A DNA stretch of 64,000 nucleotides from Macrostomum lignano (taxonomy: Eukaryota). A program made the translations under genes and the position numbers. The stretch is taken from the NCBI GenBank assembly GCA_002269645.1, contig NIVC01000434.1, positions 372,001 through 436,000 on the forward strand, read 5' to 3'. The notes under the pieces are model-generated. The model was not told the origin of the DNA. It saw nothing but the letters and a program-made list of their open reading frames with translations, and did no database searches. Positions within the stretch are counted from its first letter, which is position 1; each line of letters begins with the position of its first letter. Positions 1-64,000 of the stretch are shown here, one piece after another.

Positions 1-213
1 GAAGAGAGTCTCAGTCTGGACAATGGCAGTCAATTCGTGCGAACAGCGAAAACAATATATGGTATTTGAGTTTTTTATAGTATAAAGGATTTGGAGAGGA
101 ATTGTTGGATGATAGGATTCGGGTCATGGGATTCAGCTGATGGATTTCAGGAAATGGAATTCTGGCAATGGAAGTTCTATTCCCTTTCTTGTCCAACAAA
201 GGAGTTGGCCTTG
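1..213 (+). mobile_element. 3' end of a diverged Helitron-A-family element, truncated by the window start
   Basis: About 120-213 resembles the reverse complement of 5729-5830 (gggattc.gctgatgga.ttcagg.aatggaattc...ccctttctt...ggagttggcc) and ends GGCCTTG|T where those units end GGCCTCG|T. Confidence 0.55.
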
Positions 214-978
214 TATATTATATGTATTATCTTCTCTAGTCTTAGGCATTGCTGAGAAAAAAGATCATACTATTATTCTTACCTTTGTATAGATTCCTAT
301 GTATAGATTCTCTAGCTCTCATTCTTAGCAAATGTCTCCAAATATTCTTGGAAATCCCTATTAAATAAGTAGCTTATTTTAATCTCAAAGTTTTTATTCA
401 AAACCAAGTAAGTGTGGGACTTATGACTATTTGAGATTGAGTTTATTTGGAATGAAAATTGCTCCTATCTATAGGCCTAGTCATTCCCCCTTCATGCATT
501 TATAACAAAAGCCATTCCCCAATTTATTTGCACATTCAAACAAAAGAGCCTGTTTTTGCATTTACACAAATTGAATTTCTATAATTTGAGTGAAATAAAA
601 TAGCACTGCCTCATGGTCATTATTTAGCCCTAATATTTTAGTACATCCTTCCTTCCTCCTTCTAAATATACTAAATCTCTAAGGTTTGTATGTTTGAATG
701 CTTGTCCATAACGCTCTAGAGATCGCAATTCTTCACCGATTTTGATCGCGTTTTCGCCAAAAGATTCAAAATTGTCTGGAAAGAAGACGGTTAAAATTTC
801 TTTAATCTGCTTCAATGCTAAAGGGATTAAATATTCGAAAAACTGTTTTAAATGGCCTTTTTCAATGCAAATTTTATCAGCCAGAAACTTCACTGCCAAT
901 CTTAATTGATTGCGCCAGAGCCAACTGATAAGAAAACTCACTCCGCTCCACTTAAAGGGGGGCAATAAAAACATTATT

Positions 979-1010
979 CTGGCTGCTGGCAGCCAGCTCT
1001 AATTAGCTAG
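979..1010 (+). mobile_element. Helitron-type 3' terminus (hairpin plus CTAG); 5' end not located
   Basis: 8-bp stem ctggctgc-tg-gcagccag (979-996), then 10 nt, then CTAG (1007-1010) followed by T. Confidence 0.5.
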
Positions 1011-1012
1011 TT

Positions 1013-1440
1013 TATATACTAAAAATGAGTTGTCTGTGGGTATGCGATAGATTTCAGAAAAATTGGCTCAACCGATTTTCTTCAAACTTGCACCATTCGA
1101 TCAGAAATTTTCCTGGGACGGTACATGCATCTTGGCTAAGAAATTGCTCAATGTTAAAGGGATTAAATATTCGAAAAACATGCTTTTTTGCAAAGGTCAA
1201 GCAGCTCTTTCGACCTGAAATGCATTGTAAGAATGCCAGAGAAAAAACTGACTGACTGAATTCCGATTGTGATAAAGATTGCATCACAACAAGTTGAAAA
1301 CAGTGCTGAAGAAATGCACACAAGACTTGATTTAAATTGCGTAACCATATTGCTAACTTAAATTGAGACTGATACTGGCTGACTGAGAAATTGATTATGT
1401 CATAACTTTTTGCTCCAATTGACTTGCTGTAAGAATTGAA
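1013..1440 (+). repeat. Left arm of a ~430-bp inverted repeat (partner 5287-5728)
   Basis: tatatactaaaaatgagttgtctgtggg...cttgctgtaagaattgaa is the near-exact reverse complement of 5287-5728, with scattered substitutions. Confidence 0.9.
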
Positions 1441-2149
1441 CTAGCAATCTTCGCCCCCCGATGGGGGACATCTGGATAGAATCCTTGTTCTTCACAAATA
1501 ACAAATAGACAGCAAAATAAAGCCTTCATAAAAAACAACAGACATTCCCTCTAAAAACAAAACATCCCAAGACAGCAAGCATCATCAGACAGCATTCAAG
1601 CATCGATCCCCAAATAGCAAGCATCCCCCAGACTGCAAGCAACCCCAGATAGCAAGCATCCCCCAGACTGCAAGCAACCCCTGATAGCAAGCATCCCCCA
1701 GATAGCAAGCTCCCCCCAAATAGCAAGCATCCCCCAGACCGCAAGCAACCCCAGATAGCAAGCATTAACCTGGATACAAAGAGACCTTATAGATATCTAG
1801 CAACCCCCTCTTAGATAGCAAGTACCCTCCACCCACCAAGAGCAAGCATCCCCCAGACCGCAAGCAACCCCAAATAGCAAGCATTAACCTGGATACAAAG
1901 AGACCTTATAGATATCTAGCAACCCCTCTTAGATAGCAAGTACCCTCCACCCCCCAAGAGTAAGCATCTCCCAATAGCAAGCATCCCCTTGATAGCAAGT
2001 ATCCATCCTTAAATAGCAAGCATCCACCAGAGAAAGTAGCTAGTGCAGATATTTCCTTAGATTTATAGTGGCTCCATTTTGTTTGGCATGACACTTCTTT
2101 TATGTTTGAAACGGTGTCTCTTTTATGTTTAAAAAGGTGGCTCTTTAAT

Positions 2150-3490
2150 GTTGACATAGTGGCTCTTCTATGTTTACCATGGCGGCCCTTTTACATTTGA
2201 AATGTTGTCTCTGTTATGTTTGACATGGTGGCTCTTCTATGTTTGATATGGTGTCTCTTCTTTGTTTGACATGGTAGCTTAGTTGTTTGACATGGTGGCT
2301 CTTTTATGTTTGACATGCAGTCACATATATGTTTGACATGATGGCGCTTTAATGTTTGACATGGAGTCACGTATATGTTTGACATGGTGGCTCTTTTATG
2401 TTTGGCATGGTGGCTCTTTAATGTTCGATATGGTGGCTCTTTAATGTTTGACATTGAGTCACGTAAATGTTTGACATGATGGCCCTTTTATATTTTACAT
2501 AGTAGCTCTTTTATATTTTACATGGTGGCTCTTTATGTTTGACATGGTGTCTCTTCTATGTTTGACATGGTGTCTCTTCTATGTTTGACATGGTGGCTCT
2601 TTTATGTTTAACATGGTGGCTCTTTAATGTTCGATATGGTGGCTCTTTAATGTTTGACATTGAGTCACGTAAATGTTTGACATGATGGCCCTTTTATATT
2701 TTACATAGTAGCTCTTTTATATTTTACATGGTGGCTCTTTATGTTTGACATGGTGTCTCTTCTATGTTTGACATGGTGTCTCTTCTATGTTTGACATGGT
2801 GGCTCTTTTATGTTTAACATGGTGGCTCTTTAATGTTCGATATGGTGGCTCTTTAATGTTTGACATTGAGTCACGTAAATGTTTGACATGATGGCCCTTT
2901 TATATTTTACATAGTAGCTCTTTTATATTTTACATGGTGGCTCTTTATGTTTGACATGGTGTCTCTTCTATGTTTGACATGGTGGCTCTTCTATGTTTGA
3001 CATGCAGTCACATATATGTTTGACATGATGGCGCTTAAATGTTTGACATGGAGTCACGTATATGTTTAAAATGGTGGCTCTTTTATGTTTGACATGGTGG
3101 CTCTTTTATGTTTGGCATGGTGACTCTTTTATGTTTGAGATGGTAGCTCTTTAATGTTCGACATGGTGGCTCTTTAATGTTCGACATGGTGGCTCCTTAA
3201 GGTTTGACATTAAGTCACGTATATGTGGCTGTTTTATGTTTGACATGAAGGCTTTTGTATATTTTACATGGTAGCTCTTTTATGTCTGACATGGTAGCTC
3301 TTTTATGTTTGAAATAGTGGCTCTTTAATGTTTGAGATGGAGTCACGTGTTTGTTTGACATAGTGGCTCTTTTTATGTTCGACATGGTGGCTCTTTAATG
3401 TTTGACGTGGTGGCTCTTTAATGTTTGACGTGGTGGCTCTTTAATGTTTGTCATGGTGTCTCTTTTATGTTTGACATGGTGGCTGTTTAA
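2150..3490. repeat. 20-21-bp satellite (atgtttgacatggtggctctttt); further arrays at ~4320-5130 and, inverted, ~10040-11700
   Basis: Dozens of degenerate tandem copies, all inside element B. Confidence 0.95.
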
Positions 3491-3569
3491 TATTCGACAT
3501 ACAAAAAAACCTTCACAAAGAAAACCGACAAACTGCTCAAATGAAGTGCAATGCAAAAAGAAATCATCC

Positions 3570-4200
3570 CAAGACAGCAAGCATCACCCAGAGAGAAAGC
3601 ATCCCCCAGATAGCAAGCATCACCCAGATAGCAAGCACCCCCCAGATAGCAAGCATCCCCCAGATAACAAGCACCCCCCAGATAGCAAGCATCCCCCAGA
3701 TAGCAAGCATCCCCCAGATAACAAGCATCCCCAGATAGCAAGTACCCCCCAGATAGCAAGCATCCCCCAGATAGCAAGCATCCCCCAGATAGCAAGCATT
3801 CCCCAGATAGCAAGCATCCCCCAGATAGCAAGCATCCCCCAGATAGCAAGCACCCCCAGATAGCAAGCATCCTCCAGATAGCAAGCATCCCAGATAGCAA
3901 GCATCCCCCAGATAGCAAGCACCCCCAGATAGCAAGCATCCCAGATAGCAAGCATCCCCCAGATAGCAAGCACCCCTAGATAGCAAGCATCCCCCAGATA
4001 GCAAGCATCCCAGATAGCAAGCATCCCCCAGATACCAGGTAGCAAGCATCCCCCAGATAGCAAGCATCCCAGATAGCAAGCATCCCCAGATACCAGGTAG
4101 CAAGCATCCCCCAGATAGCAAGCATCCCAGATAGCAAGCATCCCCCAGATAGCAAGCACCCCCCCCCCAGATAGCAAGTATCCCCAAATAGCAAGCATCA
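3570..4200. repeat. 17-18-bp satellite (cagatagcaagcatcccc); also ~1590-2000, inverted at ~11800-12040, remnant at ~56045-56097
   Basis: Direct tandem copies that account for the repetitive spurious ORFs (LLSGGC, MLAIWG). Confidence 0.95.
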
Positions 4201-5286
4201 ACCGGACAATAAGTAGCTAGTGCGAAAATTTCCTTAGCTTTATAGTGGCTCCTTTAAAATTGGCATGACTTAAAATTGGCATTGGCTGGCAATACTTTTA
4301 CGTTTGAAATTGTGTAGATTTTATGCTTGACATGGTTGCTCTCTTATGTTTGACATGGTGGCTCTTTTATGTTAACATGGTGCCTCTTTTATGTTTGACA
4401 TGGTGGCTCATTTATGTTTGACATGGTGGCTCTTTAATGTTTGACATGGTGGCTCTTTAATGTTCGAAATGGTGGCTCTTTAATGTTCGAAATGGTGGTT
4501 CTTTAATGTTTGACATAAAAACACTTATATGTTTGACATAAAGTCACTGATACGAGTATGTTTGACATAAAGTCACTGATATGTTTGACATAAAGTCACT
4601 TTTACGTTTGACATAGTGGCTCTTTAATGTTTGATATGGTGGCTCTTTAATATTCTAAATATGGTGGCTCTTTAATGTTCGACATGGTGGCTCTTTTATG
4701 TTTGACATAGTGGCTCTTTAATGTTCGAAATAGTGGCTCTTTAGTGTTTGACACGGTGGCTTTTTAATGTTCGACATAGTGGCTCTTTAATATTCTACAT
4801 TGTGGCTGTTTTATGTTCGATATGGTGATTCTTTAATTTTCTTCATGGTGGCTCTTTAATATTCGAAATGGTGGCTCTTTTATGTTCGAAATGGTGGCTC
4901 TTTAATGTTCGACATAGTGGCTCTTTTATGTTTGGAATGGTGGCTCTTTTACGTTTGACATGGTGGCACTTTAATGTTCGACGTGGTGGCTCTTTAATGT
5001 TCGAAATGGTGACTCTTTTATGTTTTACATGGTGGCTCTTTAATGTTTGACATAGAGTCACGTATATGTTTTACATGGTGCCCATGTAATGTTTGACATG
5101 GTGCCTCTTTTATGTTTGACATTGTGATTTTTTATGTTTAGCAGTTTCGTGTTTTCAAGGTGTTTTAATAAAAAAATTATTTTTCACTACTAAGATTCGA
5201 ACCCAGGTCGCTACGTTGGCAGTCCAGTCTGTTCGTATATAGGCTATCTCTTTTCAATTGGAGAACATGAATTGTGGCCCTTATAA

Positions 5287-5728
5287 TTCAATTCTTACAG
5301 CAAGTCAATTGGGGTAAAAAGTTATGACATAATCAATTTCTCAGTCAGCCAGTATCAGTCTCAATTTGAGTTAGCAATATTGGTTACGCAATTTAAATCA
5401 AGTCGTGTGTGCATTTTTTCGGCACTGTTTTCAACTTGTTGTGATGCAATCTTTATGACAATCAGAATTCAGCCAGTCAGTTTATTTCTCTAGCATTCTT
5501 ACAATGAATTTTAGGTCGAAAGAGCTGCTTGACCTTTGCAAAAAAGCATGTTTTTCGAATATTTAATCCCTTTATCATTGAGCAATTTCTTAGCCAAGAT
5601 GCATGTACCGTCCCAGGAAAATTTCTGATCGAATGGTGCAAGTTTGAAGAAAATCGGTTGAGCCATTTTTTCTGAAATCTATCGCATACCTACCTACCTA
5701 CCCACAGACAACTCATTTTTAGTATATA
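5287..5728 (-). repeat. Right arm of the ~430-bp inverted repeat
   Basis: ttcaattcttacagcaagtc...cacagacaactcatttttagtatata; reverse complement of 1013-1440. Confidence 0.9.
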
Positions 5729-8700
5729 CGAGGCCAACTCCTCCTTCGGAGAAGAAAGGGGAAGAACTCCAATCAGCGGAATTCCATTCCCTGAACTCCA
5801 TCAGCGGAATCCCATTTTCCAACACCTCTCCGCGCAACAGAAATCGTCTCCGTGAAACTGAACACTATCGAAATCCTCTCCGTGAAACTGAACACCATCG
5901 AAATATTCTCCGCGAAATAGAAATCCTCTCCGTGAAACTGGACTAAATCGAAATTTCTACGTCAAACAGCCCAGCTCTCAGAATTCATTGGTTAAGGTTA
6001 GGGTTAGGGTTAGAGCTACACACAGCTGCGTGTTGACAGACGCCGTAAAAACATTGAACCAATTAAATTGCGCAACTTATTTCTCAGGCAGTCAGTATCA
6101 GCCTCAGTTAAAGTTAACAAAAAGATTGCGCAATCTAAATCAACCCTCAAATACACAGCAACCGACCCCCCTTCCAATACGCAGTGCATCTAGAAATTGA
6201 ACATCCCCCCCTCACCAACTATTGGGGGGTCGGTCGAACCCCCATTGAACTCCAAAATGAGAACAATCTTTGCAGAAAGCTAAAAGTATGAAAATCTTTT
6301 CTTGAATGCTGTGAATTTAATTTTCATATTTAAAGCAAAAAACTTATATCCCCGAACTCATCGCAGCAAGATCTTTCCAGCAATATAAGTCTCTCCTCTC
6401 TAAGTTCAAAACTCGAGCAACAGTTAGTGTTTGAAACTTTCTGATTTTAAGCATTGAAATATCGAGTGTACGTTCACTGGCTGCAACAGTGAATTGCAAT
6501 TGTCTATACAGTCAGCCCGTGCGCCAAGGTCCAAGTGCACACGAAATGATTGCGCAATCTAAATCAACCCTCCAATACACAGCGACTGACCCCCTTCCGC
6601 AGTGGCAATTAAAAGTTGAACCGCCCCCCCTCCCACCAACTGTTGGGGGGTTGGTCGAACTTCATTGAACCCCAAAATGAGTACAATCTTTCCAGAAAGT
6701 AAAAAGTATGGAAGTTGTTTTCGATCGCTGTGTTTTTTCTTTTCACATTTAAAACAAACAACTTATATCCCCGAACTCAGTGTTGCAAGATCTTTCCAGC
6801 AATATAAGTCTATTCTTTTAAAGTTTAGAACTCGAGCAACAGTTAGCGTTTGAAATGTCCCGATTTAAAGCATTGAAGTATCGAGTGTACGTTCACCTGC
6901 CTGCTAAAAAGGCTCGCATGTTGATGCATTGAATTTCAGTGTGCAAAAAATACACCGGGCTGCCTAATTGAAAATCAGAGCACGTATCGTTGCGCAATTG
7001 TCTATACAGTCAGCCCGTGCGCCAAGGTCCAAGTGCACACACGCCGCCACTGAGAACGCGAGCACCCCCACTGGAGAGAAAATACACTGCAGAGATAGGA
7101 GAAAGTTATGGCGCAATCGCTCAAAATTCATGCAAATTTTTAGCTCCAAGCAGAAAGAGGGGACAAATAAGATTATCAAAGGTCAAGATTGCAGTTTTTT
7201 GCTTTTTTCGGGATCTTAAAATGTAAAAATAAAAAATTGAAATAGCCCACTGCCATCCTCGGAAAATTTGCAGTTTTCCCAAATAAGTTTCGACGCTGAC
7301 TTGCAAGTCGTCTAGGAGGAGATATGTATCACACAGACAAACAACGCACCAGTTTTAGTATTAAGACGAGGCCAACTCCTCCTTCGGAGAAGAAAGGGGA
7401 AGAACTCCAATCAGCGGAATTCCATTCCCTGAACTCCATCAGCGGAATCCCATTTTCCAACACCTCTCCGCGCAACAGAAATCGTCTCCGTGAAACTGAA
7501 CACTATCGAAATCCTCTCCGTGAAACTGAACACCATCGTAATATTCTCCGCGAAATAGAAATCCTCTCCGTGAAACTGGACAAAATCGAAATTTCTCCGT
7601 CAAACAGCCCAGCTCTCAGAATTCATTGGTTAGGGTTAGGGTTAGGGTTAGAGCTACACACAGCTGCGTGTTGAAAGGCGCCGTAAAAACATTGAACCAA
7701 TTAAATTGCGCAACTTATTTCTCAGGCAGTCAGTATCAGCGTCGGTTAAAGTTAACAAAAAGATTGCGCAATCTAAATCAGCCCTCCAATACACAGCAAC
7801 CGACCCCCTTCCAATACGCAGTGCAGCTAGAAATTGAACCCCCCTACCAACTATTGGGGGGGGGGTCGGTCGAACCCCCATTGAACTCCAAAATGAGCAA
7901 AATCTTTGCAGAAAGCTAAAAGTATGAAAATCTTTTCTTGAATGCTGTGAATTTAATTTTCATAGTTAAAGCAAAAAACTTATATCCCCGAACTCATCGC
8001 AGCAAGATCTTTCCAGCAATATAAGTCTCTCCTCTCTAAGTTCAAAACTCGAGCAACAGTTAGTGTTTGAAACTTTCTGATTTTAAGCATTGAAATATCG
8101 AGTGTACGTTCACTGCCTGCTAAAGATGCTCGCAAGTTTATGCATTAAAATGCACTGAATTTCACTGTGCAAAAAATACACAGGGCTTCCTGTTAAAAAA
8201 CAGAACACAAATAGTTGCGCAATTGTCTATAAAGTCAGCCAGTGAGCCAGGGTCCAATTGTACACACGCCGCCAATGAGAACGCGCCCATTCCCCCACAG
8301 GAGAGAAAATGCACTGGCGACATAGGAAAAAGTTGTGGCGTAATCACTCAAAATTCATGCAAATTTTCAGCTCCGAGCAGAAAGAGGGTACAATTAAGAT
8401 TATCAAAGGTCAGAATTGCCGTTTTCTGCTTTTTTAGGGATCTTAAAATGTAAAAATAAAAGATTAAAATAGCCTAAAGCCATCCTCGGAAAATTTGCAG
8501 TTTTCCCACATAAGTTTCAACGCTGACTTGCAAGTATTCTAGGAGGAGTTATCCAACAAACACACACACACACAGACAAACAACGCACCAACTTTAGTAT
8601 TAAGACGAGGCCAACTCCTCCTTCGGAGAAGAAAGGGGAAGAACTCCAATCAGCGGAATTCCATTCCCTGAACTCCATCAGCGGAATCCCATTTTCCAAC

Positions 8701-9844
8701 ACCTCTCCGCGCAACAGAAATCGTCTCCGTGAAACTGAACACTATCGAAATCCTCTCCGTGAAACTGAACACCATCGTAATATTCTCCGCGAAATAGAAA
8801 TCCTCTCCGTGAAACTGGACAAAATCGAAATTTCTCCGTCAAACAGCCCAGCTCTCAGAATTCATTGGTTAGGGTTAGGGTTAGGGTTAGAGCTACACAC
8901 AGCTGCGTGTTGAAAGGCGCCGTAAAAACATTGAACCAATTAAATTGCGCAACTTATTTCTCAGGCAGTCAGTATCAGCGTCGGTTAAAGTTAACAAAAA
9001 GATTGCGCAATCTAAATCAGCCCTCCAATACACAGCAACCGACCCCCTTCCAATACGCAGTGCAGCTAGAAATTGAACCCCCCTACCAACTATTGGGGGG
9101 GGGGTCGGTCGAACCCCCATTGAACTCCAAAATGAGCAAAATCTTTGCAGAAAGCTAAAAGTATGAAAATCTTTTCTTGAATGCTGTGAATTTAATTTTC
9201 ATAGTTAAAGCAAAAAACTTATATCCCCGAACTCATCGCAGCAAGATCTTTCCAGCAATATAAGTCTCTCCTCTCTAAGTTCAAAACTCGAGCAACAGTT
9301 AGTGTTTGAAACTTTCTGATTTTAAGCATTGAAATATCGAGTGTACGTTCACTGCCTGCTAAAGATGCTCGCAAGTTTATGCATTAAAATGCACTGAATT
9401 TCACTGTGCAAAAAATACACAGGGCTTCCTGTTAAAAAACAGAACACAAATAGTTGCGCAATTGTCTATAAAGTCAGCCAGTGAGCCAGGGTCCAATTGT
9501 ACACACGCCGCCAATGAGAACGCGCCCATTCCCCCACAGGAGAGAAAATGCACTGGCGACATAGGAAAAAGTTGTGGCGTAATCACTCAAAATTCATGCA
9601 AATTTTCAGCTCCGAGCAGAAAGAGGGTACAATTAAGATTATCAAAGGTCAGAATTGCCGTTTTCTGCTTTTTTAGGGATCTTAAAATGTAAAAATAAAA
9701 GATTAAAATAGCCTAAAGCCATCCTCGGAAAATTTGCAGTTTTCCCACATAAGTTTCAACGCTGACTTGCAAGTATTCTAGGAGGAGTTATCCAACAAAC
9801 ACACACACACACAGACAAACAACGCACCAACTTTAGTATTAAGA
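5729..9844 (-). mobile_element. Head-to-tail concatemer of three non-autonomous Helitron-A units (5729-7366, 7367-8605, 8606-9844)
   Basis: Minus-strand units start TCTTAATACTAAA and end with hairpin cttctcc-gaa-ggaggag then ttggcCTCG. Junctions are CTCG|TC with no spacer; outer flanks are A|T. Two units are 1239 bp and apparently identical; the third is 1638 bp, diverged, with an internal duplication. Confidence 0.75.
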
Positions 9845-9877
9845 TTTAGTATTAAAGAAGAAAGAAAGAAGGAAGGA

Positions 9878-12176
9878 TTATAAGGGCCACAATTCATGTT
9901 CTCCAATTGAAAAGAGATAGCCCTGATGCGAACAGACTGGAATGCTAATGTAGCGACCTGGGTTCGAATCTTAGTAGTGCAAAAAGATTTTTTTTATTAA
10001 AACACCCTAAAAACACAACAAAACTGCTAAACATCAAAGAAGCGCAATGTCAAACATAGAAGAGCCAACATATCGAACATAAGAGTTACCATGTCAAACA
10101 TAAAAGAGCTACCATGTCGAACATTAAAGAGCCACCATGTCAAACATTTAAGAGCCACCATGTCAAACATAAAAGAGCCACCATTTCGAACATTAAAGAG
10201 CCACCATTTCGAACATTAAAGAGCCACCATTTCGAACATTAAAGAGCCACCATTTTGAACATTAAAGAGCCACTATGTCAAACAATTAAGAGCCACCATG
10301 TCAAACATAAAAGAGCCACTTTGTCGAACATTAAAGAGCCACCATGTCAAACATAAAAGAGCCAACATGTCAGACATTAAAAAGCCACCGTATCAAACAT
10401 AAAAGAGTTACCATGTAGAACAAAAAAGATCCACCATGTCGAACATAAAAGAGCCACCATGTCAAACATAAAGAGCCACCATGTCAAACATTTAGGAGCC
10501 ACCATGTCAAACATATATGTGACTTTATGTCAAATATTAAAGAGCCACCATGTGAAACATTAAAGAGCCACCATATCAAACATTTAAGAGCCACCATGTC
10601 AAACCTAAAAGAGCCACCATGTCGAACATAAAAGAGCCACCATTTCGAACATTGAAGAGCCACCATTTCGAACATTAAAGAGCCACCATGTCAAACAATT
10701 AAAAGCCAGCATGTCAAACATAAAAGAGCCACTTTGTCGAACACTAAAGAGCCACCATGTCAAACATAAAAGAGACAACATGTCAGACATTAAAAAGCCA
10801 CCGTATCAAACATAAAAGAGTTACCATGTAGAACATTAAAGAGCCACCATGTCGAAAATTAAAGAGCCACCATGTAGAATATTAAAGAGCCACCATGAAG
10901 AACATTAAAGAGCCACCATGTCAAACATTTAGAAGCCACCATGTCAAAGATTTAAGAGCCACCATGTCAAACATTTAAGAGCCACCATGTCAAAGATTTA
11001 AGAGCCACCATTTCAAACATTGAAGAGCCACCATTTCGAACATTGAAGAGCCACCATTTCGAACATTAAAGAGCCACCATGTCAAACATATATGTGACTT
11101 TATGTCAAACATTAAAGAGCCACCATGTCGAACATTAAAGAGCCACCATGTCGAACATTAAAGAGCCACCATGTCAAACATTAAAGATCCACCATGTAAA
11201 ACATTAAAGAGCCACCGTGTTTAACAGTAAAGAGCCACCATGTCGTACATTAAAGAGCCACCATATCGAACATTAAAGAGCCACCATGTCAAACATTAAA
11301 GAGCCGCCATGTCAAAACATAAAAGTGCCATCATGTGAAACCTAAAAGAGCCACCATGTCTAACATAAAAGAGCCACCATATCGAACATTAAAGAGCCAC
11401 CATGTCAAACATTATAGAGCCATTATGTCAAACCTAAAAGAGCCACCATGTCTAACAGTAAAGAGCCACCATGTCGAACATTAAAGGGCCACCATGTAGA
11501 ACATTAAAGAGCCACCATGTCGAACATTAAAGAACCACCATGTCAAACATTAAAGAACCACCATGTCGAACATTAAAGAGCCACCATGTCAAAAATAGAA
11601 GAGCCACCACGTCAAACATAGAAGAGCCACCATGTCTAACAGTAAAAAGCCAGCATTTCGAACATTAAAGAGCCACCATGTCAAACATAAGAGACGCAAT
11701 TTCAAACGTAAAAAGAAGCGTCATGCCAATCACAAAGGAGCCATTATAAAGCTAAGGAAATTGTTGCACTTGCTACTTATTGTCCAGTGGATGCTTGCTA
11801 TTTAGTATAGGATCAATACTTGCTATCAATTGGTTGCTTGCTATCTGGGGTGCTTGCTATCTGGGGGTGCTTGCTATCTGGGGTGCTCGCTATCTGGGGG
11901 TGCTTGCTATCTGGGGGTGCTTGCTATCTGGGGGTGCTTGCTATCTGGGGTGCTTGCTATCTGGGGGTGCTTGCTATCTGGGGGTGCTTGCTATCTGGTG
12001 GTGCTTGCTATCTGGGGGGATGCTTGCTGTCTTAGGATGTTTTCTTTTTGCATTGCACTTCATCTGAGCAGTTTTTCTATTGACTATGTGAAGGCTTTGT
12101 TTGGCCATCTTATTGATACTTGTAGAGAACAGAGATTCTATCTAGATGTCCCCCATCGGGGGGCGAAGATTGCTAG
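9878..12176 (+). mobile_element. Non-autonomous Helitron-like element B, copy 2
   Basis: a|TTATAAGGGCCAC...cccccatcggggggcgaagattgCTAG|t; 2299 bp; contains the 20-21-bp and 17-18-bp satellites. Confidence 0.75.
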
Positions 12177-12736
12177 TAAGCTGCTGTAAGCAGAAGTATA
12201 TATTCTAGATAGTATTTTTATCCTAGCTATAAGCTAGGGTATAGCCTATAGTCTATAGGCTATAGGCTGTATAGCCTATTAACTTACCACAATTGGCTGC
12301 ATATCTGACTAACCTTGTAAAACCATCAACCTGTCATGATTAACTTTATATATATATATTCTATATTCATTTAATACAATTTCAGATCCACAGGTCCTCA
12401 GATTGGCAGCCAGCTGCATCTGAGGTTATTTTTTGAATTCAGAACACTTCGATTTTGTGATACGAATTTTAATGTAAGTGTTTCTCAGTATTTAGCTTTC
12501 ATATATGCTTTTAATGTGCAGTAGTCTTGGCAAGTCAAAAAAGAAAATCTATGATTTTTGCTATGACCTCACAAACTTACCGAGCAAAGCAGCTGATTGT
12601 AGTTTAGGCATTACAGAGCACTGGGTTTGAAAGGGTCCAAGTCGCAAGTTCTATTAGGTGGAAAAAGGGTAGATTAATAATGCTTTCAGCTTGATAAAAA
12701 GTAAAAACCTTGCTTTTATTATACACCTGAACCAGT

Positions 12737-13668
12737 ATGAGCAGAGAAGAGTTCGGCTACGATAAGCCCGAATCGTTAACTGTTTACATTGGCAACCTGC
12801 CTAGAGATTCAATTCAAGGCGATGTTGAACACATTTTCGGCAACTGTCGCATTAAAAGCATTCGAATGGCCCGAGATCGCGAGACTGACGTCTTTAAAGG
12901 ACACGCTTTTGTTGAATTTGAGGACCACGAATCGATGCAGACTGCACTGAATCTGAATAAAGCTGTAGGTGCATTTTTCTTCGCAGTTTTTGCTTTATTC
13001 TACTAACAGTAGCAAAAAAGCATTTTAAAAATCTAACTTTTAGTTTTACGACAACAGAGAATTGAAAATCGATCGGGCGCAAAATAATCGCAATCGTAAC
13101 CAGGGATTTCGAGGTGAGTCAGCGAAATTCTGATATTCGTTTTCAATAGTGAGCTTCTGGTCATCGACTGTCTGTTACAAATGTTTATAATTGCGCACAA
13201 ACACGTTAAGGAGGCGGCGGTCGCGGAGGCGGCGGCGCTAGAGGTGGCGAAAGCTACGGCCGCGGTGGCGGCGGAAGAGGAGGCGGGGGCGGACGAGGGG
13301 GCGGAAACTACCATAGGGACGGTAGGGACTTCCAGCACCAGCAGTCTGACCGGGGCGGTGGCGGAGGCTACGGCGGCAGCTACCGCGGCAGGGGCGGCGG
13401 CGGCGGCGCTGGTGGCGACCATCAAAGACGAGAGCGTCTGTCATCCTCGGACGACCTGCCATCGGACAATCCGCCGCCCGGCCGGCCAAAGCTGAACCTG
13501 CTGCCCCGGACGGTGGACGCTCCGGTTAACGCGGCCGCTTCAACTAGGAGCGCCTCCATCTTCGGCTCTGGTCGGCCTCGCCCGCCAAGTCCACCAAACG
13601 AAGCGAGTGGCGGCGACGGTGCAGCCTCATCCGGCGATGCAGCAGCTGGCGCCGAGCAGAAGCAGTGA
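12737..13668 (+). CDS. EIF4H: Eukaryotic translation initiation factor 4H-like (RRM, RGG-rich region, C-terminal eIF4H motif), 251 aa
   Basis: Exons 12737-12964, 13044-13113, 13211-13668; GT-AG, frame closes at 756 nt. RRM motifs VYIGNL and KGHAFVEF; C-terminal RPKLNLLPRTVDAPVN...SASIFGSGRPR typical of eIF4H/4B. Confidence 0.9.
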
Positions 13669-14208
13669 GCCGGTGTCTGACCGACTGTTTTAGTGGAATT
13701 AAATTACCCACTGTCTCTACTATAAGTAGCATATGCGAAAGTGCGGTCGTGAGTGTTTTTTTAATTTTGATTTCTTTCTTATCTTTCATTCATTATTTAA
13801 TTGTTTTCTTAGCTCGTATGTTGATTTTACTAGCCTAACTAAAGTGCTTCGGGTACTTTGCCGCTAAAGCCAGACGTTGAGCTATATATATTGTTCTGAT
13901 TCTTTTTACTTAGATTTTAAGATCTTTTTACAAATAGCAAACCTGGTTGGCGTCTAAGCATATTGTGCGAGTGTTAAACTTTTTTGTTTAAATCCTTTGT
14001 TTTACTGATGTTTTCGTGCTTTTGGTTTTGTTGAATTCATATTATAATTCATCGGATGCTCTGTGGCTGTAATAGCATGTTCTAGAAATTTAAGTTTTTT
14101 TCGATACATATCGGTAAACTTATTCTTCCGATGTATTTTTATATGAATGCTATTAATATTTTTATTATTATTTATCGTAGTCAAGCACTGTTTTTAACCA
14201 GTAACACT

Positions 14209-14474
14209 GGGGGTTGTAACCTAGTGGTTAGAGCGTCGGATTCACGACTGAAAGGTCGGGGGTTCGATTCTCGGCCCCACTCGGAACAATTTGTGTCCTT
14301 GAGAAAGGCACTTAACTCTACATTGCTTCAGTTCACACAGCTGTAAAATGGGTGCCAGCATTAGCTGGGGTAATTGAGGGTGTGCGGTGACCCCCAGTCC
14401 TTGGACTGAACAGCCGTACGCAGCCTTCAGATGTTCTGGTTGCACATCTGGCCCATTAGCACATGTGTAATCAA
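14209..14474 (+). mobile_element. tRNA-derived SINE family A
   Basis: Head gggggttgtaacctagtggttagagcg...ggttcgattc (Pol III A and B boxes); body gtgtccttgagaaaggcacttaac...cagctgtaaaatgggt. Three more copies in the window. Confidence 0.85.
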
Positions 14475-15387
14475 TATTTATTATTAACCAGTAATGATAT
14501 TTTCAATCACTGTTAATTGCAGCATTAATTTTTGTCCATTTAAAATAAGAAATGGAACAGTAATCGGAAATCAGAATTATAATGTCTGCATGCCCGTGAA
14601 AAATGTTTTATTGATTTGCTCTTGTGATAATTTCGCATATTTTACCCTCATCTGCCTACTAATTAGTATTTTTAAGTATTTTTAATTCATTTTTCCCAAG
14701 AAAATTGTTTTTAACCGATTCAAACAGGTTTTGTACTTACAGTTTGAATGTTTCTGTTCATCAGCTCGCTTACTCCCTATGCAACCTATAAAACGCTAAT
14801 GACCTAGACTTGGTTCATACATTATTTCATAACTCATATTTTCCATTCATACTACTTTTTGTTTCTAGTAAGTAGGAAGTGCCTCTTTGTGCCAGACTTG
14901 TTGCTTAACAACTTATGTAATTCGCTTTTTATTTTAAGCTGATAATCACAGTGCATATTTTAATTCTCCTGTTGATTAATTAACTTTTGCTAATCGCTTC
15001 ATATTTATTGATGTCAGAATGTAACCAGCATGGATTAAGATCTTTTAATAATTACTTGATGAATGAATAATTCTTCGTTTGATTACAGACTGCTTGTGTG
15101 TACATTTTAGATTAAAGCTATTTCTACTATAACCATCTTCGTTGCAGGCTTTTTTGCTTTTGGGAATAAGAAATGTGTTTTGAAATTTGCATTGAATACA
15201 TAACTATTCATTGAGTTCGTGTTCATAAGAGATATCAATAAAATAAGCTGGTTGTTGTTTCTCATCTGCACTGTTATGACTTTTGATGATGCTTGCAATT
15301 TGCTTTTGACTGACGGGCTAAATAACTTGCATTCTTCCTGTTCCTTTGTTTTTTTGTAATTTCCTCATTTCATATTCTTACCCTTTT

Positions 15388-16340
15388 CCCTAGAATCTCC
15401 ACTATCCCTTACAGAATCTCTCCTATCCCATCTGGAATCTCCACTATCCCTTACAGAATCTCCCCTATCCCATCTGGAATCTCCACTATCCCTTACAGAA
15501 TCTCCCCTATCCCATCTGGAATCTCCACTATCCCGTACAGAATCTCCAATATCCCATTCAGAATCTCCCCTACCCATCTAGAATCTCCAATATACCATCT
15601 AGAATCTCCTCTACCCCATCTAGATCTCCGTTACCCCATCTGTAATCTCCCTTACCCCATTTAGAATCTCTCCTATCCCATCTAGAATCTCCCTCACTCC
15701 ATTTAGAATCTCCCCTATCCCATCTAGAATCTCCCCTATCCCATTTAGAATCTGACCTGCCCCATCTAGAATCTCCCTTACCCCATCTAGAATCTCCCTT
15801 ACCCCATCTAGAATCTCCCTTACCCCATCTAGAATCTCCCTTACCCCATTTAGAATCTCCTCTACCCCATCTAGAATCTCCCTTACCCATCTAGAATCTC
15901 CTCTACCCCATCTAGAATCTCCCTTACCCCATCTAGAATCTCCCTTACCCCATTTAGAATCTCCCTTACCCCATCTAGAATCTCCCTTACCCCATTTAGA
16001 ATCTCCTCTACCCCATCTAGAATCTCCCTTACCCATCTAGAATCTCCTCTACCCCATCTAGAATCTCCCTTACCCCATTTAGAATCTCCTCTACCCCATC
16101 TAGAATCTCCCTTACCCCATTTATAATCTCCCTTACCCCATCTAGAATCTCCCTTACCCCACTTAGAATCTCCCTTACCCCATCTAGAATCTCCCCTACT
16201 CCATCTAGAATCTCCCCTATCTCATTTAGAATCTCCCCTACTCCATCTAGAATCTCCCCTATCCCATTTAGAATCTGATCTGCCCCATCTAGAATCTCCC
16301 CTACCCATCTAGAATCTCCCCTACTCCATCCTGAATCTCC
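15388..16340. repeat. 21-bp tandem minisatellite (tagaatctcccttaccccatc)
   Basis: Long array of tandem copies; source of the spurious GDSRW and REILDG ORFs. Confidence 0.95.
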
Positions 16341-17129
16341 TCTAGAGGGTATACTCTTGTACAATTTGCAACTGAAGTTTTTCAAGAACTGTACTCAGAT
16401 TAGTGGGTAATTTTTAGAACGGAAATTTGCGCGATGGAAATGACGGCAAAGCATTTTATGTCCTGTATCTACGCTCGTAGGAGCTCCGCCGTGCTTTTCC
16501 TTCACTCTTGACTAATTATCGGAATGTAGCAAACTGAATCTATAATCCGCTAGTTAGATTAAAATTTTCTGCACCTGAACTGAACAAATCGAACTAGTAG
16601 ACCTCAGCTTTTCCAGTCTGCTATAGCTACAGCAATTGCGAACTTTTCGGCTCTGTTGCACAAGGAACCAACCAACAGTGTACTGAACTGTAGGTAAGGC
16701 AGTAGAGTAAATGGATGCAGCAATGACGTGCAAACAGATGTCTCTTTAGGCACTAAGTCGACGTACTACACATCTGATGCCATAGGAAATCCAAGTAAAT
16801 TGCAATGGATTCAAGTTCTATTTGCAGGAAATGAAATTCAAACAGTGCAGCTGCATGTTTCACGTGAGCAAGTGTGGATATCTCTGTACATAGATATTTC
16901 ATACTGCTTGTGCATGCGCACGGGTCTTCACCCCATCCCCTCAGAATACATGTACACTATCTAGCTGCGCAGCGCACTACATGTATACCCATTGGTCGAA
17001 GCTATATAGCGCTTTTCCTAAAAGCGAAAGTCGGTTTCTATATAGTAAACAAGACTATATAAAGCCAGTGTGGATTGGAACATTCTCAAGTCACTAACCA
17101 CTAAGAGTTAAACGGATTCTGTTACACTA

Positions 17130-17489
17130 ATGCCACCGCTGTTATTATCAACCTGGGCGCCACCGCCTGAAGACAATCTCAACTTGAAGGTTGAAGACGA
17201 TTATATAGATTTGAACAGCATACTACTCATGATAGTGCTATGCGGCGCTTGCCTGTTAGCACTGATGTGTTGTGGCCAGCTGCTGTTTCTGCTCATCTAC
17301 AGACAGTGCTGTCCGGTATCGGCCAGAGCCCAGCTGGGAAGGAATCTGTTTGGCCACAGGTTTGCTGCGAATCGGCAACAGGTGCCAGGCCTTAAGCTAA
17401 CAGACTTAACCAATGAGGACGAGCATGACCAAAAACACGACAGTGAAAACGTTGCGCTGAAGGAGTTCAAGCGGCAAGCTACTGTTTAA
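17130..17489 (+). CDS. Small predicted single-pass membrane protein, 119 aa, family unknown
   Basis: ATG-initiated non-repetitive ORF with exon-like composition. Hydrophobic, Cys-rich stretch ILLMIVLCGACLLALMCCGQLLFLLIY followed by a charged tail. Confidence 0.5.
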   Translation: MPPLLLSTWAPPPEDNLNLKVEDDYIDLNSILLMIVLCGACLLALMCCGQLLFLLIYRQCCPVSARAQLGRNLFGHRFAANRQQVPGLKLTDLTNEDEHDQKHDSENVALKEFKRQATV

Positions 17490-17687
17490 CAGCATTGATA
17501 AATTCCAAACACCTGTTTTGTTTATCGGCTGCATCCTGATGCCATTGCTGTTAACTATTTATTGTTTTTTCCTCATGAGATCAGAACTTCTAAACTTCAG
17601 GCCGTAACTGTTGCGCGTGTCTTGCCAGGCTAAACAGCTGAACAGTAATGTTTTCGATAGCAAGAGTTTTGACTTTTGAGAGCAAGT

Positions 17688-18212
17688 CTGACAGCTAGAT
17701 GAGAATATGACAGCTAGATGATGATACCTGACAGCTAGATAAATGCTTGACAGCTAGGATATCTGACAGCTAGATGAATGCTTGACAGCCAGATGATGAT
17801 ATCTGACAGCTAGATGAGGATATCTGACAGCTAGATGAATGCTTGACAGCTAGACGAATGCTTGACAGCTGGATGAGGATATTTGACAGCTAGATGAGGA
17901 TATCTGATAGCTAGATGAATGCTTGACGGCTAGATGAGGATATCTGACAGCTAGGTGATGATACCTGACAGCTAGATGAGGATATCTGATAGCTAGATGA
18001 TGATATCTGACAGATAGATGAGGATATCTGACAGATAGATGAGGATATCTGACAGATAGATGAGGATATCTGACAGATAGATGAGGATATCTGACAGCTA
18101 GATGAATTCTTGACAGCTAGACGAATGCTTGATAGCTAGATGAATGCTTGACAGCTAGATGAGGATACCTGACAGCTAGATGAATGCTTGACAGCTAGAT
18201 GAGAATACTTGA
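17688..18212. repeat. ~20-21-bp tandem repeat (ctgacagctagatgaggatat)
   Basis: Direct tandem copies. Confidence 0.95.
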
Positions 18213-19094
18213 CATACGAGTAAGAGCATTTTTCGTAACTGCTATTTGCCTGCTATTTAAAGCTTATGACAGTTGACACACCCATACGGACAATTATTTT
18301 TGACTTGCAAGAATCAATATTTAAACGGAAGTCCCCACTGAGTGAGTCACCTGACACAATTAACCCTTGGTTTTTTGTAATCAAAATTGATACTTTTACG
18401 AGTACATTTGGTAAATATTTTGTTCCAATCATAGTTTTAGCAAACAACAAACAAAATTACATGCAACACACGCTTTTATAATTTATTTTTTAATAAAAAA
18501 CGCTACTAATGCTGGACTGGCTTACTTAAAAGTAGTTCTGTGAGCGACAAGTTAAATTTATTACAAAACAAAGTAATTTTTGTCCATTTTTAAAGAAATG
18601 TTTTGTTGTTGCAAAAGCAAATTATATATTTGACAGCGATGTTTGCAAAGTGAGGGTGTGTTGGCTTGAAGATGGAGAAGCATCGGGGGCTAATAATAAC
18701 TTGTCAATTTTCATTACAATTTACAATATAATAAAAAATAAAAAACATTATTAGACTTCATTGATAAATGCCTATAGCAAATGAAATACAAGAGAAATAT
18801 GCCAATGCAATTTTAAATGGAAAAAGAGGAATACTTGCATTGACAATTAGGATAAGATGTACAATTTTGCTTTGTTGAAATGCCGCTTGGAACTAAATAG
18901 CTTCGCTATGAGATTTAAAATACGAGTAACAGTGCAAAGGCGTGTGTCAGTTTACTACAAATCTTGCAGGTTTCCAACTTTGAGAACTTTAGGAGGCATT
19001 TATTAAATACATAGCCAAAGCCTTTCATATATTTTAGTTCAAATCTTAGATTTTGTACTAATGCGGGCCTTATTCTCTGAGACTTTGATTCGTG

Positions 19095-19517
19095 CTGATC
19101 TAACCCCATGAGATTCTGTTTCATGGTGATCTAGTCTCACAAGATTCTGATTTACACTGATCTAGTCTCACGAGATTCTGTTTCATGGTGATCTAGTCTC
19201 ATGGAGATTCTGATTTACACTGATCTAGTCTCACGAGATTCTGTTTCATGGTGATCTAGTCTCATGGAGATTCTGATTCACACTGATCTAGTCTCACGAG
19301 ATTCTGATTCATGCTGATCTAGTCTCATGGAGATTCTGATTCACACTGATCTAGTCTCACGAGATTCTGATTCATGCTGATCTAGTCTCACGGAGATTCT
19401 GATTCACACTGATCTAGTCTCACGAGATTCTGATTCATGCTGATCTAGTCTCACAAGATTCTGATTCACATTGATCTAGTCTCCCGAGATTCTGATTCAT
19501 GCTGATCTAGTCTCACA
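19095..19517. repeat. ~30-bp tandem repeat (tgatctagtctcacgagattctgattcacac)
   Basis: Direct tandem copies with alternating variants. Confidence 0.95.
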
Positions 19518-19641
19518 TTAGATTTACAGTGGTCTAATCTAATTCAATCCGAGCAACCGAACACACTTTTGATAAAAATGAAAGATACTACTAATACTAG
19601 TAAAGTTATTGAAATTTGTTGAACTTGAACTTGCAAATGCT

Positions 19642-20763
19642 CTACACTCTGCTGGACATGGTATTCCGCCTGCTCTTCTGCCGGCTCCGCCGCCCGGGCC
19701 CGGCAAAGAAGCCGTAGCGCCGGCGCAAAGCCGCTAAAGCTGACGAGCTTTCAATTGGCAGAGGCGAAGCGGACGCCTGGCACTGGCGCCGGAGCGACTC
19801 GCGGCGCTTCGCCATCAGCGGCTGCGGTGTCGGCGGCTGTGGCGTCGTCGGAGTCTCATTTGACGCCAAATGTCGCTTCTTACGTGTTCGAGAATCTTGG
19901 CGTTCTTCGCTGCCGCCGCCTCGTCGACTGGACGATTTCGTCCGAGAGCTGCGGTCAATTGTTGCTTCCTCGTTGGCTTCCTGCCTACTGGCTTGCCAGC
20001 GTGCACGTTTTCGAGCCATCTTGGAGCCTAACGGAGCCGCGGGCGGAGTTATCACTGGGCTGGCAGTTGTTGAAGCTTCGTTGACAAGCTCGGCTGATTT
20101 GGCAGTTGCGGTATCGCTGTTTAGCCGCTGGGTGACTTCGTTAAGTAGATTATCGCTTTAAATGAAAAAAACGCGTTTAAGCTACTTAGTTTAGTAGTTT
20201 AAAAATATTCGCTAGTGTTGCAAAACTTAAAATTTATTAAATTTAAAACCGCGGAAATAAAAACAGCCAGGTACCAATAAGCTACTATAAGTAGTGCAAA
20301 CTAACCCGCTCTGAGCGCAGTCGGCAGTAGTGGTGCAATCAGCTAAATCATCGTCCATAGTGGCGGCCAGCCGTGGCCAGGACTCTGACAAGCTGACACT
20401 GCAGGCGTCAAAGAATTTGTCAGACGGCTGCTTGAGCTGCTGTTCGGCGCTACCCAGGTCTAGGCTGGCCCACAGCTCACCAATCGAACGCATAGGTAAG
20501 CCGATTAGTTCGTAAGCCACTTTGTTCTTATCAATGACAACCCGACCGCCTTGGTGAATGTATTCAATAGCAGCGCTGGTGCAAATTGCGGCTTGTGACT
20601 GGGTTTGGTTCTGCAAAGGTGCAGTCACGTCAGAGTCATTGTTAACCAGACCAACCACCTGGATGCTGGTACCAATCAATGGGCACCATCGCCGCAGAAT
20701 GATTCTTGATTCCGCATCAGATAAGGCAGACAGAGAGCATTGCGATGCCTGAAAATCATTCAT
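19642..20763 (-). CDS. Two-exon 323-aa protein with a probable N-terminal SANTA domain (KNL2/M18BP1-like) and a basic, low-complexity C-terminus
   Basis: Exons 20763-20306 and 20155-19642 (GG|gttag...aaag|C, phase 2, frame closes). IILRRW...SIQVVG...CTSAAIEYI...VAYELIG...KFF...ESW follows the SANTA motif order as I recall it. Gene model is well supported; the domain call is moderate. Confidence 0.55.
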
Positions 20764-23058
20764 GATAAAACTAAGCAGACAGACTGACTGAGCTGCTTAA
20801 GATGCAGAAATGTATTTTTTCAGTGCATTTCGGTTTTATAATTATCAACTGAATAACAATTTGAAATGGGCCACAACTTCTAAACATAGGTAAAACTATT
20901 GAGACAGAAAAGTATAATGATTATAAATAACATGCAATCATTTTAATCTAGAGACAGTAGTAAATACTAATTAGCTGCTACAACTATATTAACCAAAGAT
21001 TTAAAAACAATTCTATAAAATTTCATTCTTACAAACTATACTAATTATTTCTGAAATGTAATAAATGCTTATAAGACACCAATGTTAATGGGCTAGGCCT
21101 TGGTCTAACAATTAAAATATTGCAATAGACCTATATTAATTTAAGAAGTCCTAAAAGTTTAAGAAGTCTCTTTAAAGAGATATGGAGGCTAGAGAGGGGA
21201 AAGAGATAAGAGACTAGCATACTAGATTAAACAGCAACTGAATTAGACAATTACCACTTTATAGAAAAGCTTAATAGCTACTTGATATAAATGAGCTTTG
21301 TAATATTGGCACTAAAACTAGTAGTCAGATATGGAAGAGCCTATAGTATAGTATTATCTAATGAATATAAAATACAAAAAAAATATATTTAAAAAAATTA
21401 AATAAGATAATAATATACTATAGTCATAGATAAAAGATATCAAATTATTTGTTTGTAAGCTTAAAACTTTAGGAAAATTCTGTCCATTTAACATTAATGA
21501 AACTGCTATATTATACAACTAACTAGGCTTACCTAGGACTATTATTGATGTTTAGCCCTATTTATATAATAACATTAGGGTTTAAACCATGTATAGAATC
21601 ACACAAAGGAGTTATTGTGACAGAAAAAAAAATAGTTCATTTTTAAGCATAAATTTCTCACTTTCTGGGCTTAGAAGCTTGTAATAAAGCATTTAAACAA
21701 ATTTTTGTATGTATCAATTTTTTATTATAAATAGTATTGCCAAAAAATAGAAAAATTAACCAAATTATTTGTCAAAATGGTCTAGGGGCCTATTATGCAA
21801 TGAAAAAAGGTTATTCTTATTAGGCCCCTATCATAATGTAAAATAGGTCATTTACTAGGCCTATTGCAACACTAATGGAGTTTTAAGAATAGACATGCAC
21901 TTACTATTCATTTACTCACTCATACTCATATGTACTCAATCAATATACCTATCAATTTTTGTTTGGGTGTACACCTAGCATGATTCAGTCATTGGACTAT
22001 GGCTCTTTTCTAGGTCTAGAGCTAAGCCCTGGTCCCTAGCCTAGCTATTAAATTAAATACCAATGGGAAAACTCATAGGCCTATTTGTCATTTAATTAAA
22101 ATGTGCCTTTTAGGCCTATAGTTTTAAAAAAAATTATAGGCTCTAGCCTAGCCTCTAATACTTGCCTTCATAAGTTATTAGGTCTAGGTTTAGGCCTTAC
22201 AAATTCTATATCAATAAATGTGCAATTAATGAATGCTTAAACTTAAACTATTTGGCACACTTTTATTTTACTAGGCTTAAGAAATTTTGTAAAAGTATTT
22301 TGTGGATAAAAATAAAATATCTTATGGCCACCAGGCCAAGAGTTTGATCTGAAATATTTTTTGTAAAGCCTAGGGCCTAATTTGTATTAAAAGTGATTAA
22401 TGATGTCTGTTTTTTCTTCAAGGTATGACATGTTGATGTTGTTTACTATGCTAGGCCTAGCTTGCCATTTGTATGGATTACCAAAGCCCGTCGTCTATGA
22501 GTTACTTACTTTTTCTTCTTTGTGTCTAGATAGTACAGACTTGAGACTAGGCCTACAGATTATTTATTCTGCTACGGAATTTTTTAAGAAAATCACCTTC
22601 CCTTAGATGACTGAAAGACTTCGGCCGGGCCAGCCGTCGAATAGTAGGCCTAGTAGTAGTAGTAAATTGGCTTAGGCAAACAGCCTGTTTGGCAAGTAAG
22701 AACTATATATTTGAGATTAGTTTTCGTCCTAAGATTATTGTGAAAATGATGAATACTAGTTTTAAAATGATCGCAAACAAGAATAACGATAAATAACGAG
22801 TTAAAAATAAGATATTAAGCCAGGACTTAAAAAAAGCGATTGTTTTTGTAAAAAAAATTGAAGAAGGGAAAGGCATATATAACCGTATTACAAAAACATT
22901 TTAAATATTTGTTTAACTGTTAAATAAGTTGTTTTAACATTTGTATATAATCAAGAGTATGTGTATAGTGGGATGCGTAATGCGTAAAAATGCATAGAGA
23001 AGTTTTTGAAAGTACGCTTTTTAATAAATTTATTGTATAAACGGTTGACAGTTAAGTC

Positions 23059-24364
23059 GGCTACAGGTCAAAAGGGCGACAGATCAAAAGGGCGACAGTC
23101 AAAAGGGTGACAGTCAAAAGGGTGACAGTAAAGGGCGACAGTTACAGTGTATTTATATTGAAATTATGAGTTCCACGTACATTAAAAGTATTTCTTAATA
23201 GCAGTAAAAATGTATCATACTTGTATTAGTTAAAATGCGTTGTTTAAAATGTGTACGAGCAGTTAAAATGGGGTATGTATAAAAGCTGGACACGTATTGG
23301 ACACACTATTAAATGTTAAAATGCGGTTCAGCGGAGGTCCATTTATTTCACTAACCGCCTTCAGTAGATCATCTGCTGAGCGGTTGCCACGCATGAATTC
23401 TCTCCAATATTTGAATTAAGTTACTGCATGGGCCTGCATACTTCCGGTATCTGTTGCGCTGTACGCGGCGCTTTACTCCCTGGGGAGAGGACGACGTCGA
23501 GCTGCACCTCTACGGGGATCATTTGCGCTTCATTGAATAGGAGCTTGCAGATGAGCAGGTAGAATTGGATATTTCCTCGATGGGCTCTGTAGTTTAGCGC
23601 GCGATGCCAGCTCTCTAAGTCGTTGTTGGTCCTAATCGCCTGTTGAAGTAAAGAAAAATATGTCATCGCGATATGCTGAGGTGGCAGGAAGGGGAGTGCC
23701 ATCAGCTTTTGGCAGAATCGCTGAGTTCCATCATCGACACAGTATGCTGGCTGCAAGCCTAGCTGCTGAATGTGGCGCCAAAAACAGCCTGCGTGTAGTG
23801 GAAGACACATCCGCGAATAGATGCTTGTGGGAATCGACAGTTCAGATGGCTCTCCAAACTCAGTTTGGCAAACTGCAGCCTCAAGTCAACGACAAAGCCC
23901 TCAGCTGGTTTCGCATGCGGGATGATAGCCTTGAGTGCCTTTGCATGTAGGTAAGGAATTACCTAATTATGACAATGGTTAGCTTTTACTTCTCATTCTT
24001 TTCATTCTACATGTATAATTTCTTACCTCAAGTACTTGCTGGTAATCTTCGCGGCTTCTTCCAGACATGAATACAAAGGCAAGTGGGACTTGTTTCATGC
24101 TGTCTCCATTAGAGATGAACGCGTTATTGCAGTGAATGAAATAAATAAACCCCACTGAACTTTAATATGTCTAATGTCTTGTAATATATCTTGTTATTGC
24201 TTTTGATAGGAGGCAGATTCTAAGATTTTCTACGAAACGATCGGTTTCCCGTCCTTCCACTTAAGTAGTTCTTGGTCTAATATTGCCCTTTTGACTGTCG
24301 CACTTTTGACTGTCACCCTTTTGACTGTCGCCCTTTTCATCTGTCGCCCTTTTGATCGGTTGCC
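23059..24364 (-). mobile_element. Internally deleted Mutator-like (MULE) DNA transposon
   Basis: 8-bp TSD gttaagtc (23051-23058, 24365-24372). Inverted ends built from tandem gacagtcaaaaggg repeats. Transposase remnant at 23421-23810 with QKLMALPFLP and RTNNDLESWHRALN. Confidence 0.85.
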
Positions 24365-26751
24365 GTTAAGTCTTGTAAATACTTAATTTGAAAGCACGCG
24401 ACTGCACTTTTTGCTATATGTTAAAAAAGAAAGAGCTTATTAACGACTGAACACTAAATACTATTAGTTCTAGCTCTCTTTTTAGGATTGATTTATCTTC
24501 ACCAAAATTTGGCTAGGGTTCATTGAGGTCATGTATTCTAGGTTTCTAATTTGCAGTTTTTCTGAAATTTGCTCTCAAAGGGATGTTCGCGCTGCTGCTT
24601 GACTCAAAAATTTCAATAGTAGTGTCGTTGATCGAGTTTTTGTGCCTCAACTTGAGCCACTATATTAGGTACATTTTAAAAATATGATGGGTTTCGACCT
24701 TCGGGCTCCTTGTTAGGGAAGCCTTCGGGCCTCAGGCTCAGAAATAAATCAATTAGAGACCTGGCCCCCCACTCCTGTCAGATGGTCAGCCCCATGGTAG
24801 CTTGATCGTGTGGCGAGCAGTCTAGGTCCTATAGCTAAGAGAGGGACAGCGAGAGACAAGCAGGGAGAATTTTGAAGGTAGAGATTAGTTAATCCGCAGA
24901 TCAGCTAACTCGCTGCCACCAGCCCGTGCGTCCTGGCTCACCACACCGGGACTCTCGAAATCAGGCTTCCGACTAGAGAGGGCTTAGCACTTACCTGCCA
25001 ACTAGTGTCTTTTTGCTGTCAATCTCGAAGTCATAGCCGATGATAAGGGACACTGCTGGGACTAGATCGCGTTGGCCATGCAGGTACAGAGGGGACTTGT
25101 GCAGGGGATTCTTGCGGTGGCGAGTCTATGGGGTAGCTGCATGTACTATTACATTGCTAAATACGAAGATATGTACTTTTGGCCTTCAACGCGCCAACTA
25201 GCCTCTCATAGCGCTGATAATAGGCTAACTCGAACTTCAGAGACCGCATGATTCATTTACCCGAGCCGCTTGGCTATCCTAGAGTGCACAAAGTACATCT
25301 CTGGCGCCGATTCTGCACTTTTGGCAGTTTTGCTCACTGATTTGTTAGATTGGTCGACTGAGAACTGCCTTGCCATTGGTCCACTGTGACCGGCGCCTAC
25401 TAGCTTAGCTACTCATCTGAGCCATCGGCGAACAAAGAAATAAAGCCGACAAAGATAACTGTTAGATTTAACCTTCTCCTTAGTTCACTTCACACTTTAG
25501 ATTGAATTGGAGTCTTAGACTACTAGCAGTATTATTGAATGATTCCTGCCTCAGCAACAGCACTACTGAACAAAATGAGCAAAAGTGTGCGCCTAATTCA
25601 GCTACTGTAACAGGGGACAGAAAAGGGATCACCCAATCAAGCAAGTCTAGGTAGCCTCTCACCCAACCAATCAGAAACTCAACAGCCGGAGACCAGGTAT
25701 TCCACAGTGACCGAATCGGCTCGATGCTCTGCAGCTGTAGACTCGGGATGATGCTGTCACAATCTTCGCTGTTAGCTAGCAGGTGATGCTCTTAACTGGA
25801 TGTTCGCTGCTGTCGACCGGGGGACTCGTCCTTGATGATGATGGGGGAAGTTGCAATCCGGGGATCAAGAAACGACGGTCGTGCTCCGGGAACCAGAAGT
25901 TGCGCGCTGGGCCCGAGCCAAAGCAAGAAGAAGTTGCGTCCGAGCGGGCCAAAAACTCCGGTTTAAATAGCCGCCAACTGGACCGCAGTTTGTTATAACG
26001 GAACACGTCGATTCTGATTGGCTGAGCCGTTTTGTTAAAATGAGCGCCGAATTTTCTGATTGGCTAAGCTCGTTGCTACCCAGAATCACGTGACCGAGAG
26101 ATCCCATCAGTTCCCACAGGGTCGTAAAAAGATGACAGGTGCGGCCATAAATCACTCAAAATCGCAACAAAATGATTTATGACTTTTCGCGTAGGATTGA
26201 CAGAAATTATTGAAAAAATATACATTAGAAAGCTCTTATTAAATAGAAAGTGAAGATAATGAAGAGAAATCGCTAATCGCTAATCCCAAGGTACTTTTAG
26301 GGGTAAAACGCATAGCTGTCAAAGCTGTCACACGCTTGAGTGAATCCGAACAATAGGCTCTGACCTCATAAATCTTGATGGCCTGTCAAAATGATGAGAA
26401 AAAAGCTACCGCCCGCATCCTCTCAGACCATCTGGCGCCCGCTTCAACACTGAGTGAGGCGCAGGTGGCTGTCAGATCAGCTTCGAAAGCGATGATTTAT
26501 GACCCAAAAAGCTGCGCCTATGTTGTTATGACTACTAGTATGGCCAGACATTATATCTAGTATAGATTCTATGAAAATTCGCAGAAAAAGGATAAAAATG
26601 CCCACTGCCCACTGTTAGTAGGCAAGTAAGTTTAGAGCCCATGTGCTAGCGCGGGATTTGGGAAAAAGTGCGTCCTCATCAAATATGGTATGAGATAGGT
26701 AAGATAATTGAGTTCTGCGGGAATCACACTGTTACTAACATGTTTTGGTAA

Positions 26752-26960
26752 GGGGGGCCGTAGCCCAGCGGTAGCGCAGCTGCTCTGGTGTGCCAGCGAC
26801 CCAGGCTCGATTCCAAGTGCAGTCACATTAATTTGGGGCTGAATTTGGAATCTCGGCTTGGCTCTGCTCGTGCAATTAACGGCCTTGAGAGCCAACCCCC
26901 CAAGGCGCAGTGAAGTGTACATGCCTAACGATAAAATAAAGTTAGGGCCGCTGTACACTC
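26752..26960 (+). mobile_element. tRNA-derived SINE family B
   Basis: ggggccgtagcccagcggtagcgc...ggctcgattcc (A and B boxes) with a body shared with four other copies; abuts the truncated DIRS RT. Confidence 0.75.
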
Positions 26961-27109
26961 GCTCTTCCATCACCATTGAAGAAGATGCCGCAAACTCTTG
27001 CAAATGCGCACTCGACGATTTTCACGACTAAGCCTCTCGGTAAACTCGATGATGGGGCGAAGGAACATGCGAATTTGTCTCTGCACCTGGCAAAACCATG
27101 GCTCAACTT

Positions 27110-28084
27110 TCAGGTGAGGCGATGCAAGAAGGAAGCAGAGACTTGTCTAGCGGCAGGACAGTCAGTGAGCAACTGACGCAGCTCATGCAGCTTTTCCGGA
27201 GGCAGAGACATGACTCCGATGTCGGTCTGGATACGAACACCAAGGAAGACCATGTCCTGACAAGGCGGGGTGCACTTTTTGCGGTTGACCTCGAAGCCAA
27301 GGTGCTCCAGAAGACTTAGCAGGTGATCATAGGCCTTGACGCAATCTCTGTAGGTAGCGGCAGTGACAGCAAAGTCATCCAGATAGTTGACAACAGCGGT
27401 ATAGCCGTCCTTGACCATGAAGCGATGAATGGCTTGAGAGACACGGTGAAAGCTAGGAACAGAGCCGGCAGCACCCATGGGAAGGCGTCGGTCTTCCATG
27501 TAAGTAACGTGATCGTCGCCGAAAAACTTGAACTTCAGACCAAGAAGAGGCCAGCAGCTGGGGTGGCAGGCAATGGACCGATACGCCGAGGAAATATCAA
27601 CTTTGGCCATGAAGTGACCTGGCCGAAGAAGATGCACGAAATCCTCGACAGACGCGAAACGCAGCTTGCGGTCGGCGGTGAAAAAACAGTCGTTGAGAGA
27701 CGCATTATGCGGGACGGAGCAGTCGTGAATGAGTCTGACGCCACCAGAAGATTTGCGAATAGCCCCAAGCGGGCTCACCAAGCTTGGCGGATCTGGCACA
27801 ACCACGACTCTACCCCTGCGAATTTCTTCAAGCAGCAGGCATTCGACCTCCTGCCTGAACTCTTCCACCGACGGGTAGTTATCAGACTCAAAGGCAGGCA
27901 CTTGAGAACCGTCGTCAATTAAAGAAAAACCAGCACGAAGACTGTCGACAAGGAAATTCTCATCCGGATCTCCACGAAGACGCTCCTCCCAGACAACCAC
28001 GACGAGGTCGCCGCACCGACGGGGATCGACCGGAGGACAGCCGTTTGCTAGCCGGTAGGCAGGATCGATAACGGAGGCCGACAA
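27110..28084 (-). mobile_element. Reverse transcriptase ORF of a DIRS/Ngaro-like retrotransposon, truncated before RNase H and tyrosine recombinase
   Basis: VSPLGAIRK...RLIHDCS, KVDISSAYR, LPMG, YLDDF and FLG motifs are typical of DIRS-class RT. Stop at 27110, then SINE-B. Confidence 0.85.
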
Positions 28085-28350
28085 GCAGGCAGGTTTGGTA
28101 GCGTCGGAGCCAGGCAGGCAGACAGGTTGAGCGACGTCGGAGGCAGGCAGGCAGACAGGTTGAGCGACGTCGGAGGCAGGCAGGCAGGCAGGATGAGCGA
28201 CGTCGGAGGCAGGCAGGCAGGCAGGTTGAGCGACGTCTGAGGCAGGCAGGCAGGCAGGTTGAGCAACGTCGGAGGCAGGCAGGCAGGCAGGTTGAGCGAC
28301 GTCGGAGGCAGGCAGGCAGGCAGGTTGGGCGATGTCGCGGGCAGGCAGGA
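28085..28350. repeat. ~30-bp GCAG-rich tandem repeat between ORF1 and RT of the DIRS-like element
   Basis: gcaggcaggcaggttgagcgacgtcggag repeated. Confidence 0.9.
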
Positions 28351-28401
28351 AGTTAAAAGAGAAGGCGTCGCAGGCGATGGAATCTGCATGCGACGCTTCT
28401 C

Positions 28402-30528
28402 TCAGTTTTTTGCTTGATTAGCACGGTTGGTGTGGCTAGCAGCAGCATGTGAGCCACCACAAATCCGACAGCAGTGCAGATAGTTGCAGGTGTCTCTCTG
28501 ACATCCGGTGGCGCTGTTAAACAGTCCACAGACCGCTTGGCCTCGCAAAGCAAATTGTCGGCGGCCTCCGCGGCCAGTCTGGCTGGCTTGCCGACTATGA
28601 AGGTTCTTTGGGGCCGTCAGGTGCTTACAAATCAGAGACAAAGGCGGCTGGGACCACTTGGAGGCGTTCGCATGCTGGAACTTACGCAGGTCGTCATCAT
28701 AACGAAGAAGGACTTGCCAGTCGTACCCCCCATCAAGCAAATCGCCAATGTGGATAACGTGCTGCAAGTAGTCCAAGAGACTTTTTGGCTCACTATCGGT
28801 GTCTTGAGACGCTAGCTGTCCGGATTGCAGCATGGCATACATGATTTTAGCGGGAGTACGACGTTTGCTTGCGGGAAGTTTGCTTGCCGAACTTTGCTTG
28901 CAGGAATTTTGCTTGCCGAACTTTGCTTGCCGAGCTTTGCTTGCGGAATTTTGCTTGCCGAACTTTGCTTGCCGAGCTTTGCTTGCGGAATTTTGCTTGC
29001 CGAACTTTGCTTGCGAAATTTTGATGTCTGCTTTCTAGAAATTTGCAATCACACAATCGCAAGGTTTTAACTTGCAGAATTATTTTCTTGTTTGCTTGCT
29101 TGTTTTGATTGCTTGTAAAGTTGGTCAGTCAATTATTACTTACTATAGATGCTTTGCAAGTGGATTCTTATCAGGGTCGACGTAAACTGACTTGACACTA
29201 AGCTTTCAAACTAGGCTTATAGAGTTTCATTCTAAGAATGTAGTATATAGAATGCTTAGAGATTTAGTATAGGTAGATAGGGATCGGTGACAGTATAAAT
29301 CTTTGTAGTTCCTGATTTCAGCACGATTGAGCAGGTATGATAATTGCAGTGATGCGAATGCATATACTAATAATATTTTAGTATATAAAATGTAATTAAT
29401 AATCCGCCCTATCCTCATACAAAATCATAACACTATAGGCGACTTCCACGAATCTTAGAAAATGAAAATTAGAAATACAAGAGCTCAAAAATAGGTTTCT
29501 TTAAGGTCCCGCAAAACTTAGGCTGCCAAACCTCGCAAGAAAATTTCCTGCAAGCAAAGTTCGGCAAGCAAATTTCCTGCAAGCAAAGTTCGGCAAGCTT
29601 ATGTGCAGCAAGCAAATTTCCTGCAAGCAAAATTCGGCAAGCAAAGTTCGGCAAGCAAAGTTGGGCAAGCAAAGCTCGGCAAGCAAACTTCGGCAGGCAA
29701 AATTCCGCAAGCAAAGTTCGGCAAGCAGACTTCGGCAAGCAAAATTCCGCAAGCAAAGTTCGGCAAGCAGACTTCGGCAAGCAAAATTCCGCAAGCAAAA
29801 TTCGGCAAGCAGACTTCGGCAAGCAAATTTCCGCAAGCAAAAGTCCCGCAAGCAAACTTCTCGCAAGCAAATTTCATAGACCCGATTTTAGCATTGGCAG
29901 AAATCCATTGGCCGACTGTCACAGAGTCTACAGATTTTGGTCTACCGCTCTTGAGATTCTGCTTTGCTGTCTCACCCTGCGCAAGAAGCTCGTCAGCCTG
30001 GCCAGGGGCATCAATGAAGTCGCAAATACGGAGCAGCCGCCCGGGTGAAACTCTAGCGTTGCTTGGAGCAAAAATAGCAGCATCAAGTTCACCATTATTG
30101 GACCACCTATCAGACTCAGCGCAAGCAGACTGGCTCAAAAATTCTGGTAGCTTACCGCGATTATCTGGTGCCTTGTCCACCGACCGTCGCAGCTCCGCCT
30201 CTTCTTTCTGCAGCCTTAGCAGTTCAATGCGCCGTCGGGTGAGCTCGATCTCCTCATCCAGAGCCGCGCCACCCAAAGAGGTGCCACCCCCCTTGGACCG
30301 CCGGCTGCTCCCTCCATCGGACGAGTCGTCAGAATCCCTCGGTGGCTCCCTGTGGGAAGTCCTGTTCGCGGCGTCAGCAGCTAGACGCTCGTTGAGAATC
30401 GCGTCGCACAGACGAGTAAGTAGGGCAGCCTTGCTACCTTTTGTTGGCAATTTGCGCGCTTGCAATGCCGTCTTTAGTTGAGGCACGCTCAGATCGGTGA
30501 CTGATTGCAGCTGACTAGAGGTGGCCAT
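28402..30528 (-). mobile_element. ORF1 (gag-like) of the DIRS/Ngaro-like element with SAP domain and C-terminal Cys/His finger, split by a MITE
   Basis: SAP motif LSVPQLKTALQARKLPTKGSKAALLTRL. Removing 28852-29883 and one TSD restores WISANAKI|MYAMLQ in frame. C-terminus CGLFNSATGCQRDTCNYLHCCRICGGSH. Confidence 0.8.
28852..29883. mobile_element. Non-autonomous MULE/foldback-type MITE, 1032 bp
   Basis: Perfect 9-bp TSD gattttagc (28843-28851, 29884-29892); ends GGG...CCC; inverted arrays of tttgcttgccgaac and gcaagcaaagttcg subrepeats. Confidence 0.9.
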
Positions 30529-30649
30529 ATCGATTGTGGCTGAGAAAAAAAGTCTGACCAATCTGCCAAGGTGCACACAACCCCCTGCCTCTAATATAAA
30601 ATAAGTAAAACATGTTTTGGTAGGTTGAGTAGGCGTTTGTAGAAGTTCG

Positions 30650-32130
30650 TTTGAATTGAGTCCATATCTTTTAGCTCATGCAGATAGGATAGCCAGAGGC
30701 CCCCAGATTTCACATCCATATAAGATACAACAAGTGTAACAAGGGAGTTAAAGAGCCGTTTGATGAGCATAATGTCTATAGGGATGTGTCTTTAACTTTG
30801 TGTAGTAGTGAGAACATAGCTGAGCAGCCTTGTTTGGTTTGATAAGCAATACATTTTTAAAAACTATTTTCTGGTTCAAAGATAACTCCTAAGTACTTAA
30901 ATTCATGCACTTCTTCGATTTCTTGCTGAAGCGTAGACTATCTGATCCGTGTTTAGCTGCCTATCTTCTCTTTTTTGCTTTCATTTTTGTTTTCCCTGAG
31001 CATTACCTGCATGTACTTTGTTTTGCTAGCGTTCAATTTTAAGTAGTTTTGTTCGCAATAAGTCTCCATGTTTCTAAACATGCTATTTAAGTCCGTCTTG
31101 GTTTTTGCTAAGACCGCTTGATCGTCAGCAAAGAGCAGAATGTGCAGATTTGAGATACGATGCTTTGACCAGGTGGCTGTTAGTGCAAGTTAATTCTAAG
31201 TACTCTACTATATCGTTAATGTGTAGATCTCAAAAAGAACTGTTGAGACGGGATTGCCTTGAAGGACCCCTTTTGATATTGGTACGTACAGGTTTAGGTT
31301 CTTCGCTCGACTCGTCTACTCTTATCAGGAAGCAAGCATATATTTTCATGCATGTTTTTAGTTAAATCCATCATTTTGCCTTTGATTCCCTGCCTAGCTG
31401 ATTTGTCCCACATTGTTGGCTGGTATCGAAAGCTTTTTCATAATCAACAAAACCAATAAGAGGAGGTTCCTTTTGGCTGATGATTAGGTTTATACCTGGT
31501 AATATTATAAAGATTAAAACATTTGTCTATAATGGTACTATGATTAGGTTTGAAGGCATATTGGTACTTTGAGATAAGGTTGTTCGAATAAGCAAGGTCT
31601 TCAAGCCTAGTTTTAATAATTGAACATAGAAGCTTTTCAAGAGTAGGCTGAACGCATATACTTCTGTAATTGTTTGGGTCACTTTGTGCTACCTTTGTTT
31701 TTATATTGGGTGCAAAGTTTTTATTTGTTATCCAGTCTATTGGGAACTTTCCATGTTCTAAGATTTTGTTGAATAATGAACATAAAGTATCTGTCAATTG
31801 ATCTTCAAAGAATTTTAATGTCTCGGTGTAAATCGGATCTTTTCCAGCTGCTTTGTCAGTTTTGAGTTTCTTTATATGCTTCTTAACTTCTTCTGTTGTG
31901 AAGGGAGCGTTGAATTGAATATTCTTTTCTTAAATCGGTGCAGCCTTTTTAATTTGAACTGGTTTAAACGAGCAAATGACTGATTCGGGAAGGACTTCAG
32001 CTGCAAGAGGTTCTCAAACTCAGGCGAGGGGTAGTTAAACTCGTAGCTGTGTGTTCTATACTGTGTGTCTGCTTCGTTGAATGGCTTGCAATGTCGATGT
32101 ATTGTAGACTTGCCGACGGGACGCGATTTC
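30650..32130 (-). pseudogene. Decayed non-LTR (LINE) retrotransposon reverse transcriptase
   Basis: Frameshifted fragments KAAGKDPI, PNNYRSI, QYAFKPNHST, GVLQG and LFADDQ on the minus strand. Boundaries approximate. Confidence 0.8.
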
Positions 32131-32269
32131 ATCACAATATACTAAATCTCTAATGTCTTCTCTAAAAAGGCCTAATTTTTTTAACGCCAAAACCGCCACA
32201 CTTCACAACGCCTACGTTTCTATTGCCTAAATTTCACAACGTTTAAAATATCTGGATGCCCCTTCACAT

Positions 32270-32640
32270 CGCCTAAATTTCGCAACTCCTACTAAATACA
32301 TTGCATATGTGATGCTCTTCACGTCGCCTAAATTTCACAACTCCTACTAAATACATTGCATATGTGATGTGCTCTTCACGTCGCCTAAATTTCGCAACGC
32401 CTACTAAATACATTGCATATGTGATGTGCTCTTCACATCGCCTAAATTTCGCAACGCCTACTAAATACATTGCATATGTGATGCGCTCTTCACGTTGCCT
32501 AAATTTCGCATAACTTAGCAGATTATGTGCAGAGATTTTTGGCGTTGTGAAATTTAGGCGATTTTATATAGGAGGCCGGTGTGCAGTATTGTTTTTAATT
32601 AGACGTAAAAATTAGGCAATGGGAATTAAAAGTCGTGTGT
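32270..32640. repeat. 55-57-bp tandem repeat with inverted copies of its core (foldback-like)
   Basis: cctaaatttc(g/a)caac...attgcatatgtgatg tandem copies; inverted gttgtgaaatttaggc at about 32545. Confidence 0.8.
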
Positions 32641-34599
32641 GCTTAGAAGTTGTGAATTTTAGGTCTGAATATAGAGTCCTTACCTTGCCAAGTTAATTAG
32701 ATTTCGTTTTTCTACGTTAAATCAATTACAACTAAACTGCATGGGCTTTATTGTTCGTAGAATATTGCTTAAAGTAGGGGCCCGGGGTCACATGTCGCGG
32801 AGAAGTTAAAACAATACAGTGTATATGCATTACAGGTTCTTAAACTGGCTATAAGATCAGATAAGTTCTAGTCGAGGGCCGAGAGGATCTTCTTAGCTGT
32901 TCTCAGAATTTAAAGTAACGCTTTTGAAGGGGCAATTAATTGAGTCAAACCTAAAAATAACGTGTTATCCTTAGTGTCCGACTCTTACATGTACATGTAC
33001 AGTTATTCAATAATAATAGGCGCTCATTAATGCCACATGGGCACTACAAGCGCGTTCATTAGATAAGTTGGCACTCTAAAGTTATTTGTCAATTAAGGTA
33101 AACTAAATTTCACTATTTCAGACTGATTAAACTATACTATAACCCTAAACTGAAGTCAGGTGATACATGTAGGTGGGTCGGCGAATCTTATAATCAGAGA
33201 GTCGGGCCTCGCCCTTAAGTATTGAACGTGGGGTTTAGGCGAAGGTTGGCTTGAGTCTATTGGGAGAGCGAGGCGGACTTGAAATACTTGTTACGAAAAC
33301 ATACAGATTGAATTTCCAGAAGCGGCTTCTTACTGGCTTCATGCAGTTGCACGTATGGATTGCCTATTTATTTCGATTTTGGGCGGACCAAGTCCCGAAG
33401 GTGTCTTCAACTGCGCATTTTGACTGCTGAACATGCCGCTTGTTGCTAATATCATAAACTGTCTGAATCGAATAAGGCATAAAAGCATTTTCCTTGTGCA
33501 CCCTCGCAATCCGCCTGTACTCTGCTTAATTATGAAATGATAAAAGTACACAATAAAAATTTAAAATAGGGCATGTTTTACATGCATTTAGAGTTTCAAC
33601 TGAATTTCCATAATTGAAATTTTATTTTTATTTAGCAAGCTTTAATAAACTGGGCAATGCAGACAAAAACTAACAGGTCAGTAATGCAAGCGTAATGATA
33701 CAGGGAAATGAGTAGCCCTTATATCTGATCAAGGGGATTAGTTTGCAGTTCGATCCGAATTGATTTTGATTAAGAAATGCAAGTACAAGCGTAGCCAAAC
33801 AAGCGTAAGAATGTATGGTTGTGCAATAGCATATATAGTTAATAGAAAGGGGATTTGAGAACGAATTTTGAAGGAAGACAAATCCAACGGGGAAATATTT
33901 AAGTAATATAATGCATTTACACAGAATTTCGGGCACACAAATACAATATGTAAGTGTACAAAGGTGTTTTGAAGATAAATTGCAATTAACAACAGAGGCA
34001 AAATACTTTTAAAAAGCATAGACTGGCGCTATTGAACACTTCTATAACTGTAAAAAATCTATGTAATATAAAAACTGTGAAAAGAACTCTTATATAGGAG
34101 TTATAATAAAGACAAAGTAACATACTACTATCAGCGATGGTTGACAGTCACAATTAAAATAGATTCGTATAGCATGATAAAAAATAAAATTGCGTGTACA
34201 CCAGGCCTAATAACGACTCACCAGGGAAACGATTCGTAGGTAAAAGCGAAGCAACAAGCCTCAAAATCTGATGGACCAAAGCCTCCAGCAACCAGCACTG
34301 CAGTGTCGGTCTCAGCTGTTGTGCCTAGAGCGGAGCCACACAGACAAAGTTTTAATTCAACTGCTTGCTCTCCAATATTATACATTAGACTAAGATTTTT
34401 CACTAATGAGAAGCAACTCTAGCCTCTGTATTGCTTGACGAAACTAGACAACACAAAAAAGCTTCTTAGTCAAAAAAAACTTTTTTAGCAAAAGTGCGCG
34501 CTTGTCAATGCAAGGTGTGGCTAAATTTATGTGTGCTTGCATAACTTTCCTCACACGATAGTTGCGCATTTATGAAAATGTGCTTCTACGATTTTTGCT

Positions 34600-34910
34600 A
34601 GTTGCACCCTAAGCGACATTGTCTGTCACACAACCGACGAGAAGCAATACTGCCCATTCCGACGACTCCCCTGAGCAGGCATACAAGCGCGCGGATGCAT
34701 ACACAGTCATACGCACAGGCACACACTCACACAGGAGTGTACAGCGGCCCTAATTTTAAACTTTATATTATCGTTAGGCATGTACACTTCACTGTGCCTT
34801 GGGGCTTGGCCTTTAAAGGCGTTAACTGCAGGAGCAGAGCCAAACCGAGATTCCAATTTAGACCCAAATTAATGTGACTGCACTTGGAATCGAGCCTGGG
34901 CCGCCCCTCC
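34600..34910 (-). mobile_element. SINE family B copy (others at ~44060-44385, ~51590-51830, ~60370-60600, all minus strand)
   Basis: Shared gtacagcggccct...atcgttaggcatgtacac...cacttggaatcgagcctggg; reverse complement of 26752-26960. Confidence 0.75.
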
Positions 34911-35258
34911 TAAGATAGTGAGCGCTTATATAAATTATACAAATGCGCTTCTACGAGTATGGCAGTGCACGCTAATGTACAGGCATTAGTTCATGTAAAC
35001 TTAGCCAACTTCTAGTAGCTTTTATGTACCTGCTACGGATATTTTTTACGATTTCCTTTGAATATGGACATTGTGATCCACTTTTTCTGGGGACTGCCGC
35101 TTCCTTACAGTCTCCGACTCCTGCAGGTGTGCTTTTCACGCCTTGATACAAGCTGAAGTGGAATAAAACAGTTGAACAAATACAATTAGCAGTTTTGTTG
35201 CGAAAAATAAAATTAGTGAAAAGCATATATAAAGTGAATTGTTGAGAACAGCGCCAAA

Positions 35259-37174
35259 TTATGACATTGATGAAGGCATGTCAGCGAGAGCAGGATTAGT
35301 AAGATCGCCGTCAAGTTCGCGATAAGCCTCGTTGAAGATGACCTCACAGTGGCATGGTGTAGACATGATACACTGCAGCTGGTAATTATGACCCCAGCCT
35401 TTCACAAAGGACAGACGAATGGAGCACAGTGCCTGCGCGCGGTTCAGGGCCTCGCGCGGGGGCCACCGGCCGCGCAGCTGTTGCACTTTTTCCAGAAAGC
35501 TATGCATGGAAAAAACCAGCAGCTTGTCGCCTGCGAATGGTTGAAAGGCGGGTCAAACTATTTGCTATAATTTTTATTGTCTCTATCTTCTTGAATCATT
35601 GGGTTGAATAATTGAATCCTCTGCAGTAAGGTATTTAAAACTAGAATTTTTGTCCAAAATTTTCTGTTGAAATCTATCACGGGGAGCACTATAAAAGTTC
35701 CAAGTGCACTTAAACAGGAACTGAATGTTACTTTCTAGCCACACATGGAACTTTAAGCAAGTCCTACTGTCGTAAAGGAGGACCTTTGATCTCGCAGTCC
35801 TCATTGTTTCGCAGGCAATTGAATTGGAAATTTCTAGGACATACATGTACTTCACTTCAGAAGAATCGCTAGAATCACCTTAATATGTGCTGTAAAAACG
35901 GATAAATTAAAAAGCAAGCAAAGCTACACAGGCTCTGCTCAATAAGGCCAATTCGTTCTCACAGTCACAATAGGTTAAATATAAAACAGCTAGCAGGCTG
36001 TCAGACAAGGAGAGGCAAAAGTGGTGCAGAAAACCGAGGTGGATAGCCCAAGAAAACCGCATGAGTTTGTAAGACGTGCTAGTTTATTAATAGAGAGACT
36101 GCATACTGATGACGCATTAGCTGTCAGCTACGAGAGCATTAGAGAGCATTTGCTTTAGCTACAGACTGCGAGCAGTGCAGAGCCGGTTTCAATAAATCCC
36201 GCTGAATAGAAAGCTGAGCACAAAATTTATGGAAACATTAACAAAATGATTTAAGGCTTAAAATTTGAAATTAATCAAGTTATCAGCCCTCCAAAGCGAT
36301 AAAAAGCATGCTCAATTAGCACTTATTGGTTTTGAGTAGGATAATGAGATTTCTTTTCTTAGAAAGTCTTCAAGGGGCTGTCTTGTCTCCATGGAGATAA
36401 AAGCTTTTTACTATTCCAGCACCAAAAACAGATGAATAAATATTACTCATTCTAATTTACATTCATATGTCCTAAACGAAAAATGCCTCTCGAGCATTTG
36501 ATGTGCTTCTAATGCGAAACTGCCTGTGTTCCTGTCTCCGTAGCATAATTTTAGCGTAGAGCCGTAGAGCCAGCTGCCAAATATTTTCTATTCGAAATAT
36601 TTTATTTTCTAAGAAACGAAGATCTCCGTCCTTCTAATGAAGCCGTCCTTGATAATATTATATTATATATTCAGAGAAGAAAAGTCGAATTAAACTTACT
36701 GCCAACATCCAATCGTACTACTACCCCAGGATTGCTGTCGTAGTTGATGCACGGAGCCTGAAGGAACACCGGACTATTAGACAGGTTGGTTAGAAAAACT
36801 TCGCCAGTATCCGCGTTTCGTTGAATATGAACGCCTCGGCCGATCAATCGTCGGACACTCTCAACCTCGCGACAGCGGTTCACATTGCTGAGGGCGCCGA
36901 CAGAAAATCGATTGGGCGCCAGAGGACAAGTGTACCCATCGATGGTGAACTCCGGCCCAGAAGCGTGATAACTCTCGCCTACTTTGGTCTTCAACTCGTA
37001 ATATTGGACGCTGCACCAAGGCGCAGCTGTAGTGGCCGCAGGCACAAAAGCGGACAGTGGCATGGCAAACTGGCCGCCAGGCAGGAAGGCCGACACAGGA
37101 GCATGCGTTTGAAGATGAGAAGCCGCCGCAGCCGCAGGCTGCTGCTCTTCTTGACTGCTACTCGGTTGAGTCAT
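35259..37174 (-). CDS. SMAD-family protein with MH2 domain only, 248 aa, C-terminal SSMS
   Basis: Exons 37174-36700 and 35530-35259 (A|gtaagt...ttcgcag|GC, phase 1, frame closes). WCSVQYYELKTKVGE, IDGYT, RFSVGALSNVNR, IGRGV, IRLSFVKGWG and STPC motifs; ends MPSSMS. Confidence 0.9.
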
Positions 37175-38323
37175 GCGTTGAAAATCTTAGCATGCAAGCA
37201 AAAAGTGCTGGAAATAAAAATGAAGTCCAATTTTCAAGTTTGCAAATCAAGAATGCGCAAAAGATTATCAAAATAACATATACAGTGTCAATAAGGTCAA
37301 AACGTTATCAGACACGGCATTTTTTCAAGGTGTTAAAAATTTGACGTAGCAACTGCCGTACAATGCTTTCTGACGCATTTAGACAACAAAATGGCAGTTT
37401 TGGCCATAGAAATATTGTTTGGAAACCAGCTTCGAAGTGAGAAATCGGCTTCAAATCCTCGGCCTAATTGGCACTCTATACTACAGAAGTTCTGTGCTCT
37501 ATACTGAAGACTCCGCCAAAATGATACACTTGAAAGTACGAGAGTAAATAATTTATGGAAAGCCTACACGTTCAATCGTAGCTTAGAAGCTTCGGAACTT
37601 AGGATTCTGAAATTACTCTTTTCTCGTTGAGGTAATATAGATGGGCAGAGTTCGGGTTAGGTAGCTAAGCAGACAGCAAAAAGAATAACGCCATGAATGG
37701 CCGTAAAAGATATGAATAGAGGCTAAGATAACTTTAACAAACTCCACCCCCACAACAGCTGAAATTCATAGTTAATTTTCATTGAGAATGCAATGGAATT
37801 CAAAGAATGCTCAGAAACCGAATTAAACAGGCAAGAAGCTGTTTAAGATGACTCAGAACTTGAGTCTATTATTAGCAATAGAGAATTACTACGCTGCGCT
37901 TTTAAACCTATATAACTAAGACCAGCCTTTGACAAATACTGATATTTGTTTCGGCAGATATTGTAAGACAGAAAATACAAAGGTTTGCAAGCGACGAGCA
38001 ATCCACTTTTCATTTCTTTAGTTTTCTCTCCTACAGTTTTGAAGAGGAATGCGGGTGGTGTGTGGAAAATGAAATACATACGAAATAGGAAGGCTGCACA
38101 CGCACGCAAGAGAGGGCAGGAAGGAGACTGACAAGCGCGAGTCATAGCACGCGATGGAAGTATATGAAGAGGCTATAAATACCACGCATAAGCGTGCCAC
38201 ATCGCACCACCGTATCAAAACTACAACGGCATCTTAAAAATAGACGAAATAGAAAGTGGCAGAACTAAACGCTGGGATTCTCAACAAAAACTTTTGCAAA
38301 CCTATCCAGAAAAATCAATCCCT

Positions 38324-39235
38324 ATGACGTCATCGTCCGCCGTGGACTTAGTAATTTCGTTCGACACAACTTCCTCAATGCACACCGTTCTGGAGGCAGC
38401 TCGTCGCGATCTCGGTTTAATTTTGCGGTGTCTATTTAAAGCAGGTACAGATTTACGAGTCGGCCTCATTCTACACGGAGACTACGGTGACGAGTACGAG
38501 ACGCGACTATATCAGCCAACCGAAAGCATCAACCAGCTCGTCAAATTTCTTAAAGAGGCACCTAATACTTGCGGTCAAGATTACCCGGAGTGCTATGAGC
38601 TGGTGTTGCACCAGGCGGCAACAAAAGTGCACTGGCGTAAGCAGCCGGGGGTTTCGCGTTTGTTGGTACTACTAGGAGATGCAGTGCCACATGAGCTAAA
38701 CAGCAAACGCAATAAGTATCACCTGGACTGGCGCAATGAGGCGCGAGTCCTAGCAAGTATGAATGTATCTGTCTACTGTGTGGATTGTGGCGGAGTGGGC
38801 ACAGGATTTTACAGGTTTGCGCAAGAGCTTAGCAGCATCTGCAACGGCGCTGCAGTACCCTACCGCGGCATTCGTGAGCTACGCCACCTGCTAAAGCAAT
38901 TGCTTCTGCTGCTTCAGCAACAACCTACACAACGGACAATAGCGCATAATTCAATCGAGCGCCGATACAGGAGCTATCACTGCAATTCTCAAAGAGCGGA
39001 GAATTCACCAACTACAACATGCTGCTTTGCGGAACCAGCGCTGAAGTCATCAGTAAAAGCAAACCTTGGAAAGTGTGTTCCGCAGAGTATGACAACGCCG
39101 AATGAAGTAGTCTTGGCTTTGGCTAGAAGTGGAACAGTTGCCATCGGCAAAACAATGCACCTGGGCGCCAAACTGCTCATCAACCTGACACTGCTGTTCC
39201 TACTGTACTCCTTGTACGTAACCGCGTGTTTTTAG
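38324..39235 (+). CDS. Intronless von Willebrand factor A (vWA) domain protein, ~303 aa
   Basis: DLVISFDTTSSM (MIDAS-like), LRVGLILHGDY, DYPECYELVLH, LVLLGDAVPH. Divergent from the SMAD gene. The C-terminal part is less certain. Confidence 0.8.
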   Translation: MTSSSAVDLVISFDTTSSMHTVLEAARRDLGLILRCLFKAGTDLRVGLILHGDYGDEYETRLYQPTESINQLVKFLKEAPNTCGQDYPECYELVLHQAATKVHWRKQPGVSRLLVLLGDAVPHELNSKRNKYHLDWRNEARVLASMNVSVYCVDCGGVGTGFYRFAQELSSICNGAAVPYRGIRELRHLLKQLLLLLQQQPTQRTIAHNSIERRYRSYHCNSQRAENSPTTTCCFAEPALKSSVKANLGKCVPQSMTTPNEVVLALARSGTVAIGKTMHLGAKLLINLTLLFLLYSLYVTACF

Positions 39236-40153
39236 ATGAAAAAACGGAACAGTGCCAATTGAACAGTGCCAATTGAACAGTGCCAATTGAACAGTGCCTA
39301 AGCTTACAAAACAGCAAATTATTGTCACAATCGCTTGATGATACCGGTATTTCTACTTCTTTTAACTTCAATGCAATACTATGAAGTATACATTTAATCT
39401 GTTTTTGCTGTGATTTGCAGTGACCTAAACCAAAAATTGGAAGTGCTAAACATTACAAGTTGATTATGAAGTTGACCTGACGCACCAATTTAATGAATAG
39501 CTACGTAAAATTACTAGTTAGACTACAGTTCCTAATTTCTTATATACATGTTCTAAAATCGCAAAAATAAAATAATTAATAAAAGCTATTTATTCTGCTT
39601 CAAACGCCAGAAATCCATATAGAATATTATTAATTATTTTGTAAGACGCCACAGAGGGTTAAAGAGCATCAAAGTACTTGGTAATCCGAATATTAGATTA
39701 AAAAAATGAATCATGCGACTTGTGCAAGAGAAAAATTTAATCACAATAGAAAGTCTAAAGAGCGAAATAATCAAGAAGACTGCAAATGTCAGAGGGACAG
39801 CTGATACAGTGAATGAAGAGGCAAAGTTACTGTAGTCTGTCGTAATAAACTGTAATTACTGTTATTTTCACGAAATTTGAAAGTATACAAAAAACAAGTA
39901 CTATACATTTATTTCAACGTAAGAAGTGTGTCAGCATTGTTTACAGTTTCCAAGCTTGGCACAATTGAGATCAAAAACCAATTTCTTATAGTAATAAAGA
40001 ATCAACATTTCCGATCTATTTGTAGACAGACATTAAAAGTCACAAGACCGAACACACGCTCCTACATGAAGCTACAAAAAAGAGAATTACATACAAAGGC
40101 AGTATGTAACAGCAGACCTGAAACCTGAAGAAAAAAACTGTCGGGTTTAAATA

Positions 40154-41055
40154 AGAAATTATTAATATTGGTTTTTGCATGCCAAGTGAGACACTTTTCA
40201 AGCAATCTGAGACCGAATAGCAAAAACACTATTGTCTATGGCCACCACTCGCTGCAGCCCAGCTTTTTGGGATCGCCTTGCAAGCAAAGTGAGACATTTT
40301 TTCAAGCTAAGTGAGAACCATATTGAAAACAAAGGGGTGGTTTTACGAAATTACAAAATAATGTACTGTCGGAAACTATATATTTAGAAAAGGATACGCA
40401 GGAACACAACAAAACAAGCGGTACAAAAATTGTTGATAATGTTATAAGCGTTCAAATAAAGGGTTGCATGTTGATACACTGAGCAAACTTTTGAGTGCAG
40501 TGGAGCTCCCAGCCTGCGATTTTGTGCGGAGTAATGACATGCAGCGATTCTCTTCCAAGCCGATCCATCAGCATGTATCGCCAATCATCTCGTGTCATGC
40601 CTGGTGGGCAAACGTTTTCCTCAGCCACGATTGCGGGCTCTACAAGGCGACGCTTAATCTCATTCTTAAGAGCGCTGTGCGCCATCTCCACGGGATTCAA
40701 AAACGGCGAGTACGCCGGTAAAATTTGCAGACGAATGAGATCCTCAAACTGCTCAGGTATCTCAATCCCTTGGTGAAAATTTGGACCATCGAAAATGAGT
40801 AACCATCTTCGACGGCATTGACCAGGCGCTCTCTATCCTCGTTGCTTGTTAGACGCAGTTGATTTGCCATAGCCCAGCCTTTGTTTTCAATATGGTTCTC
40901 ACTTAGCTTTAAAAATGTCTCACTTTGCTTGCAAGGCGATCCCAAAAAGCTGGGCTGCAGCGAGGGGTGGCCATAGACAACAGTGTTTTTGCTATTCAGT
41001 CTCAGACCGCTTGAAAAATGTCTCACTCAGCATGCAAAAACCAATATTAATTTCT
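40154..41055 (-). mobile_element. Internally deleted Tc1/mariner-IS630 superfamily transposon
   Basis: ~180-bp TIRs (~40154-40337 and ~40877-41055). N-terminal remnant LTSNEDRERLVNAVEDG is joined out of frame to PAYSPFLNPVEMAHSALK (YSPxLNPxE DDE motif). Exact ends approximate. Confidence 0.85.
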
Positions 41056-41644
41056 AAATAAAGAGAACTGGTACAGAGTCACTATGACCAACAATGCTTA
41101 TCCATATACGCAACAATAGAAAACAACAAAATTCATCAATTGATCTTAAAAATATCAAAATATTTACACAGCTTAGACTGTAATCAGAATAGATTAGAAC
41201 CCATATTCTAAATCTGATTGCTGCATTGCTGCTATCGAATGAAAAAACCAAATCATCATATTATTCGTAAGATTTCGATCAAAATTATTTCTTTTCGGGA
41301 AAAATATCGAACCGAGAACTGACGCCACATGCATTCGCTAGTAAGTCTCTGTAGTTGCCTGCCTATAGGACGTGACGTCAGCTGATACAAAATTGAAACT
41401 ATATGCTTTAGAGTAAATATTCGCGGAAGGATTGCGGGCACCCTGGTGCAACGCCTTCGGCGACATCGTATTTATCCCGAATAGAAACCAGTGCTGAGGC
41501 AATTCTGCCCCCTACGAAGCGTACTTCAGTAGAGAGAAATGAATGTTAGAATTCACACATCGAAAAGTATAAATATATCGCTACTTGTGACTGCTAGTTT
41601 GGAAAGAAAACTATGCGAACAATTTTTGCACAAAGATGTAACTG

Positions 41645-44600
41645 CTACACCTTAACAATGTCCAGAGAAAGGGACAGCGGCAATAGAGGGCAGCTAGAGT
41701 CTGCAACACGAAAAAGCTGGCCCCAGGTAGAATCAGAGCCCGTTTCACTTGGCAGCTGGCGAATCTGCGCCCGGACCGACAGCCAGCGAGCGTCATTGGC
41801 CACCTCGCCAGAGTAGAAGCTCTCCTGAACAGTGACGCTGGTGCCAGTATCGCTTGACAGGCAGGTCTCCACTACAACTCCGCAGTGATTGGCTGCCAGC
41901 GACAGCATAAGTCGCAGGTTGGCCAGACGGTAGTCGCCGCCCAAAGCGGATAAATCGACGCGCCATTCAATACTGCCGATTTCGTTAGAGCCGCCGCGTT
42001 CGCGGCAAAGAAAGGCAACCTTTGGAATTTTTACACGGAGTAATTGTGAATTACCTCAGATCAAAGTAATTTATGATCTGCATACACAACTGGACTTGAC
42101 TAGGTAGAGTATAGGTGGGGATTTTTTATTTTGAACAGCAAAGGGTGCTAGTATCTGAGGCGCCAACCATGGGGTCCCTGGTTGAAACAAGCCTCAGTTC
42201 TACATAGCCTTTCTTGCTGGGCATGGCCTTGCAACGACGCTGATTACAGAATGGTCACAGAATATCACAGGCCACAGTCCTTAAATACATATACACTTAG
42301 TTTAAAACATAGCCAACTGCCATTCAAAAACTACCTTCCTCCCTGGACAGCCGGGATTGTCCTCTAAAACGCGGCGCAGGTTGCTGGTAGAAAAGGTGCA
42401 ACTGCGCCAACCGATGGTTGCCGAATGATCATCGCTAGATCTGGTGTACTTATCGCTGAATATGTCGTAGGTCAGGGCCAACTGACCGCTGGCTAATTCG
42501 CGTTCCGTTGGCGTGATAACGTACCCACCAAGGCCGCTGTCGCCAGCGCCATCAACATTGGCAGCTTTTCTTGACTGATCGATGGTGCTCAGACTGGATG
42601 CAGCATTGTCAGACGCACTGCCCGATGCAGACGATGAAGATGCTGGCGCAGGCGTGTTTGATGACAGTGCACCCGGTGCTTTTGCCGCTGAAACTGCTGA
42701 TGAAGCGCTTTCGTCAGTCAATGAGTCCGGTTGCAGCTCCACTATGAAACTGAATGGCGAGCCTCCAGATCTGCGATGGTGTTTTATTATCAGAAAATTT
42801 GTCTCAACAAGCTAAAAATGGAATCGAACCCAGGCGATGCTGGTCTACATCAAGACTAAGACCAAGGCTAGACTCAATTAGCCAGGTTAAACAAAACTTC
42901 GAGTTGTATAGCGTGGCGTAATTTCTTTGCCCGCATGGCGTAATTTCTTTGCCCACAAAGCAAGCTTATCGCGCCACTCTCCCTACCGTCTACTTTTTAG
43001 TAGAAAAACTCTGGCATAGTTTCAAATTGTAAGCGCCTCTGCGGAACGCCTTCGGCGACATACTCACGATCAGCGCTAAGGCGATTCTGCCCGTTCCGCG
43101 GACTTCTGAACACATGCAAGCAGGCCAATACTGTACACAGGCACTGACTTTCTAATAATAGTCATAGCTCTGCCCTAGTTTACACATTAGTTATCCCTAA
43201 GTAGAATGGCGAGTTGGACTGCACATTGCCGTACCCGTCCAGTGAGCGGCGAAACAACTGACACTTCTGCCATGCCAAGTCGCCCTGGCCGCCAGCGAGT
43301 CGAGCCGTGACTCTCACAGATTTGGCGCCGGCGCCCTGAGTCTCGAAGCGGAAGCATTCAGCTTTTGACTCGGCGACTTGGCTTCCATCAAGTTCCACCG
43401 ACCATCGAACGCTAGCCGAGCTATCAAAAATCTTGGCCTCGGCGTTTACACAGATTTTGCCAACGGTGAAGCCGCTGCCAGCGAGGTCGATCAGCCAGGA
43501 AGCCTCGCCATCAGTTCTTGATGGACAGCCCTCTGGCCGGCAGAGATAGACCATCTGCCAGTCTGACTCGAGCTTCCGTGCCAGCCTACTGCACCGGTTT
43601 AAGCAGGCATGCCATCCAGAAATGGTATCGACATTGTTCCCGGCTGCGCGCTGATAGACATCCTTAACGGGATCGTAGGTGAGGCAAATTTTGCAGACAG
43701 CAGCTTCATAGCTATTCGGTGTAAACTTGAAGTCGCGTCTAGACGTTTCGTTGGAGCCCGCAGTGGTCGAGGTTTCGCCGCGGTTCAGGCGCCAAACAAG
43801 GGAGCCGCTCTGACGGCCCTGTAGTTCAGCAGAGTTGGTGCCGAGTCGACGCGGCGTAAGGAACTCAACAATTTCGCGAACGCGTCGAAGGCGCAGAAGA
43901 CGTTTGCGTTCGGTGCCCAGGTGTAGATAATCGTTCTGTTGTGTTATTGGGGATCATATGAAATATAATAAACTGTGAAAAGCAAAACAAGCAGCTACTA
44001 ATTTTTTTAGGCTGCGTATTAGAAGCAGAGGGGCACTTCAAGCGACACCCTGGTACACCCTGGTGCACTTCAAGCGACATTGTCACACAAACATTATATA
44101 ATGGGCATTACTGCCCATTCCGCCGACTTCCCTGTCACACAAGCAGACACACAAGCGCACGGATTTGTACGCAGTCATACGCACTGGAGTGTACAGCATC
44201 CCTAACTTTATTTATCGTTAGGTATGTTCCTTCGCTGTGCCTTGTGGGTTGGCCCTCAAGGGCGTTAATTGCACGAGCAGAGCCAAGCCGAGATTCTCAT
44301 TTAGCCCTCCCCCAAATAATATGACTGCACTTTGAATTGAGCACATCAGAGTGCCGCACTAGACCACTGGGCTACGCCCTCTCATTACGCATCAAGGTTA
44401 GAAAGGGACTCTTAGGGCACTGATGCGAATCAAGGCAAAAATCTGGTCCATGCACACGCTCAAACAGGGTGTACAGCGGCATTGACTTTCCCTGTGGTCT
44501 GTGAGCTGGCCCTCATGGGACTGGCAAGCTAACAACTAACACAAAGCATATGGTTAAAAAATGATTTGGCCCCCTAACCTGCAGGGTGCGCTCCAGACAA

Positions 44601-45495
44601 TCGACAACCTGATCCAACCAGATCTCATTGACGCGCCGCCTAGTCAGCAGCTGCTTGTGCTCCGCTGAATAGCGCCACGACACGTCAACAAGTTCTTCAT
44701 GCGACATGGCGAATACGAAACTAAGCGACTTCTTCCAGCCGCTCTCGTACACCAGTGGGGCATCGATGAGATTTTCGCACGGATCAACATGCAGCCAGCG
44801 CTGCTCCAGCTCGCTAAAAACTTCAACCCACACGTGGTCGGTGACGTCATAAATGAAGCGCGTATCGAAGTTAAGAGCGCGGCACAGCAAATAAAAGCAA
44901 TTAGCCCACTCTCCGCAGCGACCATGCCGGGTTTGCAGTAGCTTCTCTGGATGATTGTAGCGCGGAAATCGTTCCACACGTTGGCACCGCTGACAGTAGT
45001 GCGATTCGACCCGAATGGCGCCGTAGCGGCGCTCCTCTTCGTTAGGCGGCAGGTTGGCGGCGTTGCTGCTGGATTGGCAGTCCTGATGGCACACGCTGCA
45101 CTTGGGGCTGTTGGTCCACTTGAAGAACTCATTCTGCGGGTTAGACAGAGACTCAATAATATATATGGGTTTAAACGGTTTTAAACATCGCCGTGGAATG
45201 GGCCAGGGTAGCTCAACGATAAAAGTGTCTGACTCTGAGACCCCGAATTCTATTCGGTGCGCGGCCACATTTATCGAACGAAATTTGGCCAGAGGGTTGA
45301 CGTGCGATTCACAGCCATAAAATTGTACATGCTCGACTATTAGAAGTCAGTGCAGCTGTACACACCGTGTGAGCGTGTTTACGAGGATAGATAGTAGATA
45401 GGTGGATGGATGGATGGATGGATGGATGGATGGATGGATGGATGGACGATGGATGAATGGATAAAAAGATAGATAGATAGATGGATAGATAGATG

Positions 45496-45529
<34 letters not shown>

Positions 45530-45694
45530 AAGATAGAAAGATATATATATATAGATAGATAGAAAGAAAGATAGATAGATAGATGGATAGATAGATGGAT
45601 AGAAAGAAAGATAGATAGATAGATAGAAAGAAAGATAGATAGATAGCTAGATAGATAGAAAGATAGATGGATAGATAGATAGAAAGAAAGATAT

Positions 45695-45768
<74 letters not shown>

Positions 45769-45849
45769 AAGATAGATAGATAGATGGATAGATAGAAAGA
45801 TAGAAAGATATATAGGTAGATAGAAAGAAAGATAGATAGATAGATGGAT

Positions 45850-45884
<35 letters not shown>

Positions 45885-45919
45885 AAGAAAGAAAGATAGA
45901 TAGCTAGATAGATAGAAAG

Positions 45920-45954
<35 letters not shown>

Positions 45955-48708
45955 ACCATCGCTGCGGTTGGGCTGCAATTAAGCAGAGCAAGGAAAAAGC
46001 TAGTTGCTGGAGACCATCGATCTGGTGCAAACTTGAGTATAAATCTGTGAGCCTATAAAGCGCCAACTTGGGTGGTAGGACTTGCATGGCCAACTCTCAG
46101 GAACACGGGAAACATGGAAAAGACACCCCCCGAACCAAAAAAGGGGTCGAGGCGGACCAACTCAGACGGAGAAACATTATTTATCTGCACAAGTTTTTGA
46201 TATTGGGAGCAGCAAAATCTTGTTTCAAAACAACATTTTTTCACCGAATCAATCAGTTTTAACGCCTGTTTTAAAAATTCTTGCATAACAACTTCAAAAA
46301 GAAATGACTACCATAAAAAAAACAAAATATTACAGGAGTCGCACCTTAAACCAAGCCGTTAACTCGCACAGCAGTGCATCTCGCTCAGCTGCTGGGACTT
46401 GCGCCTCAGTCAATTGGCACCCTCCGCTGTTGCCAGCTGACAGCTGCTGGCGCACCCGCGTCCTGGCGGCTTCCTCCAAACGCGTCAAAGGTATGCACTC
46501 GCGAGCTCGGGACTAGAAGAAGCAAAGAGCAAAAATTTACTCAAACATTTCCCGCTTTCTCCCGCCTTGCAAATACATCGAACTCCGATTGTTAAGATTT
46601 TCTGTCAAAGTGAAATACACTTAGCTGGTTACCTATTTTTTTAGCTGGTCATTTGCCAGATCTTTACCAGGTGGCTATTTGCCAGAAAACCGTGTCCTAG
46701 TTGGTCATTTGCCAGACCTTTACCAGGTGGCTATTTGCCAGAAAACCGTGTCCTAGTTGGTCATTTGCCAGACCTTTACCAGGTGGCTATTTGCCAGAAA
46801 ACCGTGTCCTAGTTGGTCATTTGCCAGACCTTTACCAGGTGGCTATTTGCCAGGAAAACCGTGTCCTAGCTGGCCATTTGCCAGACCTTTACCAGGTGGC
46901 TATTTGCCAGAAAACCGTGTCCTAGCTGGCCATTTGCCAGACCTTTACCAGGTGGCTATTTGCCAGAAAACCGTGTCCTAGCTGGCCATTTGCCAGACCT
47001 TTACCAGGTGGCTATTTGCCAGAAAACCGTGTCCTAGCTGGCCATTTGCCAGACCTTTACCAGGTGGCTATTTGCCAGAAAACCGTGTCCTAGCTGGCCA
47101 TTTGCCAGACCTTTACCAGGTGGCTATTTGCCAGAAAACCGTGTCCTAGCTGGCCATTTGCCAGACCTTTACCAGGTGGCTATTTGCCAGACAATTGTGT
47201 CCTAGCTGGCCATTTGCCAGCCAGACATTTCCTAGCCGGCCATTTGCCAGCCAGACATTTCCCAGCCCAGCAAGCGGGCTAGCAGGCAATGCAGGCCATA
47301 AATAGCATGAAAAAATGAACCTACATGAAACATTAACCTACATGAAACCTACATGGCATATGCTTTACCTGCAGGCCGGGATCTTCATATTTTGGCATGC
47401 CGCTGAGGTGAGACATCAGACTAAACACGAGCTGATGATTGGTAGCCTTGGGCGACGCCAGGGCTGGAATCATGTTCACGTAGATACTGGGCAGATGACG
47501 AGAATCGGTAACTACGCGCACTAGCTGGTTGCGTATCTTGGCAACGCGAACCAGAGGTCCGGGAGCCAGCTCAAAGTACTCGCCATTGTTGCTACGTCCG
47601 GAATCGTCTGTGAAGCCCATAGCGAATAGGCACTCGATGCCGCCAGACACTGGCAGCAGCTTCTCTGACACGGTATTGCTGGACACTTTCAATCGGCGAT
47701 ATTTCTCGTCTAGCGGGTGCGCCAAGATGTTGTCCGCTATGCGCAGCAGAATGTTAGCGGCGGACCGGGCCAGCCCTGGCTCATTCTCCAGCAAAGCAGC
47801 CACGCATTCATCGAGCTGAGGTCTCAGCTGCTGAATACGGTTAATCAGTTCTAACTGGTTGAAGCCGCGCTGACGCCACACCTAGTATTGTTTTAATTAG
47901 TCATAAAATCGTTTCAAATGTTGCAGAAGTTGCAGATAGGAACGTATCGCTTTTAGATAAAAATAGCAATTTAAATTTCATTCAAAAGCAGCTTAAGTTT
48001 GTCGCTAAACAAGGCAAATATTAGTAACTTTATGACACTGTTCATATTGAATTGTTCAAGTGACCGAGATATATGGATTTTTCATCTGAAGCACATGTCT
48101 GTAGACCAATGATACGAGTGTAGTGACTGTGTTCCAACCTAAGGCTGTCATTGTACATGCTCAGGGGCAATCAGGGCGCCCCCATACCTGCTCACTGATT
48201 TAGCGCTGGCTAATGTACATTACGGCTGGGCCCAACAGTAAGCAGTTTACGTCTGCAAGTCACACCAACGGCCAATATTTTTATATAAAAAATAGCTTAC
48301 GAATTCTTTCTTACTACTGAACTAGTAGTTCATCTATTTATTTATAGCATCATTGTACGTGTAAAACTAATGAAAAGGATAATAATTTTTTTACTATCTG
48401 ATGCAATGTTGCGATTTTATGCCAAAAAACAATGCATTTACCTCCTGACCATCCAGAAAGAGAATGATAGTAGGAAAAGCGTTGACGTCGAACGACATAG
48501 CGCAAGCCTCGTTGGCGGGACTCTCGTCCGACACTAATACACCGAAGGACACGTCCGACAGGCACGAGGCCATAACGTTAACTAGCGGCTTGGCTCGATT
48601 GCACGGCTGGCACCAGGACGCGCTAAACATTATCACGACAAGATGCCCCTGAGACTCTGTGGCTATTGTCTCCTGTAGGCTAGCGGAGTTCAAAGGAATA
48701 AGATGCAT
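41645..48708 (-). CDS. NGLY1: Peptide:N-glycanase with thioredoxin-PUB-transglutaminase-PAW-PAW architecture, 1004 aa predicted
   Basis: Exons 48708-48442, 47881-47369, 46512-46345, 45133-44579, 43935-43235, 42770-42335, 42019-41645; all GT-AG, phases compatible, 3015 nt. Motifs WCQPC; PUB NILAHPLDEKYRRL...GGIECLFAMGF; Zn pairs CSVC and CQRC; catalytic GRCGEWANCF and DHVWVEV...HVDPCE; two PAW repeats. Confidence 0.9.
45385..45950. repeat. GGAT/GATA/GAAA microsatellite in NGLY1 intron 3
   Basis: Long (gata)n tract with variants; explains the spurious YLSI ORF. Confidence 0.97.
46640..47260. repeat. 56-bp tandem repeat in NGLY1 intron 2
   Basis: ttgccagaaaaccgtgtcctagctggccatttgccagacctttaccaggtggctat repeated about 9-10 times. 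Confidence 0.95.
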
Positions 48709-49039
48709 TTTGGACAAGCAGAAACATGGGGGGCATTCAGAGATTTTCTTAGCATAAAATTGAGTCATATTTTGACTGCCGAACCTACACCATTCACACT
48801 TGAAAGCCTAGATTTTTTGTCACAGCTTGTGTCACTGACATCCTGAATTTGGACTTCACATTCCAGTTTAGGTAAGTTTCATATTTATGTATAAACTATC
48901 AATATAAACTATCAATAGTAATTTTATATAACTATTGGGACTCTAGAGATAGTTTAAATACCCTGTTAAGTATAACCCTAATAATAATAAAATTAATAAT
49001 AATAATAATTATAATAATAATAATCATCATCATCGTCAT

Positions 49040-49331
49040 TGATTACACCTGCCCTAATGGGCAGATGTGCAACCGACAGCTCAGCCACAGCTATTGCGAG
49101 GCGAATCTGAAGGCTGCGTACGACTGTTCAGTCCAAGGACTGGGGTCGGCACACACATCCTCAACTACCCCAGCTAATGTTGGCATCCATTTTACAGCTG
49201 GGTGAACTGAAGAAATGCAGAGTTAAGTGTCTTGCTCAAGGACACAGATTGTCTCAAGTGGGATCGGGGAATCGAACCCCCGACCTTTCAGTCGAGGGTC
49301 CGACGCTCTGACCACTAGGCTACAACCCCCC
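49040..49331 (-). mobile_element. SINE family A copy with an AAT/CAT simple-repeat tail (others at ~52570-52794 and ~61745-61973, minus strand)
   Basis: Reverse complement matches 14209-14474, including A and B boxes and the ccttgagcaagacacttaac core. Confidence 0.85.
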
Positions 49332-49759
49332 TAAACCCTTAACTTAGGGTAACATCTTTTTTATATATATAACAAAAATCTATTATTACCAAAAGTACAA
49401 AAAGCAAGATGATGATATTTTCACAATATAAAAGGCAACTTGAAAAAGTTCTAGAATATAAAGACTCTACGCCGATTAGATTGCCTCATTATTTTCAGTT
49501 GCATATATTTCACATTAAACCATTAAGTCTAATAGAGCTAGGTGAATGGCCATCATTTCAATGTGAACTTGCAAGGCCTACACTGTATGGGAATGCAACA
49601 CTAAGCAAGCAGAAAATGTCATATAAAGCCCATAACAGAGGCCATCGAACTTCTGTTTTTTAAATGTGATGACAAGATTGACGATTCTAGGAAAATAATC
49701 GGCATTTTAATATTCACTAGGAATACAGATTAAGCTGAATACGAAAATAGCCACATATC

Positions 49760-52429
49760 TTAAGGTTGCACTACAATCCAGCCCGACTGCCACGCGTAAA
49801 GTCCAAAAACTGCGCTAGTGATTGCCAAAAATAGACCAGCATTCCGCAACACAGCGCCATCAGAACCAGATTTTAAAGAAGCGTCATCACCGCCAGCAGC
49901 ACTAGCGGAGCCGACTGCGGAAGACAGCTCGGGAAAGTAGGCCCGCTGAACGCGCTGACAAAATTCTATAAGGTTGCGGTGTTGGCGCAGCTTGCGTAAC
50001 AGAGCCGGAACTTCACCAGAGCTGAGATTGGACTGAGTTATTGGGGCTTTCAGCAGAGGCCATAGATAGCCAAATACCATGGCATCAAGGCAGCAGGGCC
50101 CAGACTCGGACACAAAAAAGCGTGCTTGGTCCAACACCTGGGACAGCTGGTCAATGCAATCAACTCCATTTGCTGTCACCTACAAATTTAAAAAAGTATT
50201 TTTTTATTGAACGATTGAAAGGAACCAATTCTAGGACGCTGTGAATATATTTTGCAGTCTATTGGTGCAAATAGCCTTTTTGCCCAGCATGACCAGCGAC
50301 GCTAATCAACAGAATAAAACTGAACACAATGTTTTAAAACAGTCTAGACAGCCTGTTTACTGACTTAATAAGTAAGAAAAACTATGCATAGCCACTAGTC
50401 ACATGTAGATATACACCTGTCTGTTCAAATCTAGCTTATATGCAATGCGCATTATAGTTAGCCTAGGCGTGTTGAAACGGGGAGAAACGCACGGCATCCC
50501 GCCTGCTGCAATATCTATGGCCAACTTCAATATGTAAAAAAACTAGTATGCATTTAAGTATCTAGTTAATGTTTCTACAACTTGTATATTTTAAAAGTAA
50601 AGCTTAGTGCTGCTTAATAATTCTTAGTATCAGTTACTATTTTTTTCCATTCGCAAAATAAGGAGTTTTGGCCATAGACAATTTTTGGATTTGATTATTT
50701 CTTTCTTTGTCTTGTGTGCTGGTGTGCTAATGTGGGGGCTCCGCCCCACACCCCCGCAAGGGGGCTCAGCGCCCCCTTGACCCCGCTTTCTTCTGACTTT
50801 GCCATAGACATTTTCAGCGGGCCGCGAAACCGACTGAATGCATTGGAGTAAATGGGATTTTACCATAGACAGTCTCAGCGGCCCGTGAAACGCGGTTTCA
50901 CGCCCGCTAACTATAACACTAATATGGATGGGGCGCATCGGGCAGAAACGAGCTAACACTCCTCGGCGCTACGCTACGCGCCTCGGCGTTTTAGCTCATT
51001 TTTGCCCTTTGCAGCCCATCAATATTGGTATATTATAATGTACAGCCAAGTCATGGTAACTGAAAAAAGCCCAATTCTTGGCTAAAAAGGATTTGAACGA
51101 TAGTCTCTGGCCGGCCCTGCCGATTTTAGCGTATGGTCCTCTCTGCGTCATTCTTTACTGTAGCCATGCCATTCAGCTGTGGCACAAGCTGCTCGCGGTA
51201 AAAAAACAAATTGATTTCTGTTGTCTATGGCTTTTTATGATTAGCCTATGACGGATCTTTGCCCCGCTGCCACGCCACACTGGCACTGACGGCCACGTAC
51301 CGAATTAAATGAATAAAAAACCAAATAGGACATGAAAAGGTATAATAGAACCATAAAAGTTGAAATAACGTGTAATCATTAATGCGCAATCTGTGACTGA
51401 ACAGTTTTGTTTATAAACCTGCAGTTCAACAGTTGTGCAGTAAGCATCTATAATGTTTTTCTAAAAAATTATAACTCAAAACTTACGAGGGCTGCAGGTA
51501 CCCTGGCGCAACACCTTCGGCGACGTTGTCTTGCAACCAGTGGTGAGGTAATTCTACCCATTCTGGTGACTCCTGAGCCCATACAAGCACGCCAATGCTA
51601 AATGCAGACACGCACACGCTCACACATGGTGTACAGCGGGCCCTGATTTTCTAATCGTCAAGCATGTACACTCTCTGTGCCTTGTGCCTTCATGACCCTC
51701 ATGAGTGCGAGCCGCACAAAAAGCCTCCGGCCAATCTATTGAACTCAAGCCATAAAAATTAATGCGACCAGGCACTGAATCAAAGCCGCGATAGTGGCGC
51801 GAGAGTCAGAGTTCACCACTGAGCCGATCCCCCCAAACCAAGCTTAAGAACTCTCCTACATATGTAGGTAAACAAGGCGATACAATTGTAAAATTTCAAA
51901 CCTGTTGAAGCAGAGCGTCTTCACTGACGCGCGCAAAATCGTAGCCAAAGCTGGCTAGCAACCGGTTTCGAGTGGCATGATGCCGGTACACCGGATACAC
52001 TAGGGAGGCTGGCAAGCCAACAGCCTCAGCAAAGGCCGGCCTAGTGACTCGAGTGTAGACGCGAGCCTCAAGCCACAATAATTGAGCAACAGCGGGCGCC
52101 AATCGGGCGCGAGTTGATCGCATCAGTGCAGTCATGCGAACCAGCTGGTCCTCGCTAAAGTCGTACTCAACACCATAGTTCTCTTTCCGTAGATAGGCAA
52201 ACAAGTGCTCAAGATTGAAGCCGCCGTTGATAGAATTGCCAGCATGACGAAGCCGGGGCAGCTCAGACAGGCGGCGCGGCGAAGTTGTGACAGAGGTGAC
52301 CAAAGCTGGCCGGTTGTGTAGCCGGATTTGCACCGGGGCGCCGGAGAAGCGGACATAGGCGAGAGAGGCTAAGCAGTCGGGATCTATGGATGCCGAGTCC
52401 CATCGGCCAGGCCACACGGTGAGTTCCAT
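49760..52429 (-). CDS. MTX1: Metaxin-1/3-like mitochondrial outer-membrane import factor, 315 aa
   Basis: Exons 52429-51902 and 50179-49760 (phase 0). SIDPDCLASLAY, LLWLE...Y..VTR, LDAMVFGYL and a C-terminal TM helix GLFLAITSAVFGLYAW. The paralogue (1 versus 3) is not resolved. Confidence 0.85.
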
Positions 52430-53903
52430 GCAAGACGATTGGTGACGGCAGAAATGTGACGACTTAATTTTTTATGTCTGATTGCGACTTAAACATTTGC
52501 GATAGCCACTAGCAGAACACACGGCTATTCGATATTTTTGCGAAGATTTTTAATAACAGTTTTCATTTTTTATTGCACCTGCCCTTATGGGCATGTGCGA
52601 CCGGCTGTTCAGTCAAACACCCTTAATTACCTCAGCTAATGCTGGCACCCATTTTTGCAGCTGGGGGGAACTGAAGCAATTCAGGGTTAAGTGCCTTGCT
52701 CAATGACACACATTGTTCCAAGTGGGATCGGGAAGTCGAACCCCCCGACGTTTTAGTCGAGGGTCCGACGTTCTTACCACTGGGCTACAACCCCCTACAG
52801 TTTCGTGAATATAGTGTCTCAGATTTATGCACTTATAATTATTTCAGAAAGGCAGATTTCCTATCATAATTAAGTGGCAAAACTACGAGCTCGTGATTAA
52901 ATGCCGTATTTAAAATCTCTGACAATCACATACGAGACATATAAGCACCTATAATCAGCTTCAAGTTAGGAAAAAGAATTAATAACTCAGAAGCAAAGTT
53001 ACTAGCCAGTATAAAACAGCCATCAACTTGTTTTGGCATATGCGCAAAATATATTTTTGATCAGAGAAATTAAGCGAAATAAGAAATTCTCTGTAAAAGA
53101 AAAAGAGGCAAGGTAGATTAAGTACATCATTTAAGCTTAGTCCAAATTTAGAAATCTACTAAGTATATTGTGATTACTCATACTTTAAACTCAATAAATC
53201 GTTCTCAATAAAGTTCTAAAACAAACTTTAAGCACAGCTGAAATTTCGATTACCTTTGTGGTACTAGATTTTATATTGACAGCAAATACAGAAACAAAGT
53301 AGCAAATTTAATAACTTACAAGACCTTTTGTTGGTTTGCATGTTGCCGGAATATTAGCAAAGGGCGCATTAGTTGCTAATCCTGAGCAACAGATCTGAAA
53401 TTCAGTTAGAGCCGCTGAGTACCTAAAAGATGCTTAGGGTTTTATTTAATAAAAACATAAATAGTATGGATAAAACTATGGATAATCTGGTAAGGACAAA
53501 GTGGCTCACAGAGCTAGTAAATATTCTTGTGACATTCGACGGGAATTGAGAAGCTCGTAGAGAAACGAGCGCTGAGTGGGGTAGCTTATAAGAGTTGCAA
53601 ATAAATCTATAATTACAAACCACATAACGATGGCATCAGATGTTATTTAATTTGTCAGTTGCTAACCGTGAATCCGAGGTGCAGTATAGATAATAGAAAG
53701 CACATCACATCACATTTATTTTTACAATAATTTTTATCTTACACCTGCAAGTTGTACAAGTTGAGCATCTGGGGACCCTGCCAATGTAAACAGTCATCAA
53801 TAACTGATAAATCAAAAGCACATACCAAAATGATAATCAATCACTAAATTATCAATGGTGTAGTATAGATTAGGCCTGCATCATGTTTCTTCGCTTATTA
53901 ATA

Positions 53904-54286
53904 CGCGATGAAAACGTTACCAAGGCCAAGAAGCGTCCCAGCCTCTTGCGTCGCTGCATGAAACACAGGTAAAATAGGAAATAAGTGACCAAATACGGCT
54001 TTAAAACGATGAGATGCCACGGTAAAAGTAAATTTGGCATTTATAACAACTCTATATTTAGTCTACTTGAGTAAGTAGATTTGGAAAACTTTCTTCGCGA
54101 CACTTCTGCAATTCTGCAACCCATGACTCAATGCGCTCGTGACTCAACAGTCGCCTCTCCATAGCATTGCAGTCGTTTGAGTCGTTAAAGAGTCGCCCCA
54201 GAGTTGCTATAGTCATTATAGAGTTGTTTGCAAAGACTCTAGCGACTCATAGTAAGGTAACGAGTCTTGGTAACGTTTTCAATGGG
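53904..54286. mobile_element. MITE; longer related copy at ~58048-58643
   Basis: TIRs cgcgatgaaaacgttaccaag and cttggtaacgttttcaatggg, flanked by ATA on both sides. The body (acacaggtaaaataggaaa; gactcaacagtcgcctctcca) is shared with the second copy. Confidence 0.7.
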
Positions 54287-55534
54287 ATAGATAAAAAAAT
54301 TAGGCGAGCAAATTGAGAGACAAACTGAACTTACGTGTCATCACTGAGCTGTCAACACAAAATCCGCAGGCTTGTTGAAATTGTTGGAAAAGCTTTCAAA
54401 TTTAGGTTTCAGATTGTTGGAATTGATTAAAAGTCTCTATAAATGATTAGATATATTATATCGTTCAAGCTGGCTTAAAATAGAGCACTTCTGTAGAAAA
54501 AGCCACCTAACGTTACTAAATTGTCGGATATTTTATTGTGAAAAAGCTGTAAGCAAGCATTAAACGGACAAAGTGAAAATAGCAAAACAGTACGAAAAAT
54601 GTCAACACTAACTTGTCCAAGTAAAGTACAATATCAGTTTTCCTTACTATTAAATGGTAGTCGCTGTCTCGCGTATATGATGATACACTTGCATTTTTTC
54701 TACTTTCATTTTTACTACATTGCTACTAAGTATTAAGTGCAATAATTGTAATTTTGGAGGCCAATTTCCTGAAAAAATACACTGTAAAGATAGGAAAAAA
54801 ATCATTTATTCATCACAAAATGTATGACTGTATTCGATCTGAGATAGTGAAGATTACCATTTTCTTATAACTTAGCATGTATAGAATGTTACTCTGTTGT
54901 ATTTTATGTAGTTCTGCAGTAAAAGTTTCATCTCAATATTGTTTTCTCCTAAGCCGGAAGACAACTTTTTACAAACCTCTCACAAGTGGTATTAGCTGAA
55001 CTTTTTCTTTTGTTTCTTCTTGAACCAAGCATATTTGTAATAAAAGTCTAGGCTAGGCCTGGCTTTTAAAAAATTATAGCTTTCTAGACTAGGTCAACAA
55101 AAATATGAAAAATGATTTTGGGAAACATTGTTTACAATTTAATAATTAGACAGGCCTAGCAGTTAGAATAGCTATAATATTAACATGCGTTGAAAAAGAA
55201 CTATACCTGTAGTAATTAATGGCTTAAGAGTTACATATCAGAGCAAAAAAAACAATATTTAAATGAAACTCTCACTAAAACACTATATAAAATACAATAT
55301 AGTAACATGTCGAGCATGCTAAATTAAAAGAATGGCTGGCAATCTTCACTGCCCAGATCAAATGCAATTACAGATTTGTTATGAATTTTTTGCTATCTTT
55401 AGGCCTATAAAAATTACACGATCTTAGAGTTTTAGGTCCTGTTGTACTACAGTGGTCCTTGCTACAAGACTCAACAAGTTTTGCATAGGCCTAGCTACTC
55501 AATGCTTCTTAGATCTGCGAGTGCTATATCTAGT

Positions 55535-56602
55535 TTAATCAGCGGAAAATACCCTGGATGCAATATCATCAATAAGCCAGTCAATTCCTTCCAGAAGGTT
55601 CAGACCAGTGACCGCAGAGCATCCAAAAATCCGGCTATGATGCGTCTTTACATTATCGAGCTCTAGGGCGGCGGAGATTTGGCCGGCATCCAGGGCGCCC
55701 GGCAGGTCCTGCTTATTGGCAAACACCAGCAGGCTGGCGCCCGCAAGGCGCTCTTCGACAAGCAGCTGTCCGAACTCCTACAGCGAATGGCAGTAAATTA
55801 TCAAATCTAAAAAAAATATGTCACTGTTTTCTCAAGTAAACGGAAACTTGATATCGTCTAGAAAGATCTTGCAGGCCAATTCCGCTAGCTCACAATTTTC
55901 GCGTCATACCGAGTTGTCATGTCACATCAATTTTATGCTGGCATCCGGAATTTGGACCCCGGATGCCAAATTATCATCCTGTTTTTTCAAGCTTGAAGCC
56001 ATTTAATATACGACTAAGCTATCTAGGAATTCTCTCTACATCCAGGGATGCTGGCTATTTAGGGATGCTTGCTATCTGGGATGCTTGCTATCTGGGGTTT
56101 CTTATATTTATGTAATTCATATTTATTTGTTTTAAATAACTATTCGGATTCTAGGGATTTCAAAACTTCTATTTTTATATTGTAGGTTGGATCCAACCCA
56201 GACTGGGTTTAAAATCTATTAATTACGCAAGCGCAGAAAATGATAAAGCAATACAGGGACACAAAGTGCCATGCAGAAAACTCATTTTACCTGCTTGCAA
56301 TCAGACAACCGCCGCTGATCAGCACTGTCAACTACCCACACCAGACCATCGGTGGCTTCGAAATAGTTCCGCCAATAGGACCGAAGCGACTTCTGGCCGC
56401 CAACGTCCCATACGTTTAATCTGAAGCCGCGATGCTCAAGAGTTTTGATAGAGAATCCCAGCGTAGGCGACACTTCGTCAATATCATCGCCATTGAACTT
56501 CTTGACAAGCGTAGTTTTTCCAGCATTGTCTAATCCAAGAATTAAAATGCGAACTTCCTTCTCTTTCTCCTTCAGCTTTTTAAGAATGGAGTAGAACCCC
56601 AT
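55535..56602 (-). CDS. ARL2: ADP-ribosylation factor-like protein 2, 184 aa
   Basis: Exons 56602-56291 and 55777-55535. [60 protein letters not shown]. Confidence 0.96.
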
Positions 56603-59272
56603 GCTGACTTCTGATAGTTGGTTGTAGTTTTTAAAATCTGAAATATAAAGACAGACAGATTTATTCTCTAACCAAAAAGTATTAATGAGCTTTCAATTAT
56701 TTTTCATATAATTACTAGTGCCCATAACTAAAGGTATATAAAATAGATTTTTTAAACACCTTAAATTCCTTTGAAACTTCACAAAACAAAGCGGCCCGAG
56801 CAAGATGTGTCTTTTCTCAGCTCCCATTTCTCTAATCTCGTCTCTCTCCTCTCTTCTTCTCACCTCTCCTTATCTGCTCTGTTTTATTTCATCTCTCCTT
56901 TCCTCTCTTTTCGCCTCGCCTAGCCTTAGGCTTCTCGTCTCTGTTTTCTTCTACATCTCTCTCTCATCTCTCTCTCCTCTTCTGGTCATGCGCTAAATTC
57001 TCTATCTGGCCTTGAGGTATAAAAGTTTGTCGACCCCTGTCTTAGATGGATGTGTAAGAATATTTCACCTATAAGCTACCTGACAAAATATGCTGAAATA
57101 CATACGAGACCAGGTTTATACTAGAAAAATAATGAGTAAACACAGAAAGAATAATATATAGTTTATTACTTGTGTGCTTTATTTTTTCTAATTAGGTCAA
57201 TTCTTAAATTAAAAATTTCCAGCATCTAATGCGACAAAGTATACAAGAACAAGAAAACAAATTGAAGAATTTACCAAAACCACAAAAATCTGCATATACA
57301 AAATAGAGGAAATCATGCACGCGAAACGCAAAAATTGAAAGTTTAAAAGCCGACCTGCATTACACAAAAGCATAAATTCATACTACAAGCGTATTACTAT
57401 TGCTGAGACAATATTTTTTCAAACTTGGAAGGCGCTGTGGTTCACAGCGCCTAAAAAGTTACACCGCTAAATAACTGAGCGGTGTAACTTAGCGGTGTAA
57501 ATAACTAAATAACTTAACTTAAATACACGTAAACAAATTAATGAAAGAGCCAACAGAGAAAGAATGCCAGATCAGTGACGGAAACACAATGTATATTTAC
57601 AAATATTTTCTACTATATTGACTATCATTCAAATACTCAAAAGTATTGTGGTTAGGAAACACAAAATCAAGAGCATGGAGCACATGGTGAGAACATTTAG
57701 TCCAGTTGGAAATTATTATAAAATATGGCAGATCATGATGATAGAAAGCAAAGTAATAGGCTGAAATAATGACTTTGGACTGTTTCAAACTATATGTTCA
57801 AACATGTTAATTTTTAAATAAATATTCTATAAAAAAGTTTAGCAGAAACTTAGCCAACGGCCCTGTTAGTAAAACGAACTACCAGTACAGTAGAATACCT
57901 TCCTTCCTTCATGTGCCAATCATTTTTTTAATTTCAACTAAGTATATGAATATACCGGTACATTATACGAAACAGGAAATTCTACTAGGAAAAATAAATC
58001 AAAGCAGATTAGAAACACAGCCTTTCTCAGAAACTCAAGAGCATTCACCCGATGAAAATGGCACCTAGACCGAGAAGCGTCTTAGAGTCACTTGTGTCGC
58101 CCCAGAGTTGTTTCAGAGTCACTGCAGGTAACACAGGTAAAATAGGAAAGAAGTGACTTTAGACGATTCTAAAACGACAAGACGTCGTGGCAAAGTCGTC
58201 AAAAAGTCGCCAAAGAGTCTATTTGAGCCGTTTTATTGTCCGCGACTGGGGCGCCTCCATAATGAATCTGGGGACGTACAGTCGTATCTGAGGCGTGCTA
58301 AAGCCGCTGTAGAATTACTGAGTTGCGTCTAAAGCACATCTGCGTAAGTTTATGAATTAGAATCGCATTTGGCATTTTTAACAACTCAATTTAGTCTACT
58401 TGAGTTAGTAGATAGTTGAGCGCTAGCACAACTTTTGGACGACTTTCTTTGCGACATGACACAATTCATGACTCAACAGTCGCCTCTCCAAAGCATTGCA
58501 GTCGTTTGAGTTGTTAAAGAGTCGCAAGACTCGTCCCAGAGTTGCTATAGTCATTATACGAGATTTGTTACATCCTATTTGATTACATTACATTACATTA
58601 CATGACTCTTAAGCAAATATCGTCACGGTAACGTTTTCAATGGCTCAGAGCAAGAAATCTATAATTGTCGCTTTGCTACCCATAAAGCGACACTCAGTTG
58701 CCACACTCAAGTTTCATAAAAGATTTCTCTGTTGTCTCACTTTTCTCATTTACATAACAGTTTTAGAACGTCTTCACTCACAATTTGGCATACAACTTGG
58801 GTCTGATGACATCGATTTGAGTTATCTCTGATTCACATCACGTTGCAGTTGAATAGATTCTCTACAATTCCCTTGAAGCTGAAGGCAAGGCAAAACATTG
58901 AAAGCAGTAGCATTTGTAGTAGTAGCCTTAAAATTTTCTTTTCTTTCGACTTTGAGTCTTATGGTGAAAAGAAAATTTAATACGTTTAATTTTCCGCTTT
59001 TGAGCCACCGCTTTTAATTTTTTTGGTATAGCAATTTATTATCCTGAAATTCCTTAAAGTAACGGCTAAGAGAGTTGCGGAGAGTATATTCAGCTTTAAA
59101 ATAAAGCAGAGATGATCAAGCTTTGGTTGCAGCAGACCACAGTTACGCTAAATTGTGTAAGAAGGTGCTCTGAAACTCAGTGTGAGTGAAAAAATGAATT
59201 GAAATGGGACAGCTTAGTGTTGCTACCATGGAGTAAAAAAACTAGAGGATTCCTTAGTTTAGAGCACGGTCA

Positions 59273-61222
59273 TCAGGCGGGAGGACTGGGCCTCTGTTCC
59301 TGCAGTCTTTGCCAGGCAACGGAAGGGTCAGCCTCGGGCGTCGGTGGTGGCGGAGGCAGCGAGAAGACAGGCTGAGCCAATGAATTCAGTATGAGGTCTG
59401 GCTGCACGCCGAGCTCCATTAGACGCAGTCTCAAGCTCTGACACTGAATTGTCAGGCTGCATCGGCGCAGCCAGGCCACGGCACGCGGCACAACCAGTCG
59501 AAGGCACAAAGATTCCAGACGACCAGGCGCTCCTGGAAACCAACAGCTGTAGAGGGCATCGGATCTACTGGGACTTTCATCCCGGCGAGTAGTGACCACG
59601 CCGCCGAATATGAAGGCCTGGCCGGCCGGGGTGACTGCGGATGCGTGAAAGTAGGTCGGCTGAGGCAGACGGTAAGCTGATCGGTGCCAAACGGCTGTTG
59701 GCAGGTGCAGGAACCAGACATCGCCCAGTGGTATGTTGTTTTGAGTGCATCCGCCTGAGAGCATAAGCCAATCGCCATGCAGTAGACACGAGTGGCAACG
59801 CCGTGCCTGCGGCACACCATTGTTAAATGCACCATGCGTCAGCATCCGGGACCAAGTGCGGGACTCCGGGCAGAACATGGATAAACGGTCTAGTCCGCAC
59901 ACGGATACTGATGTACCGCCACCAACTACTAAGAGACAACCCCGCCAGTACACGGTTTCATGCCTGTAGCGCGGACTTGGCGGATAGCCATTAGTGGCAT
60001 TAGCCTCAAGCTCGTCTGCGTCATCTAAAGCAGCAGCTGGCAGCGGGGAGTGAGGGTCAAAGTGACACCACTGCCAGGTGTTCATGTCGAGAGCGTGGAC
60101 AGAATTAGTGTAGACGTGACCAGTAGTGCCGCCGAACTGGTATATTACCCGATTGCCATCTGGTCGTTTAACCAGCGTGAATGAGTGCCCATAGACCTGC
60201 ATGTGTTTGTAAGGATTTTTGTATGCAGTATACTGGTATTTTACAGGTGACGTTTGAAAAACACAATAAAATACGAGTAGTACGTAAGTGTACAAAACAA
60301 ACAAGTATTAGAAACTATATTCTGCATCTACAATAAAAAATATTCGCAGGAGGGTTGTAAGCACCCATCAACTGCTGTACGTAGGCACGCACTTATAATT
60401 CACACTCTCAAACAGGGTGTACAGCGGCCCTGACATTCTAATCGTCACGCATGTACACTCTCTGCGCTCTGGGGGTTGGGTGTGAATCAAACGAAAATTC
60501 GGCGGTCAATTTGTCTTACATAAAGCCCTAAATGAATGTGGCCGCGCACGGGAATCGAACCAGGGAAGTCTGACGCATTTACTGCGGAGCTGCAGTGCGC
60601 CCTCATCCTAAACTTAAATATTGGTCTAAAATTTGATGTTTGGAACAATCTCTACTACCGTCAAAGGTATTAAATATTGGTTTTTAACCTTTCTTTAAAA
60701 CTTTCAAGTCTTTCTGCAGCTGCAGTAATTAAGTAAGCTGCTTACCTTTCTAGGCCGCCCGTCGGGCCCGCCAATATGGGTCAGGGGTACCTCAGACCAG
60801 TGCAAGGTGCGCAAACAGAGTCGATGCAATCGGCGACTCCTTCGAATTCCAAACGGTGTGGCGGTGCCTCCATGGACAAGCAGGTAGGGCGGATCTAATA
60901 GAGCCGCGTGGGACGCCAATTCGGCTGGCATGTCGCCAGTTGTAACCAGCCGGCGCCACTGACCGCTGGCGATGTTGTACTGCCACACCTCTTCAAATAA
61001 TAGGCCACCAGCATCGTTCTCCTCTGGGTGAAAGCCGCCAATTAACCAAAGGTTGTGAGCTCCTGCTAGCAGCCGGTGCCCTGAACGGGCATGCGGCCAA
61101 GCGCCTACCGGCTCACCGTCGGCTACGCCGTCGCCTTGGCAACGGCCAAGTACATCTTGCGACTGGACACGGTGCTTGACAAACATTTGCGGATGCCGGT
61201 GCAAATTTGATTGGCGCTGCAT
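59273..61222 (-). CDS. KLHDC10: Kelch domain-containing protein 10-like, 466 aa
   Basis: Exons 61222-60746 and 60196-59273 (phase 0). ARSGHR, MPAELAS, GGTATPFG, FGGTTGHVY, RYRHE, GGGTS, ARRCHSC and YFHASAVTPAG match recalled KLHDC10 motifs. Confidence 0.9.
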
Positions 61223-63810
61223 CCTAGCTCAGTAGGGAAGGTGATCTAGCTACCTGTGTGCGGATACTTTGCTGGTCTAGCATAAATGAACAAATCACAT
61301 TAGGATGACTAATATATGCTATTATACTAATGCAGTAAAGAAATCAATACCCTGTAGGTTGACAGGATAAGGATACTATAATTGCTGAATAGTTTAATAT
61401 GAATTGATTTTAGGCGATCTTTTGTATTCGTTAATATGCCAAAATTCTTACTACTTTTTAGGTTAGCGACAGAATAATTATTTTTAGTTGGAAAACAAGT
61501 CTGTTGCCTTGGCTTGTAAGTGACTTTCGATACAAGACTTGTGCGAGCTCAATATTTTACCAACCGTAAAGAGCCTGTTCCGAAGCGAATCTACCTGTAT
61601 CTTTAAACTGTCTAATACCATTGACCGTTAACTGAAATTATATTTTCTAATTATAAGTTAAAGCCATGACAGAAATCTCGGTGACCAGAGGGTGACTGGG
61701 AGCTCAAAAATAGCGCTTTTAACTTTCGGTCCTACAGAAACAACAGCGGGTGTACCAAAGATGCTACGGCTGTTCAGTCCAAGTACTGTGGGTCGCCACA
61801 CACGCCCTCAGCCACCCCAGCTAATGCTGGCACCCATTATACAGCTGGGTGAACTGAAGCCATGCAGAGTTAAGTGTTGTGCTCAAGGACACAAATTGTT
61901 CCGAGTGGGATCGGGAATCGAACCCCCGATCTTCAATTCGTGAGTCTCACGCTCTGACCACTAGGCTACAACCTACTCTAAAGTGTTACAAGAATATCAA
62001 CACTTTGTAACCGATGAGAGATCTCAAAAGTCCTAGCCCTGATCTCAATTATATCGAAAATCACAGAAGTAACTAATTATTGTAACGAGATAACGGGAGG
62101 GAAGAGCATAGAGTTAAAATAATACTAGTTTTCTATTCTAAAAAACTATGCAATCCTAAAGAATTGTTTTTCAAAAAAAAAATAAGTATCAGTACTGACG
62201 CGACAGCTTTGAGCCAATCGTATTATAATAAATTTATTGAACTTTAACGTGTGCGCTACGCAGATACAATGAAAAGCACATTTAAAACACAGAAAGGATA
62301 TTAATAGGAAATGTTGGTGCTGTGCTGTCAACAGAATATTAAGACTATTAACGCCTGAAAATCAAACAACCACACTATAATTTCTAAAAAACAAATCCGC
62401 ATATCTATAATAGAAGAACAGATCGCAGGAAAATCCCTAACATTCCAAATATTTTACGCAACTATTATTTACCTACTTGAAAAAAAACTTCAAATTTACC
62501 TATGCACTTAGCTAACACAAGCTATCCTGCAAATCTGGAAATCCGCTGGAATTCTCAAACTTAGCAAATACTTTTAGCATATGGATTTATAACTTGATTT
62601 CTTACCAAACTGCATCTATTAGCGTATAAATCGATCAACTTTAATAAGGTACCTAAAGGTATATGATAGCCAAGAAAGTGCTTAACATCAAAAAACGAGC
62701 AAAGTAATCAAGAATGATCCGAATCAATTTTTGAAGCATGAAATCTGCGCAAGAACGTACATTACTTAAGTAGATAATACAACGCATCGATGACATTGAG
62801 AACTGGAACCTGTAATATAAGAACGTGACTCGGCTTGTACATAGAAGACTCTGACAGGTTAGCATTTTGAAGTAGACAACGCACATGACACAAATAAACT
62901 AAGATCGAGACAACAATTCACCTATACTGCAATTTTATCTTGAATACATTGGTTAATCTAGGCGTGTGTGTTAACAATCATAAATATGAGTACATATTTG
63001 CTGCAAGGCGTTGCTGATTATTTTCTGATCTAATCTGAAGCTCTTAAACAACTCAATTTTAATGACAACAATAAAGCCACGAGCGCTAACCCACTAGAGT
63101 TACACGGGTGAGAAGGTTGGATTAATGAGAAACAGGCCAGAGAATTGCACAGATATTATATTATTTACAATTTACAAACGACACCAAACAATGCAGGATT
63201 TTCGTGGCAGAATTAAAAAATCATAACCTTAAACAGTAATAACAGCTAACTAAATACACACAAGGCGAATTGACGAAATAGGAACATGTACTGGTGCAGG
63301 GAATAACGAGGTTTATATTATAACCCGGAGCATTAAACAAAGATAAATACTAGCTTAAGCAAATTACTAAAATTTCAATAAAGAACAATAAGGACATCAA
63401 AATTTCATTGCTAAAGTCACGAGAACAAGCGTATAACTATAATAAGTTTATTGTGCAGGTTTCAACACTTGAATACACAATCAGCGACTGTTTTACATTT
63501 GTAGATGTCTGATACTATGAAGGTACAACACCAAAAAGACACTGAACGCAAATAATAAAAAGAATTTATATACCTATAATTGCTAATAACAAATAAAAAC
63601 AATAGTACATACGGAATTTCAACTAAATAACAAAATGGCATACTTTAAATTTCCGCAACACTAAACCTTGAAACGTTTAGAAGATTACTTATTAAAAAGC
63701 AGGGTTCAAAATGAATAATCTAAACGTACAATACTTGTAAATTTGCAACGAAATCTATTGAAGAAAAATTAGGCAAGTGCTTTCTCAAATCTTATTTGAT
63801 TCTACTTTTT

Positions 63811-63999
63811 CTAGAGCTGATCCAAGTTGCAGTAAGTGAGGCCAGGTGCCACAGAAGCTGCGGCACCAGACGCAGAGGCGGCGGCTGCAACAGCGAACTC
63901 GGTAGACTGGATCGCAGGAAGTGGTCTTTGTGTAACATTATCGGTGCCACCGCCATCACCTGCTCCATGCACTTTAGCATGCAATTTCAGGTAGCCGGC
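63811..63999 (-). CDS. 3' end of a probable C2H2 zinc-finger gene, cut by the window end
   Basis: Minus-strand frame from 63999 reads AGYLKLHAKVHGAGDGGG...LTYCNLDQL*. LxxHxxxH is the second half of a C2H2 finger; the cysteines lie outside the window. Confidence 0.55.
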   Translation of the reverse strand, partial: AGYLKLHAKVHGAGDGGGTDNVTQRPLPAIQSTEFAVAAAASASGAAASVAPGLTYCNLDQL

Positions 64000-64000
64000 T

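Follow-up and report, generated by a model that had tools for sequence, protein, structure and literature searches.

A seven-exon gene of the flatworm Macrostomum lignano, very probably the ortholog of cytosolic peptide:N-glycanase, with an added thioredoxin-fold domain and a second PAW domain

A seven-exon gene occupies positions 48708-41645 on the minus strand of the Macrostomum lignano window (the 64,000-nucleotide stretch of contig NIVC01000434.1 analysed here); all features described below lie on this strand. Its 3,015-nt coding sequence specifies 1,004 amino acids followed by TAG. That one gene encodes thioredoxin (TRX), PUB, transglutaminase-like (TG) and two PAW domains in this order, as a first-pass annotation had claimed, is well supported: a transcript-derived GenBank model has identical junctions, exons and splice sites are kept in paralogous contigs, the codons of TRX and of the second PAW (PAW2) are under purifying selection, the TRX fold spans intron 1, and exon 6 joins the end of the first PAW (PAW1) to PAW2. 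The gene is very probably the M. lignano ortholog of the cytosolic enzyme peptide:N-glycanase (PNGase; NGLY1 / Pngl / PNG-1, EC 3.5.1.52), with two modules added. The catalytic triad, the two-CxxC zinc site and the PUB and PAW accessory domains of this enzyme are all present. We propose that a canonical animal PUB-core-PAW enzyme gained an N-terminal thioredoxin-fold domain and, on a disordered linker, a strongly diverged second PAW. By extrapolation from the family, PUB would bind the C-terminal tail of p97/VCP and so anchor the enzyme there, PAW1 would grip the high-mannose portion of the glycan, and the core is predicted to cut the GlcNAc-Asn bond in retrotranslocated glycoproteins.

Exons, domains and the catalytic core

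The coordinates and junctions of the first-pass annotation were reproduced to the base, giving the same seven exons and 1,004-aa model, and each peptide it had quoted (WCQPC, LDGQE/VWRQRGFNQLEL, YVITPTERE..., VAFLCRERG..., QLFR) was found in that model. All introns are GT..AG; introns 1-4 and 6 are in phase 0, and intron 5 is in phase 2 (GG/gt...ag/A). A Pfam scan of the 1,004-aa protein, one of the checks that had been proposed, returned five domains, all scoring well beyond chance and above the gathering cut-offs: Thioredoxin (aa 5-104), PUB (129-190), the transglutaminase/Rad4 core (350-502) and PAW twice (541-746 and 817-988).

Exon 1 (48442-48708) contains the ATG (48708-48706) and encodes aa 1-89, the bulk of the TRX domain. 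An in-frame ATG also lies upstream at 48768; because a stop breaks the frame from this ATG in a paralog, 48708 is the start common to the copies. Exon 2 (47369-47881; aa 90-260) holds the end of TRX, the PUB domain and a helical linker. The PUB domain (aa 129-190; 47764-47579) reached 64 bits with its Pfam profile and 60.7 bits with the PUB structures of mouse PNGase, 2hpj/2hpl, and AF2 gave pLDDT values of 76-91 across aa 111-180. Exon 2 has no Met ahead of M177, which sits within PUB, so this exon cannot by itself start a PUB-containing protein. Exon 3 (46345-46512; aa 261-316) is a helical lead-in to the core that ends in LTAWFK; its residues D305, L311, W314, F315 and K316 are invariant among 30 PNGases.

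The zinc-binding and transglutaminase-like catalytic core is encoded by exon 4 (44579-45133; aa 317-501) and was matched by the Pfam families Transglut_core (58.7 bits) and Rad4 (46.6 bits). The zinc ligands are C328/C331 (45100-45089) and C363/C366 (44995-44984), and the triad consists of C389 (44917-44915), H416 (44836-44834) and D433 (44785-44783). All seven residues occupy invariant columns in an alignment of 30 PNGases (alignment A1), and in a 119-sequence alignment, where 157 columns show conservation of at least 95%, the model agrees with 132 of them. The triad spacing, 27 residues from C to H and 17 from H to D, is the same in the yeast and mouse enzymes.

Exon 5 (43235-43935; aa 502-735, with codon 735 split) encodes a post-core helical hairpin and PAW1 minus its last strand, with AF2 pLDDT of 85-95. 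That last beta-strand (GSPFSFIVELQP, 42763-42728) lies in exon 6 (42335-42770; aa 735-880), together with a linker and, from 42526 on, the N-terminal half of PAW2; exon 7 (41645-42019; aa 881-1004) adds the C-terminal half and the stop TAG (41647-41645). The Pfam PAW family (PF04721) scored 212 bits across two stretches. PAW1 (aa 541-746) covers profile positions 1-196 of 197 and ends inside exon 6, where AF2 places a strand at aa 741-749 with pLDDT of about 94. The linker is Ser/Ala-rich and about 65 residues long (aa 750-816; 42727-42527); it is predicted to be disordered, with pLDDT below 50 across aa 753-817 and 10-residue block means of 24-45.

Deposited records and paralogous copies

Transcript support for the gene comes solely via the deposited annotation. 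From residue 6 onwards to its end, the model has 100% identity to GenBank PAA83089.1 (P0001, 999 aa, "hypothetical protein"), which therefore uses exactly the same junctions. The Mlig_3_7 GenBank annotation was built from a genome-guided RNA-seq transcriptome, and the TBONE pipeline separates transcription units wherever there is a trans-splice or poly(A) site (PMC5730564); the PNGase gene was kept as one unit by this pipeline. A second GenBank record with the five-domain architecture, PAA50218.1, is likewise named "hypothetical protein", and the UniProt entries A0A1I8J5G2, A0A1I8GHQ6, A0A1I8GXR7 and A0A1I8GPF1, named PNGase, are independent predictions from a second assembly. The caution in the first-pass annotation that the architecture may be annotated was warranted, as TRX-PUB-TG-PAW-PAW is already deposited for M. 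lignano in both databases.

The gene is present in at least three genomic copies. One paralogous contig (L005) carries all seven exons with identical splice sites and 0 indels relative to the window, while its introns are 79-96% identical, with indels. Another (L006) carries exons 4-7, again with unchanged splice sites and free of indels, the contig end cutting the gene. Between the window and L005 all 5 differences in the TRX domain are synonymous and 0 are non-synonymous (P = 6e-4), and dN/dS is 0.16 for PAW2 (P = 0.003), 0.13 for the core and 0.24 for the whole gene, the per-domain values being based on few events at this small divergence (71 differences). Both extra domains are under purifying selection, and they look constrained to the same degree as the catalytic core.

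These data bear on whether the long form is just one isoform among others, or even a minor product, with retention of intron 5 or polyadenylation inside it giving an otherwise canonical single-PAW enzyme, so that PAW2 would be optional. A read-through ORF does exist; it stops 17 codons past the exon 5 donor (...FRRSLDG-YGNVQSNSPFYLGITNV, then the stop), and its segment NSPFYLGI resembles the true last PAW strand, GSPFSFIVEL, with the 10-mer CTCGCCATTC common to both. However, the read-through peptide is not conserved, since it is frameshifted in both paralogs (YGNVQSKSPFLLSDN, then a stop), the codons of exons 6 and 7 show purifying selection, and each of the deposited transcript-based models, from three contigs, has the spliced form. 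We consider this reading unlikely.

The thioredoxin domain and the second PAW domain

The Pfam Thioredoxin family matched the TRX domain at 45.6-51.1 bits (E 7.7e-12 at 45.6; cut-off 23.5). Exon 1 alone covered profile positions 4-83 of 103 (45.7 bits); with exon 2, which supplies the last strand and helix (to aa 104, 47837), the match grew to positions 4-100 (51.1 bits). At E<=1e-3 the domain matched 188 thioredoxin-fold sequences in the PDB, and the best single-domain match, thioredoxin 2vim (56 bits), aligned across the exon 1/2 junction. W32-C33-Q34-P35-C36 (active site C33-C36, 48612-48601) and F78-P79-T80 (cis-Pro P79, 48474-48472) align with WCGPC and MPT of 2vim, the dipeptide between the cysteines being QP rather than GP. 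The buried Asp is absent from the TRX domain, M27 (48630-48628) standing opposite the Asp of 2vim (VVIMF versus IVVDF). In the Trx of E. coli and of human this buried residue is Asp26, which assists catalysis. AF2 pLDDT for aa 1-100 was low (27-56) because the alignment held no TRX homologs. In C. elegans PNG-1 the TRX domain acts as a reductase in vitro, and by analogy the CQPC domain probably reduces substrate disulfides. The disulfide reduction put forward in the first-pass annotation is plausible on this sequence, and our confidence in it is moderate because Met takes the place of the buried catalytic Asp.

PAW2 alone scored 61 bits in Pfam (E 1.9e-16; cut-off 31.4; profile positions 25-184 of 197) and 54.5 bits against a custom PAW HMM (positions 1-160 of 173), and its sequence matched the mouse PAW chains 2i74/2g9f (E 4e-5). 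A Foldseek comparison of its AF2 model (pLDDT 82.5) with 2g9f gave E 4e-13, TM scores of 0.81/0.86 and an rmsd of 2.3 A, for a model that was built on a canonical-PAW alignment and is biased towards the PAW fold. The unbiased full-length AF2 run left the strand order of PAW2 unchanged, with pLDDT of 41-79 per 10-residue block. As modelled, PAW2 is a folded beta-sandwich, and it is maintained by selection.

A set of 33 hallmark positions, at which canonical PAW domains show conservation of at least 90%, was used as a proxy for the mannose site; a list of mannose-contacting PAW residues was reportedly published by Zhou et al. in 2006. PAW1 retains 29 of the 33 and PAW2 retains 14; in PAW1 numbering, the losses of PAW2 include K622, D626, W627 and W679, besides the GG pair and the WQH motif. 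This difference makes the "bivalent mannose binding" suggested in the first-pass annotation doubtful. Canonical mannose binding by PAW2 is somewhat less likely than not, and an added, altered ligand-binding module is more likely than a second canonical mannose site.

The same features invite the reading that the gene is real and its extra domains are inert, with a TRX-like fold that is redox-dead and a PAW that has degenerated and lost all binding. The buried Asp is gone, the dipeptide within CxxC is an unusual one, 19 of the 33 hallmark residues are missing from PAW2, and no close relative of PAW2 was found among 1.84 billion representative proteins. Nonetheless, the cis-Pro loop and the two cysteines of TRX are retained, the model of PAW2 is compact, with the pLDDT given above, and the two domains show no non-synonymous change (TRX) and a dN/dS of 0.16 (PAW2) while the introns have diverged by 4-21% with indels. 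Inert passengers are quite improbable.

False fusions do occur in M. lignano genome models, because ab initio models of the ML2 assembly (P0122, P0125, P0126) wrongly join the PNGase gene to a downstream MH2-domain gene; trans-spliced polycistrons are also common in this species (PMC5730564), and proteins with PAW as the sole Pfam match exist (P0129, P0131, P0137). A chimera in which annotation or read-through transcription has joined neighbouring genes, namely a small one for a thioredoxin, one for a canonical PNGase and one with PAW only, is nevertheless very improbable, given that the TRX fold needs the first 15 residues of exon 2 to be complete (profile positions 4-83 versus 4-100), exon 2 has no start codon before PUB, exon 6 contains the last strand of PAW1, the linker and half of PAW2, TBONE left the locus uncut as one gene, and every junction is phase-compatible and conserved in paralogs.

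Relationship to other PNGases and implications

Metazoan NGLY1/Pngl proteins (vertebrate, insect and other; PUB-core-PAW, about 610-720 aa) are 35-42% identical to the flatworm enzyme over the common part and have the same domain order, triad and zinc site. The flatworm enzyme matches 11 of 14 strongly conserved columns in PUB, 76 of 90 conserved columns in the core and 33 of 38 in PAW. The best 118 metazoan homologs span about 50-64% of the query; TRX (aa 1-100) and the linker with PAW2 (aa 751-1004) both lie outside the match in every one of them, and PF00085 (Thioredoxin) is listed for none. The reviews of PNGase that were consulted describe neither TRX and PUB together nor a second PAW. 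C. elegans PNG-1 (thioredoxin-core-PAW) likewise has an N-terminal TRX fused to PNGase, but there TRX stands in place of PUB, whereas in the flatworm it precedes PUB and a second PAW is present. The nematode architecture (TRX, no PUB) was ruled out for the flatworm protein, in which Pfam finds both domains. The TRX domain of PNG-1 is a reductase in vitro and is required for in vivo rescue (PMC8997433). Png1 of yeast and the PNGase of plants, which have the core by itself or behind other N-terminal folds, share the transglutaminase-like core and the spacing of its triad. They are without PUB, PAW and TRX (PMC9102325). The background stated in the first-pass annotation, PUB-TG-PAW in vertebrates and TRX instead of PUB in C. 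elegans, agrees with published accounts (PMC9102325, PMC8997433).

The top non-self matches to PAW2, at 37-46 bits, were proteins from Patiria (P0129), a tardigrade (P0137) and a bacterium (P0128), the last a secreted protein with a signal peptide, a PEP-CTERM-like tail and two PAW-like domains in tandem. None of the PAW-only and tandem-PAW proteins scanned had a Pfam match to the catalytic core. These matches give no sign of a specific kinship, since the similarity is no better to PAW2 than to canonical PAW domains.

The flatworm PNGase is a lineage-specific variant of a well-known enzyme and a case of domain accretion. Its significance is limited in that the accretion is on a known enzyme, concerns one species so far and is already in databases. 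It is conceivable, though speculative, that TRX was gained independently in flatworms and nematodes, or that nematodes dropped PUB from a TRX-PUB intermediate, and, separately, that PAW2 was retooled for a ligand other than high-mannose glycans. If so, this would suggest a recurrent selective advantage in coupling disulfide reduction to deglycosylation on p97, and with a retooled PAW2 the protein would be an ERAD enzyme with three activities.

In humans NGLY1 is a disease gene, with accessory domains that are still poorly understood, and in C. elegans the neuronal phenotype needs the TRX domain and not the PAW domain. TRX has been portrayed in the field as a nematode-peculiar substitute for PUB; a natural enzyme with both shows that the two are compatible. 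RNAi and transgenesis are available in M. lignano, so the contribution of each module can be dissected there, and a PAW2 that is constrained yet diverged could reveal further ligands of the PAW fold.

Gene model and domain content

The seven segments proposed by the first-pass annotation join into an unbroken coding sequence of 3015 nt, and a re-reading of the minus strand across 41000-49500 found the peptides and junction coordinates that it quoted to be correct throughout. Exons 1 to 7, all on the minus strand, occupy 48708-48442, 47881-47369, 46512-46345, 45133-44579, 43935-43235, 42770-42335 and 42019-41645. All six introns are of the GT...AG type, with phases 0, 0, 0, 0, 2 and 0, and the PNGase gene product is 1004 amino acids long, followed by TAG. 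A start at the upstream in-frame ATG at 48768 was ruled out: in the paralogous contig L005 the extension contains a stop, and 48708 is therefore the start common to both copies. No other coding sequence for a thioredoxin, PUB or PAW domain was found within the 64-kb window.

A Pfam scan of the 1004-residue model found each of the domains that had been proposed from the sequence. These are Thioredoxin (aa 5-104; E = 7.7e-12, 45.6 bits against a cut-off of 23.5), PUB (aa 129-190; 64 bits), Transglut_core (aa 350-434; 58.7 bits), the Rad4-type transglutaminase domain (aa 416-502; 46.6 bits), and PAW, which matched in two stretches, aa 541-746 and a second copy, with 212 bits. Scanned alone, the second PAW domain (PAW2) scored 61 bits over aa 818-988, or query residues 2-172 (E = 1.9e-16, cut-off 31.4). 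PUB, the catalytic core and the first PAW domain (PAW1) are the confident parts of the full-length structure model, in which aa 753-817, the Ser/Ala-rich linker, form a disordered stretch. The thioredoxin domain was poorly predicted because its homologs were absent from the alignment.

Several repeats were observed in the introns and flanks. Intron 2 carries a 56-bp minisatellite (46642-47220; 10.3 copies, 98% matches) whose length varies between paralogous contigs, and intron 3 a (GATA)n microsatellite of about 142 copies (45386-45950). Related short blocks (...gggcagaat.gcc...atgtcgccgaaggcgtt...) were recognized by eye at 43000-43130 in intron 5, at 44040-44170 in intron 4 and at 41440-41530 in the 3' flank; their recurrence suggests a small dispersed repeat or a MITE-like element. 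Stretches resembling tRNA (...tagcctagtggtcagagcg...ggttcgattcccc...), again found by eye, lie at 49250-49330 (minus strand) and 44340-44375, and are perhaps remnants of a tRNA-derived SINE; ARAGORN called no tRNA genes in 40000-50500.

Evidence for a single constrained gene

The proposal that all five domains belong to one gene is supported by a transcript-derived protein with identical junctions, by a thioredoxin fold that is split between exons, by the lack of an early methionine in exon 2 and by the content of exon 6. The database entry that matches best is a 999-aa Macrostomum lignano protein, GenBank PAA83089.1 ("hypothetical protein BOX15_Mlig004657g2, partial"), which does not differ from the model at any position between residue 6 and the stop (100% identity); its six junctions are therefore those of the model. 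The GenBank annotation of this assembly is not ab initio but a genome-guided transcriptome, built with StringTie/TACO and mapped de novo transcripts, in which genes were delimited by trans-splice and poly(A) sites that had been mapped by experiment (Wudarski et al. 2017, PMC5730564). Another contig encodes PAA50218.1 (1005 aa), which is 97% identical. Predictions from the other assembly appear in UniProt under the name PNGase (A0A1I8J5G2, A0A1I8GHQ6, A0A1I8GXR7 and A0A1I8GPF1); some of these entries (1233-1286 aa) derive from ML2 models that erroneously fuse the PNGase with the MH2-domain gene downstream.

On its own, exon 1 accounts for positions 4-83 of the 103 in the Thioredoxin profile. 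When the opening 15 residues of exon 2 are added, the match extends to position 100 and the score rises by 5.4 bits, a larger gain than that from reading through into intron 1, where the match reaches position 87 with 48.2 bits. The alignment of this domain to the PDB thioredoxin 2vim likewise crosses the exon 1/2 junction, as far as residue 105. The first methionine of exon 2 is M177, which lies within PUB, so that exon 2 cannot start a PUB-containing protein. At the other end of the gene, exon 6 encodes the last beta-strand of PAW1 (GSPFSFIVELQP, pLDDT about 94) together with the linker and the N-terminal half of PAW2. The reading as one gene with five domains is well supported.

Paralogous copies of the gene were found on two other M. 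lignano contigs. NIVC01003691.1 (L005) has each of the seven exons, 96.8-99.4% identical, free of indels and bounded by the same splice sites, and NIVC01000081.1 carries exons 4-7, the rest being cut off by the contig end. The introns are only 79-96% identical between copies and contain many indels. All copies share one gene order: a Tom37/metaxin-like gene, the PNGase and an MH2-domain protein. In the window the upstream neighbor spans about 49770-52600, and the downstream neighbor, at about 35800-40200 on the minus strand, is the 248-aa protein PAA83088.1, which has the SMAD-like C-terminal domain only.

Substitutions between the window and L005 were counted by the method of Nei and Gojobori, with P referring to an excess of synonymous changes. 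Over the whole gene there are 31 non-synonymous and 40 synonymous changes (dN/dS = 0.24, P = 5.6e-9). The corresponding counts are 0 and 5 in the thioredoxin domain (dN/dS = 0, P = 6e-4), 6 and 13 in the catalytic core (0.13, P = 2.4e-5), 4 and 8 in PAW2 (0.16, P = 0.003), 10 and 8 in PAW1 (0.38), and 6 and 3 in the linker (0.74). Both the thioredoxin domain and PAW2 behave like constrained coding sequence in this comparison, in which the counts are small.

Reading through the exon 5 donor into the start of intron 5 (43180-43234, minus strand) yields ...FRRSLDG-YGNVQSNSPFYLGITNV and a stop. Its segment NSPFYLGI is similar to GSPFSFIVEL, the true last PAW1 strand encoded at the start of exon 6; the 10-mer CTCGCCATTC occurs in both. 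The read-through is frameshifted in both paralogs (YGNVQSKSPFLLSDN, then a stop; 11597-11650 in L005). It could represent what is left of an ancestral C-terminus, or else a short isoform that is not conserved.

Divergence and origin of the second PAW domain

A custom HMM derived from 118 metazoan PAW domains aligned PAW2 over 160 of its 173 profile positions (54.5 bits), and the sequence matches the structures of the mouse PNGase C-terminal domain, 2i74, 2g9f and 2g9g. A structure model of PAW2 (pLDDT 82.5) superimposes on 2g9f with TM scores of 0.81/0.86 and an rmsd of 2.3 A, no other PDB structure being close, with the caveat for its fold that the input alignment consisted of canonical PAW domains. 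In the full-length model, which had no canonical PAW rows for PAW2, helix and strands still come in the same order, predicted less confidently (pLDDT means of 41-79 over 10-residue blocks).

PAW2 retains E826, Y836, Y843, R845, R868, E871, R886, W899 and the QLFR motif; it has a five-residue insertion, and the residues lost from it are, in PAW1 numbering, K622, D626, W627 and W679, together with the GG pair and the WQH motif. Hallmark positions are kept at 14 of 33 in PAW2 and 29 of 33 in PAW1. Conservation served in this comparison as a proxy for the mannose-contacting residues, which Zhou in 2006 is said to have listed for mouse PAW. On balance, these residues make canonical mannose binding by PAW2 doubtful. 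The first-pass annotation had suggested bivalent mannose binding, and the case for a second glycan site is weakened because PAW2 has diverged.

An exhaustive phmmer search of 1.84 billion representative proteins with PAW2 gave a strong match to its own cluster only, and 13 weak matches. The next-best matches, at no more than 46 bits, are fragments, proteins with PAW as their only Pfam domain, and a secreted bacterial protein that carries two PAW-like domains. PAW2 could have arisen either by an old internal duplication or by capture of a PAW-only gene. A recent copying of PAW1 was rejected: BLASTP identity between the two is 34% over 92 aa, and PAW1 scores 31 bits, far down a common phmmer ranking of 127 matches whose best is 46 bits.

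The bacterial protein (P0128), which matched in two stretches, proved to be a secreted protein and no PNGase. It is 707 aa long, occurs on Logan metagenome contigs (L001, 7731-9854; also L002, L003 and L004) and has PAW as its only Pfam domain (91.7 bits, two stretches). By eye, its N-terminus is a hydrophobic signal-like segment and its C-terminus a PEP-CTERM-like tail. Its gene neighbors encode MlaE/MlaD, a PAS histidine kinase and an N_methyl/SBP_bac_10 protein. PAW is usually viewed as a eukaryotic domain.

Distribution of the architecture and predicted function

The first-pass annotation knew of no such architecture, and this held within the best 120 of 329 full-length matches. When the model is aligned with the 118 best metazoan PNGases (vertebrates, amphioxus, a tunicate, echinoderms, molluscs and an annelid), aa 1-100 and aa 751-1004 have essentially zero occupancy, and PF00085 is listed for none of the 118. 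Animal NGLY1 has the order PUB-core-PAW, and C. elegans carries a thioredoxin domain in place of PUB (reviews PMC9102325, PMC8997433). Since it includes PUB, the flatworm enzyme differs from C. elegans PNG-1 and is not of the nematode type. The sequence and its Pfam content had already been deposited in GenBank and UniProt, a possibility that the first-pass annotation had left room for, but the literature searched contains no description of the architecture. That literature does not mention the gene identifiers Mlig004657, Mlig018337 and Mlig023858, nor does it contain the phrases searched for tandem PAW domains, and none of its 12 best-ranked matches names both a flatworm and PNGase or NGLY1.

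The four zinc-binding cysteines (C328, C331, C363, C366) and the three triad residues (C389, H416, D433) fall in invariant columns of a 30-sequence PNGase alignment. Aligned with the 118 homologs, the model agrees at 132 of the 157 columns whose conservation is 95% or more (PUB 11/14, core 76/90, PAW1 33/38). In every respect that can be tested from sequence, the enzyme belongs to the cytosolic PNGase family.

Aligned to 2vim, the thioredoxin domain retains both active-site cysteines (WCQPC) and the cis-Pro loop (AFPT), with QP replacing GP as the active-site dipeptide and Met27 at the position of the buried Asp of classical thioredoxins. Since the cysteines and the loop are kept, reductase activity is plausible, and it may be altered, given Met27 and the QP dipeptide. 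We infer that disulfide reduction would be an extra function of this PNGase.
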